Shown piece by piece: positions 1 to 64,000 of a stretch of 64,000 nt of DNA. The translations under genes were made by a program, and so were the position numbers. The DNA comes from Nitrososphaeria archaeon (GTDB lineage Archaea > Thermoproteota > Nitrososphaeria > Nitrososphaerales > JAAOZN01). The stretch covers positions 88,589 through 152,588 of the forward strand of contig JARVJZ010000004.1 in the NCBI GenBank assembly GCA_029775855.1, given 5' to 3'. Below the pieces are notes generated by a model, which saw nothing but the letters and a program-made list of their open reading frames with translations, ran no database searches and was not told the origin of the DNA. Position 1 is the first letter of the stretch; every line of letters starts with the position of its first letter.

Positions 1-474
1 ATTAACTACAGATTCCTTCTTATAATGAAGGATGTATCTTTGCAGTTCGGAGACCAAATCTTTATTCGAAATAAGGCTGAGTATAAACGGTCTAGAAGCT
101 TTAACACTAAAGAATGTAAAAGTATGCCTCCTTAAAGTATCAAGGTATTCTTCACCAGACCTCGACCTTTCAAGATCTTCGACAAAATCCTCAAAGCTTT
201 GAAGTTCATCATAACAGAACGCTTGAGGAAAGAGCTCAAGGGCATCAATAACCAGACCCTTTCCATCCTTCCAAGGAGTGATCCAAGCAGAGTAGTAGAT
301 TTTAGATACAAGGGCGATCTTTGAGGCGTATCTAGATTTCTTAAATAGACGTTTACACTCTTGCTCAAGGAAAAGGAAGAATAGAGCAGATTCTACGTCT
401 TTTGTGAACCCTTTTATCCATCCCTTCTTATCTTCGTCAAGCGCATATGGTAGTATAATCGGTGTTTCCTCCAA
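1..474 (-). CDS. Hypothetical protein, 5' part only (runs off the window edge)
   Basis: Manual translation gives an open frame from TTG at 474 to base 1 (MEETPIILPYALDEDKKGWIKGFTKDVESALFF...KIYYSAWITPWKDGKGLVIDAL...). Not in the ORF track because it is truncated. Confidence 0.7.
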   Translation of the reverse strand, partial: MEETPIILPYALDEDKKGWIKGFTKDVESALFFLFLEQECKRLFKKSRYASKIALVSKIYYSAWITPWKDGKGLVIDALELFPQAFCYDELQSFEDFVEDLERSRSGEEYLDTLRRHTFTFFSVKASRPFILSLISNKDLVSELQRYILHYKKESVVN

Positions 475-647
475 TACTAAAAGCCTCTATTTGCCTTCTT
501 AGAAGGGCTGAGCTAATAAGGTTTTCCTGAACAATGTAAAGCTCTCTATAAAACTCATCATTGTTGTAAAGAGTCTACCTTAGGACACTCACACTTGATG
601 AATGGAAAGCTTAAAGTTTAATAGCGGATTTTCGTAGCCTGAGGTAT

Positions 648-932
648 ATGAGTGAAGAGGAGGCCGAAGAGAGCGTCTTCCACAAGAAGCTCAAGGTAAA
701 GTTAAAGGCTAAAGGTAAGGAGGGGAAGATCATCTTCCTCAAAGAATATCTTGAGTTCCTCCTTAAAAACAACCGCACTCTACCACCAGACTTTCCTACC
801 TTCTGCAGAGAAGTTATGGGGTTGGATGAGAGAAACGGCACCATTCACATAAAGATATGGAATGAAAGAAATGAGCTAGTAGAATTTGTGAGATCCATGA
901 ACTACGATTATAGGATAGATCAGTATGACTGA
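648..932 (+). CDS. Small hypothetical protein
   Basis: 94-aa ATG ORF overlapping the start of fae-hps; no motif recognised. Confidence 0.6.
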
Positions 933-2109
933 CTTTCTGGTAGGAGAAGCGTTAATAGGTGAAGAGCCTGAAGTAGCACATATAGACCTCATCATAGGTA
1001 GTAAGAACGGCCCAGCGGGTCAAGCCTTCGCAAACGCTCTAGCACAACCAAGGCTTGGACATACCCCCATACTCGCAGTGATCAGACCAAACCTACCTAC
1101 TAAACCCTCAACCCTCATAGTTCCAAAGGTTACCATAAGAGATCTTGAAGACGCTGAAAAGGTCTTTGGACCTGCACAGAGCGCAGTCGCTAAAGCTGTT
1201 GCTGACGCCGTTGAAGAGGGTATCATACCTAAGGAGCGAGCTGAAGATTATGTAGTTATAGTTTCTGTCTTCATTCACCCAAAAGGGAAGGACTATCAGC
1301 GAATTTACAGATATAATTACGCTGCAACTAAACTAGCACTCCAGAGGGCTTTGACAAACTTCCCAGATATAGATAAAGTTTTAGAGGAGAAGGATAAAGC
1401 GATACACGGCATGGTGGGCTTTAGAATAAACAACCTTAAGAAGCCTCCTTACTTAGAAGTTGCTTTAGATATCCCAGATTGGAGGCGTGTTGAAGCTATA
1501 ATCAAAGCGCTGCCTAGAAGCGATGCAATAGTTTTAGAGGCAGGTACACCATTAATCAAAAGATATGGTGTTGAAGTTATTCAAAAGATTCATCAGCTTA
1601 GACCCGAATCTGTTGTAATCGCTGATATGAAGACGCTTGATGTGGGAAATATTGAAGCAAGAATGGCTGGGGACGCTACCGCAGATGTCGTAGGTTTCTC
1701 AGCGCTCGCACCCATAAAGACGATAGAGCGGTTTATAGACGAATGCAAAAAGATCGGCACACTATCACTTATGGACACCATAAACGTTCCGAACCCAATA
1801 GAGGTACTCAAGAAGCTGAAGGTGAAGCCTGATATCGTCGAGATCCATAGGGCTATAGACGTCGAAGACGAAGCATACGCGTGGGGCAACATCAAAGAAA
1901 TAAGAGAAGTCTGCGGCAAAGTATTGATAGCGGTTGCAGGTGGAATAAGGCTTGAAAGTGTAGAAGCGGCGTTAAAGGCTGGCGCGGACATCCTTGTAGT
2001 TGGCAGAGCGATAACAGCAGCCAAAGATGTTACTGGTGCGGCAAGAGCGTTTCTCCAAAAGATGGGTGTCGAAGAAGTAGACCAATTCAGAGTTATGACA
2101 GACTTCTAA
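925..2109 (+). CDS. fae-hps: Bifunctional formaldehyde-activating enzyme / 3-hexulose-6-phosphate synthase
   Basis: N-terminal Fae motifs ([41 protein letters not shown]) and C-terminal HPS barrel ([27 protein letters not shown]). Confidence 0.93.
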
Positions 2110-2139
2110 ATCACATCACTCATAACCGTTAAGCATCAT

Positions 2140-2340
2140 CTACTTTATTCGAGCCACTAATGTGATTAATCCTGACACTGCTAGCAAGGCTGAAATTAGG
2201 TAAAATGTAGATGCTACAGAAGGATGAAGTGGAGTAGTTGCTGTAAGATATGCGGTCAACAGCCCCATAACTACGAAGATCAACGCAATCAGCTTAATTA
2301 ATATATTCATTCTTGAGCGGTAGATCTCTTTCTTCTCCAT
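2140..2340 (-). CDS. Small 2-TM membrane protein
   Basis: 3' part of ORF 2140..2619; ATG at 2340 gives 66 aa with two hydrophobic helices and avoids overlapping the + strand gene. Confidence 0.6.
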   Translation of the reverse strand: MEKKEIYRSRMNILIKLIALIFVVMGLLTAYLTATTPLHPSVASTFYLISALLAVSGLITLVARIK

Positions 2341-2452
2341 ATGCCGACTACACCCTATACTGATACTCTTCTTATTCCTTTCTATAATATTTAACTTTAG
2401 GCTGATTCGAACTAAAAGCTTAAGATAGCCTCTAACCCAATATAATACTGAA

Positions 2453-2953
2453 ATGCCTAAAGATGGCTGGGCGGCTTTATACAGAAAATTATCTTTAGTA
2501 AATGCGGTAGTGGCATCAATATGGACGATAATACTTCTACTGCGGATTAAACCCTTCTCATATCTACTACCAATAATTGCTGATGGCGGGCCCGGTACTT
2601 GGCTTATACTTGGATACATTCTCTATGTAATAGTAGGGTTCTGCGGCTTTCTAGGGTTTTCAACGTTCTTTTCACATCTTGAAAGAGCGGGTTATGTGGT
2701 AAATGATAAGCTGACCACTTTTGGTGTTGTAGCGCTTTTTGTAGGCTCCACATCAGCCACAGTCCTCTTAGGGTTAGGCGGGGCTTTGGGTGGCTATGCT
2801 AGGACTGTGCAACACCTACCTCTACATCAAATTCAAGCTATACTAGAGCCGTTCGTCGATGTCATAACCTCTTTCACCATTTTGACGGTTGTAGGTGTTT
2901 TAATTAATGTGGCAGTAATTGCCAGAGCGGAACGGACTCCTAAAGGCGACTAG
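2453..2953 (+). CDS. 4-TM membrane protein, paralog of 3873..4406
   Basis: Four hydrophobic segments; motif IIADGGPGTWLILGYILYVIVG is shared with the downstream paralog. Confidence 0.75.
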   Translation: MPKDGWAALYRKLSLVNAVVASIWTIILLLRIKPFSYLLPIIADGGPGTWLILGYILYVIVGFCGFLGFSTFFSHLERAGYVVNDKLTTFGVVALFVGSTSATVLLGLGGALGGYARTVQHLPLHQIQAILEPFVDVITSFTILTVVGVLINVAVIARAERTPKGD

Positions 2954-3860
2954 CGTGCACTTCATCTGTAAGAATCTATCTATTATTGCGGTGTTTGCAC
3001 TTATTTCGCTAACCTACTACAATGTGTATGCTGAGATTATCGCTAAAGGGGAGGAAGCTGAACCTTGGGTTGAAGTAAGGCTACCTTGGGCGCTTGGTGT
3101 TGTGTTCTCTGACGGCACTCTGCTTGAAAATGGTGTTAGATTAGACTGGAGTAAAGTTTCAAATATAACATTAGTCGCAAAACTGCCTAACATAAGCTGG
3201 ACTGACAACACTATATATCTAATTCTCTCAGCAATGAACATATATGGTGAAGTTATACAAGTAGCGGCGGGTCTTAACCCTAATGAGCAGATGTGGCAAG
3301 TATACGCCTTCTACATAAGCGACATTACACATTATCCTCAAACATATATTTGGATCGCAAACCGCTCTCTGCCGCAGATCATGCCTGGGGAAAGAGTTGC
3401 CCTTGCGCTGCATCTAATCGAAGATGAGGGTTGGCGTTTTACTGCACAGAACCTTAACACGGGAGATGCATCTAACGGGTTATTTCCAGCCGGTAAAGTT
3501 AGACTTAAAAACGGAGAGCATGAGGTCTTCGCATTAGAATCATACACCACAAACCCAATTGTGTTCAGGGAGATGGATGAAGCTGTTCTTGAAGGCATCT
3601 ACGTAGATGGATTTAAGATCGTAGGTGAAGGATATCTGCTTGGAGGCTGGGATCCTCTACATAAACCGCTTTTCTTAGTAGGTGGCGGAAACGTACCTGG
3701 CTTCATATCGGTAGTGAAGAGTTCGAACCAATATAAGTGGGTTTACAGCCAAGCCGAATCTTGGGAATCCTCTGTTGCACCGCTCTATGTAGGCTTAGCA
3801 TATGCATCAGCTATAATACTTGTCATAGTATTAGCGGTCGTATTTAAAAAAGAGAAGTGA
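2919..3860 (+). CDS. Secreted, C-terminally anchored beta-rich protein (possibly glutamic peptidase G1-like fold)
   Basis: N-terminal signal-like segment, C-terminal TM plus KKEK. IQVAAG and FALESY resemble the Gln/Glu motifs of eqolisins (weak). True start is probably slightly downstream. Confidence 0.55.
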   Translation: MPERNGLLKATSVHFICKNLSIIAVFALISLTYYNVYAEIIAKGEEAEPWVEVRLPWALGVVFSDGTLLENGVRLDWSKVSNITLVAKLPNISWTDNTIYLILSAMNIYGEVIQVAAGLNPNEQMWQVYAFYISDITHYPQTYIWIANRSLPQIMPGERVALALHLIEDEGWRFTAQNLNTGDASNGLFPAGKVRLKNGEHEVFALESYTTNPIVFREMDEAVLEGIYVDGFKIVGEGYLLGGWDPLHKPLFLVGGGNVPGFISVVKSSNQYKWVYSQAESWESSVAPLYVGLAYASAIILVIVLAVVFKKEK

Positions 3861-3872
3861 TTGAAGCTTCAG

Positions 3873-4406
3873 CTACTTCTTTCTAAGGTAGGTAACTATG
3901 TAGCCAAATCCACCTGCTAAGACGCCAATGCATAAAGCTATTATGAAGTAGCCGATAGGCTCCACATAGCCCGCTATAAGTGGATGCACTTGTCCTGGGT
4001 TTGTAATGCCTAAGCCTCCTAGCTGGGTTGGTTGGAGAGCTTTACCCCCGGTGTAGCCAGCTATCATCAGAAGCCAAGTTGCACCTGCGACCCCAACATT
4101 CATAAGTATAAAGTGAAGGCTTGCCAGCACGTTCCCTAGGCCTTTAAATGGCTTTTTCAAGTTGACTTCGATGTGATGATAGAATAGGCTTGTTACGGCA
4201 ACGCCTATTACCCCGACAACGATGTATGTTATGTAGCCTACAAAGAACCATGTTCCAGCGCTGCCTCCAGCTATTATTCTCGATATAGGAGGTGTCACGA
4301 AAGGTGCTATGATTAGTATTGTCCAAAATAAAGCTCCTGCGCCTTGAGCTACTGCCGCCCATATGAATCTATTTGCCCATTTACTTACGGTAGTTGCTTC
4401 GCTCAT
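3873..4406 (-). CDS. 4-TM membrane protein, paralog of 2453..2953
   Basis: Likely start ATG 4406 (MSEATTVSKWANRF); motif IIAGGSAGTWFFVGYITYIVVG. Confidence 0.75.
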   Translation of the reverse strand: MSEATTVSKWANRFIWAAVAQGAGALFWTILIIAPFVTPPISRIIAGGSAGTWFFVGYITYIVVGVIGVAVTSLFYHHIEVNLKKPFKGLGNVLASLHFILMNVGVAGATWLLMIAGYTGGKALQPTQLGGLGITNPGQVHPLIAGYVEPIGYFIIALCIGVLAGGFGYIVTYLRKK

Positions 4407-4523
4407 ATATTTGGTAATGAACTCTATCATGATATAAACATTACTACTATATTTTTTACAAAAATATATAGAATCCCTAAATTCAGGTGTTTCATCCACC
4501 AATACTAATTTCGTGAAATAATT

Positions 4524-5081
4524 TTATTGGATTGGAGACTTTTCTCCTTGAAGTGCAACAAAACCTTCAGCTCCACCTTCCCTTATAAGCCAGAGTTTGA
4601 AGGCGTAGCCGCATCCACACCTAAGAAGTAGCTGACCTAAGTAGGTATCTTGAGGTGGTACACCAATATCAAGTTGCTTAAACGTCTCTTCTAAGAGTGG
4701 TAGCTTATAAGGTGAAGTTAGAGAAACGATTATCTTACCTCCTTGGTCTACGAGAGTTGAAAGCAGCTTAAAGAGATCGAGATCAACACCTTCAACCGTG
4801 AGATCAACTACTTCACCGCCTTCGAAGAAGATAAGGTAGCAGTAGTCTATATCAAAGTATGAAGGAAGATTTATTGATGCTCTACCTACGCTATAGAAGC
4901 CTTCTATCATCGAATTGATTGAGATCTTACCTTGTTTTAACCCTTTTAGCTGAAAATATCTGCATTCCTTCTCGCGGCCTTTTGGTCTAAGTATCGTAGG
5001 AACGGTCAGCTTGAGGTTTCCAATCTTCTTACCCTCTAAACTCCTTAACCTTTCTTCTGGGTCTTTATATGCTCTCAGCAA
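4524..5081 (-). CDS. DUF1122 family protein
   Basis: C-terminal P..TYLG..L...G...FK.W...EGG.EG...LQGEK pattern typical of DUF1122. Confidence 0.7.
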   Translation of the reverse strand: MLRAYKDPEERLRSLEGKKIGNLKLTVPTILRPKGREKECRYFQLKGLKQGKISINSMIEGFYSVGRASINLPSYFDIDYCYLIFFEGGEVVDLTVEGVDLDLFKLLSTLVDQGGKIIVSLTSPYKLPLLEETFKQLDIGVPPQDTYLGQLLLRCGCGYAFKLWLIREGGAEGFVALQGEKSPIQ

Positions 5082-5096
5082 GTTAGACCCCTACGT

Positions 5097-6164
5097 CTAG
5101 CTGGTACTTGAAAGAATTTTATCAGCGGTTAGGTTCAACACAATCTCGGCTATATCTGTTGCATATTCCGCAGTTCGTTTAATGTCTTCTATTATGAGTC
5201 TAGCGATATATGTCTGCTCCTTGGAGCTTTCTGCATCTATAATCGTTAGAAGTTCCTTAACCATATTATCTACGACTTCTGCGTCAAGTATTAGCCTTTC
5301 AGCGGATTCATAATCTCTTTTAAATAAAGCTTGGCTAGCTCTTTCTAAAAAGCTTACAGCGGTATCACTCAGATTCTTTATGTGGTCAAGTATTTCTGGT
5401 TTAAGTCTATTTTTGAGCTGTAGCACATTCTGCGCTATGCTTACCGCGTGGTCTGCAGTCCTCTCCACACTCTTCACTATAACCCGGTAGCCGAGGCAAT
5501 CTTTTGGCGCTTCTAACCCGATCTTTTCAAGAATCCTTCCGTCTGAAACGGCTTGTTTAAGTTGGCGTATCGTATATAAGCTGAATCTATCTACTTCGTC
5601 ATCAACTCGGATGACACCCTTAGCTACTTCATAATCAAATTCGGTTAGAGCGGTAAGGGCATCTCTATGCATAGATGCTGCTATAAGGAACATTCTCCTT
5701 AGAGCGTTCTCAACATTTAACTCAGGAACGCCTAGAAAGACTTGCAAGGTTATGTAGTTAGTTGACTCATCTACCACCTCAACACCAATAAGACTTTCAC
5801 GTACGGTATCCTTAACAACTTCTTTATGCTGCAGATCAAATCTTCCATCCTTTGCCTTGACTTGAATTATGCGATATCCAAGTAGGTAGGCTGATATTAT
5901 TCTCCTGATTAGTGAGTGGGGGTGTTCTTTGTTTGAAGTCTCGATAACCGCTTTATCCTTAAGCTGCGTTGGCATATGATCCCGGTGCGTAATAATTAAC
6001 GCTTTAGGTCCATATCTTGCGACGGTCAGTTCACTTCCTGCTTTGAGCTTCATCTCATCTACCCAACGTTTTGGGAGAGCTATAATATAGGATGATTTCC
6101 CTGAGAACTGGATTCTTCTTGTCCAATAATTTAAGGGTTCATGCTCTTTTATTTCCTCAACCAT
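5097..6164 (-). CDS. AbrB-domain / double PhoU phosphate uptake regulator
   Basis: N-terminal RRIQFSGKSSYIIALPKRW (AbrB-like) and two PhoU repeats (DDEVDRF, ERTADHA); divergent from pstCAB. Confidence 0.9.
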   Translation of the reverse strand: MVEEIKEHEPLNYWTRRIQFSGKSSYIIALPKRWVDEMKLKAGSELTVARYGPKALIITHRDHMPTQLKDKAVIETSNKEHPHSLIRRIISAYLLGYRIIQVKAKDGRFDLQHKEVVKDTVRESLIGVEVVDESTNYITLQVFLGVPELNVENALRRMFLIAASMHRDALTALTEFDYEVAKGVIRVDDEVDRFSLYTIRQLKQAVSDGRILEKIGLEAPKDCLGYRVIVKSVERTADHAVSIAQNVLQLKNRLKPEILDHIKNLSDTAVSFLERASQALFKRDYESAERLILDAEVVDNMVKELLTIIDAESSKEQTYIARLIIEDIKRTAEYATDIAEIVLNLTADKILSSTS

Positions 6165-6254
6165 ACATTTCTTCAGGATATATAGTTCAATAAGCCATAT
6201 ATGTTTTACTTGTCAACACCATATATACTCCATAATCACAAACTGTAGAAGAAT

Positions 6255-7268
6255 ATGCAGCACAACGACGCACAGTTATCACTAAACCAAAAGAAAAAAT
6301 TTGTTACCACCTTCTTCTTTCTACAGCATCTAAAAAGAAGCATAAAGGGCGATAACCTCTTCATAGTCGTAACTGCTGCGGCATCATCTAGCATAATCAT
6401 AATAATGGCTCTGATGATCTTTAAGATCTACGATGGGGCTGCACCCGTCTTTGAACGATTTGGGGTAAATTTCCTAACCGGTTTAGAATGGAATCCAGTA
6501 GAGGGAATGGAGGCTTATGGTGCTCTACCATACCTCTTAGGTACAATCACCACATCAGCCATAGCGCTTGTTGTTGGTGTTCCGATAAGTTTAGGTGTAG
6601 CCATCTTTTTGGCTGAGATCGCTCCGAGCAGCATTAGAGCGCCTCTATCATACATTATCGAGCTGTTAGCAGCCGTCCCAAGTGTTATCTATGGGCTCTG
6701 GGGAGTGTTTGTATTCAGATTCTGGGTTAGGGATCTGATAGAAAAGCCGCTATCAACTTATTTAGGTTTCGTACCTATATTCAGCGGCACACCATATGGG
6801 TTAAGCATACTTAGCGGCGGGCTTATCCTATCCATTATGATAATTCCAACGGTTTCAGCGGTCTGCAGAGAGGTTCTTCTATCTGTGCCAGCTACACAAA
6901 GAGATGCAGCATATAGCTTAGGTGCAACGAGATGGGAAGCTATAAGAATTGGGGTGCTGAGTTATGCTCGAGCAGGCATAATAGGCGCAATAATCTTAGG
7001 TTTAGGTAGAGCGGTTGGAGAAACGATGGCTGTAACTATGGTTATAGGGAACGCTATTGGTCCTTCCGCGCTACCAACCTCGCTCCTAAAAGCTGGGCAA
7101 ACCATGGCATCCCTTATTGCCAACGAGTTTAATGAAGCAGACCCAGTTTCTCTTCACCCATCAGCCCTTATAGGAGTAGGGTTCATACTACTACTTTCAG
7201 CTCTTTTGATAAATGTTGCAGCTCAAATACTCATATATCGTGTGAGGATGAAGGGAGTTGTGGAGTAA
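6255..7268 (+). CDS. pstC: Phosphate ABC permease PstC
   Basis: IELLAAVPSVIYGLWG, GLGRAVGETMAV, TMASLIANEFNEA. Confidence 0.93.
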   Translation: MQHNDAQLSLNQKKKFVTTFFFLQHLKRSIKGDNLFIVVTAAASSSIIIIMALMIFKIYDGAAPVFERFGVNFLTGLEWNPVEGMEAYGALPYLLGTITTSAIALVVGVPISLGVAIFLAEIAPSSIRAPLSYIIELLAAVPSVIYGLWGVFVFRFWVRDLIEKPLSTYLGFVPIFSGTPYGLSILSGGLILSIMIIPTVSAVCREVLLSVPATQRDAAYSLGATRWEAIRIGVLSYARAGIIGAIILGLGRAVGETMAVTMVIGNAIGPSALPTSLLKAGQTMASLIANEFNEADPVSLHPSALIGVGFILLLSALLINVAAQILIYRVRMKGVVE

Positions 7269-8118
7269 AACAAACTACAAGATAAGAAAGTTCAAAGATC
7301 GACTCATAATCAGCCTAACCGTTTTATGCGTAATTCTCGCGATTATTCCACTTACAAGCATATTGATTGAAGTCGTGGTGCGTGGACTACCCGCAATCTC
7401 AATAGAATTTCTAACATCCCCACCAGGTGTCATAGGACAAGCAGGAGGAGGGATCGCTAACGCCATTCAAGGAACACTCATTCTAATAGGGTTATCTTCC
7501 CTTATAGGTGTACCCTTAGGAGTATTAGCTGGAGTTTATCTTGCTGAGTTTGGGGATAATCCATTTGGTAGAGTGATCCGCTTCTTCAACGACGTTTTGA
7601 TGCAGATGCCATCGATTGTGATTGGAATATTTGTGTATATTTTGGTTGTGCTTGCTCTAGGTCGGTTTTCTTCTCTTGCTGGCGCGGTAGCTCTATCCAT
7701 CATAATGCTCCCAATTGTTGTGAAGACAACGGAAGAATCGATTAGGCTTGTCCCCAATCTTATACGTGAAGCTGCGTTGGGACTTGGTCTAAGAAGGTGG
7801 AGGGTAACCTTGAGCATAGTAGTTGTGGCTGCGAAAAGTGGAGTGATAACTGGTATCATGCTTGCAGTGGCAAGAATAGCTGGAGAGACTGCGCCACTCA
7901 TAATGACTGTTCTGGGCAACCAATGGTTCGTTTCAAGCCTATTTGAACCAATAGACGCGATTCCCCTTAGAATATGGCGACTAGCGCTACTTCCCTACGA
8001 TTACGCGCACCAACAAGGCTGGGGTGCTGCATTGGTTTTAATAACTATTGTGTTAGTTCTGAATGTGGCTGTGAAGGCTTTAACTAGGACAAAATTTAGT
8101 GGTAGGGTGAGAGTTTGA
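7258..8118 (+). CDS. pstA: Phosphate ABC permease PstA
   Basis: [20 protein letters not shown]; second permease of the operon. Confidence 0.93.
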
Positions 8119-8933
8119 CGCTTAGATTGATAGTTGAAGGTAAGGAGGATAAAAAACCACAACCAACACTTAAACCAGCGTATAAGATTGAGGCAATCGG
8201 TTTAAACGCTTGGTTTGGAAGCAACCATGTGCTTAAAGATATAAACCTAAAGATTAAACCGAATACTATAACCGCTGTAATAGGGCCTTCTGGCTGTGGG
8301 AAGTCAACACTCATCAGATGCTTCAATCGAATGCACGAGCTTGTCCCTAATGCCAAAGTTTCAGGCAAAGTCTATCTTGATGGAGAAGATATCTACGCCC
8401 CAGGTGTAGATCCAGTCACCGTTAGAAGGAGAGTTGGCATGGTCTTCCAAAAGCCTAACCCCTTTCCAACGATGTCCGTCTACGACAATGTAGCCGTAGG
8501 TCTTAAGCTCGCTGGAGTTAGAAACAAACAGATTCTCGATAAGATTGTTAAAGAGAGCCTTGAAGCTGCATGGCTATGGGAAGAGGTGAAAGATGATCTT
8601 AATAAGTCTGGTGCGGCTCTCTCTGGCGGGCAGCAGCAAAGGCTCTGTATAGCACGCGCGCTTGCTGTTAAGCCTGAGGTTATACTGATGGATGAGCCTT
8701 GCTCTGCTTTAGACCCGATAGCTACGGCTAAGATAGAGCAGCTTATGGTCAAGTTGAAGGATGAGTATACTGTTGTTATAGTTACACACAACATGCAGCA
8801 AGCTGCGCGTGTAGCAGATTATACTGCTTTCCTATACCTCGGTAGGCTGATAGAGTACGGAGAGACCGCTCAGATCTTTGAGAACCCGCGTGAGGAGTTG
8901 ACTGAGAAGTATATAACCGGCAAGTTCGGGTAG
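8115..8933 (+). CDS. pstB: Phosphate ABC ATPase PstB
   Basis: [40 protein letters not shown]. Confidence 0.95.
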
Positions 8934-8942
8934 TGTTTAGAC

Positions 8943-9587
8943 TTGGTTAGACTACTTGACATAGGGTTAGAGCGGCTTAAGAATATGCTGATTGATATGG
9001 GTACCTTCTCAGAGAAGACCGTCACAACAGCCATCGACGCCTACACTCAAGGTAAGAACCTTGTGAATGAGGTATATACAGCTTCGGAGAGACTCAGGAT
9101 GCTTGAGGAAGAGGTAAGTGAACTGGCCATAGAACTATTGGCGAGGTATCAACCTGTTGCGTCGGACCTCCGTTTTATAAAGTCTTGCCTCGAGATAGCA
9201 TACGGCTTCACAAGATTCGGTAGATATGCTTACGATATAATGCAGGTTAGAAGCGTGTTTGGAGACCTCTCTAAATGTGATACCAAACCCATAGAGGAGG
9301 CGGGTAAGCACGCCAAAGAAATGATTCAACTCAGCATAAAGGCTTTTATAGAACGAGACATAACTATGTCTAAGAAACTCAAGGAGATGGATAGTATAAT
9401 CGACAACCTATACCTTCAGTATGTTAAGAACGCTGCTGAAAAGCGAGACCAAGACATCAGATGCACTATAGCCGCCACACTTATTCTGAGGTATCTAGAG
9501 AGGATATCTGACCACGCTACATATATTGCAGATTCAGTCGCATACATAAAGTCAGGCACTAAAGCGTCAAGACGGGCTATTGGTTAA
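8943..9587 (+). CDS. phoU: Phosphate signalling protein PhoU
   Basis: YQPVASDLR, YLERISDHA; directly after pstB. Confidence 0.9.
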   Translation: MVRLLDIGLERLKNMLIDMGTFSEKTVTTAIDAYTQGKNLVNEVYTASERLRMLEEEVSELAIELLARYQPVASDLRFIKSCLEIAYGFTRFGRYAYDIMQVRSVFGDLSKCDTKPIEEAGKHAKEMIQLSIKAFIERDITMSKKLKEMDSIIDNLYLQYVKNAAEKRDQDIRCTIAATLILRYLERISDHATYIADSVAYIKSGTKASRRAIG

Positions 9588-9588
9588 G

Positions 9589-11529
9589 TTAGTCAGCGAG
9601 TTTACCGTATGAGGCTAGATCGTCTGCAACATATTTTAAATCAAGGCGCTCCAAGGTGCTTCTTTTAGGTATTCCCGTTTTTTTATCCCAACCTCTAACC
9701 TCATAGTATTCATCTAGCATAGGCTCTAACTCCACAATTGAGCCAGCTGATGGACCGCATTCTGGTGGTAATGGCTCTTTAAGGAAGCGTTCTGGTAGAG
9801 TATCATCTTTTCTTGTTATGCCCTCTCTTACGACGAAAGCGCGCTCTATGTTTATGATTCTCTCACCCATTTGTAGAACATCCCTAGGCGACATATCCCA
9901 GCCTACTGCAGCTTTAAGAAGCCTAGAGGCAACTTCTTCTAACTCATAATATCTTGGTGCACCATCTAGCATGGCGGATATGTTCTTACACATAGTTAGT
10001 GAGTCAGCTAAGGCTGCGCATTCCTCATAGTATTTGACTACTCTCCCCTTAGCCTTATACTCCAATCTAAAGGCTGCTTCTTTAGCTCCAAATCTCTTCA
10101 CAGCCAATTCAGCATTATTTGAGAATTCAAACATCGGTTCTGCTCTTAGGTGATCAGCACCTCTGCTCGAGACCGCGTAAGTTAATGCGAAGGCTTTCAT
10201 TCCTCTAGGTTCTCCCGCTATAATTTCAAGCCCTTTTACTTGAGCTGCGAGCTTGTCTGCACCCTGCCCTACAAATTCGCCGAACTTCTTTGCACCGTAA
10301 GCCATCTTCTCACCTATTCCCTTTTTATATGCGATCATATCGATTAATGTCAGCACAGCTTCTGCATTACCCCAAGTTAAGTCCAGACCACCTAGCTGCT
10401 CTTTGGTAAGAAGACCTCGCTCATAACACTCCATAGCTAATGCTATCACCTCACCAGTCGTGATAGAGTCCATTCCATATCTGTTCAGTTTATCATTAGC
10501 CTTCAAGATGGCTTCAATATCATCTACACCACATCTCGAACCTATAGAGCCAAGCGTCTCGTATTCTGGGCCTTCACCAGCTAACCCAGCGAACCTTCCA
10601 CTCTTTATGACGTAAAATCTGCTACATGGAAGCGGACATGAGCCACAAGCCTTAACCTTAACATTATAGTGGTCGCGTAAGGTTTCTCCGCTTATCTTAT
10701 CTGCACCTTCAAACACACCTGTCTTAAAGTGGTAAGATACTAAGAATCCTAGTTGATTAAGTGGGTTTACAAGCCTGGTGGAGCCCATGGTAGAGCGCCC
10801 AACATAGTCTGGTGAAGAGTAGATCTGCTCTTCGATTTCTTTTACGATCTTATCAAATTCGTCGTAATCAGCAACTTCAACTGGCTTCGTTCCCCTAACT
10901 ACGATCGCCTTTAGGTTCTTAGAAGCCATTACTGTACCCATACCCGTCCTTGCAGCGATTCGGACTAAACTCGTGACCACTCCAGCGTATGATACGCCGT
11001 TTTCAGCAGCGGGGCCGATGCAAGCTACCTTAGCATCGCTATCGCCAACTTCCTCCTTCAGTAGCAGATCTGTTTCCCACACATCTTTTCCCCAGAGGTG
11101 GGATGCGTCTTTAATCTCTACAGTGCCGTCAAAGATCTTTAGGTAGATTGGTTTAGGTGCTCGCCCCTTTATTGCAATCTGGTCTAATCCAGCGTATTTG
11201 ACTTCTGGTCCGAAGAAGCCTCCTGCGTTTGCATCTCCAAGTATGCCTGTGTGTGGTGACTTTGCTGATACTGTGAATCTGTTTGAACCTGAGCATATAG
11301 TTCCTGTTAGTGGCCCTACGCCTATTATCAGCACGTTTTCTGGGCTTAGTGGGTTTACATTAGGGTTTACTTCTTCAAAGAGCGTAGCTGAGTTAAGTCC
11401 TCTCCCGCCTAGGAACATTTTGAGCTGTGCTTCACTTATATCCTCTAAACAATAGTCTCCTCTAGATAGATCTACCCTTAGCCTCCTACCAGCATATGCC
11501 TTCAAGAATAATCGCCTACTTCTTGACAC
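9589..11529 (-). CDS. aor: Tungsten-type aldehyde:ferredoxin oxidoreductase family enzyme
   Basis: LGGRGL, KSPHTG, GMGTVMASKNLKAI, CxxCxxxC, EGPEYET, RGADH, DDTLPERF. Confidence 0.92.
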   Translation of the reverse strand: MSRSRRLFLKAYAGRRLRVDLSRGDYCLEDISEAQLKMFLGGRGLNSATLFEEVNPNVNPLSPENVLIIGVGPLTGTICSGSNRFTVSAKSPHTGILGDANAGGFFGPEVKYAGLDQIAIKGRAPKPIYLKIFDGTVEIKDASHLWGKDVWETDLLLKEEVGDSDAKVACIGPAAENGVSYAGVVTSLVRIAARTGMGTVMASKNLKAIVVRGTKPVEVADYDEFDKIVKEIEEQIYSSPDYVGRSTMGSTRLVNPLNQLGFLVSYHFKTGVFEGADKISGETLRDHYNVKVKACGSCPLPCSRFYVIKSGRFAGLAGEGPEYETLGSIGSRCGVDDIEAILKANDKLNRYGMDSITTGEVIALAMECYERGLLTKEQLGGLDLTWGNAEAVLTLIDMIAYKKGIGEKMAYGAKKFGEFVGQGADKLAAQVKGLEIIAGEPRGMKAFALTYAVSSRGADHLRAEPMFEFSNNAELAVKRFGAKEAAFRLEYKAKGRVVKYYEECAALADSLTMCKNISAMLDGAPRYYELEEVASRLLKAAVGWDMSPRDVLQMGERIINIERAFVVREGITRKDDTLPERFLKEPLPPECGPSAGSIVELEPMLDEYYEVRGWDKKTGIPKRSTLERLDLKYVADDLASYGKLAD

Positions 11530-12010
11530 CCCAGCTTCTTAAGATAGAGCGTGAAGCCGCTTCAGCTGACTGAGTTGATTTGGTTTTCGCTGCCTCCGTC
11601 AGAGTTATGTATCTGATAGCCTCAGTTGGGCATCTAGCCACACAAGCAGGGTTGCCGGAGCAGAGATCACAGACAATTGGAAGCCTAGTCCTAGGGTGAA
11701 GCACAATAGCTCCAAATGGGCAAGCTTCTACACAAGCCCCACACATTATACATATCTCGGACTTTAGAAGCACAATATCAGAGCCTTGTGTGCGAAAGAG
11801 TGCACCGACTGGGCAAGCCTCGATGCAAGCTGCTTTACCGCAGAATCTGCAGACCGAAGGGTAATCTAACCCTATGGGTTCAACCTTGACTACCTTTATT
11901 CTTGATATGGCTGGGTCGAAGACTTGTTCGTGGGCTGCGCTACAAGCTACTTCACAGAGTCTACAGCCAGTGCACTTTCTTGGGTCTGCTACTATCCTTC
12001 CCTTCTCCAA
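11516..12010 (-). CDS. 4Fe-4S dicluster ferredoxin-like subunit
   Basis: Four Cys clusters (CTGCRLCEVAC, CRFC..CIEACP, CIMCGACVEACP, CDLC..CVARCP); overlaps aor. Confidence 0.93.
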   Translation of the reverse strand: MEKGRIVADPRKCTGCRLCEVACSAAHEQVFDPAISRIKVVKVEPIGLDYPSVCRFCGKAACIEACPVGALFRTQGSDIVLLKSEICIMCGACVEACPFGAIVLHPRTRLPIVCDLCSGNPACVARCPTEAIRYITLTEAAKTKSTQSAEAASRSILRSWGVKK

Positions 12011-12017
12011 AATTACA

Positions 12018-13025
12018 TTACTTCTCCATTTCTCTAAAGTATGGGATTACATACTTACCGAGTAGCTTGACTGATTCTTCTGGGTCTGGCCCTAGGGGTG
12101 CACCTATTGAGATGTGTTGTAGCCCCTTCTTCTGAAGCATCTCGATCTTTGCTATGCAGTCGTCTGGTGTTCCTCTTATGGCTAGATTAAGCATCTTATC
12201 AGTAACGAGTTTAGCTGCTGCATCTAAGCCTTCTTTACGCCAGACTTCTTGAATTGGTTCAAAGTCCTTGTGGCTTAGCCCTATAGTCGATAGACCTAGT
12301 TCTCCGAGCATGGGTCCGAAGTATGCGACTAGCTTGCGGAGAGGCTCTTCAGCTACTTCGCCCTTCTTTGATATGGAGAGCCATACACATCCTGCAACAT
12401 CGACCTCTGAGAAGTCTCGCCCGACTTCTCTTGCACCAGCCTTCATACGCTCCATCGCTATATCTATGAATTCTGGTGGATATAATATGGGTAGGACGCC
12501 ATCACCATATGCTCCACTATAAGCTAGTAGCTTTTCTCCTTGACCACCTATGTATATTGGTATCTTCTTCTTATATTGGTCGAAGCGCATATAGCATTCT
12601 GAGCTCCACTTGATCTCCTTACCGTTATATGCAGCGTTTTCTCCAGCCCAAAGTTTTCTTAGAACCTCAACAGTCTCCTTAACTCTGGTTAATGGTCGCT
12701 CGTGTTCTATTCCAAGCCATCTAAGGTATTCTAAGGCGCCAGCGCTTAGCCCGCAGAGTGCTCTTCCCTTCGTGTATTCGTCGAGCGCGGAGAGATACAT
12801 GGCTATTTCAGCTGGGTTGGTTGTGTATGGGTTTAGTATCGTGTTGCCTAGGTAGACTTTCTTCGTCTGCGCACCTATTATGGTCAGAGTGACCATAGAG
12901 CTTCTCATGAAGATGTCGTGGCTCACCCAGACCGAGTCAAAACCATTCTTCTCAGCTAATACGCCTAGCCGAACCATATTCTCGACGCTGCCGAACCAAT
13001 CACACATTCTTAAGCCGAACTTCAA
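12018..13025 (-). CDS. LLM-class (Mer-like) F420/flavin-dependent oxidoreductase
   Basis: AEKNGFDSVWVSHD, NPYTTNP, GTPDDCIAKI, GAPLGPD. Confidence 0.85.
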   Translation of the reverse strand: MKFGLRMCDWFGSVENMVRLGVLAEKNGFDSVWVSHDIFMRSSMVTLTIIGAQTKKVYLGNTILNPYTTNPAEIAMYLSALDEYTKGRALCGLSAGALEYLRWLGIEHERPLTRVKETVEVLRKLWAGENAAYNGKEIKWSSECYMRFDQYKKKIPIYIGGQGEKLLAYSGAYGDGVLPILYPPEFIDIAMERMKAGAREVGRDFSEVDVAGCVWLSISKKGEVAEEPLRKLVAYFGPMLGELGLSTIGLSHKDFEPIQEVWRKEGLDAAAKLVTDKMLNLAIRGTPDDCIAKIEMLQKKGLQHISIGAPLGPDPEESVKLLGKYVIPYFREMEK

Positions 13026-13115
13026 CCCTTATCCCTAACCTTATTTTTCACAACACTATTCTTAAATCTTATTATATTAAATATTTAGAAGCTGAAGATG
13101 GATGTAGAATCTTTA

Positions 13116-13844
13116 TTATTGGTTTTTCTTAACTACACCTAAGTAAATTCTAATAATTTCTTCGTTATTTAAGATATCGTTAGGCTTTCCCTCGTATGCA
13201 ACCCTACCTTCAACCAAAACCAAGCCTCTATCAGATATCGTAAGCGCCTTCCTAGCGTTTTGCTCAACTATCATAATAGTCACACCTAATTTCCTTATCT
13301 CAAGAATCTTGCTGAAGAGCTGATCCGCTAACTTAGGCGCTAGAGCAGCAGTAGGCTCGTCCAAAAGTAGAAGCCTAGGTTTAGCTATTAACGCTCTTGC
13401 CAAGGCTAGCATCTGGCGCTCACCACCACTTAGAGAGCCCGCTTTCTGCCTTCTTCTCTCCTCAAGTATGGGAAAGATGTTGTAGATTTCAGCCAAGTTG
13501 ACCTTTATCTCCTCTTTGCTTTCTAAAGGAACAGCGCCCATTTCAAGGTTCTCTTCAACGGTTAGCGCTGAAAAGACGTTGTTGATCTGCGGCACATATC
13601 CTATCCCTAATCTGGTAACGAGATCCGCTCTTGTCCTCGTTATATCTTTGCCCTCAAACATCACTTGCCCATCGAATATCGTTGTGAGGCCATAGATGGA
13701 TTTGATGAAGGTGCTTTTACCGCTTCCGTTAGGTCCGATTATGGCAACGATCTCTCCTTTTCTCACCGATGTTGATATACCGTGCACTACTATCAGCTTG
13801 CCATACCCTGAAACAAGGTTGCTTGTTTCTAATATTGTGCTCAA
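13116..13844 (-). CDS. Branched-chain-type ABC ATPase (LivF-like)
   Basis: GPNGSGKST, LSGGERQM, VEQNARKAL. Confidence 0.9.
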   Translation of the reverse strand: MSTILETSNLVSGYGKLIVVHGISTSVRKGEIVAIIGPNGSGKSTFIKSIYGLTTIFDGQVMFEGKDITRTRADLVTRLGIGYVPQINNVFSALTVEENLEMGAVPLESKEEIKVNLAEIYNIFPILEERRRQKAGSLSGGERQMLALARALIAKPRLLLLDEPTAALAPKLADQLFSKILEIRKLGVTIMIVEQNARKALTISDRGLVLVEGRVAYEGKPNDILNNEEIIRIYLGVVKKNQ

Positions 13845-13847
13845 CGT

Positions 13848-14621
13848 TCAACCACCGAGGTATACTTCGGCGACAACTTTGTTTTCAAGTATCTCTTCAG
13901 GCTTACCTTCTGCTAGAACCTTACCTCTATGCATCACATAAACATATTCAACGTAGTCGAAAAGGACTTCGAGCCTATGCTCTATTATAAATAAAGTTAG
14001 GTTAAACTCCTCTCTTAACGCTAACAGCCTCTCGAAGATATCTCTTGCAAGTTTAGGTGCGACACCAGCTGTAGGCTCATCTAGAAGAAGCATCTTCGGG
14101 TCAGCCATAAGTGTTCGACCCATCTCAAGAAGCTTCATCTGCCCACCAGAAATCTCAGCGGATAGTGTCTTATGTAAACCTTTTAGAAGCAGTCGACTGA
14201 GCAGATCTGAAGATTTTTTAGCTAAACTGATCTCTTGAGCCCGCCAGCGTGAATGAATAGGCGCGTTCAATGGGTTCTCACCTATCTGACCCTTAGGTGG
14301 AACAAGTAAGTTATCTAACACAGTCATGCCGAGAAAGAGCCTTGGATCTTGAAAACTCTTTACCAACCCCAGTGAAAAGATCTTATGCGGCGGAAGGTTG
14401 TCGATGCGTATACCTCTAAACCAAATCTTACCCTCATCGGCTCTATCTAGACCAGAGATCACGTTGAAGAGTGTCGACTTGCCGCTTCCATTTGGCCCGA
14501 TTAGTCCAGTTACTGTTCCCTCTTTTATTGAGAGTGTGACGCCGTCTACTGCTCTTAAGCTCTCATAGCATTTTACTACCCCTTCTAACTTAAGTATTTC
14601 ACTCAACTTTAACCACCTCAT
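13848..14621 (-). CDS. Branched-chain-type ABC ATPase (LivG-like)
   Basis: GPNGSGKST, SGGQMKLLE, IEHRL, YLG terminus. Confidence 0.9.
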   Translation of the reverse strand: MRWLKLSEILKLEGVVKCYESLRAVDGVTLSIKEGTVTGLIGPNGSGKSTLFNVISGLDRADEGKIWFRGIRIDNLPPHKIFSLGLVKSFQDPRLFLGMTVLDNLLVPPKGQIGENPLNAPIHSRWRAQEISLAKKSSDLLSRLLLKGLHKTLSAEISGGQMKLLEMGRTLMADPKMLLLDEPTAGVAPKLARDIFERLLALREEFNLTLFIIEHRLEVLFDYVEYVYVMHRGKVLAEGKPEEILENKVVAEVYLGG

Positions 14622-15630
14622 ATGCTGGCGTCTTCACGGGCTTCTCAGGAAGGATCCCTTTTTGCCTAAACATCAATATGGCGAGCATCAGTATGCCAAC
14701 AATTATGTAGCGCAGATAGTTTAATTCCGCTATACCACCGAAGGTTTGGAGCTGTATTGCAAGTATCTGTGTGCCTCTGTCTATGGCTGTCATTATTGCC
14801 GCACCTAATAGCACCCCTCTATTATTGGCTATACCGCCTAAAACGACCATAACCCAAACATCAAAAGTTCTTATAGGGATAAAGTCATCAGGATTCACAT
14901 AGCCACTGTAGTAAGCATATAAAACACCAGCCAACCCAGCCAAAGCTGAGCCTAAGATAAGCACTTGCCCACGCACCTTCACAAGGTCTTTACCTAGACT
15001 CGTTGCAGCAATCTGGTCGTCACGCATCGACTTAAGCAGCCTACCAAAAGGGGAGTTAACTAGCTTGTTGATGTAGATATAGACTCCTAAAGCAATCACA
15101 AGTATCAAAACCATATATGCTAAGGAGACTTGATCAGCATCACCAAGCCATCTAAAAGGATTTGGGATTAACACTCCGTTGTAGCCATTAACGATAGGAG
15201 GGTAGCTTCTTACAACAACCCGAAGTATTTCACCAGTAACCAACAGAACCATAGCTAAGAACCACTCCTCCCTAATCCTAATAGCCGGATAAGAGACAAG
15301 GTAGCCAAAAGCCCCCGAGATCAAAGCAGCTAATAAAAGCGCAATCAGAAATGTCAATAGGGCAGCATAAGGATTACTTTGTGTTATAGCAACCCTCTGC
15401 ATCGTCCCCTCTGGGCTGAAAGGATCAAGTGGTGCTATACCTGCGATAAGAGGCATAAGGCGTGAAGCCACAACACCGGCTACAAAGGCGCCAGTCGCGT
15501 AAAAGGCAACCTTACCGAAGTTAGGCTGACCACCAAAACCGTATTCAAGATTAAGGCTAAGCGAGAGTATAGAGAAGATGCCAAAATAGCTTAAGAACGA
15601 CACAGCAGCAGAGAATATCGGATCAGGCAA
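14599..15630 (-). CDS. Branched-chain-type ABC permease (LivM-like)
   Basis: SLNLEYGFGGQPNFG, SPFGRLLKSMRDD, multiple TMs. Confidence 0.88.
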   Translation of the reverse strand: MPDPIFSAAVSFLSYFGIFSILSLSLNLEYGFGGQPNFGKVAFYATGAFVAGVVASRLMPLIAGIAPLDPFSPEGTMQRVAITQSNPYAALLTFLIALLLAALISGAFGYLVSYPAIRIREEWFLAMVLLVTGEILRVVVRSYPPIVNGYNGVLIPNPFRWLGDADQVSLAYMVLILVIALGVYIYINKLVNSPFGRLLKSMRDDQIAATSLGKDLVKVRGQVLILGSALAGLAGVLYAYYSGYVNPDDFIPIRTFDVWVMVVLGGIANNRGVLLGAAIMTAIDRGTQILAIQLQTFGGIAELNYLRYIIVGILMLAILMFRQKGILPEKPVKTPAYEVVKVE

Positions 15631-15634
15631 CGCA

Positions 15635-16570
15635 TCAAACCTCCACTCTACTAGGAACTCTAGAAACTATTCTTGTTTTAGATAGAAGCCCTACAAGCCC
15701 CTTCGGTCTCACCAGCAGCACCAATATGATTATTGCAAAAGGTATTACAGGTTTATAGGTGAACTCGACACCAAAGCTTCTATTCAAAACATCCATAACA
15801 AGGTTCTCAGACAACCCGACTATGAAGCCTCCAGCTATGGTGCCTGAAAAACTGGTTAATCCGCCGAGAACCACAGCAGCGAAGACCGATAAGAGCGCGA
15901 ACCAGCCAACATAGGGGCTTGCGTAATATAAGATAGCCCAAAGCGCACCAGCAACACCAGCCAACCCACCGGCCAAAAGCCAAGATATGTCTTGAATCTT
16001 ACCAACATTAATACCAGTAATCTGAGCCAAAGTGATATTATTAGCTACTGAACGCATCATCTTACCAATCTTCGTTCTACTCAAAAGTAGATGTAGGAGA
16101 AGAACAAGAATAAACGCAGTGGGCAAAGACCAGAGGAAAACATTAAGAATCACTGTTGTGCCGATTAGTCCAACAACTTGCTGAGGTATCAGAGGACGCA
16201 CCTGCAGATACCCTGTAGGACTAGCCCAAAGCAATATAATGTATCGTAGAACTAAACCTAGGGCAAAAGAAGCCAAAACAAGCGTATACATCGTAGCACC
16301 CCGATTAGAGAGAGGTCTATACACTACACGATGGCAACTAAACGCTACTAAAGCTGTTATAACAAAGGCTAAGATCAACGCAAAAGATATGTCGCTGCTA
16401 ATTAAGCTTGACAAAACAGCCACATAAGCACCTATAGTTATGAGCTCAGCATGCGCAAAGTTAGGCAGCCTAACAACACCAAGAGTAAGAGTTAAACCGA
16501 GTGCCATAAGGGTATATATGCTTCCTATTAAGATTGAACGAAGCACGGAGCCAAGTAGCCAGTCGAACAA
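15635..16570 (-). CDS. Branched-chain-type ABC permease (LivH-like)
   Basis: ALGLTL..NFAHAE, TKIGKMMR, VRPKGL. Confidence 0.88.
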   Translation of the reverse strand: MFDWLLGSVLRSILIGSIYTLMALGLTLTLGVVRLPNFAHAELITIGAYVAVLSSLISSDISFALILAFVITALVAFSCHRVVYRPLSNRGATMYTLVLASFALGLVLRYIILLWASPTGYLQVRPLIPQQVVGLIGTTVILNVFLWSLPTAFILVLLLHLLLSRTKIGKMMRSVANNITLAQITGINVGKIQDISWLLAGGLAGVAGALWAILYYASPYVGWFALLSVFAAVVLGGLTSFSGTIAGGFIVGLSENLVMDVLNRSFGVEFTYKPVIPFAIIILVLLVRPKGLVGLLSKTRIVSRVPSRVEV

Positions 16571-16696
16571 CGGATACCAACAGCCTTCTAGTGCGTTGTA
16601 TATTTTAATATTGCTTAGAGCTCTCTCATAGAGAATTCATAATTTATATAGATAAAGATATATGCGACTTAACACACACTCATGAAGTGAAGAGTT

Positions 16697-18196
16697 ATGG
16701 TGAACAAAAAAAGATCTGGAGTAAGCACGGGTGTTGCAGCTGGACTTGCGGTGGTTCTTCTCATTATAGGCGTCGTGGGAGGATACTTCGCAGGCTCAGC
16801 TGTTCCACCAGTAACGAGCACCGTAACATCTATAAGAACCTCAACAGTCACTCAACCCACTACAGTCGTATCTACAACAACTGTAGCAGCCGGCACAGTC
16901 ACTACAACAGTCACCGCGGGCACAGCAACAACCACCGTCACACAACCCACAACCATCACACACACTGCAACCGCAACAGTGACAACAACCGCAACAGCAA
17001 CACAACCACCAACTACAATCACAACAACAGTAACAGCACCAGCTGCAGCGAGAACCTATGTAATAGGTGTACCATTACCTTTCAGCGGCCCGCTAGCGAG
17101 CTATGGGAAATCATTTGCAGACGCTATAGCGATGGCAGTAGATGAGATCAACGCAATGCTGCAGAGTGCAGGCTCAGCTACAAGATTTGAGGTAGCGACA
17201 GCAGACACGGAAACAACAGCAGCTGGCGCGTTAAAGGCGATGCAGAACCTCTATCAGACAAAAGCTATACAGGTATCTGTAGGTCCTCTTACTACAAGTG
17301 AAGTAATGGGTGTCAAGCAGTTTGTCGACCAAAACAAGATTGTTGTAATAGCGCCAGCGTCAACAGGCCTTGCGGCAGCAATACCTGATGACTACATCTT
17401 TAGAGTCGTAGATCCTCCTGACAACTTCCAAGGCGCAGCGCTAGCGCAATATGTCAAGTCAAGAGGTATAACAAATGTTATAGTAGCCTACCGAGATGAC
17501 ACATTTGGACAAGGGATGTGGAACATATTTACAAAGCGCTTCACAGCTTTAGGCGGCAAGACAACACCCCTTAAATTCGCACCAGACCAACCCGACTACT
17601 CGAGTGAAGTGGCCAAGCTAACAACACTCGTAGCAGAAGCTAAAGCCTCAGGCCCTACGGGTGTTTTATGGGTCGCATGGGAAGGCGAAGCCCTTAAATG
17701 GTTACCTCTACTACAAGGCAACCCTGTTCTAAGTTCGGTAGAATGGTTCGGAATCGACAACTTAAAGTCACCCAACCTACTACCACCAAAGGTTTCAAAT
17801 GAGATAGGTGACTTCCTTGTGAAGACGAAGTTTACCGTCACATCATTCTATACACCTGGAAACCCACTAACACCATCCTTCAAAGAAAACTTCGTCAAGA
17901 AGTATGGCAGAGAACCTCTACCTTACTCTGATGGAGCATATGACGCAGCATACATAGCAGCTTGGTCCATATTGATTGCAGGTAAATACGACGGAGAGGC
18001 GATAAAGAAGGTGGTCCCAACTGTAGCAAGCCGCTTCATAGGAGTTACCGTTCAGACATACTTAGATGAGAACGGTGATCAGGCTATCGCCTACTTTGGA
18101 CTATATAGGCCAGAGGTTGTTCAAGGAGCCTATTCCTGGGTGGGTGTGGGTTACTACGACGGCTCAACCGATAAGGTGGTAATCGAAAAGCCTTAG
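16697..18196 (+). CDS. Branched-chain-type ABC substrate-binding protein with N-terminal TM and Thr-rich linker
   Basis: N-terminal anchor, long Thr-rich stalk, then PFSGPLASYG, YDAAY, LDENGD. Confidence 0.88.
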   Translation: MVNKKRSGVSTGVAAGLAVVLLIIGVVGGYFAGSAVPPVTSTVTSIRTSTVTQPTTVVSTTTVAAGTVTTTVTAGTATTTVTQPTTITHTATATVTTTATATQPPTTITTTVTAPAAARTYVIGVPLPFSGPLASYGKSFADAIAMAVDEINAMLQSAGSATRFEVATADTETTAAGALKAMQNLYQTKAIQVSVGPLTTSEVMGVKQFVDQNKIVVIAPASTGLAAAIPDDYIFRVVDPPDNFQGAALAQYVKSRGITNVIVAYRDDTFGQGMWNIFTKRFTALGGKTTPLKFAPDQPDYSSEVAKLTTLVAEAKASGPTGVLWVAWEGEALKWLPLLQGNPVLSSVEWFGIDNLKSPNLLPPKVSNEIGDFLVKTKFTVTSFYTPGNPLTPSFKENFVKKYGREPLPYSDGAYDAAYIAAWSILIAGKYDGEAIKKVVPTVASRFIGVTVQTYLDENGDQAIAYFGLYRPEVVQGAYSWVGVGYYDGSTDKVVIEKP

Positions 18197-18423
18197 TTAT
18201 GGTGGTTTCTCCCACCACATCTTATTTTTATTAGCTTATATATCAAAATTTTGGAGGAATCGCAAAAATTAGCAGACGAATTATATATCACCGAATACTA
18301 CAAAACAAATCTATCAAGAATTATTGAGGTTTTTGGTAATTAAATTAATTCTTCAAGTCAAATTCTCAGATATGTATCGAAAATTTTTAAAGAGACTTTA
18401 GGTGCAGTTATACACGATGGGAA

Positions 18424-19608
18424 TTGAATAAGTGGATCTATCCGCCAATCGGCTTCGTCATAAACATAGCCTTAGGCACCATTTACAGCTGGAGCGTATT
18501 TAGAGTACCTTTAGAAAAAATCTTTAGCTGGTCAAGTGTTGAGTCGAGCTTACCTTTTACCGTCTTTCTGGCTTTATTTGGGCTTACTATGCCTTTTGGT
18601 GGAAGAGCGATGTCCACTATTGGTCCAAGGAAGACCGCGCTCTTAGGTTCGATCTTGGTTGGTTTAGGTTGGGTGCTTGCTGGGTTTGCTGGTCAGGTTT
18701 CTTGGCCTCTCCCATACATGCTCATTGCTTACGGTGTGGTTGGCGGTATCGGCGTTGGCTTAGTCTACGGTGTTCCTATAGCTGTGTCGAGTAGATGGAT
18801 ACCTGAGCGTAAGGGGTTAGCCACAGGCATCACAATACTAGGCTTCGGTCTCTCTCCGCTAATCACAGCAGTAACATCAGCAGCCATGATTCAACTCTAT
18901 GGTGTCCTTCAAACCTTCCTCTACCTAGGAGTAATATTCGCCGTAATCTTGATCCTACTCTCTCTACCGCTTAAATTCCCACCAGCACAGACACCATCAA
19001 CAACTACAGCTTCAGCTGCTAAAGGCATAGACATACAGCCTAGACAAATGGTTAAGACTAGACTATTCGCGGGACTCTGGCTCTCATATGTGCTTGGAAC
19101 CACAGGAGGCTTTATAGCGATCTCTTTAGCGGCAAAATATGGGCAAGAGGTCTTAAAGCTCGAGCCAGCTATAGCAGCTGTTGCCACAGCCGTCTTCGCC
19201 ATCTTCAACGGTGTTGGCAGACCATCTTTTGGATATCTATGCGACAAGATAGGCCCATATAATTCTGCTTGGATCTCCTTCATAATCATCCTCGCATCAG
19301 CCCTAGTCGCTAGCAGCGGCGCCACGCTACCCATTTACTTCGCAACCTTTGCACTACTCTGGTTCACATTCGGAGGCTGGCTAGCTATCGCCCCAGCTGC
19401 TACATCAACATACTTCGGTGTTAAGAACATAGGTGCGAACTACGGCATCGTCTTCACAGCTTATGGTGTTGGTGCTATAGTTGGTCCCCAAGTTGCTTCA
19501 TACCTCTACACAACAACAGGCTCATACATCCTAGTCTTCACAACGACAGCTGTGCTCGCGGTTATTGGGTTAATTGTGGCGCTAACTACTTTAAAGCGTG
19601 GCAGCTAA
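18424..19608 (+). CDS. OFA (oxalate/formate antiporter) family MFS transporter
   Basis: GTIYSWSVF, WIPERKGLATG, FNGVGR, GANYGIVFTAYG. Confidence 0.88.
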   Translation: MNKWIYPPIGFVINIALGTIYSWSVFRVPLEKIFSWSSVESSLPFTVFLALFGLTMPFGGRAMSTIGPRKTALLGSILVGLGWVLAGFAGQVSWPLPYMLIAYGVVGGIGVGLVYGVPIAVSSRWIPERKGLATGITILGFGLSPLITAVTSAAMIQLYGVLQTFLYLGVIFAVILILLSLPLKFPPAQTPSTTTASAAKGIDIQPRQMVKTRLFAGLWLSYVLGTTGGFIAISLAAKYGQEVLKLEPAIAAVATAVFAIFNGVGRPSFGYLCDKIGPYNSAWISFIIILASALVASSGATLPIYFATFALLWFTFGGWLAIAPAATSTYFGVKNIGANYGIVFTAYGVGAIVGPQVASYLYTTTGSYILVFTTTAVLAVIGLIVALTTLKRGS

Positions 19609-19613
19609 GCAGC

Positions 19614-20015
19614 CTACAACATAATAGTTTTGTTTATGTAATGCTCAACAAGGTAGAGGGTGTGCTGATTTCTAGGTGAGCCTTCAACTCTAAGCTTAAA
19701 ATCATCATACACCTTGAGGATTGCTTCTTCAGACTGTGAGCATCGGTGTGTCAGAGCTCCTCCGGCTTGGACTTGGGTTAAAGACCACTCTATTTTATCT
19801 TGGTCTCTGCATATTAGAATCGCCCATCTGAAGCCTCTTTTAGCTTCTGTGAAGCCCAATTCTCTCGGCGCTTCAGTTTCACCCCAGCGTTTCTCCTCGC
19901 AGAAGATCTCCTTACATAGGTTGCACATCCAAACATCAACAGCACCTATAGCCCTTCTGCTATGCATAAGGTTGACTGCCCCCATATAGAGCACTTCATG
20001 CTTACAGTTCGTCAT
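19614..20015 (-). CDS. Hypothetical Cys/His-rich protein
   Basis: CKH, CNLC and HRC motifs; directly downstream of trmB on the same strand. Confidence 0.7.
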   Translation of the reverse strand: MTNCKHEVLYMGAVNLMHSRRAIGAVDVWMCNLCKEIFCEEKRWGETEAPRELGFTEAKRGFRWAILICRDQDKIEWSLTQVQAGGALTHRCSQSEEAILKVYDDFKLRVEGSPRNQHTLYLVEHYINKTIML

Positions 20016-20024
20016 ATAGCCACC

Positions 20025-20804
20025 TTACCTAACATGCTCTTCTAGTGTAGTTGAGTCTGACCACAGGTAGTCGAAGTAGTTTTTCGCGAACTTCGCTAAT
20101 CCGCTGTGATCTGACCATATGGCTAAATGTGACTCATTCTCTCCGCTTGCTCCAAGTATAAGTATAACTTGAGTAGCATCAGCTATTACTCCACCGCCAA
20201 ACATCTGATCTCTTACTCTCACTTCGCCTAGTTTCGCCAAGGTTTGTAATATGTTTTGGCTTATGTTTGATGATAGAAGCACACGTACCTTAACATTTGA
20301 ACCAAGCCTTGCAAATGTTGGTGTGATTAGGTTGGCTAATTTTGGTGATATGGATGGTATGGCTATGTTGAGCTCCTTTCTACAGGAGGATATGGTTTCT
20401 TTAACTTTACTTAGAATGTTATATTCTCCTCTTATGATCCAGATTTCAGGCCTCTCTCTTACATCCCTCTTCTCATATATTGGTGTGAGCTCCTCTATAA
20501 CTCTACTTTCGTTTTCAGCCATCTCCTTCTCCAACCTCATCTTAGTAATCTCGACGCAGGTCGCGGGCGGCTTGGGGTAGAATCTACTCGGCCTAGAGCG
20601 CTCCACCTCAACCCAACCCTTCTCCTCCAAGCTGTTCAGAACCTCGTAGATCTTCGAATATGGCACACCAGAGTTCCTGCTAAGGTCTGATGCTGTCTGC
20701 TCACCGTATTCAATCAAAGTTGTGTAGGCCTTTATCTCATACTCAGTCAACCCAAGACCCTCCAACGCTTTTCGAGCACGCTCACTAATAGGCAGCAGAA
20801 CCAC
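20025..20804 (-). CDS. TrmB family transcriptional regulator
   Basis: LGLTEYEIKAY, VPYSKIYEVL..LEEKGWV wHTH and C-terminal effector-binding domain. Confidence 0.9.
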   Translation of the reverse strand: MVLLPISERARKALEGLGLTEYEIKAYTTLIEYGEQTASDLSRNSGVPYSKIYEVLNSLEEKGWVEVERSRPSRFYPKPPATCVEITKMRLEKEMAENESRVIEELTPIYEKRDVRERPEIWIIRGEYNILSKVKETISSCRKELNIAIPSISPKLANLITPTFARLGSNVKVRVLLSSNISQNILQTLAKLGEVRVRDQMFGGGVIADATQVILILGASGENESHLAIWSDHSGLAKFAKNYFDYLWSDSTTLEEHVR

Positions 20805-20891
20805 CTTCTACTATTACGTATCCTTGCAACCCTTATTAACCTTCTACCCAAAGATAAATGGTATCTAAGATTCTATGCTGAGTGATTAGGC

Positions 20892-21986
20892 TTAGAATAG
20901 AGATTGAGTAACAGTCCTAGCTATCCTTGCTATTTGATAACGTTGCTTATCACCAGGCTCTTTGGAAGTTGCTAAGGATGCTTCAAGCCTCGAAGCTCTA
21001 AGCATTAACTCTAACTTTTCAGATTCACGACCTTCTTGGATAGCTAGATATAGTAGTTTAACAAATTCTATTGCGTCATCAGCTTCGGTGCGTCTGATCT
21101 GTGTAGCTTTGCTTAGAGCAGCTCTTAATAATCTCTCCACAGAGTCTTCTTTATCTTTAAGTTTAGATAACGCTTTACCGCATCTAAGCCAGAGATCGGT
21201 CAAGTGAACCGTGACCGCTGAGATGGGCTTCATAGACTGACCAGGCTCTTCCACATCTATTACGAGTAGGTCTTCTGCTGAAGATGGTGGAAGCTTTAAG
21301 GCAAACCAGAGTATCAGAGCCTCCTCTGGATTTAATCCTGGGATGGATGATACGTGGTCTCTGAGGTTAATGTATAGATCGTATTTTGAAACCTTTAGGT
21401 TAATAGGGAAGATTAATGTAGTGAGCAATGAGCGAGCAATTCTTCTAGCCATATGTCTAGCTGCTAAGTATCCCGCTATGCAAATCATTGTTTGATGTAT
21501 GTTAAGCTTAAAATCAAATTTGTATTTGCTGTCGAAGAATGGTGCTCTAGTCAGAGCGTACAGATCTAGCAGAAAGACTTGGAATGGGATGAAATCTCCG
21601 TCTTCCCTAAATGGGAATAAAGATTGAAAAATCTGCTGATGATATGAATTTAGGCTTTTTGAGTATTTCTCTAACGCTTCTAAGATAGACGCATTTGGTG
21701 GTAGAGATAAAGATTTAAGTAAATTCGGCAAAAGTTTCTTTCTTTCGTTGTTTGTCACTGGGAATTCGCTACGAAAGCCTTTCTGATTATAGTTTTGGGA
21801 TAATTCTATGGCTTTTTTAAATGCATCTTGCAAAACTGGTCTTATGTCCGGGCCTACAGCTTCCAGCTCCACACCACGGTCTATAAATGTTAATCGAGCT
21901 GCATCATAATCAATTAACTTAAGGAATGCGAAGTAAAGGTGTCTCAGATAGGGTAAGCTGGGGAGACCTAATTTAATCTTCTTCAA
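20892..21986 (-). CDS. Probable type I-A large subunit (Cas8a2/Csa4-like)
   Basis: Last gene of the cas operon, 364 aa; the call rests mainly on position and size. Confidence 0.6.
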   Translation of the reverse strand: MKKIKLGLPSLPYLRHLYFAFLKLIDYDAARLTFIDRGVELEAVGPDIRPVLQDAFKKAIELSQNYNQKGFRSEFPVTNNERKKLLPNLLKSLSLPPNASILEALEKYSKSLNSYHQQIFQSLFPFREDGDFIPFQVFLLDLYALTRAPFFDSKYKFDFKLNIHQTMICIAGYLAARHMARRIARSLLTTLIFPINLKVSKYDLYINLRDHVSSIPGLNPEEALILWFALKLPPSSAEDLLVIDVEEPGQSMKPISAVTVHLTDLWLRCGKALSKLKDKEDSVERLLRAALSKATQIRRTEADDAIEFVKLLYLAIQEGRESEKLELMLRASRLEASLATSKEPGDKQRYQIARIARTVTQSLF

Positions 21987-22653
21987 GGCTTATCAACTCT
22001 TCCACAAACCATCGCCTATCAGCTGCTAAATCACCGCCTCTAGCTTTGTAAGCATCTAGGTTATCGCCAACAGAGAGTGGTGTAAGAAGCAACATGTAGA
22101 GTTTAAGCCCTTCCGCCTCCTTATTATTCTTAGAAATTTTATCGTTGATAGCGCAGCGCAGCGTCTCAAAATCACTATATGAAACGCAAATATCTACAGT
22201 AAGGTTAAAGTGTTTACAGATGAACTCCTTGACAGCATCACCATACATGTTGAAGCGCCAGGTTGTGATGAGTTTTGTAGGCGTTTGGCTCAGCCAGTCT
22301 CTAATAGCGCACATATGTTGAAGTACTACCATAAACACGATATCTTTGACCGCTGCTAGACGCAAAGCCTCACATATTCTAGAACTTATGACTGCAGATG
22401 GAATTTCGTGGAGATGGAAACTTAAGGGCAAATAGTTCTTTTGGTATCTATCATCAGCCTTTCCAATATCGTGTAGTAGGGATGAGATTCTTACAGCCTC
22501 TTCTAACATTTCATGATCTATCTCTAACCCATATTTCTTAAATCGCTTGCAAACAACATCTTTGCCCATCTTATCCAAGGTACGTGAAGCTATCTTTTCA
22601 GTATTTTCTAGATGCTCAAAGAGGTTATGATTAGGGTATGCATATGGAGCCAT
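21973..22653 (-). CDS. cas3: Stand-alone Cas3 HD nuclease
   Basis: LFEH, LHDIGKA, HE, QH and D motifs. Confidence 0.9.
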   Translation of the reverse strand: MAPYAYPNHNLFEHLENTEKIASRTLDKMGKDVVCKRFKKYGLEIDHEMLEEAVRISSLLHDIGKADDRYQKNYLPLSFHLHEIPSAVISSRICEALRLAAVKDIVFMVVLQHMCAIRDWLSQTPTKLITTWRFNMYGDAVKEFICKHFNLTVDICVSYSDFETLRCAINDKISKNNKEAEGLKLYMLLLTPLSVGDNLDAYKARGGDLAADRRWFVEELISLEED

Positions 22654-22654
22654 T

Positions 22655-24247
22655 TTAATTCAACCCTATCAAACTATCGTATGTGTTTGCGTCTATAACT
22701 ACTCCTCTGTATCCTTCTCTCAGTAGATATAGTGCTACTGAGGGCTTCATCATATAAATGGGCATATAATCGGTTTCTCCACTCTTAATATTCTTGAGAA
22801 CCTTAAGCTTGCCACTTGTAGAAAGCTTTAAAACCTCTTTCTCACTTAGTGGAACTGCTTCTTTAGGGTTGTAAAAATCTTCCTTGTAGCCACTGATTAT
22901 ACCAGCTGAGTTTGTGAAACCCTGAAAGTATAGATAAGCATTCTTGGCGTCGATTAAACCAAATATTGGGCGAGAATCAATATTCTTAAGCGCGTCAAAC
23001 ATTTTTTGAGAAACCCGAAGAGTACCGACACTGCTAAAAACTCGCTCTATTAACTCCTTACTCTTTACGTAAGTGAGATTATCGCCTTCCTTAAGGTAAT
23101 TCCACGTTATATCGACTAATTCTTTGTCATATGGGTGGTTATCGTCTAGTTTTAGAACCCATATCTCACCTTGGTCTTTATTCCTAGCTACCCTTCCCGC
23201 TCTTTGCACTAGTCTATCGGCTGGGCAGCATTCAGTAATCATCACATCGAAGTTTACATCAACACCAGCTTCTATTACTTGGGTCGCCACTACAAAATAG
23301 CTGCTTCTACTCCTAATATCAGTTAAAAACGACCGTCTTGACTCCGGAAGACGGCCATGCGCCAGAATCAAATCCTCGCGTATGGAATCCTCTTGCTTCA
23401 ACCTCCTATAACACTCTACAGCTTTATCTACAGTATTAAATATCAACGCAACCTTTAACCCTCTAAACTTCAGCAAGTCTAAGTCGCTCAACGCAGTTAG
23501 CCGGTGAATTAATCTTTGCTTCCTATTGATCTTCTCGTCAAAGCGTTGATCTTCACCAGGCGTATAAACAATCTTCTCTACACTGAAGTTATATTGGCTC
23601 AACTTATTCTCAATCAAATCTAATATTGGTTTAGGAAGCGTAGCAGTCATTACGACAACTGAAATACCCGCCTTCAGCATGGATATTATAGCCGCCAAGA
23701 CAGCGGTGATGCTCTTCATCTCTTCAGAAACAGACCCTAGACCGCTCAATAGATGAAATTCGTCAAGAACCACAATCGAAGTATAGATCATGGCTCTAGG
23801 ATGCTCAAAATGTGCAACATTCCTATCAAAAGCTTTAGCAAGCTCGTAAGCAGGCAGCTTAAAAAAGTTCAAGATGAAGCTATCCAGCGTCGTAACTATA
23901 CATCTTTTAAAAAATAGTGGCGAACCTGGGGTAAGCATATACTGTGCAGCAACATTCTTAGTTGCGCTAGCACCTAAGACATTTCCAACACATTCTCTTA
24001 CCCTCATATATAGGTCATCTATGATACTCCTCATAGGTAATACGTGTATAACCCTGCTGAAGTATGGGTTACCTTCGATAGCTAATCTGGCTAAAACCGT
24101 TGTTGCTGTGGACTTTCCATAGCCAGCTGGGAGATCCAGTATATACAACTTGGGTTCGTCGAGTTGTTCAAGGTTTAAAGCAAGTTCCTTAAAGAATTTG
24201 CTTAAGTAAAATCTGTCTTCAAAACCTAACTTTTTAGTAGTCTCCAA
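22655..24247 (-). CDS. cas3: Cas3 helicase
   Basis: PAGYGKS, DEFH, MTAT, FNTV, HGR, ATQVIEAGVD, QRAGRVAR. Confidence 0.93.
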   Translation of the reverse strand: METTKKLGFEDRFYLSKFFKELALNLEQLDEPKLYILDLPAGYGKSTATTVLARLAIEGNPYFSRVIHVLPMRSIIDDLYMRVRECVGNVLGASATKNVAAQYMLTPGSPLFFKRCIVTTLDSFILNFFKLPAYELAKAFDRNVAHFEHPRAMIYTSIVVLDEFHLLSGLGSVSEEMKSITAVLAAIISMLKAGISVVVMTATLPKPILDLIENKLSQYNFSVEKIVYTPGEDQRFDEKINRKQRLIHRLTALSDLDLLKFRGLKVALIFNTVDKAVECYRRLKQEDSIREDLILAHGRLPESRRSFLTDIRSRSSYFVVATQVIEAGVDVNFDVMITECCPADRLVQRAGRVARNKDQGEIWVLKLDDNHPYDKELVDITWNYLKEGDNLTYVKSKELIERVFSSVGTLRVSQKMFDALKNIDSRPIFGLIDAKNAYLYFQGFTNSAGIISGYKEDFYNPKEAVPLSEKEVLKLSTSGKLKVLKNIKSGETDYMPIYMMKPSVALYLLREGYRGVVIDANTYDSLIGLN

Positions 24248-24261
24248 GTAGGTTTCGAATA

Positions 24262-25113
24262 TCAGAAACAGAGCACCTCCTCATCCCTTAACATTATAAC
24301 ATACCCATCAACTATCTTAAAGTTCGTAGGCTTAGTCGATATTGGCACCCTAGTTCCAGGTATTATATAGTCTTCGAATATCAGTTTATCTTTTCTTGAC
24401 CAACCACCCCTCCAAAACTTCTCAATATAGAATTCTCTTGGCTCACTGCTTGCTTCTGCAAGCTTATATGGGAAGTAGCATTTGGTTCTAACCTCTAGAG
24501 GTGGTTTCAGTACATTTAGATTAGGTAGTATTTCTGCTCTGCTTACGCTGACGATAGATTCCTTACTACCCACCCTAGTTATATTCGAAGCTGCTTTTAG
24601 AAAGCATTCTTCAGGGTTATCTACAAGTAATTTTCTTGCTTCATTAAGATCTATGATGTAGCAAGCTGTGCCCCTGCCGTTAGGCATTGAAACCTTACCT
24701 ACACGCAACGCACCCATTCGATATTGCGGGAGATACCTTCTTTTACCCAGAAGAGTACCTGTTTTCTCATCTTTTTCTGGAACTAATTGATGATAGTGGA
24801 GCGTTATATATTTATTTGTATCTTCGTAGGTGAAACCTGCTTGTTTCTCATTAAAGTAAAACGAAACTGCGGGTATGGCGCTATCAAGAATTGCCGCAGC
24901 GCTGCTAACACCTAAATCTGTTTTTACGACTTCACCTTTAACCCCATTTAATAAGCCAAAATGTATTAACGGCTCGGCTAAAGCGCCTATGAGTGTTGTA
25001 GGTGGCGGAATGGTGAGCGTCTCCTGGTATCTACTTGTAAACGGAGCCCTTACCCAGAAGCCCCAATGAAATGTGAGCTCAACCCGTAAACCTAAGAGTT
25101 GGCGGGTAGCCAA
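24262..25113 (-). CDS. cas5: Type I-A Cas5
   Basis: FHWGF, PPPTTLIGALA, RVGSKESIVSV. Confidence 0.9.
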   Translation of the reverse strand: MATRQLLGLRVELTFHWGFWVRAPFTSRYQETLTIPPPTTLIGALAEPLIHFGLLNGVKGEVVKTDLGVSSAAAILDSAIPAVSFYFNEKQAGFTYEDTNKYITLHYHQLVPEKDEKTGTLLGKRRYLPQYRMGALRVGKVSMPNGRGTACYIIDLNEARKLLVDNPEECFLKAASNITRVGSKESIVSVSRAEILPNLNVLKPPLEVRTKCYFPYKLAEASSEPREFYIEKFWRGGWSRKDKLIFEDYIIPGTRVPISTKPTNFKIVDGYVIMLRDEEVLCF

Positions 25114-25126
25114 TGCAGACTCTTGC

Positions 25127-26131
25127 TCAACTCTGCGCGAGACTTACTAGTTCTTTCAGAACTTCTTCAACAGAATTGAAAATAGGTATTTGGAGACCTT
25201 TCGCAGCACCTTCCTTGTCAAATGCCAGTATAGTCGCACTGCATTGTTCTTTACTCAACCTATTGATTGTGTTAATTAAAGCATCTTTTCTCTCTACAGT
25301 TGTTGGAATATAGTCTTTGCCGTTTCCAGGGGAGACGATGAACTTTAAACCTTTTGAATAGCTGGCTACAAGAGAAACCGGCTGCATATTCGGTAGAAAT
25401 CTTGAACGCTTAGCGCCGAAAGAGAGGTAGCTAAATAACTTCACAACCGCGGATAAAGCGCCATTTATCCTTTCTACCCTAGAGCTACTCAACCGATCTT
25501 CATTATTCTTATCGACATCACCAAACTGCGTTGATGGCACACCTATCCTTGATAAATCGATGTTAAATGTGAAGGTATAGAGAGCACTTCCCACTTCAAC
25601 ATTATAAGGCATCTGAAGATTTTTGCTAGACGGTGCGAACCTGACATGGAACTGGCTCTCCAGCGCAGCAACTTCTTCCTCATTGATTGCTGGTATAGCG
25701 TAGCCTACTTGAAAACAAGAAGTTCGTTTAACTGGTATGTTACCTGCGTAGAGAAAGCCTCCAACATCTGCCACATAATCACTTAAAAGAATAGCAACTT
25801 CCGTCTTTCTAATTTCATCCTCCTTTACAGGGGGAGAGAGCCCTTCCTCTTTTAGTATTTGATCATCGCTAAATTTAAGGAACTCAAACCTTCTGGAGTA
25901 GCTGCTTATAGGTAGGTCTCTTTGAATTGCTTCTTCAACCAATAACTCTTGATAAGCATGGGCTATCGACTCACCAGATAATACAGGAAGAAACCTTACG
26001 GTATAGCCATCCTTTGTTGGGATAACGATAGGTGCTGTCCTGTGGCGCGCCAAGTTTCCTACAGTCTCTACTCCACTTAGGCTTTCAAGATTTAGTAGAG
26101 CCCTCAAAGCTATGCTTATGAAAGCCATCAT
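25127..26131 (-). CDS. cas7: Type I-A Cas7 (Csa2/DevR)
   Basis: ETVGNLARHR, SGESIAHAYQ, DVGGFL, VKRTS, FGAKRSRFLP. Confidence 0.93.
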   Translation of the reverse strand: MMAFISIALRALLNLESLSGVETVGNLARHRTAPIVIPTKDGYTVRFLPVLSGESIAHAYQELLVEEAIQRDLPISSYSRRFEFLKFSDDQILKEEGLSPPVKEDEIRKTEVAILLSDYVADVGGFLYAGNIPVKRTSCFQVGYAIPAINEEEVAALESQFHVRFAPSSKNLQMPYNVEVGSALYTFTFNIDLSRIGVPSTQFGDVDKNNEDRLSSSRVERINGALSAVVKLFSYLSFGAKRSRFLPNMQPVSLVASYSKGLKFIVSPGNGKDYIPTTVERKDALINTINRLSKEQCSATILAFDKEGAAKGLQIPIFNSVEEVLKELVSLAQS

Positions 26132-26538
26132 TTCTCACCTTTTCTAACCGCTTCGGAAACCTTGCTTGCTACAAGTGTGGCTGCATAAGCAGCTGTTTGT
26201 CTTGCAACTTTTATATCTTTAGAAGCGCTTGCCAGAAAGTTGTCATAAGCTTTGCAATCAGGAAGATTACCCTTAATAATGAAAGTTCTTTCCCCATCCC
26301 ATTCGGCGTTTACCCTAATGTTATCTCCTTCTTGCGTAATTGATTGACCTTGTTTTGGATTCCTCATTATAACTTCTAAGCCTCGTGCAAGTTCATATAC
26401 GCCTTTGTTAACAGCATCCACACTTATCGCGTTCGCCAACCTATCGAGAACAGTATAGCTCCTTGTAGCAAGAACTAGGGCTGCCAGAGCCCTAGCTACA
26501 CCATAATTGATATACCCTTCAGTCAATCCTATCAGCAA
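26128..26538 (-). CDS. csa5: Type I-A small subunit Csa5 (Cas11)
   Basis: SYTVLDRLANA motif, 136 aa, immediately upstream of cas7. Confidence 0.75.
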   Translation of the reverse strand: MLIGLTEGYINYGVARALAALVLATRSYTVLDRLANAISVDAVNKGVYELARGLEVIMRNPKQGQSITQEGDNIRVNAEWDGERTFIIKGNLPDCKAYDNFLASASKDIKVARQTAAYAATLVASKVSEAVRKGEK

Positions 26539-26611
26539 TTACTCTACAGCATCTCCATATAAATGTTTCGTTTAGATGGAAAATTTTCTAAGAAGAAAAA
26601 CTTAAGTATCA

Positions 26612-27277
26612 TTGTTCTATCTTGTTAGAACAATGATAATCATCCTTACCTTAGGGTTTGACGAAAAATTTGCATTGAGAGCCGTGGCTAGAAGAGGCTT
26701 AACTCCTCAAGACGAGGTGTTAGTGATCTTAGCAGAGCCTGTAGATGAGAGAGTTGAAAGAGCATATAGGCAACTCAAGGATCTTATAAAGAAGATCTAC
26801 GACCAAGCTTGTGTAAACAGTGTTACAGTTGACGCTAAGAATTTTGACGCCGCATTGAATGTACTAGTTGAGGAGTTCTCCAAGCGGAGGAAATCAGAGT
26901 TTATAATTAATCTGAGCGGCGGTTTTAGAGCCCTAATACTAGAGGTTTTAGCAGCAGCTCTGCTAGCAGATGTTAAAGGCGAAGTAGAAAGTGAACTTGA
27001 AGACTTTACAAAAGTTATTACGTTTCCGCTTACGATCTTGAAACCTATTAATGTCGACAACACCGACTTAAGGATAATGAGTCTTTTAGGGGAAAGTGAA
27101 CTCACTCTAAGCACACTAACCACAAGAACAGGCCTTGGGAAAACCACTGTTTGGCGAAGGCTCAAAAGACTCGAAGAAGTAGGGTTGGCATCTCATCAGA
27201 GATTATATAAACTTACAAGCTTGGGACTTCTCACCCTTAAAGTTAAAGGTATCCCTGATTATAAAAAAGAAAAATAA
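26612..27277 (+). CDS. csa3: CARF-HTH regulator Csa3
   Basis: TLGFDEKFALR, NLSGG.R and C-terminal wHTH; divergent from the cas operon. Confidence 0.9.
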   Translation: MFYLVRTMIIILTLGFDEKFALRAVARRGLTPQDEVLVILAEPVDERVERAYRQLKDLIKKIYDQACVNSVTVDAKNFDAALNVLVEEFSKRRKSEFIINLSGGFRALILEVLAAALLADVKGEVESELEDFTKVITFPLTILKPINVDNTDLRIMSLLGESELTLSTLTTRTGLGKTTVWRRLKRLEEVGLASHQRLYKLTSLGLLTLKVKGIPDYKKEK

Positions 27278-27322
27278 AAGGCTTAAGAAGGTTTATTTAA
27301 AGAAAAAACGTTAACATCTGGT

Positions 27323-27730
27323 ATGCCTACGGAGAAGGAGGAGAGTCTGCTAAGAGAGGAGCGTGTAGCCAGACTAGCAACATTCTCTAAGAACGGTAAA
27401 ATCCACTTGATTCCAGTCTGCTATGCATATGACGGCAAGCACATCTATGTAGGCACCAGCCTAGATTCTCAGAAGGTTAAGAACCTAAAGAGAAACAGCA
27501 GCGTATCCTTAATCGTAGACAGATACTATGAAGACTGGTCGAAGCTGAAGGGTGTAATGATACAAGGCAGTGCTGAGGTGATAGAGGGGGGTGAAGAGTT
27601 CGAGTCAGCGAAGAAGATGCTATACCAGAAGTATCCGCAGTATGAAGAGCAAGTACCCATAAGAGAGGGTGAGTCAGCCATCATAAAGATAACGGTTGAG
27701 AAGATACTTTCTTGGGACTACGAAGGTTAA
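27323..27730 (+). CDS. PPOX / pyridoxamine-5'-phosphate oxidase family (probably F420-binding)
   Basis: ARLAT..PV, KVKNLKRN, DRYYEDWSKL.GV.IQG.A, KYPQY. Confidence 0.85.
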   Translation: MPTEKEESLLREERVARLATFSKNGKIHLIPVCYAYDGKHIYVGTSLDSQKVKNLKRNSSVSLIVDRYYEDWSKLKGVMIQGSAEVIEGGEEFESAKKMLYQKYPQYEEQVPIREGESAIIKITVEKILSWDYEG

Positions 27731-27794
27731 AAACTCGCTTAGCCAAGAAAGGATAACAGTCAGAGAAGATGCCAACATGCTTAGTGGAAAATAG

Positions 27795-29207
27795 GTGTAT
27801 GGCTTAAATAAGAATATAGTCCATTTAAATAATATGTGTAGCATAAAGGTAGAAAGAGCTTCTTGGATAATAACACTTGACCAAAAACGGCGTATCATAA
27901 AGGACGGATCTATCTACATCGAAGATGGAAGGATTGTAGCAGTCGAAAAAGCAGATAAACTAAAACTTGAAGGCGCTGACATAGTCATAGAAGGGTTAAA
28001 CAAAGTCATCACACCCGGCTTCATAAATAATCATATGCACATCAGCTACGCTCACCCAGTTAGAGGCATCTTCCCAGATGACCTACCACTCATGACTTAT
28101 CTGAACTACGTGTTCAAGCTGCAGTCCGCAATGAAGCCCCACGAAGAATATTACGCCACACTCTTGGCGGTGACTGAACTCCTGAAAAGCGGCTGCACCT
28201 GTTTCGCAGACCCAGGGAGCATAGGCAGCCTCGAATCTGGAGTTAAAGCCATTCTAGACGCTGGGATAAGGGCAGTAGTCGGTAGAGACGTGGTAGATAA
28301 GCCTAACCCGCTACATCTTCCTGTTAGAGAAACTGAGGAGGCGGTTAAGATGTTGGAGGAGACGCTAAGAGCGTATTCCGATTTATCAAACGGTAGAGTA
28401 AAGGCGTGGGTTACTGTCTTCTCACCAGACTACGCAAGCGACGAGCTGCTAATCAAAGCGAAGGAGCTTGCTGATAGATACCGTACCGTGCTCACGCTAC
28501 ACACATCTTTTAGCGAAGAGGGTGTTAAGAACTTTGAGGCAAATAGGGGTAGAAGACCAATAGAACACCTAGCACACTTAGGAGTCTTAGGTGAAAACGT
28601 GCTTCTCTCACACGCGTTAGTGGTAAATGAGAGAGAGATCGGCTTACTGGCTAAAAGCGGAGCCAAAGTTGTGCATTGCCCTTCTGCGGCGGTCAGAGGA
28701 TTTGGAGCAACCAAGTTCGGTAGGTTTCCAGAGATGTTAGATAAAGGTATACACGTAAGTCTGGGGAGCGATGCTGCAAACTCATCTTACTATCTAGACA
28801 TGGTTAGGCTGATGTATCTAGCCATGGTTCTCTACAAGGATGCGAAGTTGAATAAAGCTGTTATGCCACCTGAGGTAGCGCTAGAAATGGGAACTATTAA
28901 CGGGGCTTGGGGGCTTGGGTTAAATGAAGAAGTAGGCTCAATAGAAGTCGGTAAGAAGGCTGATCTAGTAGTATTTGACACGAAGAGGGCTGAATGGAGG
29001 TCAATATTCTATCCTGTAAACAACCTAATATATTCTGCTGACGGTAGAAGTGTTGATACAGTTATAGTTGATGGCAGAATAGTTGTTCAATCAGGCACAC
29101 CCCGATACGTTAACGAACAAGATTTGTGTGGAAGGGTGCAAGAGATCGGCGAAGACATCCTTAAGCGAACAAATGTATCATTCAACTACAGATGGCAAGT
29201 TGAGTAG
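27795..29207 (+). CDS. Amidohydrolase (MTA/SAH/nucleobase deaminase-like)
   Basis: PGFINNHMH, LH, SH, HCP, GSD, GSIEVGKKADLV. Confidence 0.88.
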   Translation: MYGLNKNIVHLNNMCSIKVERASWIITLDQKRRIIKDGSIYIEDGRIVAVEKADKLKLEGADIVIEGLNKVITPGFINNHMHISYAHPVRGIFPDDLPLMTYLNYVFKLQSAMKPHEEYYATLLAVTELLKSGCTCFADPGSIGSLESGVKAILDAGIRAVVGRDVVDKPNPLHLPVRETEEAVKMLEETLRAYSDLSNGRVKAWVTVFSPDYASDELLIKAKELADRYRTVLTLHTSFSEEGVKNFEANRGRRPIEHLAHLGVLGENVLLSHALVVNEREIGLLAKSGAKVVHCPSAAVRGFGATKFGRFPEMLDKGIHVSLGSDAANSSYYLDMVRLMYLAMVLYKDAKLNKAVMPPEVALEMGTINGAWGLGLNEEVGSIEVGKKADLVVFDTKRAEWRSIFYPVNNLIYSADGRSVDTVIVDGRIVVQSGTPRYVNEQDLCGRVQEIGEDILKRTNVSFNYRWQVE

Positions 29208-29215
29208 AGATACAG

Positions 29216-30130
29216 TCACTTAAGCAACAGTTTAATCTTATCTTGAAGAGCTCCGTAAACCCCTTTCCTGAATCTTAATACAACGGTAAGAGTTACGATG
29301 CCTAGAATAAGAGTTCTATATGGACCCAAGGCTCTCAAATATTCGTTAAAGAATGTTACAGTATAAGCCCCAATAAGCGGTCCCGGTAAAGTGCCCCATC
29401 CGCCGAGCAATATCATTACCAAGGCTTGGAAGGTAAGGTCAAATGAGAGTACACCAGGCCCTACTACACCAAGGTAATGGGCATAGAGCGAACCCGCTAA
29501 TCCGGTTAAGGTTGAGGATATCGTGAAAGCCAATATCTTGTATTTAACCACATTAACACCCATAGCCTCAGCGAGGTCTTCATCTTCCCTAATAAGTTTG
29601 AAGCCATACCCCAGCCTACTGCGCAGTATCAAGGTAAGTATAATTGTGGTTAGAAGTGCATAACTTACGAAGATGAAGTAGTTGAGGGAAGGCTCAGCAG
29701 AAACTTTAGGTACGCCGGTTAAACCGTCTTCACCACCCGTAAATTCAGAGAAAGAGTATACTAGGTTGACTAAAACAAGGTTGCTAAGCGCGGTCACAAG
29801 CAGCAGAAACGGGCCTTTAGCCCTAAGCGTCAAGAATCCTAAGAGAAGCCCAGCTGCTGAAGAGATAAAGGTGGAGACTGGTATAGTTAAGGCTAAAGGT
29901 AAACCTATCATAGCGCTTAGATAGGCCGACACATACCCACCAGTTCCAAAGAAGATTGCGTGGCCTAGGTTTACTTGTCCGACATAGGCTGCAGTGAAGT
30001 TAAGTGTCGCAGCGTAAATGGCATAAGCTGAGCCGAAGATCATAATTGTTAGCAGATATCTATCTCCAGTAATCCCTATAACGTAAAGCAGTAAGACAGC
30101 ACATAACACCGCTAAAACAGTTTTGTTCAA
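29216..30130 (-). CDS. Branched-chain-type ABC permease (LivM-like)
   Basis: GQVNLGHA, TGGEDG, IREDEDLAEAMGV. Confidence 0.88.
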   Translation of the reverse strand: MNKTVLAVLCAVLLLYVIGITGDRYLLTIMIFGSAYAIYAATLNFTAAYVGQVNLGHAIFFGTGGYVSAYLSAMIGLPLALTIPVSTFISSAAGLLLGFLTLRAKGPFLLLVTALSNLVLVNLVYSFSEFTGGEDGLTGVPKVSAEPSLNYFIFVSYALLTTIILTLILRSRLGYGFKLIREDEDLAEAMGVNVVKYKILAFTISSTLTGLAGSLYAHYLGVVGPGVLSFDLTFQALVMILLGGWGTLPGPLIGAYTVTFFNEYLRALGPYRTLILGIVTLTVVLRFRKGVYGALQDKIKLLLK

Positions 30131-30132
30131 AT

Positions 30133-31005
30133 CTACTTCCTCCCTAAGATCCCATAAGGTCTGATCTGGATAGCTAAGATAGCGATGATCAACGGAATTA
30201 TTCCTCTAAGCTGGCTTCCGAAAATGTAAATCGCTGCTGTTTCAGAATATCCTAGCAGCAGTCCAGCCAATATGGCTCCAGGTATACTTCCGAGACCTCC
30301 CAGTATCGTGACTGTAAATATGGGCACAATCGGGTCTAGGATCGTTGTAGGCGTCACAACCTCAAGAGACACAAAGAGTACACCAGCCAGCGAAGCTAAT
30401 GTAGATGAAATCATCAGAGTTAGTAGATAGTACTTCTGAACACTTAAACCCAGCAACCTTAAAGCTAAAGAGTCTTGTGAAGCTGCTCTAATCGCTTTAC
30501 CCGCTCTAGTCTTTCTAAGGAATATGTGAAGCAGCAGTAGTGCTAAGACTGATGTAGGAACGAGGATGAAGCGTTGAAGAACCATATTTACTCCAAATAT
30601 TGATATATTACCCTCTACTATCGTAGGCACACCACGGGGCTGCGGAGAGAAGAGAAGCATAAAGACCTGTGTCATAGCTATCACGAGTAGGAATGTGGCT
30701 GTGATGGTGAGTTCGTGGTTTTCCATTATCGGCCTAATGAGAACGGTGAAGAGAGCAAGATCAACTAACACAGCGATAATTATTGCAAGCGGCAAAGCCA
30801 AAACTGCGCTCAACCCTACAACCCTAACTAGATAATAAAACAAGTAGGCTGAGAGTGCGTATGAAAGACCGTATGCTACATTCACTATCTTAGTAACACC
30901 GTAGAGTAATGTGAAGCCAGAAGCTATAAGTATCCAAGTTGCACTTATCGACGCGCCGAAAAGCAGATACTCAGCCAACAAAGTTGACATATTAAACTCA
31001 CCCAA
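30133..31005 (-). CDS. Branched-chain-type ABC permease (LivH-like)
   Basis: SGFTLLYGV, GKAIRAASQD, LGGLGS, RPYG. Confidence 0.88.
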   Translation of the reverse strand: MGEFNMSTLLAEYLLFGASISATWILIASGFTLLYGVTKIVNVAYGLSYALSAYLFYYLVRVVGLSAVLALPLAIIIAVLVDLALFTVLIRPIMENHELTITATFLLVIAMTQVFMLLFSPQPRGVPTIVEGNISIFGVNMVLQRFILVPTSVLALLLLHIFLRKTRAGKAIRAASQDSLALRLLGLSVQKYYLLTLMISSTLASLAGVLFVSLEVVTPTTILDPIVPIFTVTILGGLGSIPGAILAGLLLGYSETAAIYIFGSQLRGIIPLIIAILAIQIRPYGILGRK

Positions 31006-31714
31006 AATACTGGCTTATCAAGCTCTTTGAGAGCAGTATCTCACGTGATAAACCACTTAACGTAATTTCACCCCTAGTTATTAGGTAAGATCTATGGGAA
31101 TGCTCTAATGCAGCATATGCATTCTGTTCAGTAAAAAGTATGGATACCCCGCTTTCGCTTAACGCCTCCATCGTTTTAAGTAGAGAAGAGACAAGTTTAG
31201 GGGAAAGACCGGTTGAAGGCTCATCTACAAGAAGAAACTTTGGCCTAGCCATTATACCCCTAGCTATAGCCAGCATCTGTTGTTCACCTCCGCTGAGTGC
31301 TTTCGCTAACTGCTTTCTCTTCTCTTTGAGCGCTGGGAAAAGATTGTAGACTACGTCAAGAGAATCTCTATATCTTCTCCTAGCTTCCTCTAAGTATGCA
31401 CCTAACTCCAAATTCTCTTCGCAGCTCATATTAGGGAATAGTCTACGATCATCTGGAACCAAAACCACTCCTAGTTGCGCGACTCTTTCAGGCTCTTTAC
31501 GCGTGATATCTATACTGTCGATAGATACCGTTCCCTCGAATATGTCTGCTATCCCTACGATACCCTTAAGTATGGTCGTTTTACCAGCCCCATTAGGGCC
31601 GACTAAACTCACTATCTCCTGCCTTCCAACCTCTAAGGAAATGTTCTTAACAACTTTGAAGGGTTTGTAACCCGCTGTGAGGTTACTTAGCCTCAGCATA
31701 TTTGACTTCGCCAA
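30998..31714 (-). CDS. ABC ATPase (LivF-like)
   Basis: GPNGAGKTT, LSGGEQQM, EQN. Confidence 0.9.
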   Translation of the reverse strand: MAKSNMLRLSNLTAGYKPFKVVKNISLEVGRQEIVSLVGPNGAGKTTILKGIVGIADIFEGTVSIDSIDITRKEPERVAQLGVVLVPDDRRLFPNMSCEENLELGAYLEEARRRYRDSLDVVYNLFPALKEKRKQLAKALSGGEQQMLAIARGIMARPKFLLVDEPSTGLSPKLVSSLLKTMEALSESGVSILFTEQNAYAALEHSHRSYLITRGEITLSGLSREILLSKSLISQYFG

Positions 31715-32420
31715 TGTAAGATTCTATCACGTACCTATTACTTAGAACATCATTTGGGCTTCCGTCTGCTATAATCGCGCCCTTATTTAAGACGACAACG
31801 CGTGGGCAAAGATTTATGATAGTTGGAAGGACGTGGTCTACTACAATTAGTGTCCTTTGTTTTGTGTGGAAGCTCCTTATTAGATTCAACATGTTTTCAC
31901 GTTCATCATCAGATAGACCAGCTGTAACCTCATCGAATAACGCTACTTTGGCGTCTGAGACAAGTATCCTAGCTAATTCGAGCTTCTTTAAACCGGCTGC
32001 AGGTAGCAAAGTTGGGTACTGATCAAGACGATCACCTAACCCGATCCGCTCAAGAACCTTTATGCATTTAGCTTTTGCTTTATTTAAATCTATGTTGGAG
32101 TCTTCGAATAGAAGTGAAACTAATACGTTTTCTAACACTGTGAGGTTTTTAGCAGGTTTAGGTATTTGGAAAGTTCTTGCGACGCCTAATCTGCGTATCA
32201 TATGAGGCTTCAGCCTAAGGATATCAACCCCATCTAGTATCACTTTTCCAGCATCAGGCTTTAGGAAGCCTGAGACTATGTTTAGAAGGGTGGTTTTGCC
32301 TGCCCCGTTAGGTCCTATTATGCCTAAAATGTCCCCTTCGTTCAAGCTGAAGGAGACGTTATCAAGTACTTTGTTGCTACCGAAGCTTTTGTTCACACCT
32401 TCTACTGTGAGATGTGGCAG
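31683..32420 (-). CDS. ABC ATPase (LivG-like)
   Basis: GPNGAGKTT, RTFQ. The frame extends upstream of the tracked GTG (32396) as LPHLTVEGVNKSFG from a CTG at 32420, 8 nt after GAGGTG, so a CTG start is possible. Confidence 0.88.
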   Translation of the reverse strand: MPHLTVEGVNKSFGSNKVLDNVSFSLNEGDILGIIGPNGAGKTTLLNIVSGFLKPDAGKVILDGVDILRLKPHMIRRLGVARTFQIPKPAKNLTVLENVLVSLLFEDSNIDLNKAKAKCIKVLERIGLGDRLDQYPTLLPAAGLKKLELARILVSDAKVALFDEVTAGLSDDERENMLNLIRSFHTKQRTLIVVDHVLPTIINLCPRVVVLNKGAIIADGSPNDVLSNRYVIESYIGEVKYAEAK

Positions 32421-32454
32421 TGTTGATGCACCTCGTTTCGGTAGGTTTAGTTGT

Positions 32455-33732
32455 TTATAGTTTTATCCAGCTTGGTAAAATCAGTTCTGCGGTCTTGAAG
32501 CGGTCTGGTGATACTGTCTCTAACCTATCTTTGTATCCGTATGCGGCGAGCTGCCACTGGTTTACGAAGGGGTAGAAGTTGGGGGGTTCCCTTACGACGT
32601 CGTGCCGTTGGTTATATCTGTATGTGCCTAACGCGCCTTCAACTTGTATTCCTTCTAAAGCTTTAACTATATCTTCGGCCTTTGTTGAACCCGCTTTCTC
32701 TATCGCAGCTGCAAGCACCATAAATGTATCGTATCCTTCAAATGAGCCTCGTGGTAGCCTACCGCCAGCTTTACTCAATATAGCATCTCTAACTTCTGGT
32801 GTCTTTCTTGTCATATTGCTGTTGTAGTTGTAGTCTCCAACGAGGATCTCTGAGTGGCAAGCCCCTTCTGTCCACTTTGGGTAATCTGTGTCGCTACCAA
32901 CCCAGTCTCCAAAACCTATTATGTAAGGCGGTTTGAGAGTTGACCACTGCTTGAGTATAGTAACGTTTTCAGCGACTATGTGATTGTTGAACATGAGCAT
33001 CTGGGTAGCTGCTGAAGCAGCCTTAGAGAGTTCTACGGAGAAGTCTTTGGTCCCGATTGGGAAGATGCTTTCATAAACTATTTTGAAAGGTTCTTTGAGT
33101 TCGGAATTTATCCTTTTTATCCCCTCGGTGATCTGTTTCGCGTAAAGCTGGTCGCTAGTTAATATGGAAACATTATTCCAACTGGTCTTCTCTCTAATGA
33201 ACTTGAGAGCCTCTACAACTAACTCAGAGTAGTGTGGTGTTGTTCCGATTCCTGTATGGAAGTAGTATTTGTATCTGTTGTAGTTCTTTTCAACATTATC
33301 TACAAGTGAATAGCTCGAAACGTAGGTGGAGAGGAAAGGAAGCTTGTTATCAGCCACTACTTCTTGAACCGGCAGCACAACTATTGTGCTTAAACCTCCG
33401 ACCGCTGCTACTACGCCTTCGTTTACAAGCCTCGTCATCGCGTTGACCCCTTCGGTTGCTTGATTCTTATCGTCTCCGTAGATTAGTTCTATAGGCCTGC
33501 CGAGTATGCCTCCCTTCTTCTCTAACTCTTCTTTTGCAACTTCAACGCCTATCTTAAGGGCTTCCCCTAATACAGCAATTGGTCCTGAGAAGTCTGCAAG
33601 CACACCTATTTTAACCGCCTCTTTCTTCTGTGTGGTGCCTAGATAAATGTAGGCAGCGTAGCCTGCTGCTGCAGCGGCAGCAATGCCAGCTGTGGCATAA
33701 ATGAATCTTCTTCTACTCACTTTGCTGCTCAT
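32455..33732 (-). CDS. ABC substrate-binding protein with Tat signal
   Basis: SRRRFI twin-arginine leader; GGILGRPIEL, GSTKAEDIVKALE. Confidence 0.88.
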   Translation of the reverse strand: MSSKVSRRRFIYATAGIAAAAAAGYAAYIYLGTTQKKEAVKIGVLADFSGPIAVLGEALKIGVEVAKEELEKKGGILGRPIELIYGDDKNQATEGVNAMTRLVNEGVVAAVGGLSTIVVLPVQEVVADNKLPFLSTYVSSYSLVDNVEKNYNRYKYYFHTGIGTTPHYSELVVEALKFIREKTSWNNVSILTSDQLYAKQITEGIKRINSELKEPFKIVYESIFPIGTKDFSVELSKAASAATQMLMFNNHIVAENVTILKQWSTLKPPYIIGFGDWVGSDTDYPKWTEGACHSEILVGDYNYNSNMTRKTPEVRDAILSKAGGRLPRGSFEGYDTFMVLAAAIEKAGSTKAEDIVKALEGIQVEGALGTYRYNQRHDVVREPPNFYPFVNQWQLAAYGYKDRLETVSPDRFKTAELILPSWIKL

Positions 33733-33753
33733 ATCGCTTATCCTCCTTTCTTA

Positions 33754-34746
33754 CTAGAAGCTGGGCAGTATCTCTTTAGCAACCTTTTCAACCATCTCCT
33801 TTTGCTTAGTAGTAGTCATTCTAAGTGTGATGACTTTTGCACCAGCATTTACGTACTCTTCTAGCCTCTTGATGCATTTTTCGCGGTTGCCTAGGGCTAC
33901 CCAAGAGTTTATTACTTGTGGGCCGAAGTTTGTCATGTAGTATCGGTCAAGGAAGTCTTTTGACTCTTTGAATGCCTTCTCCTCATCCTCTTCTAGATTT
34001 ATGTTGTAGTAGAGTGACTTTTCTAACGTATTTGGGTCTTTACCTATCTTTAGAGCTTCCTCTTTTATTACTCCTAACCCGTGCTTGAATTGTTCTGGTG
34101 TTACGAGTGTGGTCATCCAGCCATCAGCTATTCGTGCTACTCTGTTGAGTCCTCTTCTGATCTGTGCATCTGGTGGGTTAAATGGGTATGGGTTGCTTAC
34201 AAGCCATATCGGCGGCCTAGGCTTCTGATATGGCTTTGGCTCTAGGGTTGCATCCTTTAGCTTGTAGAATTTGCCATCGTAGTTTACTTTGTCTTTAGTC
34301 CATAGTGCCTTTATGATTTCAATGTTCTCTTCAAGTATCTTAGCCCTCTTACCGTAATCAATACCTAAATTATTAAACTCGGTCTGGAAGTCGCCGCCAG
34401 CTTCCCTACTACCACCACCCATGCACGCTACAAGAATCGTGCGCCCCTTAGAAATCTGGTCTAGTGTAGCCCAGGTGTAAGCTGTGAGAACTGGGTGCCT
34501 AAGGGGGAAGCTAGCCATGCAAGCAACACCTAACTTAACCACTTTCGTTCTCGACGCAACGGCTGCAAGCACTGTTGTAGATTCAAAGCGTGGCTTAGCC
34601 ATTATGCTGTCACCAACCCATACTGAGTCGAAGCCACCTTCCTCACCTATCTCCGCTAGGGTTATTAGAAGGTCTGGCGTTATTTTATCTGGGTATATTA
34701 GTGGACCTCTATTTGGTAGTGTTAAGCCGAACTTTACTTTACTCAA
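33754..34746 (-). CDS. LLM-class flavin/F420-dependent oxidoreductase
   Basis: GFDSVWVGDS, LRHPV, PKPYQKPRPPIW, ADGW. Confidence 0.88.
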   Translation of the reverse strand: MSKVKFGLTLPNRGPLIYPDKITPDLLITLAEIGEEGGFDSVWVGDSIMAKPRFESTTVLAAVASRTKVVKLGVACMASFPLRHPVLTAYTWATLDQISKGRTILVACMGGGSREAGGDFQTEFNNLGIDYGKRAKILEENIEIIKALWTKDKVNYDGKFYKLKDATLEPKPYQKPRPPIWLVSNPYPFNPPDAQIRRGLNRVARIADGWMTTLVTPEQFKHGLGVIKEEALKIGKDPNTLEKSLYYNINLEEDEEKAFKESKDFLDRYYMTNFGPQVINSWVALGNREKCIKRLEEYVNAGAKVITLRMTTTKQKEMVEKVAKEILPSF

Positions 34747-34866
34747 GTTAATAGCACTTATAATAACGCCGTTATATAAAGTTTATGCATCAAATATTAA
34801 GCTACACTAAAACCAATCAACACTATCGCAACGTCGGTTTAAGCGACACAGAGCAGCTAAACTTTA

Positions 34867-35004
34867 TCTTAAACCAAATCGAAGGGGAGAATAGCCGGGA
34901 TCGCCTAGCCTGGTAGGGCGCAGGCCTGCTAAGTCTGTGACCCGTATGGGTCTCGTGGGTTCAAATCCCACTCCCGGCGCCACCTCATATGATTTGGTTT
35001 AAGA
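34867..35004. repeat. 14-bp perfect inverted repeat flanking tRNA-Ser(GCT)
   Basis: TCTTAAACCAAATC (34867-34880) and GATTTGGTTTAAGA (34991-35004). Confidence 0.85.
34894..34982 (+). tRNA. tRNA-Ser(GCT), encoded CCA
   Basis: Acceptor GCCGGGA/TCCCGGC, anticodon arm CAGGC-CTGCTAA-GTCTG, long variable arm, TTCAAAT T-loop. Confidence 0.95.
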
Positions 35005-35526
35005 AGCTGTTTAGTTTAGAAGATTTGATGTTTTGACCTCCGACTTTTCGGTTAACTATAGATCTTGACTGGTATCTGATTGGTGTCTGCTCTATTAGCA
35101 TGAAGTTCAAGATCTAGAAGGATAGCGCTGCAGGGTATGCTTAGTGCTTGGTGGGCTGGCTCTTATGGGGCTAGGTAGTGTTATGGTGCCTCCTTGCAAC
35201 ATTGAAGGCGATCAAATTACTTATCTACTGCTCATCTGTGGTGACAGATGTTCCTGCAACTGCTTCACGCTTTGTCTACGGGACGGTATCGACTTCTAAG
35301 ATTGGAGGCGGTGAATGAAGGCTTGTTCTTAGTAAAAGGTGACCCTATAGCTGCGCCATCAAATACTTCCTTTACCTTGAATCTCCTGAGTATGTGTTAA
35401 CTGCTAGAAATGCGAATTCATCTCATTGACGATAATATCAAAGACCTCAAAGCCATTCATTTGATAAAGCTTAATGTCCTATCTATAGAGTTTATTTAAC
35501 CCTTCGATCTAATCTTTTCTAGCAGC

Positions 35527-36465
35527 TTGGAGCTAAAGTGTAGGGTCTGTGGAACCAGTTCTGACGAGGAGGACATATTTTGTAGAAGTTGTAGAGTTAG
35601 GCTTCTTCAAAGTAGAAGGTATGACGTTAACAGATTGGACTACGCTTACGCAGCTGATTTAGAGAAGCTTGCACTGCTCAAGGAGCTGGCTACCCCAGCT
35701 GCCTTAATCAAAGCTTTCTACCTTAAAAAGGCTGTCTCTATGCTCGTAAAGGAGGTCTCTGACAGAAGCGCCTTGGTTGAGCGAGGTTCTAAGCTTGGTT
35801 GGATGCTTATCAAATGTGCAGATACATTATGCCTAAAGTATCTGCCTGAGATGTATGTAGATGGTTATGTCGGCTTCAACGCATACTCTTTCGGCTTCGA
35901 CGAAAAGCCTTACGTTGTATTAGGGGAAAGGCTGCTTAAAGTTCTTACAGAAGAGGAGATGACCGCGTTAATAGCTCACGAGCTTGGGCATATAGGATGT
36001 GGGCATATGCTCTACCATACCTTAGCAGAGTTCATCGTTCAAGGCGTAGGCTGGTCAGCGTCAACAATAGGCATACCGCTCTTAGAGACGCCTCTTAGAT
36101 TAGCGCTGCTCAGCTGGAGGCGTGAGTCTGAGGTCAGCGCTGATAGAGCCAGCCTACTAGTAGCTGGGAGTGTAGAGGCTGTTAAATCCCTTCTACTGAA
36201 GCTCACAACCCTTAACAAAGAAGTCAGCTGCGGTGATGGAGTTCTTGGGAGCTTGAGTGAGGTTGTTAGCAGCCATCCGCTTGTAGCCAGAAGAATAGCG
36301 TTGTTAGAAGAGTATTATAAAAGTGTTGGATACGCTAAGGCTAGGAGTAAGATCTCTAAAAGAAACTTGGTGCGCCGAGCCTTTGTGCCAATATGTAGGT
36401 TCTGTGGAGCAAAGAAGCCTCCTAGCTCACTCTTCTGTAGCAGCTGCGGTAGGAGCTGCGTGTGA
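35527..36465 (+). CDS. M48 family zinc metallopeptidase with terminal zinc ribbons
   Basis: AHELGH, ESEVSADR, SHP...RI; CxxC pairs at both ends. Confidence 0.88.
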   Translation: MELKCRVCGTSSDEEDIFCRSCRVRLLQSRRYDVNRLDYAYAADLEKLALLKELATPAALIKAFYLKKAVSMLVKEVSDRSALVERGSKLGWMLIKCADTLCLKYLPEMYVDGYVGFNAYSFGFDEKPYVVLGERLLKVLTEEEMTALIAHELGHIGCGHMLYHTLAEFIVQGVGWSASTIGIPLLETPLRLALLSWRRESEVSADRASLLVAGSVEAVKSLLLKLTTLNKEVSCGDGVLGSLSEVVSSHPLVARRIALLEEYYKSVGYAKARSKISKRNLVRRAFVPICRFCGAKKPPSSLFCSSCGRSCV

Positions 36466-36587
36466 GTGTAAATTGATTTGGCACTCTGGTTTAGGTATCA
36501 AAATAGGTTAATGCGCTTAATGTAGTTCACTTTTCACCGTCGCATTTGTCTGATAATCTTTATAACCTATTAAACTTACCACTATAA

Positions 36588-38216
36588 GTGGTTAAGATGG
36601 CTCTAATAGAAATTAAGGAAGCCGAAGCTAAGCTTCATGAAGAAATTATCAGAAGGACACAGAGCCTATGCCCAGAATGCAACCGTATACTAGACGCCGA
36701 AATCCTAGAGAGAGACTCAAAGATATATCTGCGGAAAATCTGCCCAGAGCACGGTGAAGTAGAAGAACTCTACTACGGCTCAGCCGAACTATACAAGAAG
36801 TTCAGCACCTATTGGCGTGATGGAAAAGGGATACAAAATCCCAATGTTCCCGTGGACTCCTGTGCCTGCCCAATGAATTGCGGGCTATGCACAAACCACT
36901 TAAGCCACACAGGTTTAGCGAATATAATAATCACGAACAGATGTGACTTAACTTGCTGGTACTGCTTCTTCTACGTTAAGAAGGGGTTAGAGGGCGCATA
37001 CGTGTATGAACCTACATTGGAGCAGATAAGATCTATGGTCAGAACCTTAAGGGCTGAAAGACCTGTCGCAGGTAACTCCATACAGTTAACCGGCGGAGAG
37101 CCGACGCTGAGGGACGACTTGATAGAGATCATCAAGATGATAAAGGAGGAGGGTGTAGATCACGTGCAGCTAAACACGAATGGAATAAACCTAGCTTTAG
37201 ACCCTCAGCTCGCCTACAAGATCAAGGAGGCTGGTGTAAGCAACCTCTACATGAGCTTCGACGGTGTGACAGCAAGAACGAACCCTAAGAATCATTGGGA
37301 AGCACCTTACGCCATAGAGAACTGCAGAAGGGCTGGCGTCGGCGTAGTCTTAGTGCCTACTGTAATCAAGGGGATGAATGACCATGAGCTAGGAGCGATA
37401 ATAAGATATGCTCAAAAAAACATTGATGTGGTTAGAGCGGTGAACTTCCAACCCGTCTCACTGACAGGTAGGATGGCTAAGCAAGACAGAGAGAAGTATA
37501 GGATAACGATACCAGACTGCATAAAGGCTATCGAAGAACAGACTAACGGCGAAGTCCCAACAGAAGCTTGGTTCCCGGTGCCCAGCTGCTCACCATTAAC
37601 CAACTTCATCGAGGTGTTGACAAATAAACCGAAGTATGAGTTATCGATACATTTTGCCTGCGGCGCAGGAACCTATGTCTTCACAGACGAAGAAGGGAGG
37701 CTTATACCGATAACGAGCTTCGTAGATGTAAGGGGATTAATCGAATACTTGGAGGAGAAAACAGAGGAGTTAAAGAGCGGTGAAAACAGATACAAAGTGA
37801 TGGCTCATATGCTTCTAAAGCTTGGGTCATTTATAGATAAAGCTAAGCAGCCTAAGGGACTCAACCTAACAAAGATGCTACTCAAAATCATCTTAAGGCA
37901 CGACTACTCATCTGTTGGGGAGTGGCACAGGAGAAGCCTCTTCCTAGGTATGATGCACTTCCAGGACAAGTATAACCACGATGCTGAGAGGGTTCAGCGC
38001 TGTGACATACATTACCTTACACCAGACTTGAGGATAATACCGTTCTGCTCATTCAACGTGATACCTGAGTGGTATAGAGACAGGATTCAGAAGAAGTACG
38101 GCATACCAGTAGAAGAATGGGAGAAGATACACGGTCAAAAAATAGAAGACAAGCTCTACAAAGGCACGCTACGAAAGGGTGAGAAAGCCGCATATAGCTG
38201 CGGCCAGTGCCTATAA
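36588..38216 (+). CDS. tes: Radical SAM tetraether lipid synthase (Tes / GDGT-MAS family)
   Basis: SLCPEC..CPEHG, CPMNCGLC..H, NRCDLTCWYC, MHFQD.YN.D.ERVQRC.IHY, IIPFC. Confidence 0.85.
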   Translation: MVKMALIEIKEAEAKLHEEIIRRTQSLCPECNRILDAEILERDSKIYLRKICPEHGEVEELYYGSAELYKKFSTYWRDGKGIQNPNVPVDSCACPMNCGLCTNHLSHTGLANIIITNRCDLTCWYCFFYVKKGLEGAYVYEPTLEQIRSMVRTLRAERPVAGNSIQLTGGEPTLRDDLIEIIKMIKEEGVDHVQLNTNGINLALDPQLAYKIKEAGVSNLYMSFDGVTARTNPKNHWEAPYAIENCRRAGVGVVLVPTVIKGMNDHELGAIIRYAQKNIDVVRAVNFQPVSLTGRMAKQDREKYRITIPDCIKAIEEQTNGEVPTEAWFPVPSCSPLTNFIEVLTNKPKYELSIHFACGAGTYVFTDEEGRLIPITSFVDVRGLIEYLEEKTEELKSGENRYKVMAHMLLKLGSFIDKAKQPKGLNLTKMLLKIILRHDYSSVGEWHRRSLFLGMMHFQDKYNHDAERVQRCDIHYLTPDLRIIPFCSFNVIPEWYRDRIQKKYGIPVEEWEKIHGQKIEDKLYKGTLRKGEKAAYSCGQCL

Positions 38217-38794
38217 CGTGGTCTAATGTGAGCGTAATTAAGGTAAAAGAGGAAGGATGCAAAACTCGCATAGAGGGCTTAGGGTTAAAGCCTCAGAGCT
38301 CAGAAATATTGTTAGATGAGGTATTAAGGCTTAAAGTAAGCTACAGAATCGTTGGCGAGTTAAGAGATGTCTTAACCCAGAAGAGCATCGAAGAAGCATA
38401 CAAAAAACACGATGTGAACTTCAGACTCACGTCAACGGTCAACCTACTTAAGCAAACAGCGCCATTCATCTATAGGCGAGTCAAAGCGATTAAACTTGCT
38501 AGAAAGGCGATATTTTACTGGAGCAGAGATAGTAGCGTGGAGAGCAGAATAAGGATTATGGTTGTGAATGAAAACGGCAACCCATCAATCGTAGAGCAGA
38601 TAGAGCAGCTAAATGAAAAACTGTTTGACTACACCATAAAAATAACCCTACTTGGAAGAGACTTGGGTATAGGAGAGCATAAATTAGCCGCTAAAGTAAG
38701 GGTTAAGTGGGGTTCTCACACCTTCATAAATAAAGGAAAAGCAGAATCAACCTCAGAAAAATTAAAGATCTTGATTAAACCCACGTCTCATTAA
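38207..38794 (+). CDS. Hypothetical protein
   Basis: 195-aa ORF overlapping the end of tes. Confidence 0.7.
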   Translation: MPITWSNVSVIKVKEEGCKTRIEGLGLKPQSSEILLDEVLRLKVSYRIVGELRDVLTQKSIEEAYKKHDVNFRLTSTVNLLKQTAPFIYRRVKAIKLARKAIFYWSRDSSVESRIRIMVVNENGNPSIVEQIEQLNEKLFDYTIKITLLGRDLGIGEHKLAAKVRVKWGSHTFINKGKAESTSEKLKILIKPTSH

Positions 38795-38824
38795 CATGTT
38801 GCTGTAGATGCATGACTTCAATCT

Positions 38825-39005
38825 ACAGATCGATACTTTAATGTGATGGTTAGACAGTTTGTATACAAATCAAGTAAAATCGTCATAAACCAAAGGGATA
38901 CGGGTTACAATTAGGCTTAAATCGGCAGACGTTACTCACGGATTCTACATAGCTGAGTTAGGTATCAATGAAACAGTCTCTTTTTGCGAAGAAACAACAC
39001 AATAA
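38825..39005 (+). pseudogene. Frameshifted cupredoxin-domain (COX2-like) remnant
   Basis: TDRYFNVMVRQFVYKSSKIVINQRDT, then a one-base shift near 38903, then VTIRLKSADVTHGFYIAELGINETV, then a stop at 39005. Confidence 0.7.
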
Positions 39006-39188
39006 TGCTTGGATATAGAAGACTGAAGCGTTTATCTGATCTGTGTGTTAAATCATATAGGCTTCGACTTTCTTTAGTGAAGCTTTGGTTGACGAGCTTT
39101 AAAACAAATGCTTTCCTACACGAGAAAAATATGTATAGTAGAAGTTAACTACCTTTAGTAAGAAGGCGAATGGTACAAAGTTGCCGCT

Positions 39189-39354
39189 GGGGACGTAGTC
39201 TAGCAAGGTTCCTGTTGAGCCCTGGAGAGGTAGGACGACAGGCTCCAGAGGTTTAGTGCTATAGGTTCGCTGACAGTGTTGGATGATGTACCCTTTGGAG
39301 CTAGGGTGAGGGGGAACCTGTAGGCCGTGGGTTCAAGTCCCACCGTCCCCACCA
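39189..39354 (+). tRNA. tRNA-Trp(CCA) with a D-loop intron and a 37/38 intron (39249-39315); encoded CCA
   Basis: Acceptor GGGGACG/CGTCCCC; anticodon arm ACAGG-CTCCAG..A-CCTGT; about 22-24 extra nt in the D-loop; T-arm GTGGG-TTCAAGT-CCCAC. Confidence 0.9.
39249..39315 (+). ncRNA. Intron-encoded box C/D guide RNA of pre-tRNA-Trp
   Basis: Guide TAGGTTC (39262-68) plus CTGA (39270-73) pairs with GAACCTG, with N+5 at C39. ATGATG box at 39283-88. Guide CCTTTGGAG pairs with CTCCAGAGG. Confidence 0.75.
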
Positions 39355-40836
39355 ATTTTGTGGCAATAGTTTTATCGCCAAATCGTTAGTTCTGTAGATA
39401 GGCATCGAGATATTCTTGAGTTTTCTATCATTTTCATTTCTTCTTGCAAAGTTCAGCTTATAAATCATTGCTTCATTTCCCTACTAGTATGGCTTAACAG
39501 GAGCCTATTTGGATGCAGTCCTTATCTTTTGTTGTTAAAGGACTAATCAAGGTATATATGGTGGACGTAGGTTTATATCTCACAAACTAAATTAGGTTAT
39601 TACCTTTAGTTCGACCATTCAAATTATGACTATGTTTACCTAAATAGTCTTGTATAGTAGTAGGTAGGATCGCCGAAAAAGAATTTTCTTAATATATCCT
39701 CCAAATATTGTTCAAGTTCTACAATTCTTGGTTTACTTTGTTCTTTATAAACCTTATAACCATCATAGAAACACTCATGCTCTTTACAATTTTTTAATCC
39801 GCACAAAGCAAATTTCCAACGAAGTCTATCTTCGATGCCAAACATTGGAAATTTGTCACCAAATTTAATTTTATATTTTTCCACATGAAGACCATATATA
39901 CTTTCAAATCGGTCATCCCAGCAGTCAGGGTGATAGAATGGCTTGTTCGTTGCAGGATGATAGAAAGTTTTGATGTATTCCTTTCTCTTATAATTCCCGA
40001 CAATTAGATTGGTTACACCTATTCCAAAGCCAGCAACAGCTGTCCAATCAATGTTGGATATATGGGTGTGAACATACTCCATATTTTCACACGCTATCAT
40101 ATGCGCTTCATAGAATTTCTTGGCTACGCTTGCGTGTGTTTGTGTGATAATTTTAAATTCTTCAGGGTTAGAGCCCTTAATCGAAATTTCGATAACAACT
40201 TTGAAAGGCTTATCTTTAAGAGGACTGAAGACAGCTTTTAATTCATCCTTATCGATGATGCCTAGAAGAATTCCGTTTGTTTGGATAAGTATAGAATTGT
40301 TAAACCTAGGCGAGATATCCTCTGGAATTTTCATTAGAAAGTATACATAATGTTCTAGCGATTTTTTGTTTAGAAAAGGTTCTCCACCAAGAATTCTAAA
40401 CCAGTTATAAGAGGATTTGTTGCCCGGAATTGGAATTCTACTCATGAATGTTAGAAATTCGTCAACTAATCTATCTAGAGACACGCAGATAACTTTTTTA
40501 TTCTTTTTAGCCTTTTCATGCCAAGAGTAATTATAAGCGAAACAAGGGATGCAACGGAGATTACAAAAAGCAGACCTTATTACAACCTCACCTGGTGGAG
40601 TTGGTCCACACTCAGCGTTTGTGACAATTTTTCCGTTATCTACTTTAAATTTTAGTGTTTTAGTGATTTCTTCTCCAAATAGTGAGAATTGTTTCATTGG
40701 GAAGTCTCTCCTCTAACTTCCGATAATTTATCTTACTAACTCATATTTAAAAGTGGTTTAAAGAATATTTCTATGCTTCTTTAGGCGCCTTCCTCTAGGT
40801 CATTCTCTTTATATTAATGTCACACCGTCCCTATCA
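39332..40836. mobile_element. Degenerate tRNA-Trp-integrated islet (att-like direct repeats, no integrase)
   Basis: TTCAAGTCCCACCGTCCCCACCA (39332-39354) versus TTAATGTCACACCGTCCCTATCA (40814-40836): 18/23 identical, ungapped; AT-rich interior. Confidence 0.6.
39636..40697 (-). CDS. Radical SAM protein (divergent, COG5014-like)
   Basis: CNLRCIPC, FRILGGEP, IQTNGILLG, ISIKG..PEEF..IT; AT-rich codons. Confidence 0.85.
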   Translation of the reverse strand: MKQFSLFGEEITKTLKFKVDNGKIVTNAECGPTPPGEVVIRSAFCNLRCIPCFAYNYSWHEKAKKNKKVICVSLDRLVDEFLTFMSRIPIPGNKSSYNWFRILGGEPFLNKKSLEHYVYFLMKIPEDISPRFNNSILIQTNGILLGIIDKDELKAVFSPLKDKPFKVVIEISIKGSNPEEFKIITQTHASVAKKFYEAHMIACENMEYVHTHISNIDWTAVAGFGIGVTNLIVGNYKRKEYIKTFYHPATNKPFYHPDCWDDRFESIYGLHVEKYKIKFGDKFPMFGIEDRLRWKFALCGLKNCKEHECFYDGYKVYKEQSKPRIVELEQYLEDILRKFFFGDPTYYYTRLFR

Positions 40837-40865
40837 ACTACTACCTCAAGGTAATAAGACTAATC

Positions 40866-43800
40866 TTACTTGCCTTTGGTTATTCTTGACTTTTTTAGGA
40901 GTACTACTATTATTGATACTGCTATGAGTAAAATAACTGAGACCAGTAAGGCTAGATTTAAGTTCTCTGGCGCTGAGACCGCAATTTGTGGAGTTGTAGA
41001 GGTAGGCGTTTCACTTATTGCTTGGGAACTTTCGGTGAATACGCTTTTTTCTCTCTTGGTTTCTATAGTTGTTGTGGTTTCGGTCTTTTCGCTGGCTTGT
41101 GTTTTTATAACCTCTATAGAGCCGCTTGCCTTTAACTTTACGACCGCTAGAACGGGGTCTCCAGTACTCAGAGTAAGAACTATCTCCTTTTTGCCCTCAT
41201 CGTAAACCCAGTTTCTTAGCAGTATATATTCTTCTTTCTGCGCAAGGTACTTGAAGATGCCTATTTCATCAGCTTTCTTAACGTCTAATTCACTTATTTT
41301 AACACTAACAGCTACAGATGCTTCATCTGCCTCGATTATATCTAGGAGTAAAAACTTGGCTTTTTCAGCTATTTCGATTACCTTTGACTCTTTGAATGGA
41401 TTCTCTTGAAGTTGAGTTATCTGCACCACTATCTTACCCTTTGATTCGACTGTGACACCCAGATTTGAGTGAACTTGCCCTTGACCTACAACAGTTTCAC
41501 TTTTAGATGTCACGCTCCTGAGGGTCAAAACACCAGTAGTAGGCTTTGATAAGGCTACCCCAACAAGAGTAGCGCCGTCTAACCTTAACTCTCCAGATCT
41601 AACGACCTTCCCATCTAATTCTGCTAAGAACCTAGGCTTCATAACTTCGTCAGACACTAGAACAAGAAAGTTTCTCACACCAGAAAGCTTAATCTTATCG
41701 TTTTCAACCTTTATAGGCGCATCGGCCCAAACCTCCAACTTACCACCACTGCTATAGTATACTTCTCCACCTTTAGTATCTTCTAGTGAGATTACCGTGG
41801 CTGCTACAGTATGTCCATCAGCATTCACCTGGAGTACTAAGTTTTCTTTGAGCAGATTTTGATCGACCTCAGCTTCGAAGCTGAATCGTTCTTGGCTTCT
41901 AGGCTTTACTTCTTTTTTATCGGATCTGATTTCGTTATGGCCGTTGGCTAATCCAATATAAACATTCGCTGGCTCATCTCCCAAGTTATGAACGGTAGCT
42001 TCGATGCGGGCTACCCCTTCTTTTATGCTGATCTCAACATCTTCTTGTCTAAAAACTATCACTGCACGTAATTTCTCAGCATAGCTTCCTGGTTCAGCTC
42101 TGCTTACTATTTGTGCAGCGTCATGTAGCAGCCTAGCCATTTCATCTATGGTTAGTGAGATATAGTACGTGTCTTCGTATGAAAATCTTAATGATGGTGT
42201 TGAAACTATTAAGTTCAAAACGTCTAGGAGCTCTTGGCGAAGAGCCGAGAATAAAGTTAAGTTACCGGCTATTTCGTTTTGCAGCTCGGGTGTAAGAGCT
42301 TTTAAGGCTGCTCTCCTCAACATTAAGTCTGCTGAATTAACTACATCGATGATTAAGTTAAGGTCACTTATACTGTAGCTGACTTGTGATAAGGAAACTA
42401 AAAGCCTAGCTTTAACTTTATTTAATTGTGATGATAAGTCATTTAGGTCTTTGACGTCTTTGTTGTAGTCGGAAAAAAGAGTGGATGGGGAGCCAGTGTT
42501 TATCATAAATTTAGATGGGATGTAAGTCAAAGTTGATTCCAATGGTATAGGTCTAGGTGACTCAAATTGGTTGACAAATAGAGTAGTCTTAGGACTGGCT
42601 ATACGTAATGTTACTAGTGTTGATAGAATTGGTCCGAGAACTTGTGCTGTGTGTATAAGCGCGAAGACAAAAGCTTCAAATTTACTCTCTTGCCCGCCGA
42701 CGAAAGCGTAGTATAGGGTTGGGGTCCAAACCCCCTTTACCGCCATGTCAAACAAACTGCTTAAGATTAAAGCAAGGTAAAGCTTTGCTACTACATCTTT
42801 TAAGCCTACTTGCTTAGTTGTGGTGCCAGCCTTGAAGGTTAGAGGAATGTTCAAAGCCTTTAAGAGTTGGGGGCTTACGGATATGCTTGAACCCATCATC
42901 TTCTCGTGTATCCCATCAAGCCCTCTAGCTATTGACAGTAGGAGTGCTGCAATATTCTGCGCTTTGATTAACACGTCTGCTGTACCATAGAAGAGCTCTT
43001 CAGTGTAGCTGTAGAAGGATGCAGAGGATAATACGCCTTCACGTTCAACCCTACCACTCCACGTTTGAGAGGCTGGCTTTTTGCTTCGTAGAGAAGATAA
43101 TGGTGAAGTTAGGCTTTCAAAATCGGCTAGCTCATTCGGATACTTTCCAAGGTTAGGCAGTGAAAGCAGGATTACGTTGTTGAGAGCAGGGATTAGAGGA
43201 GAAACTACAGATAACACTGGCGTCCCTACAGGGAAATAGGTGTATTGGGAATCGAGCTCGTTCACTACTATTAACTGCATCATCACATTGTAGAGGTACA
43301 TGAGAGTGTGTGCTATAAGTGTACTTAAAACTTGAAACATCAATTCAAAACTTAACTCACCTAAAAATTCTCCCATACCGATCAGCGAAGAGTAATAAAA
43401 TCTTATTAATTTGAACGAAAAAGCTATAAAAGCAGTGGAGGCTTCTTTACTTCCAAGCATCTCATTAAGGGTTCTGGATATTAAGTCGTTTCCCAGTATA
43501 TTCAGTAGTGAAAGTATAGTGCCTTCAGTTACTAGATACGCTATCTTCTTACTGCCTAATATGGTTGCTACTTCTTTTGGTGCGATGTTGGGATACTTCT
43601 TAGCGATCTGCGCAAAAATATTCTTCTGGTTCCAGAATTTAGTATAGCTGAAATATCCTTTAAAGGTCTCTAAGGTCATGGCTAGAGCGAGTATCTTAGA
43701 GGTTAGTAGAGTTGATAATTCAGCATAGAAATAGTTTCTAAGCATTAATCCTTGTAGGGCAACCAGTTTAGCTAGCTTATTCCAGTAGTTAGTTGGGACA

Positions 43801-46800
43801 TCTATATCGGTAGGACTTAGCCTGAACTGTGGTAGACTAAGGTTCAGAGGATTATTGAAGACTTCCAGTTCAGTACCCCTAGTCTCTTCTGTGCCTATAG
43901 TTGGAAAGATTACCCTTGGTCCTATGTACATTAGATCTTCTTGTCTTTTTAAGGTAGTTGCAAAAATTTCTTTAAGAATATTCTTTATGTCTGACTCGCC
44001 GCTGAAACGGTCTAAGGAATTTAAGAGATTTTGAGCAAATCGCAGCATCTGATTTACTATGGTATGGTCAGCAAGTACCATCTTGTAGTTTGGTTCTACA
44101 GCAAGTTTCTTTTGGTAATCAATATAGTATGTGAAAAGTGAGTATGGTAAGTAGAGTTTTACGTCGTAGACCGCAATTCCTTGAGTTTTTTCTTCTTTAG
44201 GTATTACAACTCTAACTCCCGCATCATTAACATTTAAAGTAGGGTATCCTTTAATACCATAAGAACCGAAATATATTGTATAAGATATTCGATAGACCGC
44301 ATCTTCCTTAATATTCTCATCGTCGTCTAAGGAAACCAGAAGCGGCTTTGAACCCACGCTAAAGCTCTCTATTACTTTGTTAGTCTTGGTGTCGATCAAA
44401 TTGATAGCTACAGGTTTGGGTAAGGGTCTCTCAAGCTTTCCGCTATAGATGCTTTCCCTTATAGAAGTGAGAATATTCCTCCTCCAAGGGTTATCTGGGT
44501 ATCCTAGGTATAAGTCATACGCAGTGATACGTAAGTATTTTCCAAAGGTGTATATGTCGATCCAGCTCGTGGAATCAGCTCCTCTACTATCCTCCGCTTT
44601 TAACCTCAGATATAGGAACTTGGGCACATCACCACGTAAGGTTTCATTTAGCTTGCTGTATGAGGGTATCTTAATCTTGAAGTAAGCATATCCAGTTTTA
44701 TCAGCCTTGCTTTGCATTTTTGATAGTTGCAGTACAACAGTTTTATTTGTTAGTTCTAACCAACTTTCTAATTTGACTGTAACATCCTCAGAACCTTCAC
44801 CATAACTTGCGGTGATAACCTCTACTTCTTCTCCGCTAAGCACTGAATACTTGTCTGGAATTATAAATAAGATCTTACTTTCTCTCTGATACACAGAGGC
44901 TTCGGCTTCTCCATATGGGAACTCTAATATTGTGTTTACATAAACTTCACCCCCAGAAAACATTAGAGGTGTGTAGGTATTGTTTTGCCGTATTATTTGC
45001 CCCATCCAAGCGAAGATGGCATATTGTGTTTCGCCCTGTTCAACTTGGTTTATCGTATCTTTGTCGACGAATGCTCTATTTAGATATAACTCAGCGTATA
45101 ACGGAAAAGTCCTAAATACACCTTTAACAGTAGCGTTGACATATCCTAGTGGCTCACTACTAATTTTGTAGGCCTCAGATTTTTGTTCATGGCTTACTCC
45201 GGTGAGATAACTTTGGTAGGTGGTGGAGCGATCTTCTGCAAACTGCATAAGGACATTAACAGACGGTGGCTTATTATACAGGTAGAGCAGAAGGTCTATC
45301 TTAGAACTTGACTGGAAGACATCTGAGCTTCTACTTTCATCCCACACTATCTCGTCTTTAAAGAACGCTCTACGCTCTCTTAATGAGTAAAATTTATTAT
45401 AGTCTATCTCCTTTGAAACTATCTGAGCTTCTGGTGGGAGTTCAACCTTTTCTTGGATAAAATAAGACTCCCCAGTATAAAGAACTTTTTGGTAACGCTT
45501 AAAGTGCATCTCATGTGAATACATAATGCATTCTAATGATGTAGCTTCAATCGCATAACCAGGTGGAGCAGGGTTAGGCAACCATCCTCCAACCTTAACT
45601 AATCCGCTAACTCGTGTCTTGGCTTGGGCTTCCTCCACTTCAATACCTAGAGGATTCTTACTGTTCTTATAAAGAGATTGCGCGTGATTATAAAGAATTC
45701 CGACATTTAAAAGTAAAGCCCCATCATCTGCATAACCCGCCTTATTAACACTTAACCTTGTATAGGTAGTGTAGGAGCCGTCGAACTTCACCTGCGGAGT
45801 TTCAACGGTATCGGAGAACGTCTTAAGGTCGTAATGAACATGCTTGAGAAATGCTTGAAATCTTTCAGGCCCTACCTCAACTTCGAAATTAAAGGTTAGC
45901 TTAAACCTTTCTTTTGAATCCGATATGGTTAAGCTGACAATATCATTCCCTTTGTAGACCTCTGGATCAATTATGTAGAAGACTGCGGTGCTAAGGAAGA
46001 AACTTTTCATGTCATTGATAAGCAAGTCTATAGTTTGGTTATGCTTTGTAGTAGCTGCTCCTATAGGCTGGAAGATTCTGGTTTTATTCTTATTCCAAAA
46101 GACATGGTGTTTATATTCACTAAGATACCGTTCCATCTCCTCCTCAGTCCACTTAACGTGGATTATAGCGCCTGAGGGGTTAGGGGCAACTATATGCTCG
46201 TAGTCGGCAGGCGCGGCTGGAATGAAGTAGCCTACCTTACCCTCTGTGCTCCATGAGACCGTTAAATGAGAATAATAAAGATCATCTACCGGTAAAGAGC
46301 CCAACAAACTCATTAAATCGTTCGGAAAAGGAATACTCCTCCTTTCACCCTTCAATATACTCCTAACAACACTCAAGATGTTAACCTGTTTGAAACCTAA
46401 GGATAGGAGAAGGCTCTCACCCTTAGGTATCTTCACAGCCCCGCGGTTTGGTATCGTAAGATAAGTGTAAAGCGCTTCAGGGTATTCCTCGTAAACACTT
46501 TCAACTGGGAATGAAATGTGATAAAACATCACATCGCCTTCTTGGTAAAGAGTGTACATGTTCGGTTTAAGAGAGTCTGGGATATAGCCTCCCCACAACA
46601 AGTATTGATCAAACTTAATCTTATCTATGCGATAAGTTAGGTTATAGGGCTCACGACCTATCGTAATAGGTCCGACCTTTTTCCAGCCGGGGAAGGAGAT
46701 GTTTAGCAAGAAGTAATCTTTGCCCTTGTAGAGATAATTTGTAATATAGTCTAGGTATGTAGGTCTACTTTCAGCCTTCCAAAACTCCAGTGCACCTAAA

Positions 46801-47030
46801 GGTTCACTAAAACTTATTGGTGGGTCTATAACCTTGCCTAAGCTTTCGTAAGGCAAGCCTCTAAATACAAACATTCCGTTGATTATTAAGTTGTTTGAAA
46901 GCCAATTTCTTAATTGAGTGTATGGGTCATCTAAGGCCACCGCTAGTGGTGAAGATAAATTTGATAAAGCCAACATAAATATGAGCGATGATGCAGCTAG
47001 TTTTAGCGTATGGTTCTTCATCTCACACAT
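40866..47030 (-). CDS. Giant (2054 aa) secreted, C-terminally anchored multidomain surface protein
   Basis: Signal peptide, Ig/MG-like beta segments, hydrophobic helical core, CARDB-like segment, Thr/Ser linker, TM plus basic tail. Confidence 0.85.
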   Translation of the reverse strand: MCEMKNHTLKLAASSLIFMLALSNLSSPLAVALDDPYTQLRNWLSNNLIINGMFVFRGLPYESLGKVIDPPISFSEPLGALEFWKAESRPTYLDYITNYLYKGKDYFLLNISFPGWKKVGPITIGREPYNLTYRIDKIKFDQYLLWGGYIPDSLKPNMYTLYQEGDVMFYHISFPVESVYEEYPEALYTYLTIPNRGAVKIPKGESLLLSLGFKQVNILSVVRSILKGERRSIPFPNDLMSLLGSLPVDDLYYSHLTVSWSTEGKVGYFIPAAPADYEHIVAPNPSGAIIHVKWTEEEMERYLSEYKHHVFWNKNKTRIFQPIGAATTKHNQTIDLLINDMKSFFLSTAVFYIIDPEVYKGNDIVSLTISDSKERFKLTFNFEVEVGPERFQAFLKHVHYDLKTFSDTVETPQVKFDGSYTTYTRLSVNKAGYADDGALLLNVGILYNHAQSLYKNSKNPLGIEVEEAQAKTRVSGLVKVGGWLPNPAPPGYAIEATSLECIMYSHEMHFKRYQKVLYTGESYFIQEKVELPPEAQIVSKEIDYNKFYSLRERRAFFKDEIVWDESRSSDVFQSSSKIDLLLYLYNKPPSVNVLMQFAEDRSTTYQSYLTGVSHEQKSEAYKISSEPLGYVNATVKGVFRTFPLYAELYLNRAFVDKDTINQVEQGETQYAIFAWMGQIIRQNNTYTPLMFSGGEVYVNTILEFPYGEAEASVYQRESKILFIIPDKYSVLSGEEVEVITASYGEGSEDVTVKLESWLELTNKTVVLQLSKMQSKADKTGYAYFKIKIPSYSKLNETLRGDVPKFLYLRLKAEDSRGADSTSWIDIYTFGKYLRITAYDLYLGYPDNPWRRNILTSIRESIYSGKLERPLPKPVAINLIDTKTNKVIESFSVGSKPLLVSLDDDENIKEDAVYRISYTIYFGSYGIKGYPTLNVNDAGVRVVIPKEEKTQGIAVYDVKLYLPYSLFTYYIDYQKKLAVEPNYKMVLADHTIVNQMLRFAQNLLNSLDRFSGESDIKNILKEIFATTLKRQEDLMYIGPRVIFPTIGTEETRGTELEVFNNPLNLSLPQFRLSPTDIDVPTNYWNKLAKLVALQGLMLRNYFYAELSTLLTSKILALAMTLETFKGYFSYTKFWNQKNIFAQIAKKYPNIAPKEVATILGSKKIAYLVTEGTILSLLNILGNDLISRTLNEMLGSKEASTAFIAFSFKLIRFYYSSLIGMGEFLGELSFELMFQVLSTLIAHTLMYLYNVMMQLIVVNELDSQYTYFPVGTPVLSVVSPLIPALNNVILLSLPNLGKYPNELADFESLTSPLSSLRSKKPASQTWSGRVEREGVLSSASFYSYTEELFYGTADVLIKAQNIAALLLSIARGLDGIHEKMMGSSISVSPQLLKALNIPLTFKAGTTTKQVGLKDVVAKLYLALILSSLFDMAVKGVWTPTLYYAFVGGQESKFEAFVFALIHTAQVLGPILSTLVTLRIASPKTTLFVNQFESPRPIPLESTLTYIPSKFMINTGSPSTLFSDYNKDVKDLNDLSSQLNKVKARLLVSLSQVSYSISDLNLIIDVVNSADLMLRRAALKALTPELQNEIAGNLTLFSALRQELLDVLNLIVSTPSLRFSYEDTYYISLTIDEMARLLHDAAQIVSRAEPGSYAEKLRAVIVFRQEDVEISIKEGVARIEATVHNLGDEPANVYIGLANGHNEIRSDKKEVKPRSQERFSFEAEVDQNLLKENLVLQVNADGHTVAATVISLEDTKGGEVYYSSGGKLEVWADAPIKVENDKIKLSGVRNFLVLVSDEVMKPRFLAELDGKVVRSGELRLDGATLVGVALSKPTTGVLTLRSVTSKSETVVGQGQVHSNLGVTVESKGKIVVQITQLQENPFKESKVIEIAEKAKFLLLDIIEADEASVAVSVKISELDVKKADEIGIFKYLAQKEEYILLRNWVYDEGKKEIVLTLSTGDPVLAVVKLKASGSIEVIKTQASEKTETTTTIETKREKSVFTESSQAISETPTSTTPQIAVSAPENLNLALLVSVILLIAVSIIVVLLKKSRITKGK

Positions 47031-47279
47031 CTACTAGTTTTAGCTAAATTATTTAAATTATTCGTGACAAGTTGCGGAGGGGGTTGAAAAGAATACTTAC
47101 TTAACAGCGCTATATCAGTCCTTATTTTGAATCTTGCCGATGCTCCCTGTCTCAGGCATTCAATTTCACCCCTATGCTTTATCCGCTGCTAGAGACCCGT
47201 TTTATATGATTATGCATCCAAGAAAACATAGCTGAAAAAGGTAAACTTTAAAGAAAGGCTTATATAGTTTATTAACAGC

Positions 47280-49100
47280 ATGTGCATCAATTTGAGCGTC
47301 AAGCATCTTTTATCAAGGAGGCAGACTCTTGCCGTCCTCCTTACAATTGCGATTATTGGAGGGTTACTTTTCATTCCTCAAGCATCCGCCATCAGGGTGG
47401 AGATAAGCGGTATAACCAGCGGTGAAACTATAACGCTTGGTGTAGTTAAAGAACTTGAGTTTAGGATAGTTGTGGAAAGCGGCGAAGTGGTGCCTGTGCA
47501 AGAGATACGTGTAGTCATAGATGGTGTGCAATACACAGCTCCACCTACTGGTGGTGACCTAACACCAGCAAACAGCATCATACCAACAATCACACTAGTT
47601 ACACCACCACCAGGCTACTTCTACTCAGCAAGCTACGGCTACGGATACGGATACCTCTACGGATACGGATATGCATTCGGATATGGATACAGAGCTCTCT
47701 ACGGCTACGGTTACGGATATGGTTTCACATCTGGCAGCCAGATAAGGTATTCAGCATCACTCTACACATCATATCTAAGTTTAGGCAGCCACACAATAAG
47801 GGTTGATGTAGCGACTGGTCTCCAGCCCTCAAACATATTCTCCTCACAGACCATATCGTTCACGTTAGTATCCCCGCCTACACCTACACAACCAGCACCA
47901 TCAGCACCACCAACAGCGTCTGATCTCGAAGCTATGTCTGCTGAGGAGAGGGCTGCACAACTTACACAGATGAATGCATCTGACGCAGCAAATAGAATTG
48001 AGCAGATGAGCGTAGACAAAGCTGTAGAAGCAATAAAGGCGATGAACGCTACAGACGCAGCAAGAATACTTAACCTCGTCAACACAACTAGAGCTGCTCA
48101 AATCCTAGCCAGATTAACCGTTGAAGAAGCGGTTAGAATTACACTTAACCTCAACGTGGACAAAGCTGCAGACGTCGTTTTAACGATGGATGTAAGAGAA
48201 GCCGCGCCGGTAGTTGAGGGAATGACTAGGGAGAATCTGCATAGGGCTGCTCAAGTAGTAGATAATATGATTGCTAAGGATGCTGCAGGCGCAGCTAGAG
48301 TTATAGATGAACTACCTCCAGACGTGGCAGCTGATCTACTACTCGAGATAGCTGGGTTGCCCTCAACACCTGAGAAGGCCGCTATGCTCATAGATGCGAT
48401 GAGCTTAACGAAGGCTGTTGACGCCGTAAAGTCGATTATAGCATCCAACAAGATGCAGACACTCGCACAGATACTCAGCCACGTATCAACAAGCAGACTC
48501 AACGAAATATTCAAGCAGCTCTCATCTAGTGAGAGGCTCAGAACCCTACCATATCTCGACGCAGCGACACAAGCTAGGTTGAAACACGTAAAGGCGACCT
48601 TGACAGTAGAAAGGGTGGATGCACAGCCGGGCAGCTCAGTCAAAGTTAGGTTGGCCCTATCATCTACTCAACCCATACCTGAAGGCTCTGTATCATTCAG
48701 CATCCCAGCCGCTTTCAAGACAAAAGCTCTATCTGTTGAAGGGCTACCTGGAACATCTGCAAGAGAGGCTACTAGGCTCATAGTCACTAAGTTGGCTACT
48801 CAACCATCATACGCAGCTGCTTCAGTCGCATTCGACTTGGTTGTGCCACTTAACGCCAGCGTCTCGGTTGGGCAGATTGTCACGGTAGTTGCGTCGGTGA
48901 ACGTGCCAGACTTTGCTGTAAGCTTTGACACACCAACAGCGGTAAGTGTGACTGTGGTTAAACCTACGGTGCAGAGCATATTCAGCGCCTTAAACTCCTA
49001 CTTCGATAAGACAGTAAGCGTATACACTGAGGGAAGAGTGCCTGTGAAGCAAGACATATACAGCTTACTGGACTTCTACTTCAGAGGGAGAGTGGATTAA
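47280..49100 (+). CDS. Secreted protein: GY repeats, MgtE-N/FliG-like helical repeats, beta-sandwich, putative dockerin-like tail
   Basis: Signal peptide; GYGYGY tract; about 12-aa M....AA..I/L periodicity; terminal duplicated helices IFSALNSYF / IYSLLDFYF. Confidence 0.8.
   Translation: MCINLSVKHLLSRRQTLAVLLTIAIIGGLLFIPQASAIRVEISGITSGETITLGVVKELEFRIVVESGEVVPVQEIRVVIDGVQYTAPPTGGDLTPANSIIPTITLVTPPPGYFYSASYGYGYGYLYGYGYAFGYGYRALYGYGYGYGFTSGSQIRYSASLYTSYLSLGSHTIRVDVATGLQPSNIFSSQTISFTLVSPPTPTQPAPSAPPTASDLEAMSAEERAAQLTQMNASDAANRIEQMSVDKAVEAIKAMNATDAARILNLVNTTRAAQILARLTVEEAVRITLNLNVDKAADVVLTMDVREAAPVVEGMTRENLHRAAQVVDNMIAKDAAGAARVIDELPPDVAADLLLEIAGLPSTPEKAAMLIDAMSLTKAVDAVKSIIASNKMQTLAQILSHVSTSRLNEIFKQLSSSERLRTLPYLDAATQARLKHVKATLTVERVDAQPGSSVKVRLALSSTQPIPEGSVSFSIPAAFKTKALSVEGLPGTSAREATRLIVTKLATQPSYAAASVAFDLVVPLNASVSVGQIVTVVASVNVPDFAVSFDTPTAVSVTVVKPTVQSIFSALNSYFDKTVSVYTEGRVPVKQDIYSLLDFYFRGRVD
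47613..47726 (+). repeat. Coding Gly-Tyr repeat tract
   Basis: Encodes GYFYSASYGYGYGYLYGYGYAFGYGYRALYGYGYGYGF using TACGGA/TACGGC/TATGGA units. Confidence 0.85.
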
Positions 49101-49101
49101 G

Positions 49102-50028
49102 ATGAATAAGTTATGCTTTAATAACTTGACTTCATATGGATGTGCGGGTAAAGCCTTGAAGATATACACCTATACAGCTTTAGCGATTCTTATACTTGCC
49201 TCAGTATTGACATTCCTACCTAACGTATATTCAGCGCAAGCAACAGCTGCCTTCAATCTCTCAGATGGTTTGATTAAGGTTGAAGTCACAAGCCCGGTAG
49301 AAGTCTATCAATTTCAACTCTCAATAACTCTACCTAGTGGTGCAACCATCAATGCTGCGCAAGCATCTACCACGGGCTTCATGGAGAATGCGGTCTTCCT
49401 GCAGGTGGGCAATGAATATAGGTGGTTCAATCTTGACGCAAAACCATCGAAGGTAGGCTCATTAACCGTGCCAGCTTCTGGAGTAGGTGTAGACAACTTA
49501 CCTCAGCTGCAGCTAGTAAGATTGGATCTGCTGGACGCGGGTGGAAATAAGATAGATCTTCAGCAGACATTACCGCTAAAGGCTACACTGGCACCGATTA
49601 CAGTGACAACTACGGTTAGGGAGACTATAACCACGACAACAACCGTAACCCAGACAACAACGCGCACAACCACAGTAACACAGCCTACAACAACCACACT
49701 CACATCAACCATAACGCAGCCGACCACAATTACAACTACCTCTACAGTCACACAACCAACCACAGTCACAATAACGGTTACTTCAACAACAACTCAGCCA
49801 ACAACAGTTACCGCGACATCTACAACTACAGCAACCGAAGTCAAAACCACAACTCAGACAACTACATCAACATCCACATACACAATAACTAGAACAGAGC
49901 TAGCAACTACAACGGCCTACAAAGAGATAACCGTAGACACAACACCATACATAGCAGGCATCGTTATACTGATAATTATAATCATCATCCTAGCGATCCT
50001 AATGCTTAGACGCAAAGCAGCGGTCTAA
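49102..50028 (+). CDS. Membrane-anchored protein: cohesin-like domain, Thr-rich stalk, C-terminal TM
   Basis: Signal segment, VEV.SP.EVYQFQLSITLP...LLDAGGNKI, about 110-aa Thr tract, TM plus RRK. Confidence 0.8.
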   Translation: MNKLCFNNLTSYGCAGKALKIYTYTALAILILASVLTFLPNVYSAQATAAFNLSDGLIKVEVTSPVEVYQFQLSITLPSGATINAAQASTTGFMENAVFLQVGNEYRWFNLDAKPSKVGSLTVPASGVGVDNLPQLQLVRLDLLDAGGNKIDLQQTLPLKATLAPITVTTTVRETITTTTTVTQTTTRTTTVTQPTTTTLTSTITQPTTITTTSTVTQPTTVTITVTSTTTQPTTVTATSTTTATEVKTTTQTTTSTSTYTITRTELATTTAYKEITVDTTPYIAGIVILIIIIIILAILMLRRKAAV

Positions 50029-50056
50029 ACCCCAATTTTTTAAACTTAGATAAAAG

Positions 50057-50129
50057 TGCGGGATGCGGGATTCGAACCCGCGACCACCAGCTTGGGGGGC
50101 TGGTATCCTAACCACTAGACCAATCCCGC
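50057..50129 (-). tRNA. tRNA-Gly(CCC), C at position 33, CCA not encoded
   Basis: Acceptor GCGGGAT/ATCCCGC; anticodon arm CCAGC-CCCCCAA-GCTGG; T-arm GCGGG-TTCGAAT-CCCGC. Confidence 0.9.
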
Positions 50130-50245
50130 CACATTAACTTCCCCTTCAGCCTCCTTTAAACCGTTACTCCCTTCTTTCTCAAGGAAGGGAGAAGATACTG
50201 AGAAGTAAAATCTTTAATCAAGCATTTCAGTAGCTAGAGTGAAGG

Positions 50246-50380
50246 GCCGCGGTCGCCTAGGCTAAACAAGGGGGAGACGCTAAATGCCCCAGCTCGGTAG
50301 GGCGCAGGCCTGGAGCCTTAGTCCAGCTTGTTAGCCTGTGACCCGCAAGGGTCTCGAGGGTTCAAATCCCTCCCGCGGCG
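50246..50380 (+). tRNA. tRNA-Ser(GGA) with a D-loop intron (about 32 nt) and a 37/38 intron (about 17 nt)
   Basis: Acceptor GCCGCGG/CCGCGGC; CAGGC-CTGGAG..A-GCCTG; variable and T arms nearly identical to tRNA-Ser(GCT). Confidence 0.88.
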
Positions 50381-50448
50381 CTCTCTATTAAGAAGCTGGT
50401 TAATATTAAAGATATTTAACGATTTAGGGAACTTTACTACTTATTATA

Positions 50449-50486
50449 GTTAATTAATTAATTAATTAACAAAAAATTTATATTTC
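50449..50486 (+). promoter_or_regulatory. 22-bp perfect palindrome followed by a BRE/TATA-like element of the downstream cassette
   Basis: GTTAATTAATTAATTAATTAAC (50449-50470), then AAAAAATTTATA about 27-38 nt upstream of ATG 50509. Confidence 0.55.
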
Positions 50487-50508
50487 AGATGCGCTCTTAC
50501 TCAGTTCT

Positions 50509-50778
50509 ATGAATTGGAAGGCGTCGAGTAAAGATTTCCGTGAAGAATTAGAAAGAATCTTCCAAGAAGGCGAGCGTAAAGGCTTACAATATGTAGATGT
50601 TATTTCAGGTGAGCTACATAGGAGAGTAGGTGGGTACCCCGGACGCAATCATAGAATGCCGCTCTGTTGTCACGTTATGCGAAGTATGATGCAAGAAGAA
50701 GATGAAGTGCTTGCTGAGCCGCCTAAAGGTAATGGGGCTACCCTAAAGATAAGGTATAGATTGCCAAGGAGGGTTTGA
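50509..50778 (+). CDS. Small conserved protein of unknown function (GELHR..GGYPG.NHRMP.CC family)
   Basis: 89 aa with SGELHRRVGGYPGRNHRMPLCC...PPKGNGATLKIRYRLPR, a family I recall near or fused to nucleases. Confidence 0.75.
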   Translation: MNWKASSKDFREELERIFQEGERKGLQYVDVISGELHRRVGGYPGRNHRMPLCCHVMRSMMQEEDEVLAEPPKGNGATLKIRYRLPRRV

Positions 50779-50779
50779 A

Positions 50780-51253
50780 GTGAGGATTCTTATAGTCGTA
50801 CCTTGCGGGAAGAGTAAGATCTGGGATGTAGACCAGGACAGAGGGCCGACGAGGGCAGAGGAAGCATACACTGGAGGGCCGTTCAAGGTTAATCGGGCGT
50901 TTGCAAAGAGATTCGCCGATAGATGGGTGATCCTTTCAGCTAAATACGGTTTCATAGACCCGTCTTTCACTATCCTCGAAAATTATAACGTGACATTTAA
51001 AGACCCTTCTACTAACCCGATAAGTTTAGAACAGCTAAGAAGCCAGGTGGATGAGATGAAGCTGGATGCATACGATGTCGTGATAGCCTTAGGCGGCAGA
51101 GATTACACATCAATAGTCAAGAGGTGTTTTGGCGATAAAAAGAAGGTGATATGCCCAGCTGAAGGGCTGCCGGTGGGTAAAGCTATGGGGTGCATCAGTA
51201 ATCTTACAAATCTCGACAGAGAGGAGATGCTAAGGGAGATAGGTTTGTGTTAA
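50780..51253 (+). CDS. DUF6884 / YaaA-like protein
   Basis: VPCGKSK, A.EAYTG..F, W.ILSAKYGF..P...ENYN, LGGRDY. Confidence 0.78.
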   Translation: MRILIVVPCGKSKIWDVDQDRGPTRAEEAYTGGPFKVNRAFAKRFADRWVILSAKYGFIDPSFTILENYNVTFKDPSTNPISLEQLRSQVDEMKLDAYDVVIALGGRDYTSIVKRCFGDKKKVICPAEGLPVGKAMGCISNLTNLDREEMLREIGLC

Positions 51254-51894
51254 TGTGGAGAAATTCTGTGGAAGAAATCTGTAGATGTGTACATGAACTT
51301 ATCAGCTCACTGTCAGCGTACTCTAATCCCAGTCAAGTGTCTTTCACCAATGGCCTATACTTCTTTTACGAGAAGGGGGAAGTGTCCATTCATGCACCCA
51401 ATGGTCGTGTTGTTAGAGTAGGTAATCACCCATATTCAAGCAATGGTTTAAAAAGGCGCTTGCAGCTCCACTACTCTGGAAACAAGAATAGCAGCGTGTT
51501 CCGCAAGTTCCTTGGAGGAGCTTTAATGCGTAGAGAAAACCCTGCACATCCATGTTTACCTCATTGGGAAAAGCAAGGCCAACCTACCTGCAAAGTATGC
51601 AGGAAGGTCGAAGAAGATGTTTCAAATCTTCTAAGAGCTAACTTCTACTTCCGATGTGTAAAGATCGAGGATAAAGGGACGCGTAATCTTCTTGAGAAAA
51701 AGCTGATAGCCACAATCTCTTCATGTAAGATATGTAAGCCGTCTGGAAATTGGTTAGGGAGGTACGCATATTCAGATCTTGTTAGAAGTTCTGGTTTATG
51801 GAACTCTAATTATGTTTATGATGGGGATTGGGTTATGTCAGCAGAAGATTTAAATTTGCTGCGTAATCTGATACAGTTAACGCGTGTAAGGTAA
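51247..51894 (+). CDS. Putative GIY-YIG-like nuclease
   Basis: GLYFF..VVRVG..LKRRL..H, SVFRK..G.AL, LEKKLI, SGLWN, which match the GxY / xxG / R / E / N layout of GIY-YIG. Start may be ATG 51253. Confidence 0.65.
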   Translation: MLMWRNSVEEICRCVHELISSLSAYSNPSQVSFTNGLYFFYEKGEVSIHAPNGRVVRVGNHPYSSNGLKRRLQLHYSGNKNSSVFRKFLGGALMRRENPAHPCLPHWEKQGQPTCKVCRKVEEDVSNLLRANFYFRCVKIEDKGTRNLLEKKLIATISSCKICKPSGNWLGRYAYSDLVRSSGLWNSNYVYDGDWVMSAEDLNLLRNLIQLTRVR

Positions 51895-52046
51895 TGACAG
51901 CGCAGAGCCGTATTGTTCTTTGCAGCTATTGTAAGAGAAGAAGGGCGGAATATGACATTGGCAGCGAGGTTTATCTATGCAAGGAATGTTACGAGGAGTG
52001 GCACTTTAACGCTTTTCAACAGATGAGTGAATTCAGCTTATTCTAA
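51894..52046 (+). CDS. 50-aa zinc-finger microprotein (not in the ORF track)
   Basis: MTAQSRIVLCSYCKRRRAEYDIGSEVYLCKECYEEWHFNAFQQMSEFSLF; two CxxC motifs; its ATG overlaps the upstream stop (TAATG). Confidence 0.7.
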   Translation: MTAQSRIVLCSYCKRRRAEYDIGSEVYLCKECYEEWHFNAFQQMSEFSLF

Positions 52047-53263
52047 CGATACACCGCTCTTTTTGAACGATCAACACCCACTGGAAGCAGAAGTATAACG
52101 CTTAAGACCATTGCCGCTGCTGAAAGTGTAAAGGCTGGGCTATAGCTACCCATAGACTCACGTAGAAAGCCCGCAACAATAGGAGATACTGTAGCACCGA
52201 TACCGTAAAATAAGGTCCATAAGCCGATTACTGATCCAGACGACTTCTCCTCAAAATACTCTGAAGCGCAAGCTGCATATATAGGGAACATAGACGCATA
52301 AAAGATGCCGTACATAATGGCTAAGAGCATCAGTAGATGGAGACTTGCTCCAATAGCAACCATGCTGTAGATTGACACTGCGACACCAAGGTTGCAGAGG
52401 GCTAAGCCTTGTATTCGACCTATTTTGTCTGATAGATATGGGAGGATTAGACTTGCGGGGATGCCGCTGAAGGCAACGGCGCTAGCCAGTCCTGCCGAAT
52501 AAGCATAATCTATTGAGAGATCTATGTTAAAGTATGCTACCATAAAGGTCATCGTGGTGCTTGTAGCGAAGGCTATAGCAAAGTATGATGAGGCTATGAA
52601 CCAGAACGTTCCTGATGATAAGATTATTTGAGTTGCTTCTTGTGTTCTAAATTCTCTTCGTCTATCCGTTGATTCTTTTTCTTTTAGGAGAAGCGCTGAG
52701 GCTGCAGCTAGTGTTAGGGTGAAGACGCCCATTAGATACCATCCATGCTGCCAACCATAGGTGTCTACAATTATTGGCAGCAGTAAACCCATCAAGCCGT
52801 ATCCAACACCATAGCCTGAATTCACTACTCCTATTGCTCTACCTCTCTTCTCAGCTTTAAACCACATAGTAACAAGCCTTATGATTGCAACCCATCCAGC
52901 GTGTGAACCAACCCCGACGAGCGCGAATAAGAAGACTCCTAGAGACCACTCTTTAACAGAACCCATCATAAATGTGCCGAACCCCATCACCACACAGAGC
53001 AGCGGTATAACCTTCTTGCAGCCAACTCTATCAACCATGAAGCCTATCAGTGGCGCTGATAGCGTATATGAGAGGAAATAGGCGCTTGCTATAAACCCGC
53101 TCTGAACATCTGTCAAATTTAGAGAAGACTTCATCGGCGGTATTAGAATACCGTATCCAAACCTTATGCCATATGATGCGAGCACAAGAAGAAAACCTAC
53201 ACCAAGTATCACATAACCCCAGTAAAAGCGCTTGAGCATCCTCTTGTATGAGAATAGACCCAT
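52043..53263 (-). CDS. MFS transporter
   Basis: About 12 TM segments, G.MVDRVG, WF..EKRG.A.G, LSDKIGR. Confidence 0.9.
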   Translation of the reverse strand: MGLFSYKRMLKRFYWGYVILGVGFLLVLASYGIRFGYGILIPPMKSSLNLTDVQSGFIASAYFLSYTLSAPLIGFMVDRVGCKKVIPLLCVVMGFGTFMMGSVKEWSLGVFLFALVGVGSHAGWVAIIRLVTMWFKAEKRGRAIGVVNSGYGVGYGLMGLLLPIIVDTYGWQHGWYLMGVFTLTLAAASALLLKEKESTDRRREFRTQEATQIILSSGTFWFIASSYFAIAFATSTTMTFMVAYFNIDLSIDYAYSAGLASAVAFSGIPASLILPYLSDKIGRIQGLALCNLGVAVSIYSMVAIGASLHLLMLLAIMYGIFYASMFPIYAACASEYFEEKSSGSVIGLWTLFYGIGATVSPIVAGFLRESMGSYSPAFTLSAAAMVLSVILLLPVGVDRSKRAVYR

Positions 53264-53317
53264 TAGATTAAGTTTCTCTTTTTAATAAAAATATGAAGTG
53301 GGTAGGTTTTCTTTATG

Positions 53318-54091
53318 CTACCTACCCTTAAAGACAGGCTTCCTCTTTTCCAGAAACGCTCTCATAGCCTCCTTTTGATCCTCAGTTGTGAAGAGTGGAA
53401 GCTGCTCGAGCTGCTGGTAAAGTAGCCCATCGTCGATCTGCATCTCTCCACCAACATTGATGGTCATCTTGATGGCGCCGATTGCCTTTGTCGGCCCGTT
53501 TGCTAATTGATTGGCGATTCTAAATGCTTCTTCAAAGAGTTTATCTGCTGGAACGACCCAGTTGACTAATCCAAGCTTCTGAGCTTCCCAAGCTGATATT
53601 GGATCTGGGAAGAAGAGGAGCTGCTTGGCCTTTAATCTGCCAACCCATCTAACTAGAAGCTGGGAGATTCCTGCGCCTGGTGAGATTCCTACGCCTACCT
53701 CTGGGTTGGCTAATCTTGCGTCATCAGCAGCAACGATGAGGTCAAAGCCGTTCAGCATATCCATTACGCAGAAGCCGTTGACCGCAGCTATAATCGGCTT
53801 CCTCAGCCTCATCATATATTTGTAGAGCTCTATCATTTTGCCGTTAAACTTGAGCATGAATTCTGGGGTTGCATCTTTGAACTCCTGTAAGTCGCCACCA
53901 GCATTAAAGTTCCTACCAGCAGCTGTGAATAGTATGGCTCTTACACTATCGTCTTCACCGGCTCTGTGCATGGCATCCCAGAGCTCAGAGACCATCTGAG
54001 AGTTGACTGCATTATTCACCTCAGGTCTATTCAAAGTGATTATAGCAACGCCGCCACGCTGCTCATACTTGATAGTCTTATACTCAGACAT
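53318..54091 (-). CDS. Enoyl-CoA hydratase/isomerase family protein
   Basis: ITLNRPE..NA, AGGDL, KPIIAAVNG, PEV.VG, AFLEKRKPVFKG. Confidence 0.9.
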   Translation of the reverse strand: MSEYKTIKYEQRGGVAIITLNRPEVNNAVNSQMVSELWDAMHRAGEDDSVRAILFTAAGRNFNAGGDLQEFKDATPEFMLKFNGKMIELYKYMMRLRKPIIAAVNGFCVMDMLNGFDLIVAADDARLANPEVGVGISPGAGISQLLVRWVGRLKAKQLLFFPDPISAWEAQKLGLVNWVVPADKLFEEAFRIANQLANGPTKAIGAIKMTINVGGEMQIDDGLLYQQLEQLPLFTTEDQKEAMRAFLEKRKPVFKGR

Positions 54092-54173
54092 AGCGCATCG
54101 TTAAGCATTTATCAAAAGGGTCTTTTTAGCCTTTCGACTAAAAGGTTAAAGCATCTTATGTCTTTCAAAATCT

Positions 54174-54872
54174 ATGATGCAGAGGGCTAAGGTAGGTACA
54201 TCTGGATACAGCTACTTTTGGAACTTAGGTGTGCCTACACCCTTTGAGTGGTATGTTAAACAAGGCTTTAACACAGTCGAGATCAATGCAAGCTTCTACC
54301 GTTTTCCCTCTCCAAGCTGGATCAAGGCTTGGAGTAAAGCGCCCTCAGGATTTGATTTCTCCGTTAAGGTGCATCGCTCTCTAACACACTACGCTAAGCT
54401 TTCAGAGAAAGCAGTAAAGCTTTGGTATATCTTCAAAGATCTGTTCAAACCTATTGGGGACAGAATTGCTTTCTGGCTCTTTCAGATGCCTCCAAGCTTT
54501 ACACCAACAGAAAAGAACCTAAAACGCATTAAAGCCTTCTTCAACACGCTGCATCTAGGCTCATCAGCTGCTGTTGAATTTAGGGATCCCGCGTGGTGGA
54601 GCGTTAAAAATGATTTAAAGGATTGTGAGGTTACTTTCTGCTCAGTAGATGCACCTTTTCTGCCGAGAGAAATAGTCTGTCTGAGTGATGCGCTCTATCT
54701 TAGGCTTCACGGTAGAGAAGAGTGGTACGCTTACACATATAGTAGGCGTGAACTTGAGGAGATTGCGAAGCGGGTTAAAGAAGCGCAAACAGAGAGAATA
54801 TACATATATTTGAACAACGACTTTGGTATGCTAGAGAATGGCAAACTTCTACTGAAGCTTTTAGAAGAGTAG
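54174..54872 (+). CDS. DUF72 family protein
   Basis: VGTSGY, TVEINASFYRFP, FQMPPSF, YLRLHGR, YLNND. Confidence 0.9.
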   Translation: MMQRAKVGTSGYSYFWNLGVPTPFEWYVKQGFNTVEINASFYRFPSPSWIKAWSKAPSGFDFSVKVHRSLTHYAKLSEKAVKLWYIFKDLFKPIGDRIAFWLFQMPPSFTPTEKNLKRIKAFFNTLHLGSSAAVEFRDPAWWSVKNDLKDCEVTFCSVDAPFLPREIVCLSDALYLRLHGREEWYAYTYSRRELEEIAKRVKEAQTERIYIYLNNDFGMLENGKLLLKLLEE

Positions 54873-54917
54873 GGTTAACTTTATCTACAATAAATAAGGT
54901 AATCATGCTGTATTACT

Positions 54918-55412
54918 TTGGCGCGCAGACGCATATTTCTACTCGTACTTCTCGCTCTGATAGGGGTTGCTGCATCAGGCTCAGCATCAGCTATGGGCAA
55001 AGAAGAAGCGAATAAGATGCTAGAAGATGTGAAAAAGAGTGTACCCTCTTCGCCAAATATTATAGACATATTCACTAACAACCTTAGAGTAGCTCTGCTT
55101 ATGCTAATACCAGGATTAGGGCTTATTCTAGCACCCTATGTGCTCTACAACACAGGATTGGTCTTCGCAGCCACAGGTGTAGTGAATGGTGTACCCGGTT
55201 TAATGCTTCTTTTGGCAACAGCTATTTTACCCTTTTTTTGGCTTGAGTTCGTAGCGTATGCCACATCCACCACGCAGAACCTATATCTGATATGGGCGAT
55301 TAAGTCCAAGACTCTTCGCTATGAGCTACGAAACCTTGGCTACAGCTTACTTATGATAGTACTCTTACTTCTGTTAGGCGCTTGGATAGAAACGCTCTTT
55401 CTATCTTCTTAA
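54918..55412 (+). CDS. SpoIIM / DUF95 family membrane protein
   Basis: IFTNNLRVAL, NTG, LP..WLE, LGAWIE. Confidence 0.8.
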   Translation: MARRRIFLLVLLALIGVAASGSASAMGKEEANKMLEDVKKSVPSSPNIIDIFTNNLRVALLMLIPGLGLILAPYVLYNTGLVFAATGVVNGVPGLMLLLATAILPFFWLEFVAYATSTTQNLYLIWAIKSKTLRYELRNLGYSLLMIVLLLLLGAWIETLFLSS

Positions 55413-55413
55413 C

Positions 55414-56859
55414 CTACTTAATTTTCTGATTGAGTCTAATCTTATTGTTGAGTTTCTCAAGTAGCCAAGGCATATACTTCTTGACCAACATAAGCATCTC
55501 GTCATTTCCTATCCTTGTAAGTCTACCTTCATCATACTTAGCTTGAATCTCTCTGTGGATCTCAGATACTCCAGGTGTTGACTTTGTAACCTTATTTTCT
55601 CCCGTGAGTCTAAAGTAGTGGTTTATCCAGAATACAACACCAGCTAACCCCGAATATTCAGAAACTGCTACACTTGGAGAGCGATCCAAGAGCTTCTCGG
55701 TGTCGAACGGCAGATACATTTCTATATTCTTTAATAATCCGTCTGCGTGTATTCCAGCCCAAGTTATGTTGAAGTTCTCGCCTACTATAGGGTAGTATGA
55801 AGGTATGCTGTAACCCACTTCCTCTTCGTAATATTGGGCTATCTTGGTTATGACTTTAGTGTCCATCCCATCTAAGTCGCCTTTTATGGTTGCATACATG
55901 AAGACCATCGCTTCTAAGGGTACATTTCCAGCCCTTTCACCTATACCCAGCAAGGTGCAGTTTACTAGCGATGCACCATATAGCCAAGCTGATACAGAGT
56001 TAGCAACACCCATGTGAAAATCGTTATGCCCATGAAACTCCAGACAATCAGATGGAACATCACATAAATTGTTGATTACCCAGATTAGCTTCGGCACGCT
56101 TCGTGGAAGCGCGCTCGAATCCCAAGGTAGTCCTATACCTAGTGTGTCGCATACCCTAACCTTAGCTGGTAACCCATATTTTCGCGAGAGTTTCATAAGT
56201 TTCTTTATGAATGGTACTACCACACCAAAGATGTCAGCCCTTGTGCTGTCCTCTAAATGCACTCTTGGCACTATACCAAGCTTGAAGGTTTCTTCAGCAA
56301 CCTCAAGATACTTTGATATAACCTTCTGCCTTCCTAACCCTTGAAACTTATAGAAGATATGGTAGTCGCTTACTGGTGTAACCATACCGCACTCCTCTAC
56401 ACCACTTTCTTTAACGAGCCTAAGGTCTTCGTACGTAGGTCTCATCCAACCAGCGATAATAGGATATTCATAGCCAAGATTTCTACAGGCCTCAACAGCT
56501 TCTCTATCCTTCTTAGAGTATAAGAAGAATTCTGATTGAAGAACCTTTCCCTTAGAGCCGCCTAACTCGTGTAATAGTGTATAAAGATCAACTATCTGCT
56601 TAACGGTATAGGGTTCACGCGCCTGCTGCCCGTCTCTAAATGTAGTGTCTGTTATCCAGATCTTGTCAGGTATCTTTATGGGTAAGAGAACACCGTCGAA
56701 GACAGTTAAAGGAGGCTTATCCCAAGGAAAGAACTCCTTGTAAAGCTTCGGCTGAGGCACTTCTACAACTTCGTAGTCAGGAAGGTCTATAGATTCCTTT
56801 CGAAGGTAGGATAGGAATTCCTGTCTTTTTTCGTAATCAAGGTAGTTCCACTTGCTCAA
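55414..56859 (-). CDS. DRE-TIM synthase, probable Re-citrate synthase
   Basis: IWITDTTFRDGQQ.R.PYTV.QIV, QSEFFLY, SDYHIF.K, HLED.TRAD, EFHGHNDF, GIHADG. Confidence 0.75.
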   Translation of the reverse strand: MSKWNYLDYEKRQEFLSYLRKESIDLPDYEVVEVPQPKLYKEFFPWDKPPLTVFDGVLLPIKIPDKIWITDTTFRDGQQAREPYTVKQIVDLYTLLHELGGSKGKVLQSEFFLYSKKDREAVEACRNLGYEYPIIAGWMRPTYEDLRLVKESGVEECGMVTPVSDYHIFYKFQGLGRQKVISKYLEVAEETFKLGIVPRVHLEDSTRADIFGVVVPFIKKLMKLSRKYGLPAKVRVCDTLGIGLPWDSSALPRSVPKLIWVINNLCDVPSDCLEFHGHNDFHMGVANSVSAWLYGASLVNCTLLGIGERAGNVPLEAMVFMYATIKGDLDGMDTKVITKIAQYYEEEVGYSIPSYYPIVGENFNITWAGIHADGLLKNIEMYLPFDTEKLLDRSPSVAVSEYSGLAGVVFWINHYFRLTGENKVTKSTPGVSEIHREIQAKYDEGRLTRIGNDEMLMLVKKYMPWLLEKLNNKIRLNQKIK

Positions 56860-56979
56860 GGTTCCTAACTATACCTATTGGATAGAGAGTATATTACCTT
56901 ATCGCTTTTCTGGGCAAACTAGCAGCAAATCACCCTATCACTTAACATTTGTCGATTAAAGTGTGTTCTTGCTGGACGA

Positions 56980-57441
56980 TTAATGTTTAGATACATTTAT
57001 AATTTCTGCACAAATAGTGCTTTGCAAATCGCTGACCTTTATCTTCATGACAGCGTTCGGTTCACCAGCAGCAGCCCAAACTTCGCTCCATCTGAAAAGG
57101 GATACATCAAGATAGATCTTCACTTGAGGGTTATGTGGAAACGGTGGGACACCTCCTATCACATAGCCTGTGTTTGCCTGGATGTATTCTGGGTCTGCCA
57201 TTTCAACTCTTTCATTTACGATGTTTGATAGGGTGTTTAAATCGACTTTTTTGTCGCCAGAGATTACTACGACGATAGGCCTAGAGCCTTTGAAGACTAT
57301 GGATTTGGCTATCTGTGCTACTGTGCAACCTAATGCTTCTGCCGCAAGCTTGGATGTCTTTGTGCTGGAGTCTAGAACTACAATTTCAGCATTTATACCT
57401 TTCTCATCGATAAAATGCTTAACCCGGTCTATCCCCTTCAA
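56980..57441 (-). CDS. YbaK/EbsC family aminoacyl-tRNA editing protein
   Basis: AQIAKSIVF, TGYVIGGVPPF, WAAAG. Confidence 0.9.
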   Translation of the reverse strand: MKGIDRVKHFIDEKGINAEIVVLDSSTKTSKLAAEALGCTVAQIAKSIVFKGSRPIVVVISGDKKVDLNTLSNIVNERVEMADPEYIQANTGYVIGGVPPFPHNPQVKIYLDVSLFRWSEVWAAAGEPNAVMKIKVSDLQSTICAEIINVSKH

Positions 57442-57451
57442 TTCTTCATCA

Positions 57452-58156
57452 TTATTTTAGACCTAAGTAGAGCTTGCCCAACTCTGGATGTGATAGGAGT
57501 TCTTGGCTTGAGCCTTTAAAAGCCACCCTTCCACTAACTAGCAGATACGCTTGTTCACCTAATTCAAGCGCCTTTTTGGCATTTTGCTCCACCAAGATTA
57601 TTGTCATATCTCTATTCTCTCTTAGCTCAACTATCTTGTCTAGGACTTCAGCGGATATCTTTGGTGAAAGGTTTGCAGTCGGTTCGTCAAACAACATTAT
57701 TTGTGGGTTTCTTATTAGAGCCATAGCCATAGCTAGCATCTGCTTCTCTCCACCACTTAGCGTGCTAGCTTTCCGATCTAGGTAGGTCTTTAATACGGGG
57801 AAGAAGTTGAGGCTTTCTTCTACTCTATCTTTTAGTTCTTCGCCGCATCTATAGCCAGCCATAAGCAGATTCTCTCTCACTTTTAGAGTGTTGAATACGT
57901 TGTTGGTCTGTGGCAGATATGCTACTCCTTTTTCAGCTATCTTATGTGGCGGTAATCCGTTCAACTCGTATCCATTATATTTGATTTCGCCTGAAAAGAT
58001 GGTTGTTAATCCGAAGATGGTTTTTAGTAATGTGCTTTTCCCGCTACCATTTGGTCCAACGATGACGGATATGCTTCTTCTTTGCACATCTAAGTTGATG
58101 TCATAGAGAACTTGAAGCCGACCGTATCCGGCAGAGAGGTTTTTGATGCTCAACAT
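57452..58156 (-). CDS. ABC ATPase (LivF-like)
   Basis: GPNGSGKST, LSGGEKQM, VEQNAKKAL. Confidence 0.9.
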   Translation of the reverse strand: MLSIKNLSAGYGRLQVLYDINLDVQRRSISVIVGPNGSGKSTLLKTIFGLTTIFSGEIKYNGYELNGLPPHKIAEKGVAYLPQTNNVFNTLKVRENLLMAGYRCGEELKDRVEESLNFFPVLKTYLDRKASTLSGGEKQMLAMAMALIRNPQIMLFDEPTANLSPKISAEVLDKIVELRENRDMTIILVEQNAKKALELGEQAYLLVSGRVAFKGSSQELLSHPELGKLYLGLK

Positions 58157-58158
58157 AC

Positions 58159-58917
58159 TTATCCACCTAGGTAGGCGCTTATGACTTGCGAGTCTCGCAT
58201 CACCTTCTCTTTTTCCCCTTGCGTTATAAGTTTACCGTATGCTAGGACGTAGACGTAATCTACATACGGTAAGGCTAGATCAAGTCTATGTTCTATGATC
58301 AAGAATGTCAGCCCTAGCTTATCTCTTAGATTAAGTATGTATGTGAAAATCTCATGCGCTAAGGTTGGGTTTACACCAGATATGGGTTCATCTAGTAAGA
58401 TCATCTTCGCATCACTCATTAGGCTTCTCCCTATTTCAAGTAGCTTCATCTGCCCACCACTCAGCTTCGAAGCCCTAAGGTCCCAAAGGTGATCTATCTT
58501 TAGGAGCTGTAGTATCTTTAACGCTTTATCTAGATTCTCCTCTTCATCTTTGAGCCAAGAACCCGTGAAAGGCGCCTTTAGAAAGCTTTCACCTCTGTTT
58601 ACCTTAGAGGCTACGAGCAGATTCTCCAGCACAGTCAATCTTGTGAATAGGGATGGTATTTGGAAGGTTCTTACTAATCCGAGTTTGTATATTTGATGTG
58701 GTGGTAGGGCGGTTATGTCTCTGCCGTTGAAGTAGATCTTACCTTCATCAGGCGCATAGAAGCCAGAAACCACATTTATTAAAGTGGTCTTCCCGCTGCC
58801 GTTAGGCCCGATCATCAACGCAACTTGCTTCTCATTTACCTTTACGTTCACACGGTCTAGTGCTTTGACTCCTCCGAAGCTCTTTGAGACTGATTGTATG
58901 TCGAGGAGAGTGTTCAT
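58159..58917 (-). CDS. ABC ATPase (LivG-like)
   Basis: GPNGSGKTT, LSGGQMKLLE, IEHRL. Confidence 0.9.
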   Translation of the reverse strand: MNTLLDIQSVSKSFGGVKALDRVNVKVNEKQVALMIGPNGSGKTTLINVVSGFYAPDEGKIYFNGRDITALPPHQIYKLGLVRTFQIPSLFTRLTVLENLLVASKVNRGESFLKAPFTGSWLKDEEENLDKALKILQLLKIDHLWDLRASKLSGGQMKLLEIGRSLMSDAKMILLDEPISGVNPTLAHEIFTYILNLRDKLGLTFLIIEHRLDLALPYVDYVYVLAYGKLITQGEKEKVMRDSQVISAYLGG

Positions 58918-58950
58918 GCCCCAAAAAATAGGGGATGGGTGTTCGATATT

Positions 58951-60318
58951 TTAGGTTGGCTGTAGCCATGTTATAGAGTCGGATGCAAAGTTGTAGACCG
59001 CTGCTTTAACCCAGTCGTAGGTGCCTTGAGGTGTCTTTGCTACGCCCCAGATGTCATAGTCTCCGCCAGCCCTATCTCCCGCCTCATTAAGCAGTGTCCA
59101 GCCGCTCGCGCCGAAGTAGTTTGCGCAGATAGAAGGATAGATTTGCTTGATGGCGGTTGCATCGTATACTCCTGTTACAGATATTGCGATGGCTAGTGTC
59201 CAAGCTATGTCATATATGGTGTAGGAGTAAATTTCTGGGTCTTCACCTATCGCTGCTTTTACCTGTGACCTTAGCTTCTCGTATTTTGGTGATGAAGTCG
59301 CTGCGAAGATTGTGCTGTAGAGCTTAATCTTCTCAGCTATAGGACCTGCGTCTGAGACTACTCTGCTGTTTTGAGCTGTGCCATCGGTCCCATACCAAGT
59401 TACATTTACTAGGTTGGGATAGTCTTTTGCTTGGAGCAGTATTAGAGCCGCTTCGTCAAATGAAATGTCAAGGAGAGCAACCTTAGCAGCACCGTAGCTC
59501 TTTATCCAATCACCTATCTTTGTGTTTGCGCTGCTTAGCTCTGCTGAGAAGTCCTTTGCATCAGGGTTGTATCTAATAGGCACAACTTCACCACCTACCT
59601 TGCTGAATTCCCTTGCAAAAGCGTCTTGAAGCCCATCACCCCAAGCGTCACCTCTATAGAGCACAACAACGTGACTTACGCCAGCGCTTGAGAGCAACTT
59701 TGAGAGAGCTTTACCTTGGAAGTTATCATCAGGCACAAGTCTGAATACATAGTCATCAGGTATTGCTAGAGCTGGTGCAGTAGAAGATTGGCTTACAACC
59801 AAAATTCTGTTAGAGTCAGCATACCCCTTTATGTTTCTCAGCTCACCACTAGATAGAGGGCCGATAACAAGCTTTACACCCCTTGCTGCTAAGGACTGAA
59901 GCTTCTGTAGAGCTACTGCTGGTTGTGTTGCGGTATCTTCTTCGATGATCTTGAATGTCCAACTCTGCCCAGATAGTTTAAGCCAGTCGTTTATCTCTTT
60001 TTCAGCTATCTTTAGGGATGTTGACTCCCTTTTGCCGAAGCTTGCTAAGTCTCCGCTTAAACTCATTAAAGCTCCTACCGCAATTTCGCCGCTTAGCCTA
60101 GCGCCAGGCGCTGTTACAGTTGTTGTTACTGTTGTCGGAGCAGCTGTTACCGTTGTTGCTGTTGTCTGTGTTGTAGTTCTGACTTCGGTTACTGTGCTAA
60201 TGACTGGTGGAGTGGATGAGCCTACAAGATATCCTCCAGCTGCGCCTATTATTAAGCCAACGATTAGTAATACAGCCGCTATTGCTGAAGAAACACCTAA
60301 CCTTTTTCTGATACGCAT
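58951..60318 (-). CDS. Branched-chain-type ABC substrate-binding protein with Thr linker
   Basis: N-terminal TM, Thr tract, LSGDLASFG, STAPALAIPDDYVFRL. Confidence 0.88.
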   Translation of the reverse strand: MRIRKRLGVSSAIAAVLLIVGLIIGAAGGYLVGSSTPPVISTVTEVRTTTQTTATTVTAAPTTVTTTVTAPGARLSGEIAVGALMSLSGDLASFGKRESTSLKIAEKEINDWLKLSGQSWTFKIIEEDTATQPAVALQKLQSLAARGVKLVIGPLSSGELRNIKGYADSNRILVVSQSSTAPALAIPDDYVFRLVPDDNFQGKALSKLLSSAGVSHVVVLYRGDAWGDGLQDAFAREFSKVGGEVVPIRYNPDAKDFSAELSSANTKIGDWIKSYGAAKVALLDISFDEAALILLQAKDYPNLVNVTWYGTDGTAQNSRVVSDAGPIAEKIKLYSTIFAATSSPKYEKLRSQVKAAIGEDPEIYSYTIYDIAWTLAIAISVTGVYDATAIKQIYPSICANYFGASGWTLLNEAGDRAGGDYDIWGVAKTPQGTYDWVKAAVYNFASDSITWLQPT

Positions 60319-60403
60319 AAAGGTTGTATCTATGCGTTGGATTTATAAAGCTTATCTTCTAGATATCGATAAATGATTAAGAGATGGCTGGTGATGCTTT
60401 AGT

Positions 60404-61339
60404 TTGATTGATCCTCTTCTTAGAAATGCAATAATCTTTGCTAATATGCTTACTTTGATGAGTATAGGTTTGACCCTAACTTATATGACGACAAAGGTTC
60501 CTAACTTTGCTCACGGCACCTTAGTGACTGTAGGGATCTATGTGTCGATGACTGCAGGTCAGATCTTTAACTTGACGCCTTACCTTGCTCTTCCGTTCTC
60601 CTTTGTTTTAGGTGGTTTTACGGCAGTCGTCATCTACCTGCTAGTTTTGAGACCGCAGATGAAGCGTGGCGCTTCGATTGTGGGGCTTATGGTTGCCACA
60701 TTAGCTATTGATGTCTTCTTCATAGGTGTGCTCAACATATATGCAGATAGTGTGCAGCGTATCTCTAAGGTTGTGACACGCTACTTTATTTTGAGGAGAT
60801 TTGACTTTACATTTGCTGACCAGCCAGGTATCTTTTTTGTGCTTCCAAGTTTGGTTGTATGTTCGGTTGTGCTTCTTTATATTCTTCTCACACGCACAAA
60901 GTTTGGTATAGCTATGAGAGCGGTAGTTGAAGATGCGTCTCTTGCGGGGGTTCTTGGAATAAACGTGAATAAAGTGTATCTTGTTTCGTGGTTTATAGCA
61001 GGAGGGCTGGCTTCGCTTGCTGGTGCTCTTTTACCACTCTGGCTTCAAGGTTCAACTGACACAGGCACAAGGATGATAGTTAGTATCTTTTCTGCCAGCA
61101 TATTAGGCGGGCTTCTTAACATATATGGCGCGGTCTTAGGTGGGCTGCTTGTCGGTTTGGTTGAGGTTCTTGGAACCAATCTACTTGCGCAAATATTTGG
61201 AGTCTGGATTATACCGTATAGACCAGCCCTACCTCTAGCAATTATGGTTGTTACTCTACTAGTAGCACCTATGGGTTTAGCTAGTATAAGAAGGTCAGAA
61301 CTAAGAGCGGTAAAGAGGAGGGGAAGAAGTTGGCTCTAG
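60404..61339 (+). CDS. ABC permease (LivH-like)
   Basis: IGLTLTY...PNFAHG, TKFGIAMRA. Confidence 0.88.
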   Translation: MIDPLLRNAIIFANMLTLMSIGLTLTYMTTKVPNFAHGTLVTVGIYVSMTAGQIFNLTPYLALPFSFVLGGFTAVVIYLLVLRPQMKRGASIVGLMVATLAIDVFFIGVLNIYADSVQRISKVVTRYFILRRFDFTFADQPGIFFVLPSLVVCSVVLLYILLTRTKFGIAMRAVVEDASLAGVLGINVNKVYLVSWFIAGGLASLAGALLPLWLQGSTDTGTRMIVSIFSASILGGLLNIYGAVLGGLLVGLVEVLGTNLLAQIFGVWIIPYRPALPLAIMVVTLLVAPMGLASIRRSELRAVKRRGRSWL

Positions 61340-62403
61340 CGTTATTTGCACAGTTTATTGTGGATCTGCTGGCCTTCTTCGCTGTCTACATGATCCTATC
61401 TGTGAGTCTAAATCTTGAATTTGGATATACAGGTGTCCCTAACTTCGGTAAGGTTCTTCTTGTAGCTGGAGGAGCGTATGTAGTAGCAGCATTCTCAGGT
61501 AGGTTCTCTCAGCTACTACTTAATGTAGCGGTAGATAAGGACTTTATCAAGGATAATGCTGCGGTTATGGCTGCGGTTAACTCGGCTTTCTCTCAAGACA
61601 TCGTTGCAGCCCTCATAGTCTTCTTCGCTACAATAGTCCTAGCAGCTTTTGTGGGTGGGGCTTTAGGGTATTTGGCTTCATACCCTGCGGTTAGACTGAG
61701 AGAAGACTACCTTGGTATGACGCTCTTAGCCATAGGTGAAATATCACGGGTTATCGGTCAGAACTATGAGCCTATAGCTGGTGGAACATTGGGTGTGCAG
61801 GTGCCAGATCCCTTTGCTTGGGCTGGTGAGGTTAGGTTCTTAGCATTTACTTTGATCTTACTCGCCTTTGCGGGCTTGATCTATCTTTATGCTGAGAGGA
61901 TAGCTCGTTCGCCTTTAGGTAGGCTGCTGCGCTCGATTAGAGATAATGAACTTTCTGCTGAGGCGCTAGGCAAAGATGCTACAAAAGTTAGGATAAAGAT
62001 ACTTATTGTAGGTTCTGCTATCGCTGGTGTAGCTGGTGCGCTCTATTCGTTCTATGCTGGAGGCGTGGTTGCTACAGCATTTAATAGAGTGGATTGGACT
62101 TTTTGGCCTTGGCTTATACTAATAATTGGTGGTGCTGCAAATAATGTGGGTGTAGCGTTTGGTTCATTCATCTTCATCACAGCGAGAAGGGTTATCGAGT
62201 TTTACAAAGATTCATTCACATTTTTACCCTTCGATGCGGTTTGGCTTGAATACCTTCTTCTCGGCTCAATCCTTATACTTGTGCTCATCTATAGACCTGA
62301 GGGGCTTATACCTGAGAAGGCTACACCAACTATCAGCAACAAGCGTCTTAAAGCCCTTATAAAGAAGGTTAAAGATGAAGCTGCTCACAAAGATAATGTT
62401 TAG
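61330..62403 (+). CDS. ABC permease (LivM-like)
   Basis: SLNLEFGYTGVPNFGK, RLREDYL, SPLGRLLRSIRDNE. Confidence 0.88.
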   Translation: MALALFAQFIVDLLAFFAVYMILSVSLNLEFGYTGVPNFGKVLLVAGGAYVVAAFSGRFSQLLLNVAVDKDFIKDNAAVMAAVNSAFSQDIVAALIVFFATIVLAAFVGGALGYLASYPAVRLREDYLGMTLLAIGEISRVIGQNYEPIAGGTLGVQVPDPFAWAGEVRFLAFTLILLAFAGLIYLYAERIARSPLGRLLRSIRDNELSAEALGKDATKVRIKILIVGSAIAGVAGALYSFYAGGVVATAFNRVDWTFWPWLILIIGGAANNVGVAFGSFIFITARRVIEFYKDSFTFLPFDAVWLEYLLLGSILILVLIYRPEGLIPEKATPTISNKRLKALIKKVKDEAAHKDNV

Positions 62404-62436
62404 AAAGGTGGTCTAGATAGGTCTGTTGGTTGTGCA

Positions 62437-62985
62437 TTGGTTGTAGTTATTGCTGTAGTGGGTGGTAAAAAGTCTGGTAAGACTTGGACCATGGAGTATC
62501 TTATCTCTAGGCTCTCTGCCCTAAATTTTAAGGTGGCTGCTGTAAAACATATTCACGAAGAAGGAATTACAATAGACACCGCTGGCAAAGATACTTGGAG
62601 GTTCGCAAAGGCTGGTGCAAAAGTAGTCCTAAGTGCATCTCCAGATGAGTTAGCCTTGATCAAAAAGGCTAAGATGTATTACAGCAACTTGGATAACATT
62701 TTGGATTATTTAAAGGGTGAAGATTTGGACTTCATATTCGTCGAAGGATTTCATTCACTTGCAGCGAAAAGAATGGATGTATATAAGATCATAACCGCAA
62801 AAGATTTAGATGATTTAAACAGACTTCTTGTAGGCACAGAGCCCCCTATACTTGCTGCAACAGGCGTAATAGGTCAGAGCGTAAGCCAAACTTCAGCATC
62901 CGACATACCGATAATTAACCTTATGGTGAATGGAGAAGCACTAGTTGATATGGTTAGGCGGCTTGCTGTTAGAGGCAAACATTAA
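62437..62985 (+). CDS. mobB: Molybdopterin-guanine dinucleotide biosynthesis protein B
   Basis: GGKKSGKT, VKH.H, D..GKDTWR..AGA, VEGF. Confidence 0.88.
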   Translation: MVVVIAVVGGKKSGKTWTMEYLISRLSALNFKVAAVKHIHEEGITIDTAGKDTWRFAKAGAKVVLSASPDELALIKKAKMYYSNLDNILDYLKGEDLDFIFVEGFHSLAAKRMDVYKIITAKDLDDLNRLLVGTEPPILAATGVIGQSVSQTSASDIPIINLMVNGEALVDMVRRLAVRGKH

Positions 62986-63701
62986 GCTTTGAGCACTTCT
63001 ACTCCACTTATAACCTCTTCTTCGTTGGCCTCAATAACCTCCTCAGCGTTGTTGAACTTTGTTGACTGGGCGAGCTTAACTCTAACACTGCAGCCCTTAT
63101 AAGTGAAGGTCGCTGTATCATCTATAGGCTCTACAGCACGAAACCTCTTATTTGTAGCACCCATAGGAGCTTGGATGCCGTCTGCTATACAACCTTTAGC
63201 AGATACTATAACCTTAAGCTCTCTATCTCTTGGATAGCAACCTAGTTCACTTACCGCCCTGTAGAGCATTCTTACACCTATGGCAACACCAGCACATAGA
63301 TCGCCGTGAAAGTGTTCAGCTTCCTTTAACATAGATTTAAGCATCACCGTCTTTGGTGTGCTGCTGAATTTAGTTGCGTCATTTGGCGTTGAAGCGCTAT
63401 ATATGCAATCATCTGCTGTATGATATGGCTGGATATGTAATATATTGGTAGGCTTCTTTATATTATTTGTTCTAACTTTGATTTCTACACCCTCTTTGCT
63501 AATAACTTTAGCGACATAAGCTACCGTGCTCCTACTTCTTTTCGAGTAAGCTACGAGGATTATGTGTGAGAAGCCTTTAATCTTCTCGATTATTCCTTCG
63601 GGGTCTTCAAACAACCTGATCTTAACTAGACCATTGAGAAACGATTGAGCGCCCTCTGTTAAAGGTTCTGCTTGTGCTATCCATTTAACCTTTAAATACA
63701 T
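62982..63701 (-). CDS. FmdE-family protein with a degenerate TsaA/TrmO-like N-terminus
   Basis: FHGDLCAGVAIG.RM and CIADGIQ (FmdE); N-terminal IKGFSHII and ILHIQPY resemble TsaA. Confidence 0.7.
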   Translation of the reverse strand: MYLKVKWIAQAEPLTEGAQSFLNGLVKIRLFEDPEGIIEKIKGFSHIILVAYSKRSRSTVAYVAKVISKEGVEIKVRTNNIKKPTNILHIQPYHTADDCIYSASTPNDATKFSSTPKTVMLKSMLKEAEHFHGDLCAGVAIGVRMLYRAVSELGCYPRDRELKVIVSAKGCIADGIQAPMGATNKRFRAVEPIDDTATFTYKGCSVRVKLAQSTKFNNAEEVIEANEEEVISGVEVLKA

Positions 63702-63735
63702 AGTTGGTTACTTGCTCATCTTAGCTAAATAAAGG

Positions 63736-63999
63736 TTAAACAAATCGCTCTTCTTCACCGACGATCTTCGTGAAGTTGGAGAGTATCTTTGACCCATCTC
63801 TACTACATTCAGGGTGGAATTGAACGCCATAAAACATCAACTCTTCATGCCCAATTATTTCGTTTTCACAGTTTTCGGAATAACCTAACGTCTTGAAGCC
63901 ATTTGGTAGGCGAGATATGTTGAAGATGTGCGATTCAAATACTTTAAGCCTTGAATACGGTTCGGTCAATATATTTGGCTTCCTCACATATACGGTTTG
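63736..63999 (-). CDS. Type 1 glutamine amidotransferase (GMP synthase subunit A-like), 3' part
   Basis: VFESH, YGVQFHPE, G.KILSNF; the frame is open to the window edge. Confidence 0.8.
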   Translation of the reverse strand, partial: QTVYVRKPNILTEPYSRLKVFESHIFNISRLPNGFKTLGYSENCENEIIGHEELMFYGVQFHPECSRDGSKILSNFTKIVGEEERFV

Positions 64000-64000
64000 A

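Follow-up and report, generated by a model that had tools for sequence, protein, structure and literature searches.

Four small open reading frames follow directly behind a tRNA gene in the archaeal DNA analysed here (the window, 64,000 nt in all), and they raise the question whether they form one functional unit and what this unit might do to DNA. The original prediction had put them forward as a candidate four-gene defence or modification-sensing cassette that matches no named system. In the sequence and the ORF listing the four frames, called g1 to g4 in the following, are found on the plus strand and co-oriented behind the tRNA gene as claimed. g1 and g2 are spaced by 1 nt, and stop and start codons overlap as TAATG at both the g2/g3 and the g3/g4 junction. 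The motifs quoted from the translations are present as well, SGELHRRVGGYPGRNHRMPLCC in g1, CKVC and CKIC in g3, and CSYC...CKEC in g4. The AT-rich palindromic stretch upstream of g1 was located by sequence inspection and palindrome search (palindromes I5-I7): (TTAA)5 lies at 50450-50469 and a TATA-like box, TTTATATT, at 50477-50484, about 29 nt 5' of the g1 ATG. Judged by general knowledge of archaeal promoters, the plus-strand region 50450-50484 is probably a promoter, with a leader that would be short or absent.

The tRNA gene had been named tRNA-Ser(GGA), an assignment on which reading by eye and the programs disagree. By eye, 50246-50380 (plus strand) reads as an archaeal tRNA gene with an intron, most likely Ser(GGA), with a perfect 7-bp acceptor stem (50246-50252 pairing with 50373-50379), a T arm at 50356-50372, an anticodon stem at 50305-50309/50334-50338 and a long variable arm. 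The anticodon GGA (50312-50314) stands in the loop CU-GGA-G and is followed by a 17-nt insertion that interrupts this loop, and the fit needs a further insertion, of about 30 nt, in the D-arm region. ARAGORN instead called Thr(AGT) at 50286-50381 with a mismatched acceptor stem, its intron options led to the same Thr(AGT), and Rfam gave no plus-strand tRNA at this site at E<=1. The divergent partner of this gene is a tRNA-Gly(CCC) on the minus strand (50056-50129; ARAGORN; Rfam tRNA, 67.7 bits).

The gene g2 (50780-51253, plus strand) codes for 157 amino acids from a GTG start codon, and GGAGG sits 9 nt upstream of this start. The predicted DUF6884 domain was confirmed by Pfam (PF21818, 2.8e-15, 57.1 bits against a gathering cut-off of 30). 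The protein carries both motifs named for DUF6884 in the cited part of PMC11701544, CxxxK as C9-G-K-S-K13 and LSAxxG as L52-S-A-K-Y-G57. Among 12 aligned relatives K13, L52, S53, A54, and G57 are invariant, C9 is kept in at least 90% and the motif I51-L-S-A-x-x-G57 is conserved. In the same sections of PMC11701544, DUF6884 is likened to YaaA and a base-flipping model is given for it, YaaA is reported as a DNA-binding oxidative-stress protein, and the DUF6884 member YfjM is reported among the proteins binding abasic and RNA-base lesions. Lesion binding by YfjM fits repair as well as defence. Models of DpdC match g2 weakly (1.9e-4 to 1.1e-3, covering 52-67 residues of 310-319 positions), and by these matches g2 appears to be a relative of DpdC and not a member of the Dpd system.

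The length of 215 amino acids given for the g3 protein holds for the GTG at 51247, which is the start used by close g3 relatives; from the ATG (51253-51894, plus strand) the protein has 213 amino acids. Several close relatives have g3 calls of just 122-170 aa. That g3 resembles GIY-YIG nucleases was borne out twice. PF26468, which is named GIY_YIG_3 in the Atlas, is precomputed on a 100%-identical protein (P0001) and on all 120 listed of 267 g3 relatives; in a Pfam copy without PF26468, g3 hits GIY_YIG_2 at 0.029, below threshold. Further, when the AF2 model (pLDDT 94.9) was compared with 48,161 chains, its five best structural matches were GIY-YIG proteins throughout: the GrxS16 N-domain (Z 6.0), T4 EndoII (5.6), UvrC (5.6), I-TevI (5.2), and Eco29kI (4.4). 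The matches cover nearly whole targets, 85 of 89 residues for UvrC and 88 of 92 for another. The 5hmC-specific PD-T4-3 (PDB 9u75) ranks 11th with Z 3.7. All these matches are middling, every Z lying below 8; neither Foldseek with the g3 model against the PDB (E<=1e-3) nor a search of PDB sequences with a profile of the g3 alignment (E<=1) returned anything.

From I-TevI, UvrC, and Eco29kI the catalytic set of GIY-YIG enzymes comprises a tyrosine in strand 1, a tyrosine in strand 2, an arginine in helix 1, a glutamate after strand 3, and an asparagine. In the g3 alignment Y39, R69, E148, N145, and N184 are invariant and Y36 is present in at least 90% of the rows, all in the expected structural elements. 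Strand 2 reads V-R-V-G and has no tyrosine, an arginine standing where the second one is expected. This tyrosine seems to be replaced in g3, and therefore catalysis may differ from that of canonical enzymes. Conserved Cys/His clusters are a further feature of the protein. The distribution of g3 is patchy across archaea and bacteria; it was absent from 50,697 phage records and matched in just 4 of 72,556 plasmid records.

The 89-aa protein of g1 (50509-50778, plus strand), with the motif GELHRRVGGYPGxNHRMPxCC, has relatives of about 85 aa (118 of 119 candidates at E<=1e-3 in the sequence search), and its profile matches 1476 representative proteins at E<=1e-3. No Pfam family was found on the 34 members scanned, and NCBIfam gave no match for g1, g2 or g3. 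By these searches g1 is a member of an unnamed, widespread family that has no Pfam model in the versions consulted. H37, C53, and C54 are invariant in the family alignment and H48 occurs in at least 90%. One source names many g1 relatives '5-methylcytosine-specific restriction protein A'; this McrA identity was rejected as an automatic name, Pfam showing neither HNH nor any other family on them. Rejected, too, was an equation of g1 with the DUF7664 domain that precedes g3 in five loci, since profile comparison showed no relation between the two (probability 1.8%).

For a winged helix-turn-helix we looked at the H-S-H-H-S-S topology and at likeness to solved winged helices. The AF2 model of g1 (pLDDT 88) has helices at 7-23, 33-40, and 50-59 and strands at 28-32, 66-69, and 80-84, in the order H-E-H-H-E-E. 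Most of its 50 listed structural neighbours are winged helices (Z 4.6-6.5), among them RctB (6.5), JetB (6.2), E2F (5.3), and F-112 (5.2). No Z value reaches 8, Smr domains are mixed with the winged helices, and Foldseek against the PDB gave nothing at E<=1e-3. With its predicted winged-helix-like fold, g1 is proposed as a DNA-binding or targeting part.

The neighbours and fusions of g1 were examined in metagenome loci and longer relatives. Beside g1 we found GmrSD in 3, HNH_2 in 3, and UvrD/PD-(D/E)XK in 4 of 80 loci, and further NERD, HD, and DUF2726. Either g2 or g3, or both, accompany it in 11 (tblastn) or 10 (HMM) of the 80; the remaining 70 by HMM have neither partner, and g1 is therefore promiscuous and not dedicated to them. 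Of 102 longer relatives, 23 have the g1 domain joined to DUF6884/YaaA within one protein; other fusions in this set combine it with HEPN, TIR, NucS_C, DpnI_C, and kinase domains, and two g1 relatives bear an extra XRE-type HTH.

It could then be asked whether the genes recur together in other genomes, and they do so as g2-g3 pairs, as fusions and as triads with g1. A gene of the YaaA/DUF6884/DpdC class lies beside a g3 homologue, or in the same ORF, in at least 17 of 33 genome loci from many phyla. Sixteen of these were recognised by Pfam and one (L015) by PADLOC through a DpdC match of 7e-28 directly upstream; the count is a lower bound because several contigs end near the match. The other 16 loci have no recognised YaaA-class neighbour. 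DUF6884 and GIY_YIG_2 form a single protein at one locus (L097), and the sister genome G003 has a TPR+DUF6884+GIY-YIG fusion adjoining an N6/N4 DNA methylase. On a Deinococcus plasmid an annotated DUF6884 gene lies upstream of the g3 homologue. Triads of g1, DUF6884, and g3 occur in four other loci (L028, L074, L085, and L110) in differing gene orders. Within the 33 g3-seeded loci g1 was not found by tblastn and was found once by HMM, weakly (L028, 3e-4). The neighbours of g3 in these loci include type I R-like, DndH/DndE-like, SoFic, HEC-09/NYN, and PDC-S11 genes, and transposase genes lie beside two homologues (L004 and L021). g1, g2, and g3 are real, conserved genes, and because of the 23 DUF6884/YaaA fusions and the four triads g1 looks like a genuine third part of the cassette.

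The same does not apply to g4 (51894-52046, plus strand), a 50-aa ORF with the pattern CxxC-x15-CxxC. The predicted microprotein stands in so far as an open frame with a zinc-ribbon pattern is present, and such small ORFs are rare by chance (five in 324 kb of other loci). Yet no relative was found by sequence search, the exact sequence is absent from a collection of 15 billion proteins, and a pattern scan of 33 loci revealed no equivalent ORF beside g3. Pfam gave sub-threshold matches only, and the Atlas matches (0.92-0.93) are unnamed small proteins only. The 3' end of g4 overlaps a convergent MFS gene by 4 nt, and no listed variant falls inside g4 among the compared contigs. We regard g4 as a lineage-specific local add-on whose membership of the system is unsupported, and the unit consists of three conserved genes instead of the four predicted.

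The claim that the cassette matches no named system did not survive a search with the PADLOC models. g2 matches PDC-M57A (2.7e-12, 45.2 bits, positions 1-134 of 138) and g3 matches PDC-M57B (7.1e-39, 131.6 bits, positions 3-207 of 211; a second B model at 4.1e-20). The two genes are adjacent on the same strand, with the TAATG overlap, as the PADLOC rules for PDC-M57 require. According to the cited portion of the preprint (Payne et al., bioRxiv 10.1101/2024.01.29.577857), PDC-M57 is one of 145 untested 'guilt-by-embedding' phage-defence candidates, and the pair is listed because homologues of it were found inside BREX, DISARM or type I RM loci. The pair is thus not unrecognised, and its defence role is that of a candidate. 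PDC-M57, DUF7664, DUF7662, and PF26468 were not found by name in the literature searched.

The cassette is accessory. Among 41 related genomes g3 and g1 are each present in one and DUF6884 in two. A segment of about 3.8 kb (50382-54173), containing the cassette together with the MFS transporter (52043-53263, minus strand) and an enoyl-CoA hydratase (53318-54091, minus strand), is absent from the sister genome G003, as comparison of the tRNA pairs revealed. There the tRNA pair, 80% identical, ends at 6233 of contig C37; from 6299 onward follows the DUF72 gene that is orthologous to window 54174-54872 (71% aa identity). The MFS protein was useless as a synteny anchor, its best matches in three same-genus genomes being 25-30% identical; the tRNA DNA worked. 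The locus is thus not syntenic core, in line with the original prediction. The defence-island setting was not borne out, the flanks consisting of transporters and metabolic genes by Pfam. Of the marks of a tRNA-linked island, the present/absent polymorphism at the 3' side of the tRNA gene was found; there is no integrase among the ORFs of the cassette or flanks, no att-like repeat (none longer than 22 nt, none derived from the tRNA 3' end), and no GC anomaly, the segment being composed like its flanks. No methylase was found in the ORFs that lie between 29 kb and 64 kb of the window. The runs holding the cassette DNA are hot-spring metagenomes.

A YaaA-like putative DNA reader coupled to a GIY-YIG nuclease-like protein with no methylase, as envisaged by the original prediction, is what Pfam, the structural matches and the ORFs revealed. 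From this we infer that g1-g2-g3 is a horizontally acquired operon, an archaeal three-part variant of PDC-M57 with a restriction-like defence role, a reading we hold to be about evenly poised between right and wrong. The g2 protein, of the YaaA/DpdC fold class, would bind DNA and flip a base into a pocket formed by the Cys-x3-Lys and LSAxxG motifs, thereby reading an unusual base, either modified or damaged. The g3 protein, with its zinc-type Cys/His clusters, would cut the DNA marked by g2, and g1, small and winged-helix-like with a His/Cys-rich loop, may add DNA binding or targeting. Since no methyltransferase accompanies the genes, restriction-like defence would be the most likely role; it would resemble type IV systems, the target preference being for foreign DNA with non-canonical bases. 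A bolder version appears doubtful to us: the triad would be a new class of modification-dependent restriction, in which a reader like DpdC detects hypermodified bases of viruses (e.g. 7-deazaguanines) by base flipping and licenses a zinc-bearing GIY-YIG nuclease, and g1 would found an unnamed His/Cys-loop winged-helix sensor domain reused widely by prokaryotic conflict systems.

The same proteins could act on the cell's own DNA, g2 recognising a damaged or non-canonical base (an abasic site, a ribonucleotide or an oxidised base) and g3 incising it like the GIY-YIG domain of UvrC, which might be a hot-spring adaptation. Such a repair module is consistent with what the cited sections of PMC11701544 report of YfjM and YaaA, with UvrC being among the best structural matches of g3, with the hot-spring origin of the runs, and with the lack of a methylase and of a defence island in the window. 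Wide retention would be expected of it, however, whereas g3 is found in one of 41 genomes and the segment is missing in the sister species. The scanned loci have no repair gene beside g3 or g1 but transposases and restriction-type, HEPN, NYN, SoFic, and Dnd-like genes instead, and the fusions of g1 to HEPN, TIR, and NucS-type domains, like the embedding on which the PADLOC listing rests, speak against repair, a reading we consider unlikely. Quite improbable is a pair akin to restriction-modification but lacking a classical methylase, in which g2 alters a host base (cf. DpdC, preQ0 to ADG) and g3 cuts unmarked DNA. The partial DpdC matches of g2 and its relatives, the DpdC-like gene directly upstream of one g3 homologue, the conserved Cys and Lys of g2, which suggest catalysis, and the statement in the cited part of PMC10164549 that DpdC modifies DNA independently of DpdA/B all point this way. 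Against it, DpdC needs preQ0 inserted by DpdA/DpdB, whose genes are lacking in the cassette and flanks, the matches cover a small part of the DpdC models, and the G003 fusion adjoins an ordinary DNA methylase, which suggests that a methylase supplies protection where needed.

Standing at the head of the operon, small and winged-helix-like, g1 could be a mere transcription regulator without a part in target recognition. GntR, CtsR, PurR, and BrxR-type regulators are among its structural neighbours, it adjoins many unrelated nuclease genes as portable regulators do, and two relatives have the additional XRE-type HTH. Covalent fusions to DUF6884/YaaA, HEPN, TIR, NucS_C, DpnI_C, and kinase domains are, however, unusual for a pure repressor, and the invariant His/Cys-rich loop is missing in ordinary wHTH regulators; we rate this role as possible, if rather unlikely. 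Finally, the nuclease cassette could be selfish or of the addiction type, resembling homing endonucleases or toxin-antitoxin pairs, and owe its survival to its own mobility and not to any gain for the host; we hold this to be very improbable. Homing endonucleases such as I-TevI use GIY-YIG domains, and the patchy distribution of g3, the transposase genes beside two homologues and the position 3' of a tRNA gene would agree with it. But the cassette is not within an intron or intein, no integrase, transposase, flanking repeat or foreign composition is seen here, phage records lack g3 and plasmid records nearly so, and steady pairing with a DNA-reader domain is no trait of homing endonucleases.

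If the module restricts foreign DNA, one of the untested PADLOC candidates would gain a mechanism, and the YaaA/DUF6884/DpdC fold, which has so far been connected with stress response and with DNA modification, would be seen to act as a nuclease's reading head. Thermophilic Nitrososphaerales-type archaea would have one more defence system; defence prevalence is generally lower in Thermoproteota according to the cited part of a survey (PMC12988326). If it repairs lesions instead, hot-spring archaea would possess an accessory pathway for incision. Independently of the module's role, the g1 domain deserves a name and a structure: it is a large family without a Pfam model in the versions consulted, and its HEPN, TIR, nuclease, and DUF6884 fusions point to repeated use in conflict systems.

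Among the known systems, type IV enzymes such as GmrSD and McrA are alike in having a nuclease without a cognate methyltransferase, and g1-family genes lie beside GmrSD-type or HNH genes (three loci each of 80); g2 and g3, however, share no sequence relation with GmrSD or McrA. Eco29kI has a cognate methylase, and the cassette is without one. R.Eco29kI and PD-T4-3 (PDB 9u75) are nucleases against foreign DNA with the catalytic fold class common to g3, and the cited entry for PD-T4-3 indicates that dependence on a modified base is possible for a GIY-YIG enzyme. g3 differs from both in its family (GIY_YIG_3), in the inserted Cys/His clusters, in the arginine at the place expected for the second motif tyrosine, and in relying on separate partner proteins. 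YaaA of E. coli and YfjM of B. subtilis, DNA binders of the DUF328/DUF6884 'cantaloupe' fold, share CxxxK and LSAxxG with g2; as described in the cited part of PMC11701544 they are stand-alone stress or lesion-binding proteins, whereas the translation of g2 is coupled to that of a nuclease and of g1.

DpdC is of the same broad fold class as g2, is matched partially and weakly by g2 and its relatives, and has a strong counterpart beside one g3 homologue. In the cited part of PMC10164549 it acts on a modified base inside double-stranded DNA, and the restriction side of Dpd is a large multi-protein machine and not a GIY-YIG enzyme. g2 is half the size of DpdC, has no dpdA/dpdB or other dpd genes nearby, and no TGT-like or ParB-like gene was found in the cassette or flanks. 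PDC-M57 is defined by two genes, whereas the cassette also has the co-transcribed g1 and a fourth small ORF. The cassette copy is archaeal and divergent: gammaproteobacterial loci score 1e-35 to 1e-39 with the M57A model, and the identity between their B proteins and g3 is just about 32%. With PDC-M57 it shares adjacent A and B proteins encoded on the same strand, g2 matching M57A over 134 of 138 positions and g3 matching M57B over 205 of 211.

Immediately behind a divergent pair of tRNA genes, four open reading frames follow one another on the + strand: g1 (50509-50778, 89 aa), g2 (50780-51253, 157 aa, with a GTG start and a GGAGG 9 nt upstream of it), g3 (51253-51894, 213 aa from the ATG, the GTG at 51247 being open as well) and g4 (51894-52046, 50 aa). 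When the sequence was checked, the common orientation, the gap of 1 nt and both TAATG overlaps were found as originally predicted. Upstream of g1 there is a (TTAA)5 palindrome (50450-50469) and a TATA-like sequence, TTTATATT (50477-50484), about 29 nt before g1. We take these elements to be a putative archaeal promoter whose leader is short or absent.

The tRNA gene in front of the cassette had been predicted to be tRNA-Ser(GGA). Folded by eye, the sequence gives a perfect acceptor stem (50246-50252/50373-50379), a T arm, a long variable arm and the anticodon loop CU-GGA-G with a 17-nt insertion, in line with this prediction. In contrast, ARAGORN calls a tRNA-Thr(AGT) with acceptor mismatches at 50286-50381, and Rfam finds no + strand tRNA at this site. 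It is thus plausible but unconfirmed that 50246-50380 is an archaeal tRNA-Ser(GGA) carrying two insertions. The 17-nt insertion seems to follow the anticodon, and a second one of about 30 nt seems to fall within the D-arm region. A partial second copy of the 3' half of this tRNA (74% identity) was seen in the same-genus genome G003 (G003:C37:2580-2693), 3.3 kb upstream of the orthologous tRNA.

The g2 protein matches the Pfam family DUF6884 with 57.1 bits (cut-off 30). In an alignment of its relatives it retains the CxxxK and LSAxxG motifs, which the Pfam authors name for DUF6884, a YaaA-like 'cantaloupe' fold (PMC11701544). At residue 66 the window codes for Leu (CTC at 50976); contigs from all four other runs compared have CCC (Pro), as do three of the closest g2 relatives at the protein level, and Leu66 could reflect strain variation or a mistake in the assembly.

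For g3, 267 relatives from archaea and bacteria were found at E<=1e-3, with identities of 50-78% among the relatives listed. PF26468, named GIY_YIG_3 in the Atlas, is present on all 120 relatives listed; in the Pfam set without PF26468, g3 gives a sub-threshold hit to GIY_YIG_2 alone (0.029). The AlphaFold model of g3 (pLDDT 94.9, pTM 0.91) gave no significant match with Foldseek. A full scan of 48,161 chains returned GIY-YIG domains at all of the first five ranks, namely the GrxS16 N-domain (Z 6.0), T4 EndoII (5.6), UvrC (5.6), I-TevI (5.2) and Eco29kI (4.4), and placed the 5hmC-specific PD-T4-3 enzyme at rank 11. Although the Z values are middling, the predicted GIY-YIG fold can be regarded as safe because the five matches agree and the Pfam assignment points the same way. 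Invariant residues include Y39, E43, H47, R52, R55, N58, H59, R69, C101, H104, C113, C116, R134, N145, E148, C158, C161 and N184, and Y36 is present in at least 90% of the alignment rows. Strand 2 reads V-R-V-G, and the second tyrosine of the motif appears to be replaced. Two inserted Cys/His clusters (C101/H104/C113/C116 and C135/C158/C161) are putative zinc sites. In the 90% cluster of g3, five of the nine proteins (P0399-P0403) are called at 122-170 aa only, from internal Met starts, and three of these five come from contigs 39-99 kb long. A disrupted N-terminal part in the MAGs, or a different gene call, may explain the short forms.

The g1 protein is a member of a conserved family whose proteins measure about 85 aa; E<=1e-3 is reached by 118 of 119 candidates, and the best hit, labelled Nitrososphaerales archaeon, shares 97% identity. 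No Pfam family was found in any of the 34 members scanned. Many relatives bear the automatic label '5-methylcytosine-specific restriction protein A', which stems from one source and is supported by none of the analyses. The g1 model (pLDDT 88) has the topology helix-strand-helix-helix-strand-strand, and its structural neighbours are mostly winged-helix DNA binders (Z 4.6-6.5), together with a few Smr domains. Invariant residues are H37, C53 and C54, and at least 90% of the members keep H48; all four lie in or near the loop preceding the third helix. A profile search with g1 found 1476 representative proteins at E<=1e-3, and the best 150 of these yielded 102 proteins of at least 157 aa. In 23 of these 102 a DUF6884 or YaaA domain is fused to the g1 domain, on either side; further fusion partners are HEPN_Swt1, DUF4145 (4), NucS_C (3), DpnI_C, TIR_2, an XRE-type HTH, kinase/TPR and HEAT.

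Whether the genes belong together was assessed at loci of homologues from other genomes and metagenomes. The g3-seeded set comprised 33 loci on contigs of one genome per species, including Bathyarchaeia, Thermoplasmata, Chloroflexota, Acidobacteriota, Actinomycetota, Omnitrophota and Proteobacteria. By Pfam, a gene of the YaaA/DUF6884 class adjoins g3 on either side or shares its reading frame at 16 of the 33; with L015, where the upstream gene matches DpdC in PADLOC (7e-28), the count is 17 of 33, which is a minimum, as several contigs stop close to the match. The gene concerned (L015:171-938, a Thermoplasmata MAG) codes for 255 aa and lies directly upstream of the g3 homologue, and no dpdA or dpdB is visible on the 1.9-kb contig. 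On a Deinococcus plasmid, too, an annotated DUF6884 gene precedes a g3 homologue.

DUF6884 and GIY-YIG functions are also fused, with other GIY-YIG families: at L097 a g1 homologue is followed by a 405-aa DUF6884+GIY_YIG_2 protein, and G003 codes for a 362-aa TPR+DUF6884+GIY-YIG (PF01541) protein beside an N6/N4 DNA methylase. The latter (L132:1078-2166, - strand, on G003:C106) directly adjoins the N6_N4_Mtase gene, in a genome that lacks the cassette.

By tblastn g1 was not found at the 33 g3-seeded loci, and an HMM finds it once, weakly, at L028, where a g1-like domain fused to DUF6884 is followed by g3. Starting from g1, the link to the other two genes is clear. Among 80 metagenome loci seeded with g1, taken from 529 confirmed relatives, g2 and/or g3 homologues were found at 11 (tblastn) or 10 (HMM). 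The full triad recurs in differing gene orders, as DUF6884-g1-g3 (L110), as g3-DUF6884-g1 (L074, L085) and in the L028 arrangement given above. The other g1 neighbours at the 80 loci are largely nuclease or defence-type genes: GmrSD (L045, L047, L099), HNH_2 (three loci: L039, L046, L059), UvrD/PD-(D/E)XK (four loci: L039, L046, L049, L059), NERD, HD, DUF2726 and GIY-YIG+DUF7662. From this we deduce that g1, g2 and g3 form a single functional unit, of which g1 is a promiscuous member that other systems use as well.

Some high-GC loci from Actinomycetota and others (L011, L016, L020, L023, L024) have a DUF7664 domain preceding the g3 domain in the same open frame; L011 and L023 also show a YaaA-like stretch after it. 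By profile comparison DUF7664 is unrelated to g1, yet it holds the same position. DUF7662 occurs in similar company (L030, L056). No paper in the literature searched names either family.

The original prediction of a four-gene unit holds for g1, g2 and g3, which recur together, but not for g4, which has no counterpart beside g3 at the 33 g3-seeded loci. Its pattern, CxxC-x15-CxxC, is rare in small ORFs (5 per 324 kb of other loci). Sequence search detects no relative of g4, and its exact sequence is absent from a large protein collection in which g1, g2 and g3 are present; g4 is outside the conserved unit. Close g3 homologues have a small zinc-ribbon-like ORF nearby in one observed case, a Bathyarchaeia locus with a g2-g3 pair (L003:5227-5397, - strand); this ORF codes for 56 aa, contains several CxxC pairs, is found 600 nt upstream in the opposite orientation and is unlike g4 in sequence.

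We surveyed 41 genomes of 60-100% completeness, 3 of the same genus and the others of the same order. Both g1 and g3 were found in one of the 41, the window's own genome, and DUF6884 in two. In G003 the ortholog of the window gene 54174-54872 comes 66 nt after the tRNA pair, which is 80% identical; in the window the same interval measures 3.8 kb and holds g1-g4, an MFS transporter and an enoyl-CoA hydratase. No integrase, att-like repeat or composition shift was found at this segment, and the wider window contains transporters and metabolic genes and no defence genes. Upstream of the cassette lie a 2054-aa ORF without a Pfam family (40866-47030, - strand) and two probable surface proteins (47280-49100 and 49102-50028, + strand), one with Tyr-Gly repeats and an MgtE_N-like stretch, the other with long Thr-rich repeats and a C-terminal membrane anchor. 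The region 40866-50028 has no tblastx match on the G003 contig carrying the orthologous tRNA pair. Close Nitrososphaerales MAGs list g1, g2 and g3 under consecutive accessions, all labelled hypothetical. The g3 gene had zero matches in 50,697 phage records and was matched in 4 of 72,556 plasmid records.

The cassette stretch is present in hot-spring metagenome runs from several studies. At about 96% identity, contigs of one RNA library cover 50918-51389, spanning the g2/g3 junction, as well as 51403-51806. For expression of g2-g3 in a relative they are no more than a hint, because contigs cannot show a transcript and DNA may contaminate RNA libraries. Across g2 and g3 this relative differs by 14 synonymous and 15 non-synonymous changes, a synonymous share above the random-mutation expectation and compatible with coding constraint. 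Its ACG in place of the g3 ATG makes the GTG at 51247 the start there. In one run the g1 stop reads AGA, extending g1 to a 102-aa form known in MAGs.

The three proteins, DUF6884, GIY-YIG-fold and winged-helix-like, thus share a locus, occur as fusions in other organisms and have a horizontal distribution. In the working that we propose, g2 would read DNA via base flipping: its distant relative DpdC works on a modified base within DNA (PMC10164549), and YfjM has been modelled with a flipped base by the Pfam authors (PMC11701544). The g3 protein would cut the DNA, and g1 may aid DNA binding or targeting. Because there is no methylase, type IV-like restriction of DNA with unusual bases fits best, and we give this reading an even chance. 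A module of the same genes directed at lesions, and hence at repair, is rather unlikely. A restriction-modification-like pair, with g2 modifying the DNA of the host itself, appears improbable, and a selfish cassette highly improbable. That g1 is merely a regulator is a separate question and seems doubtful to us.

The original prediction had recognised no named system; this claim fails, because the g2/g3 pair belongs to the catalogued phage-defence candidate PDC-M57 of PADLOC, with g2 matching PDC-M57A (2.7e-12) and g3 PDC-M57B (7.1e-39). PDC-M57 is one of the 145 PDCs, which Payne and colleagues obtained from genes lying within BREX, DISARM and type I RM loci, included in PADLOC and termed untested candidates (bioRxiv 10.1101/2024.01.29.577857); the individual entry is given in the supplementary tables of that work. 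The name PDC-M57 was not found in the literature searched. Compared with the PDC-M57 entry, the window cassette is a divergent archaeal form with g1 as a third conserved partner. Two features, this archaeal triad and the wide reach of the unnamed g1 domain family with its fusion partners, go beyond the catalogue entry.
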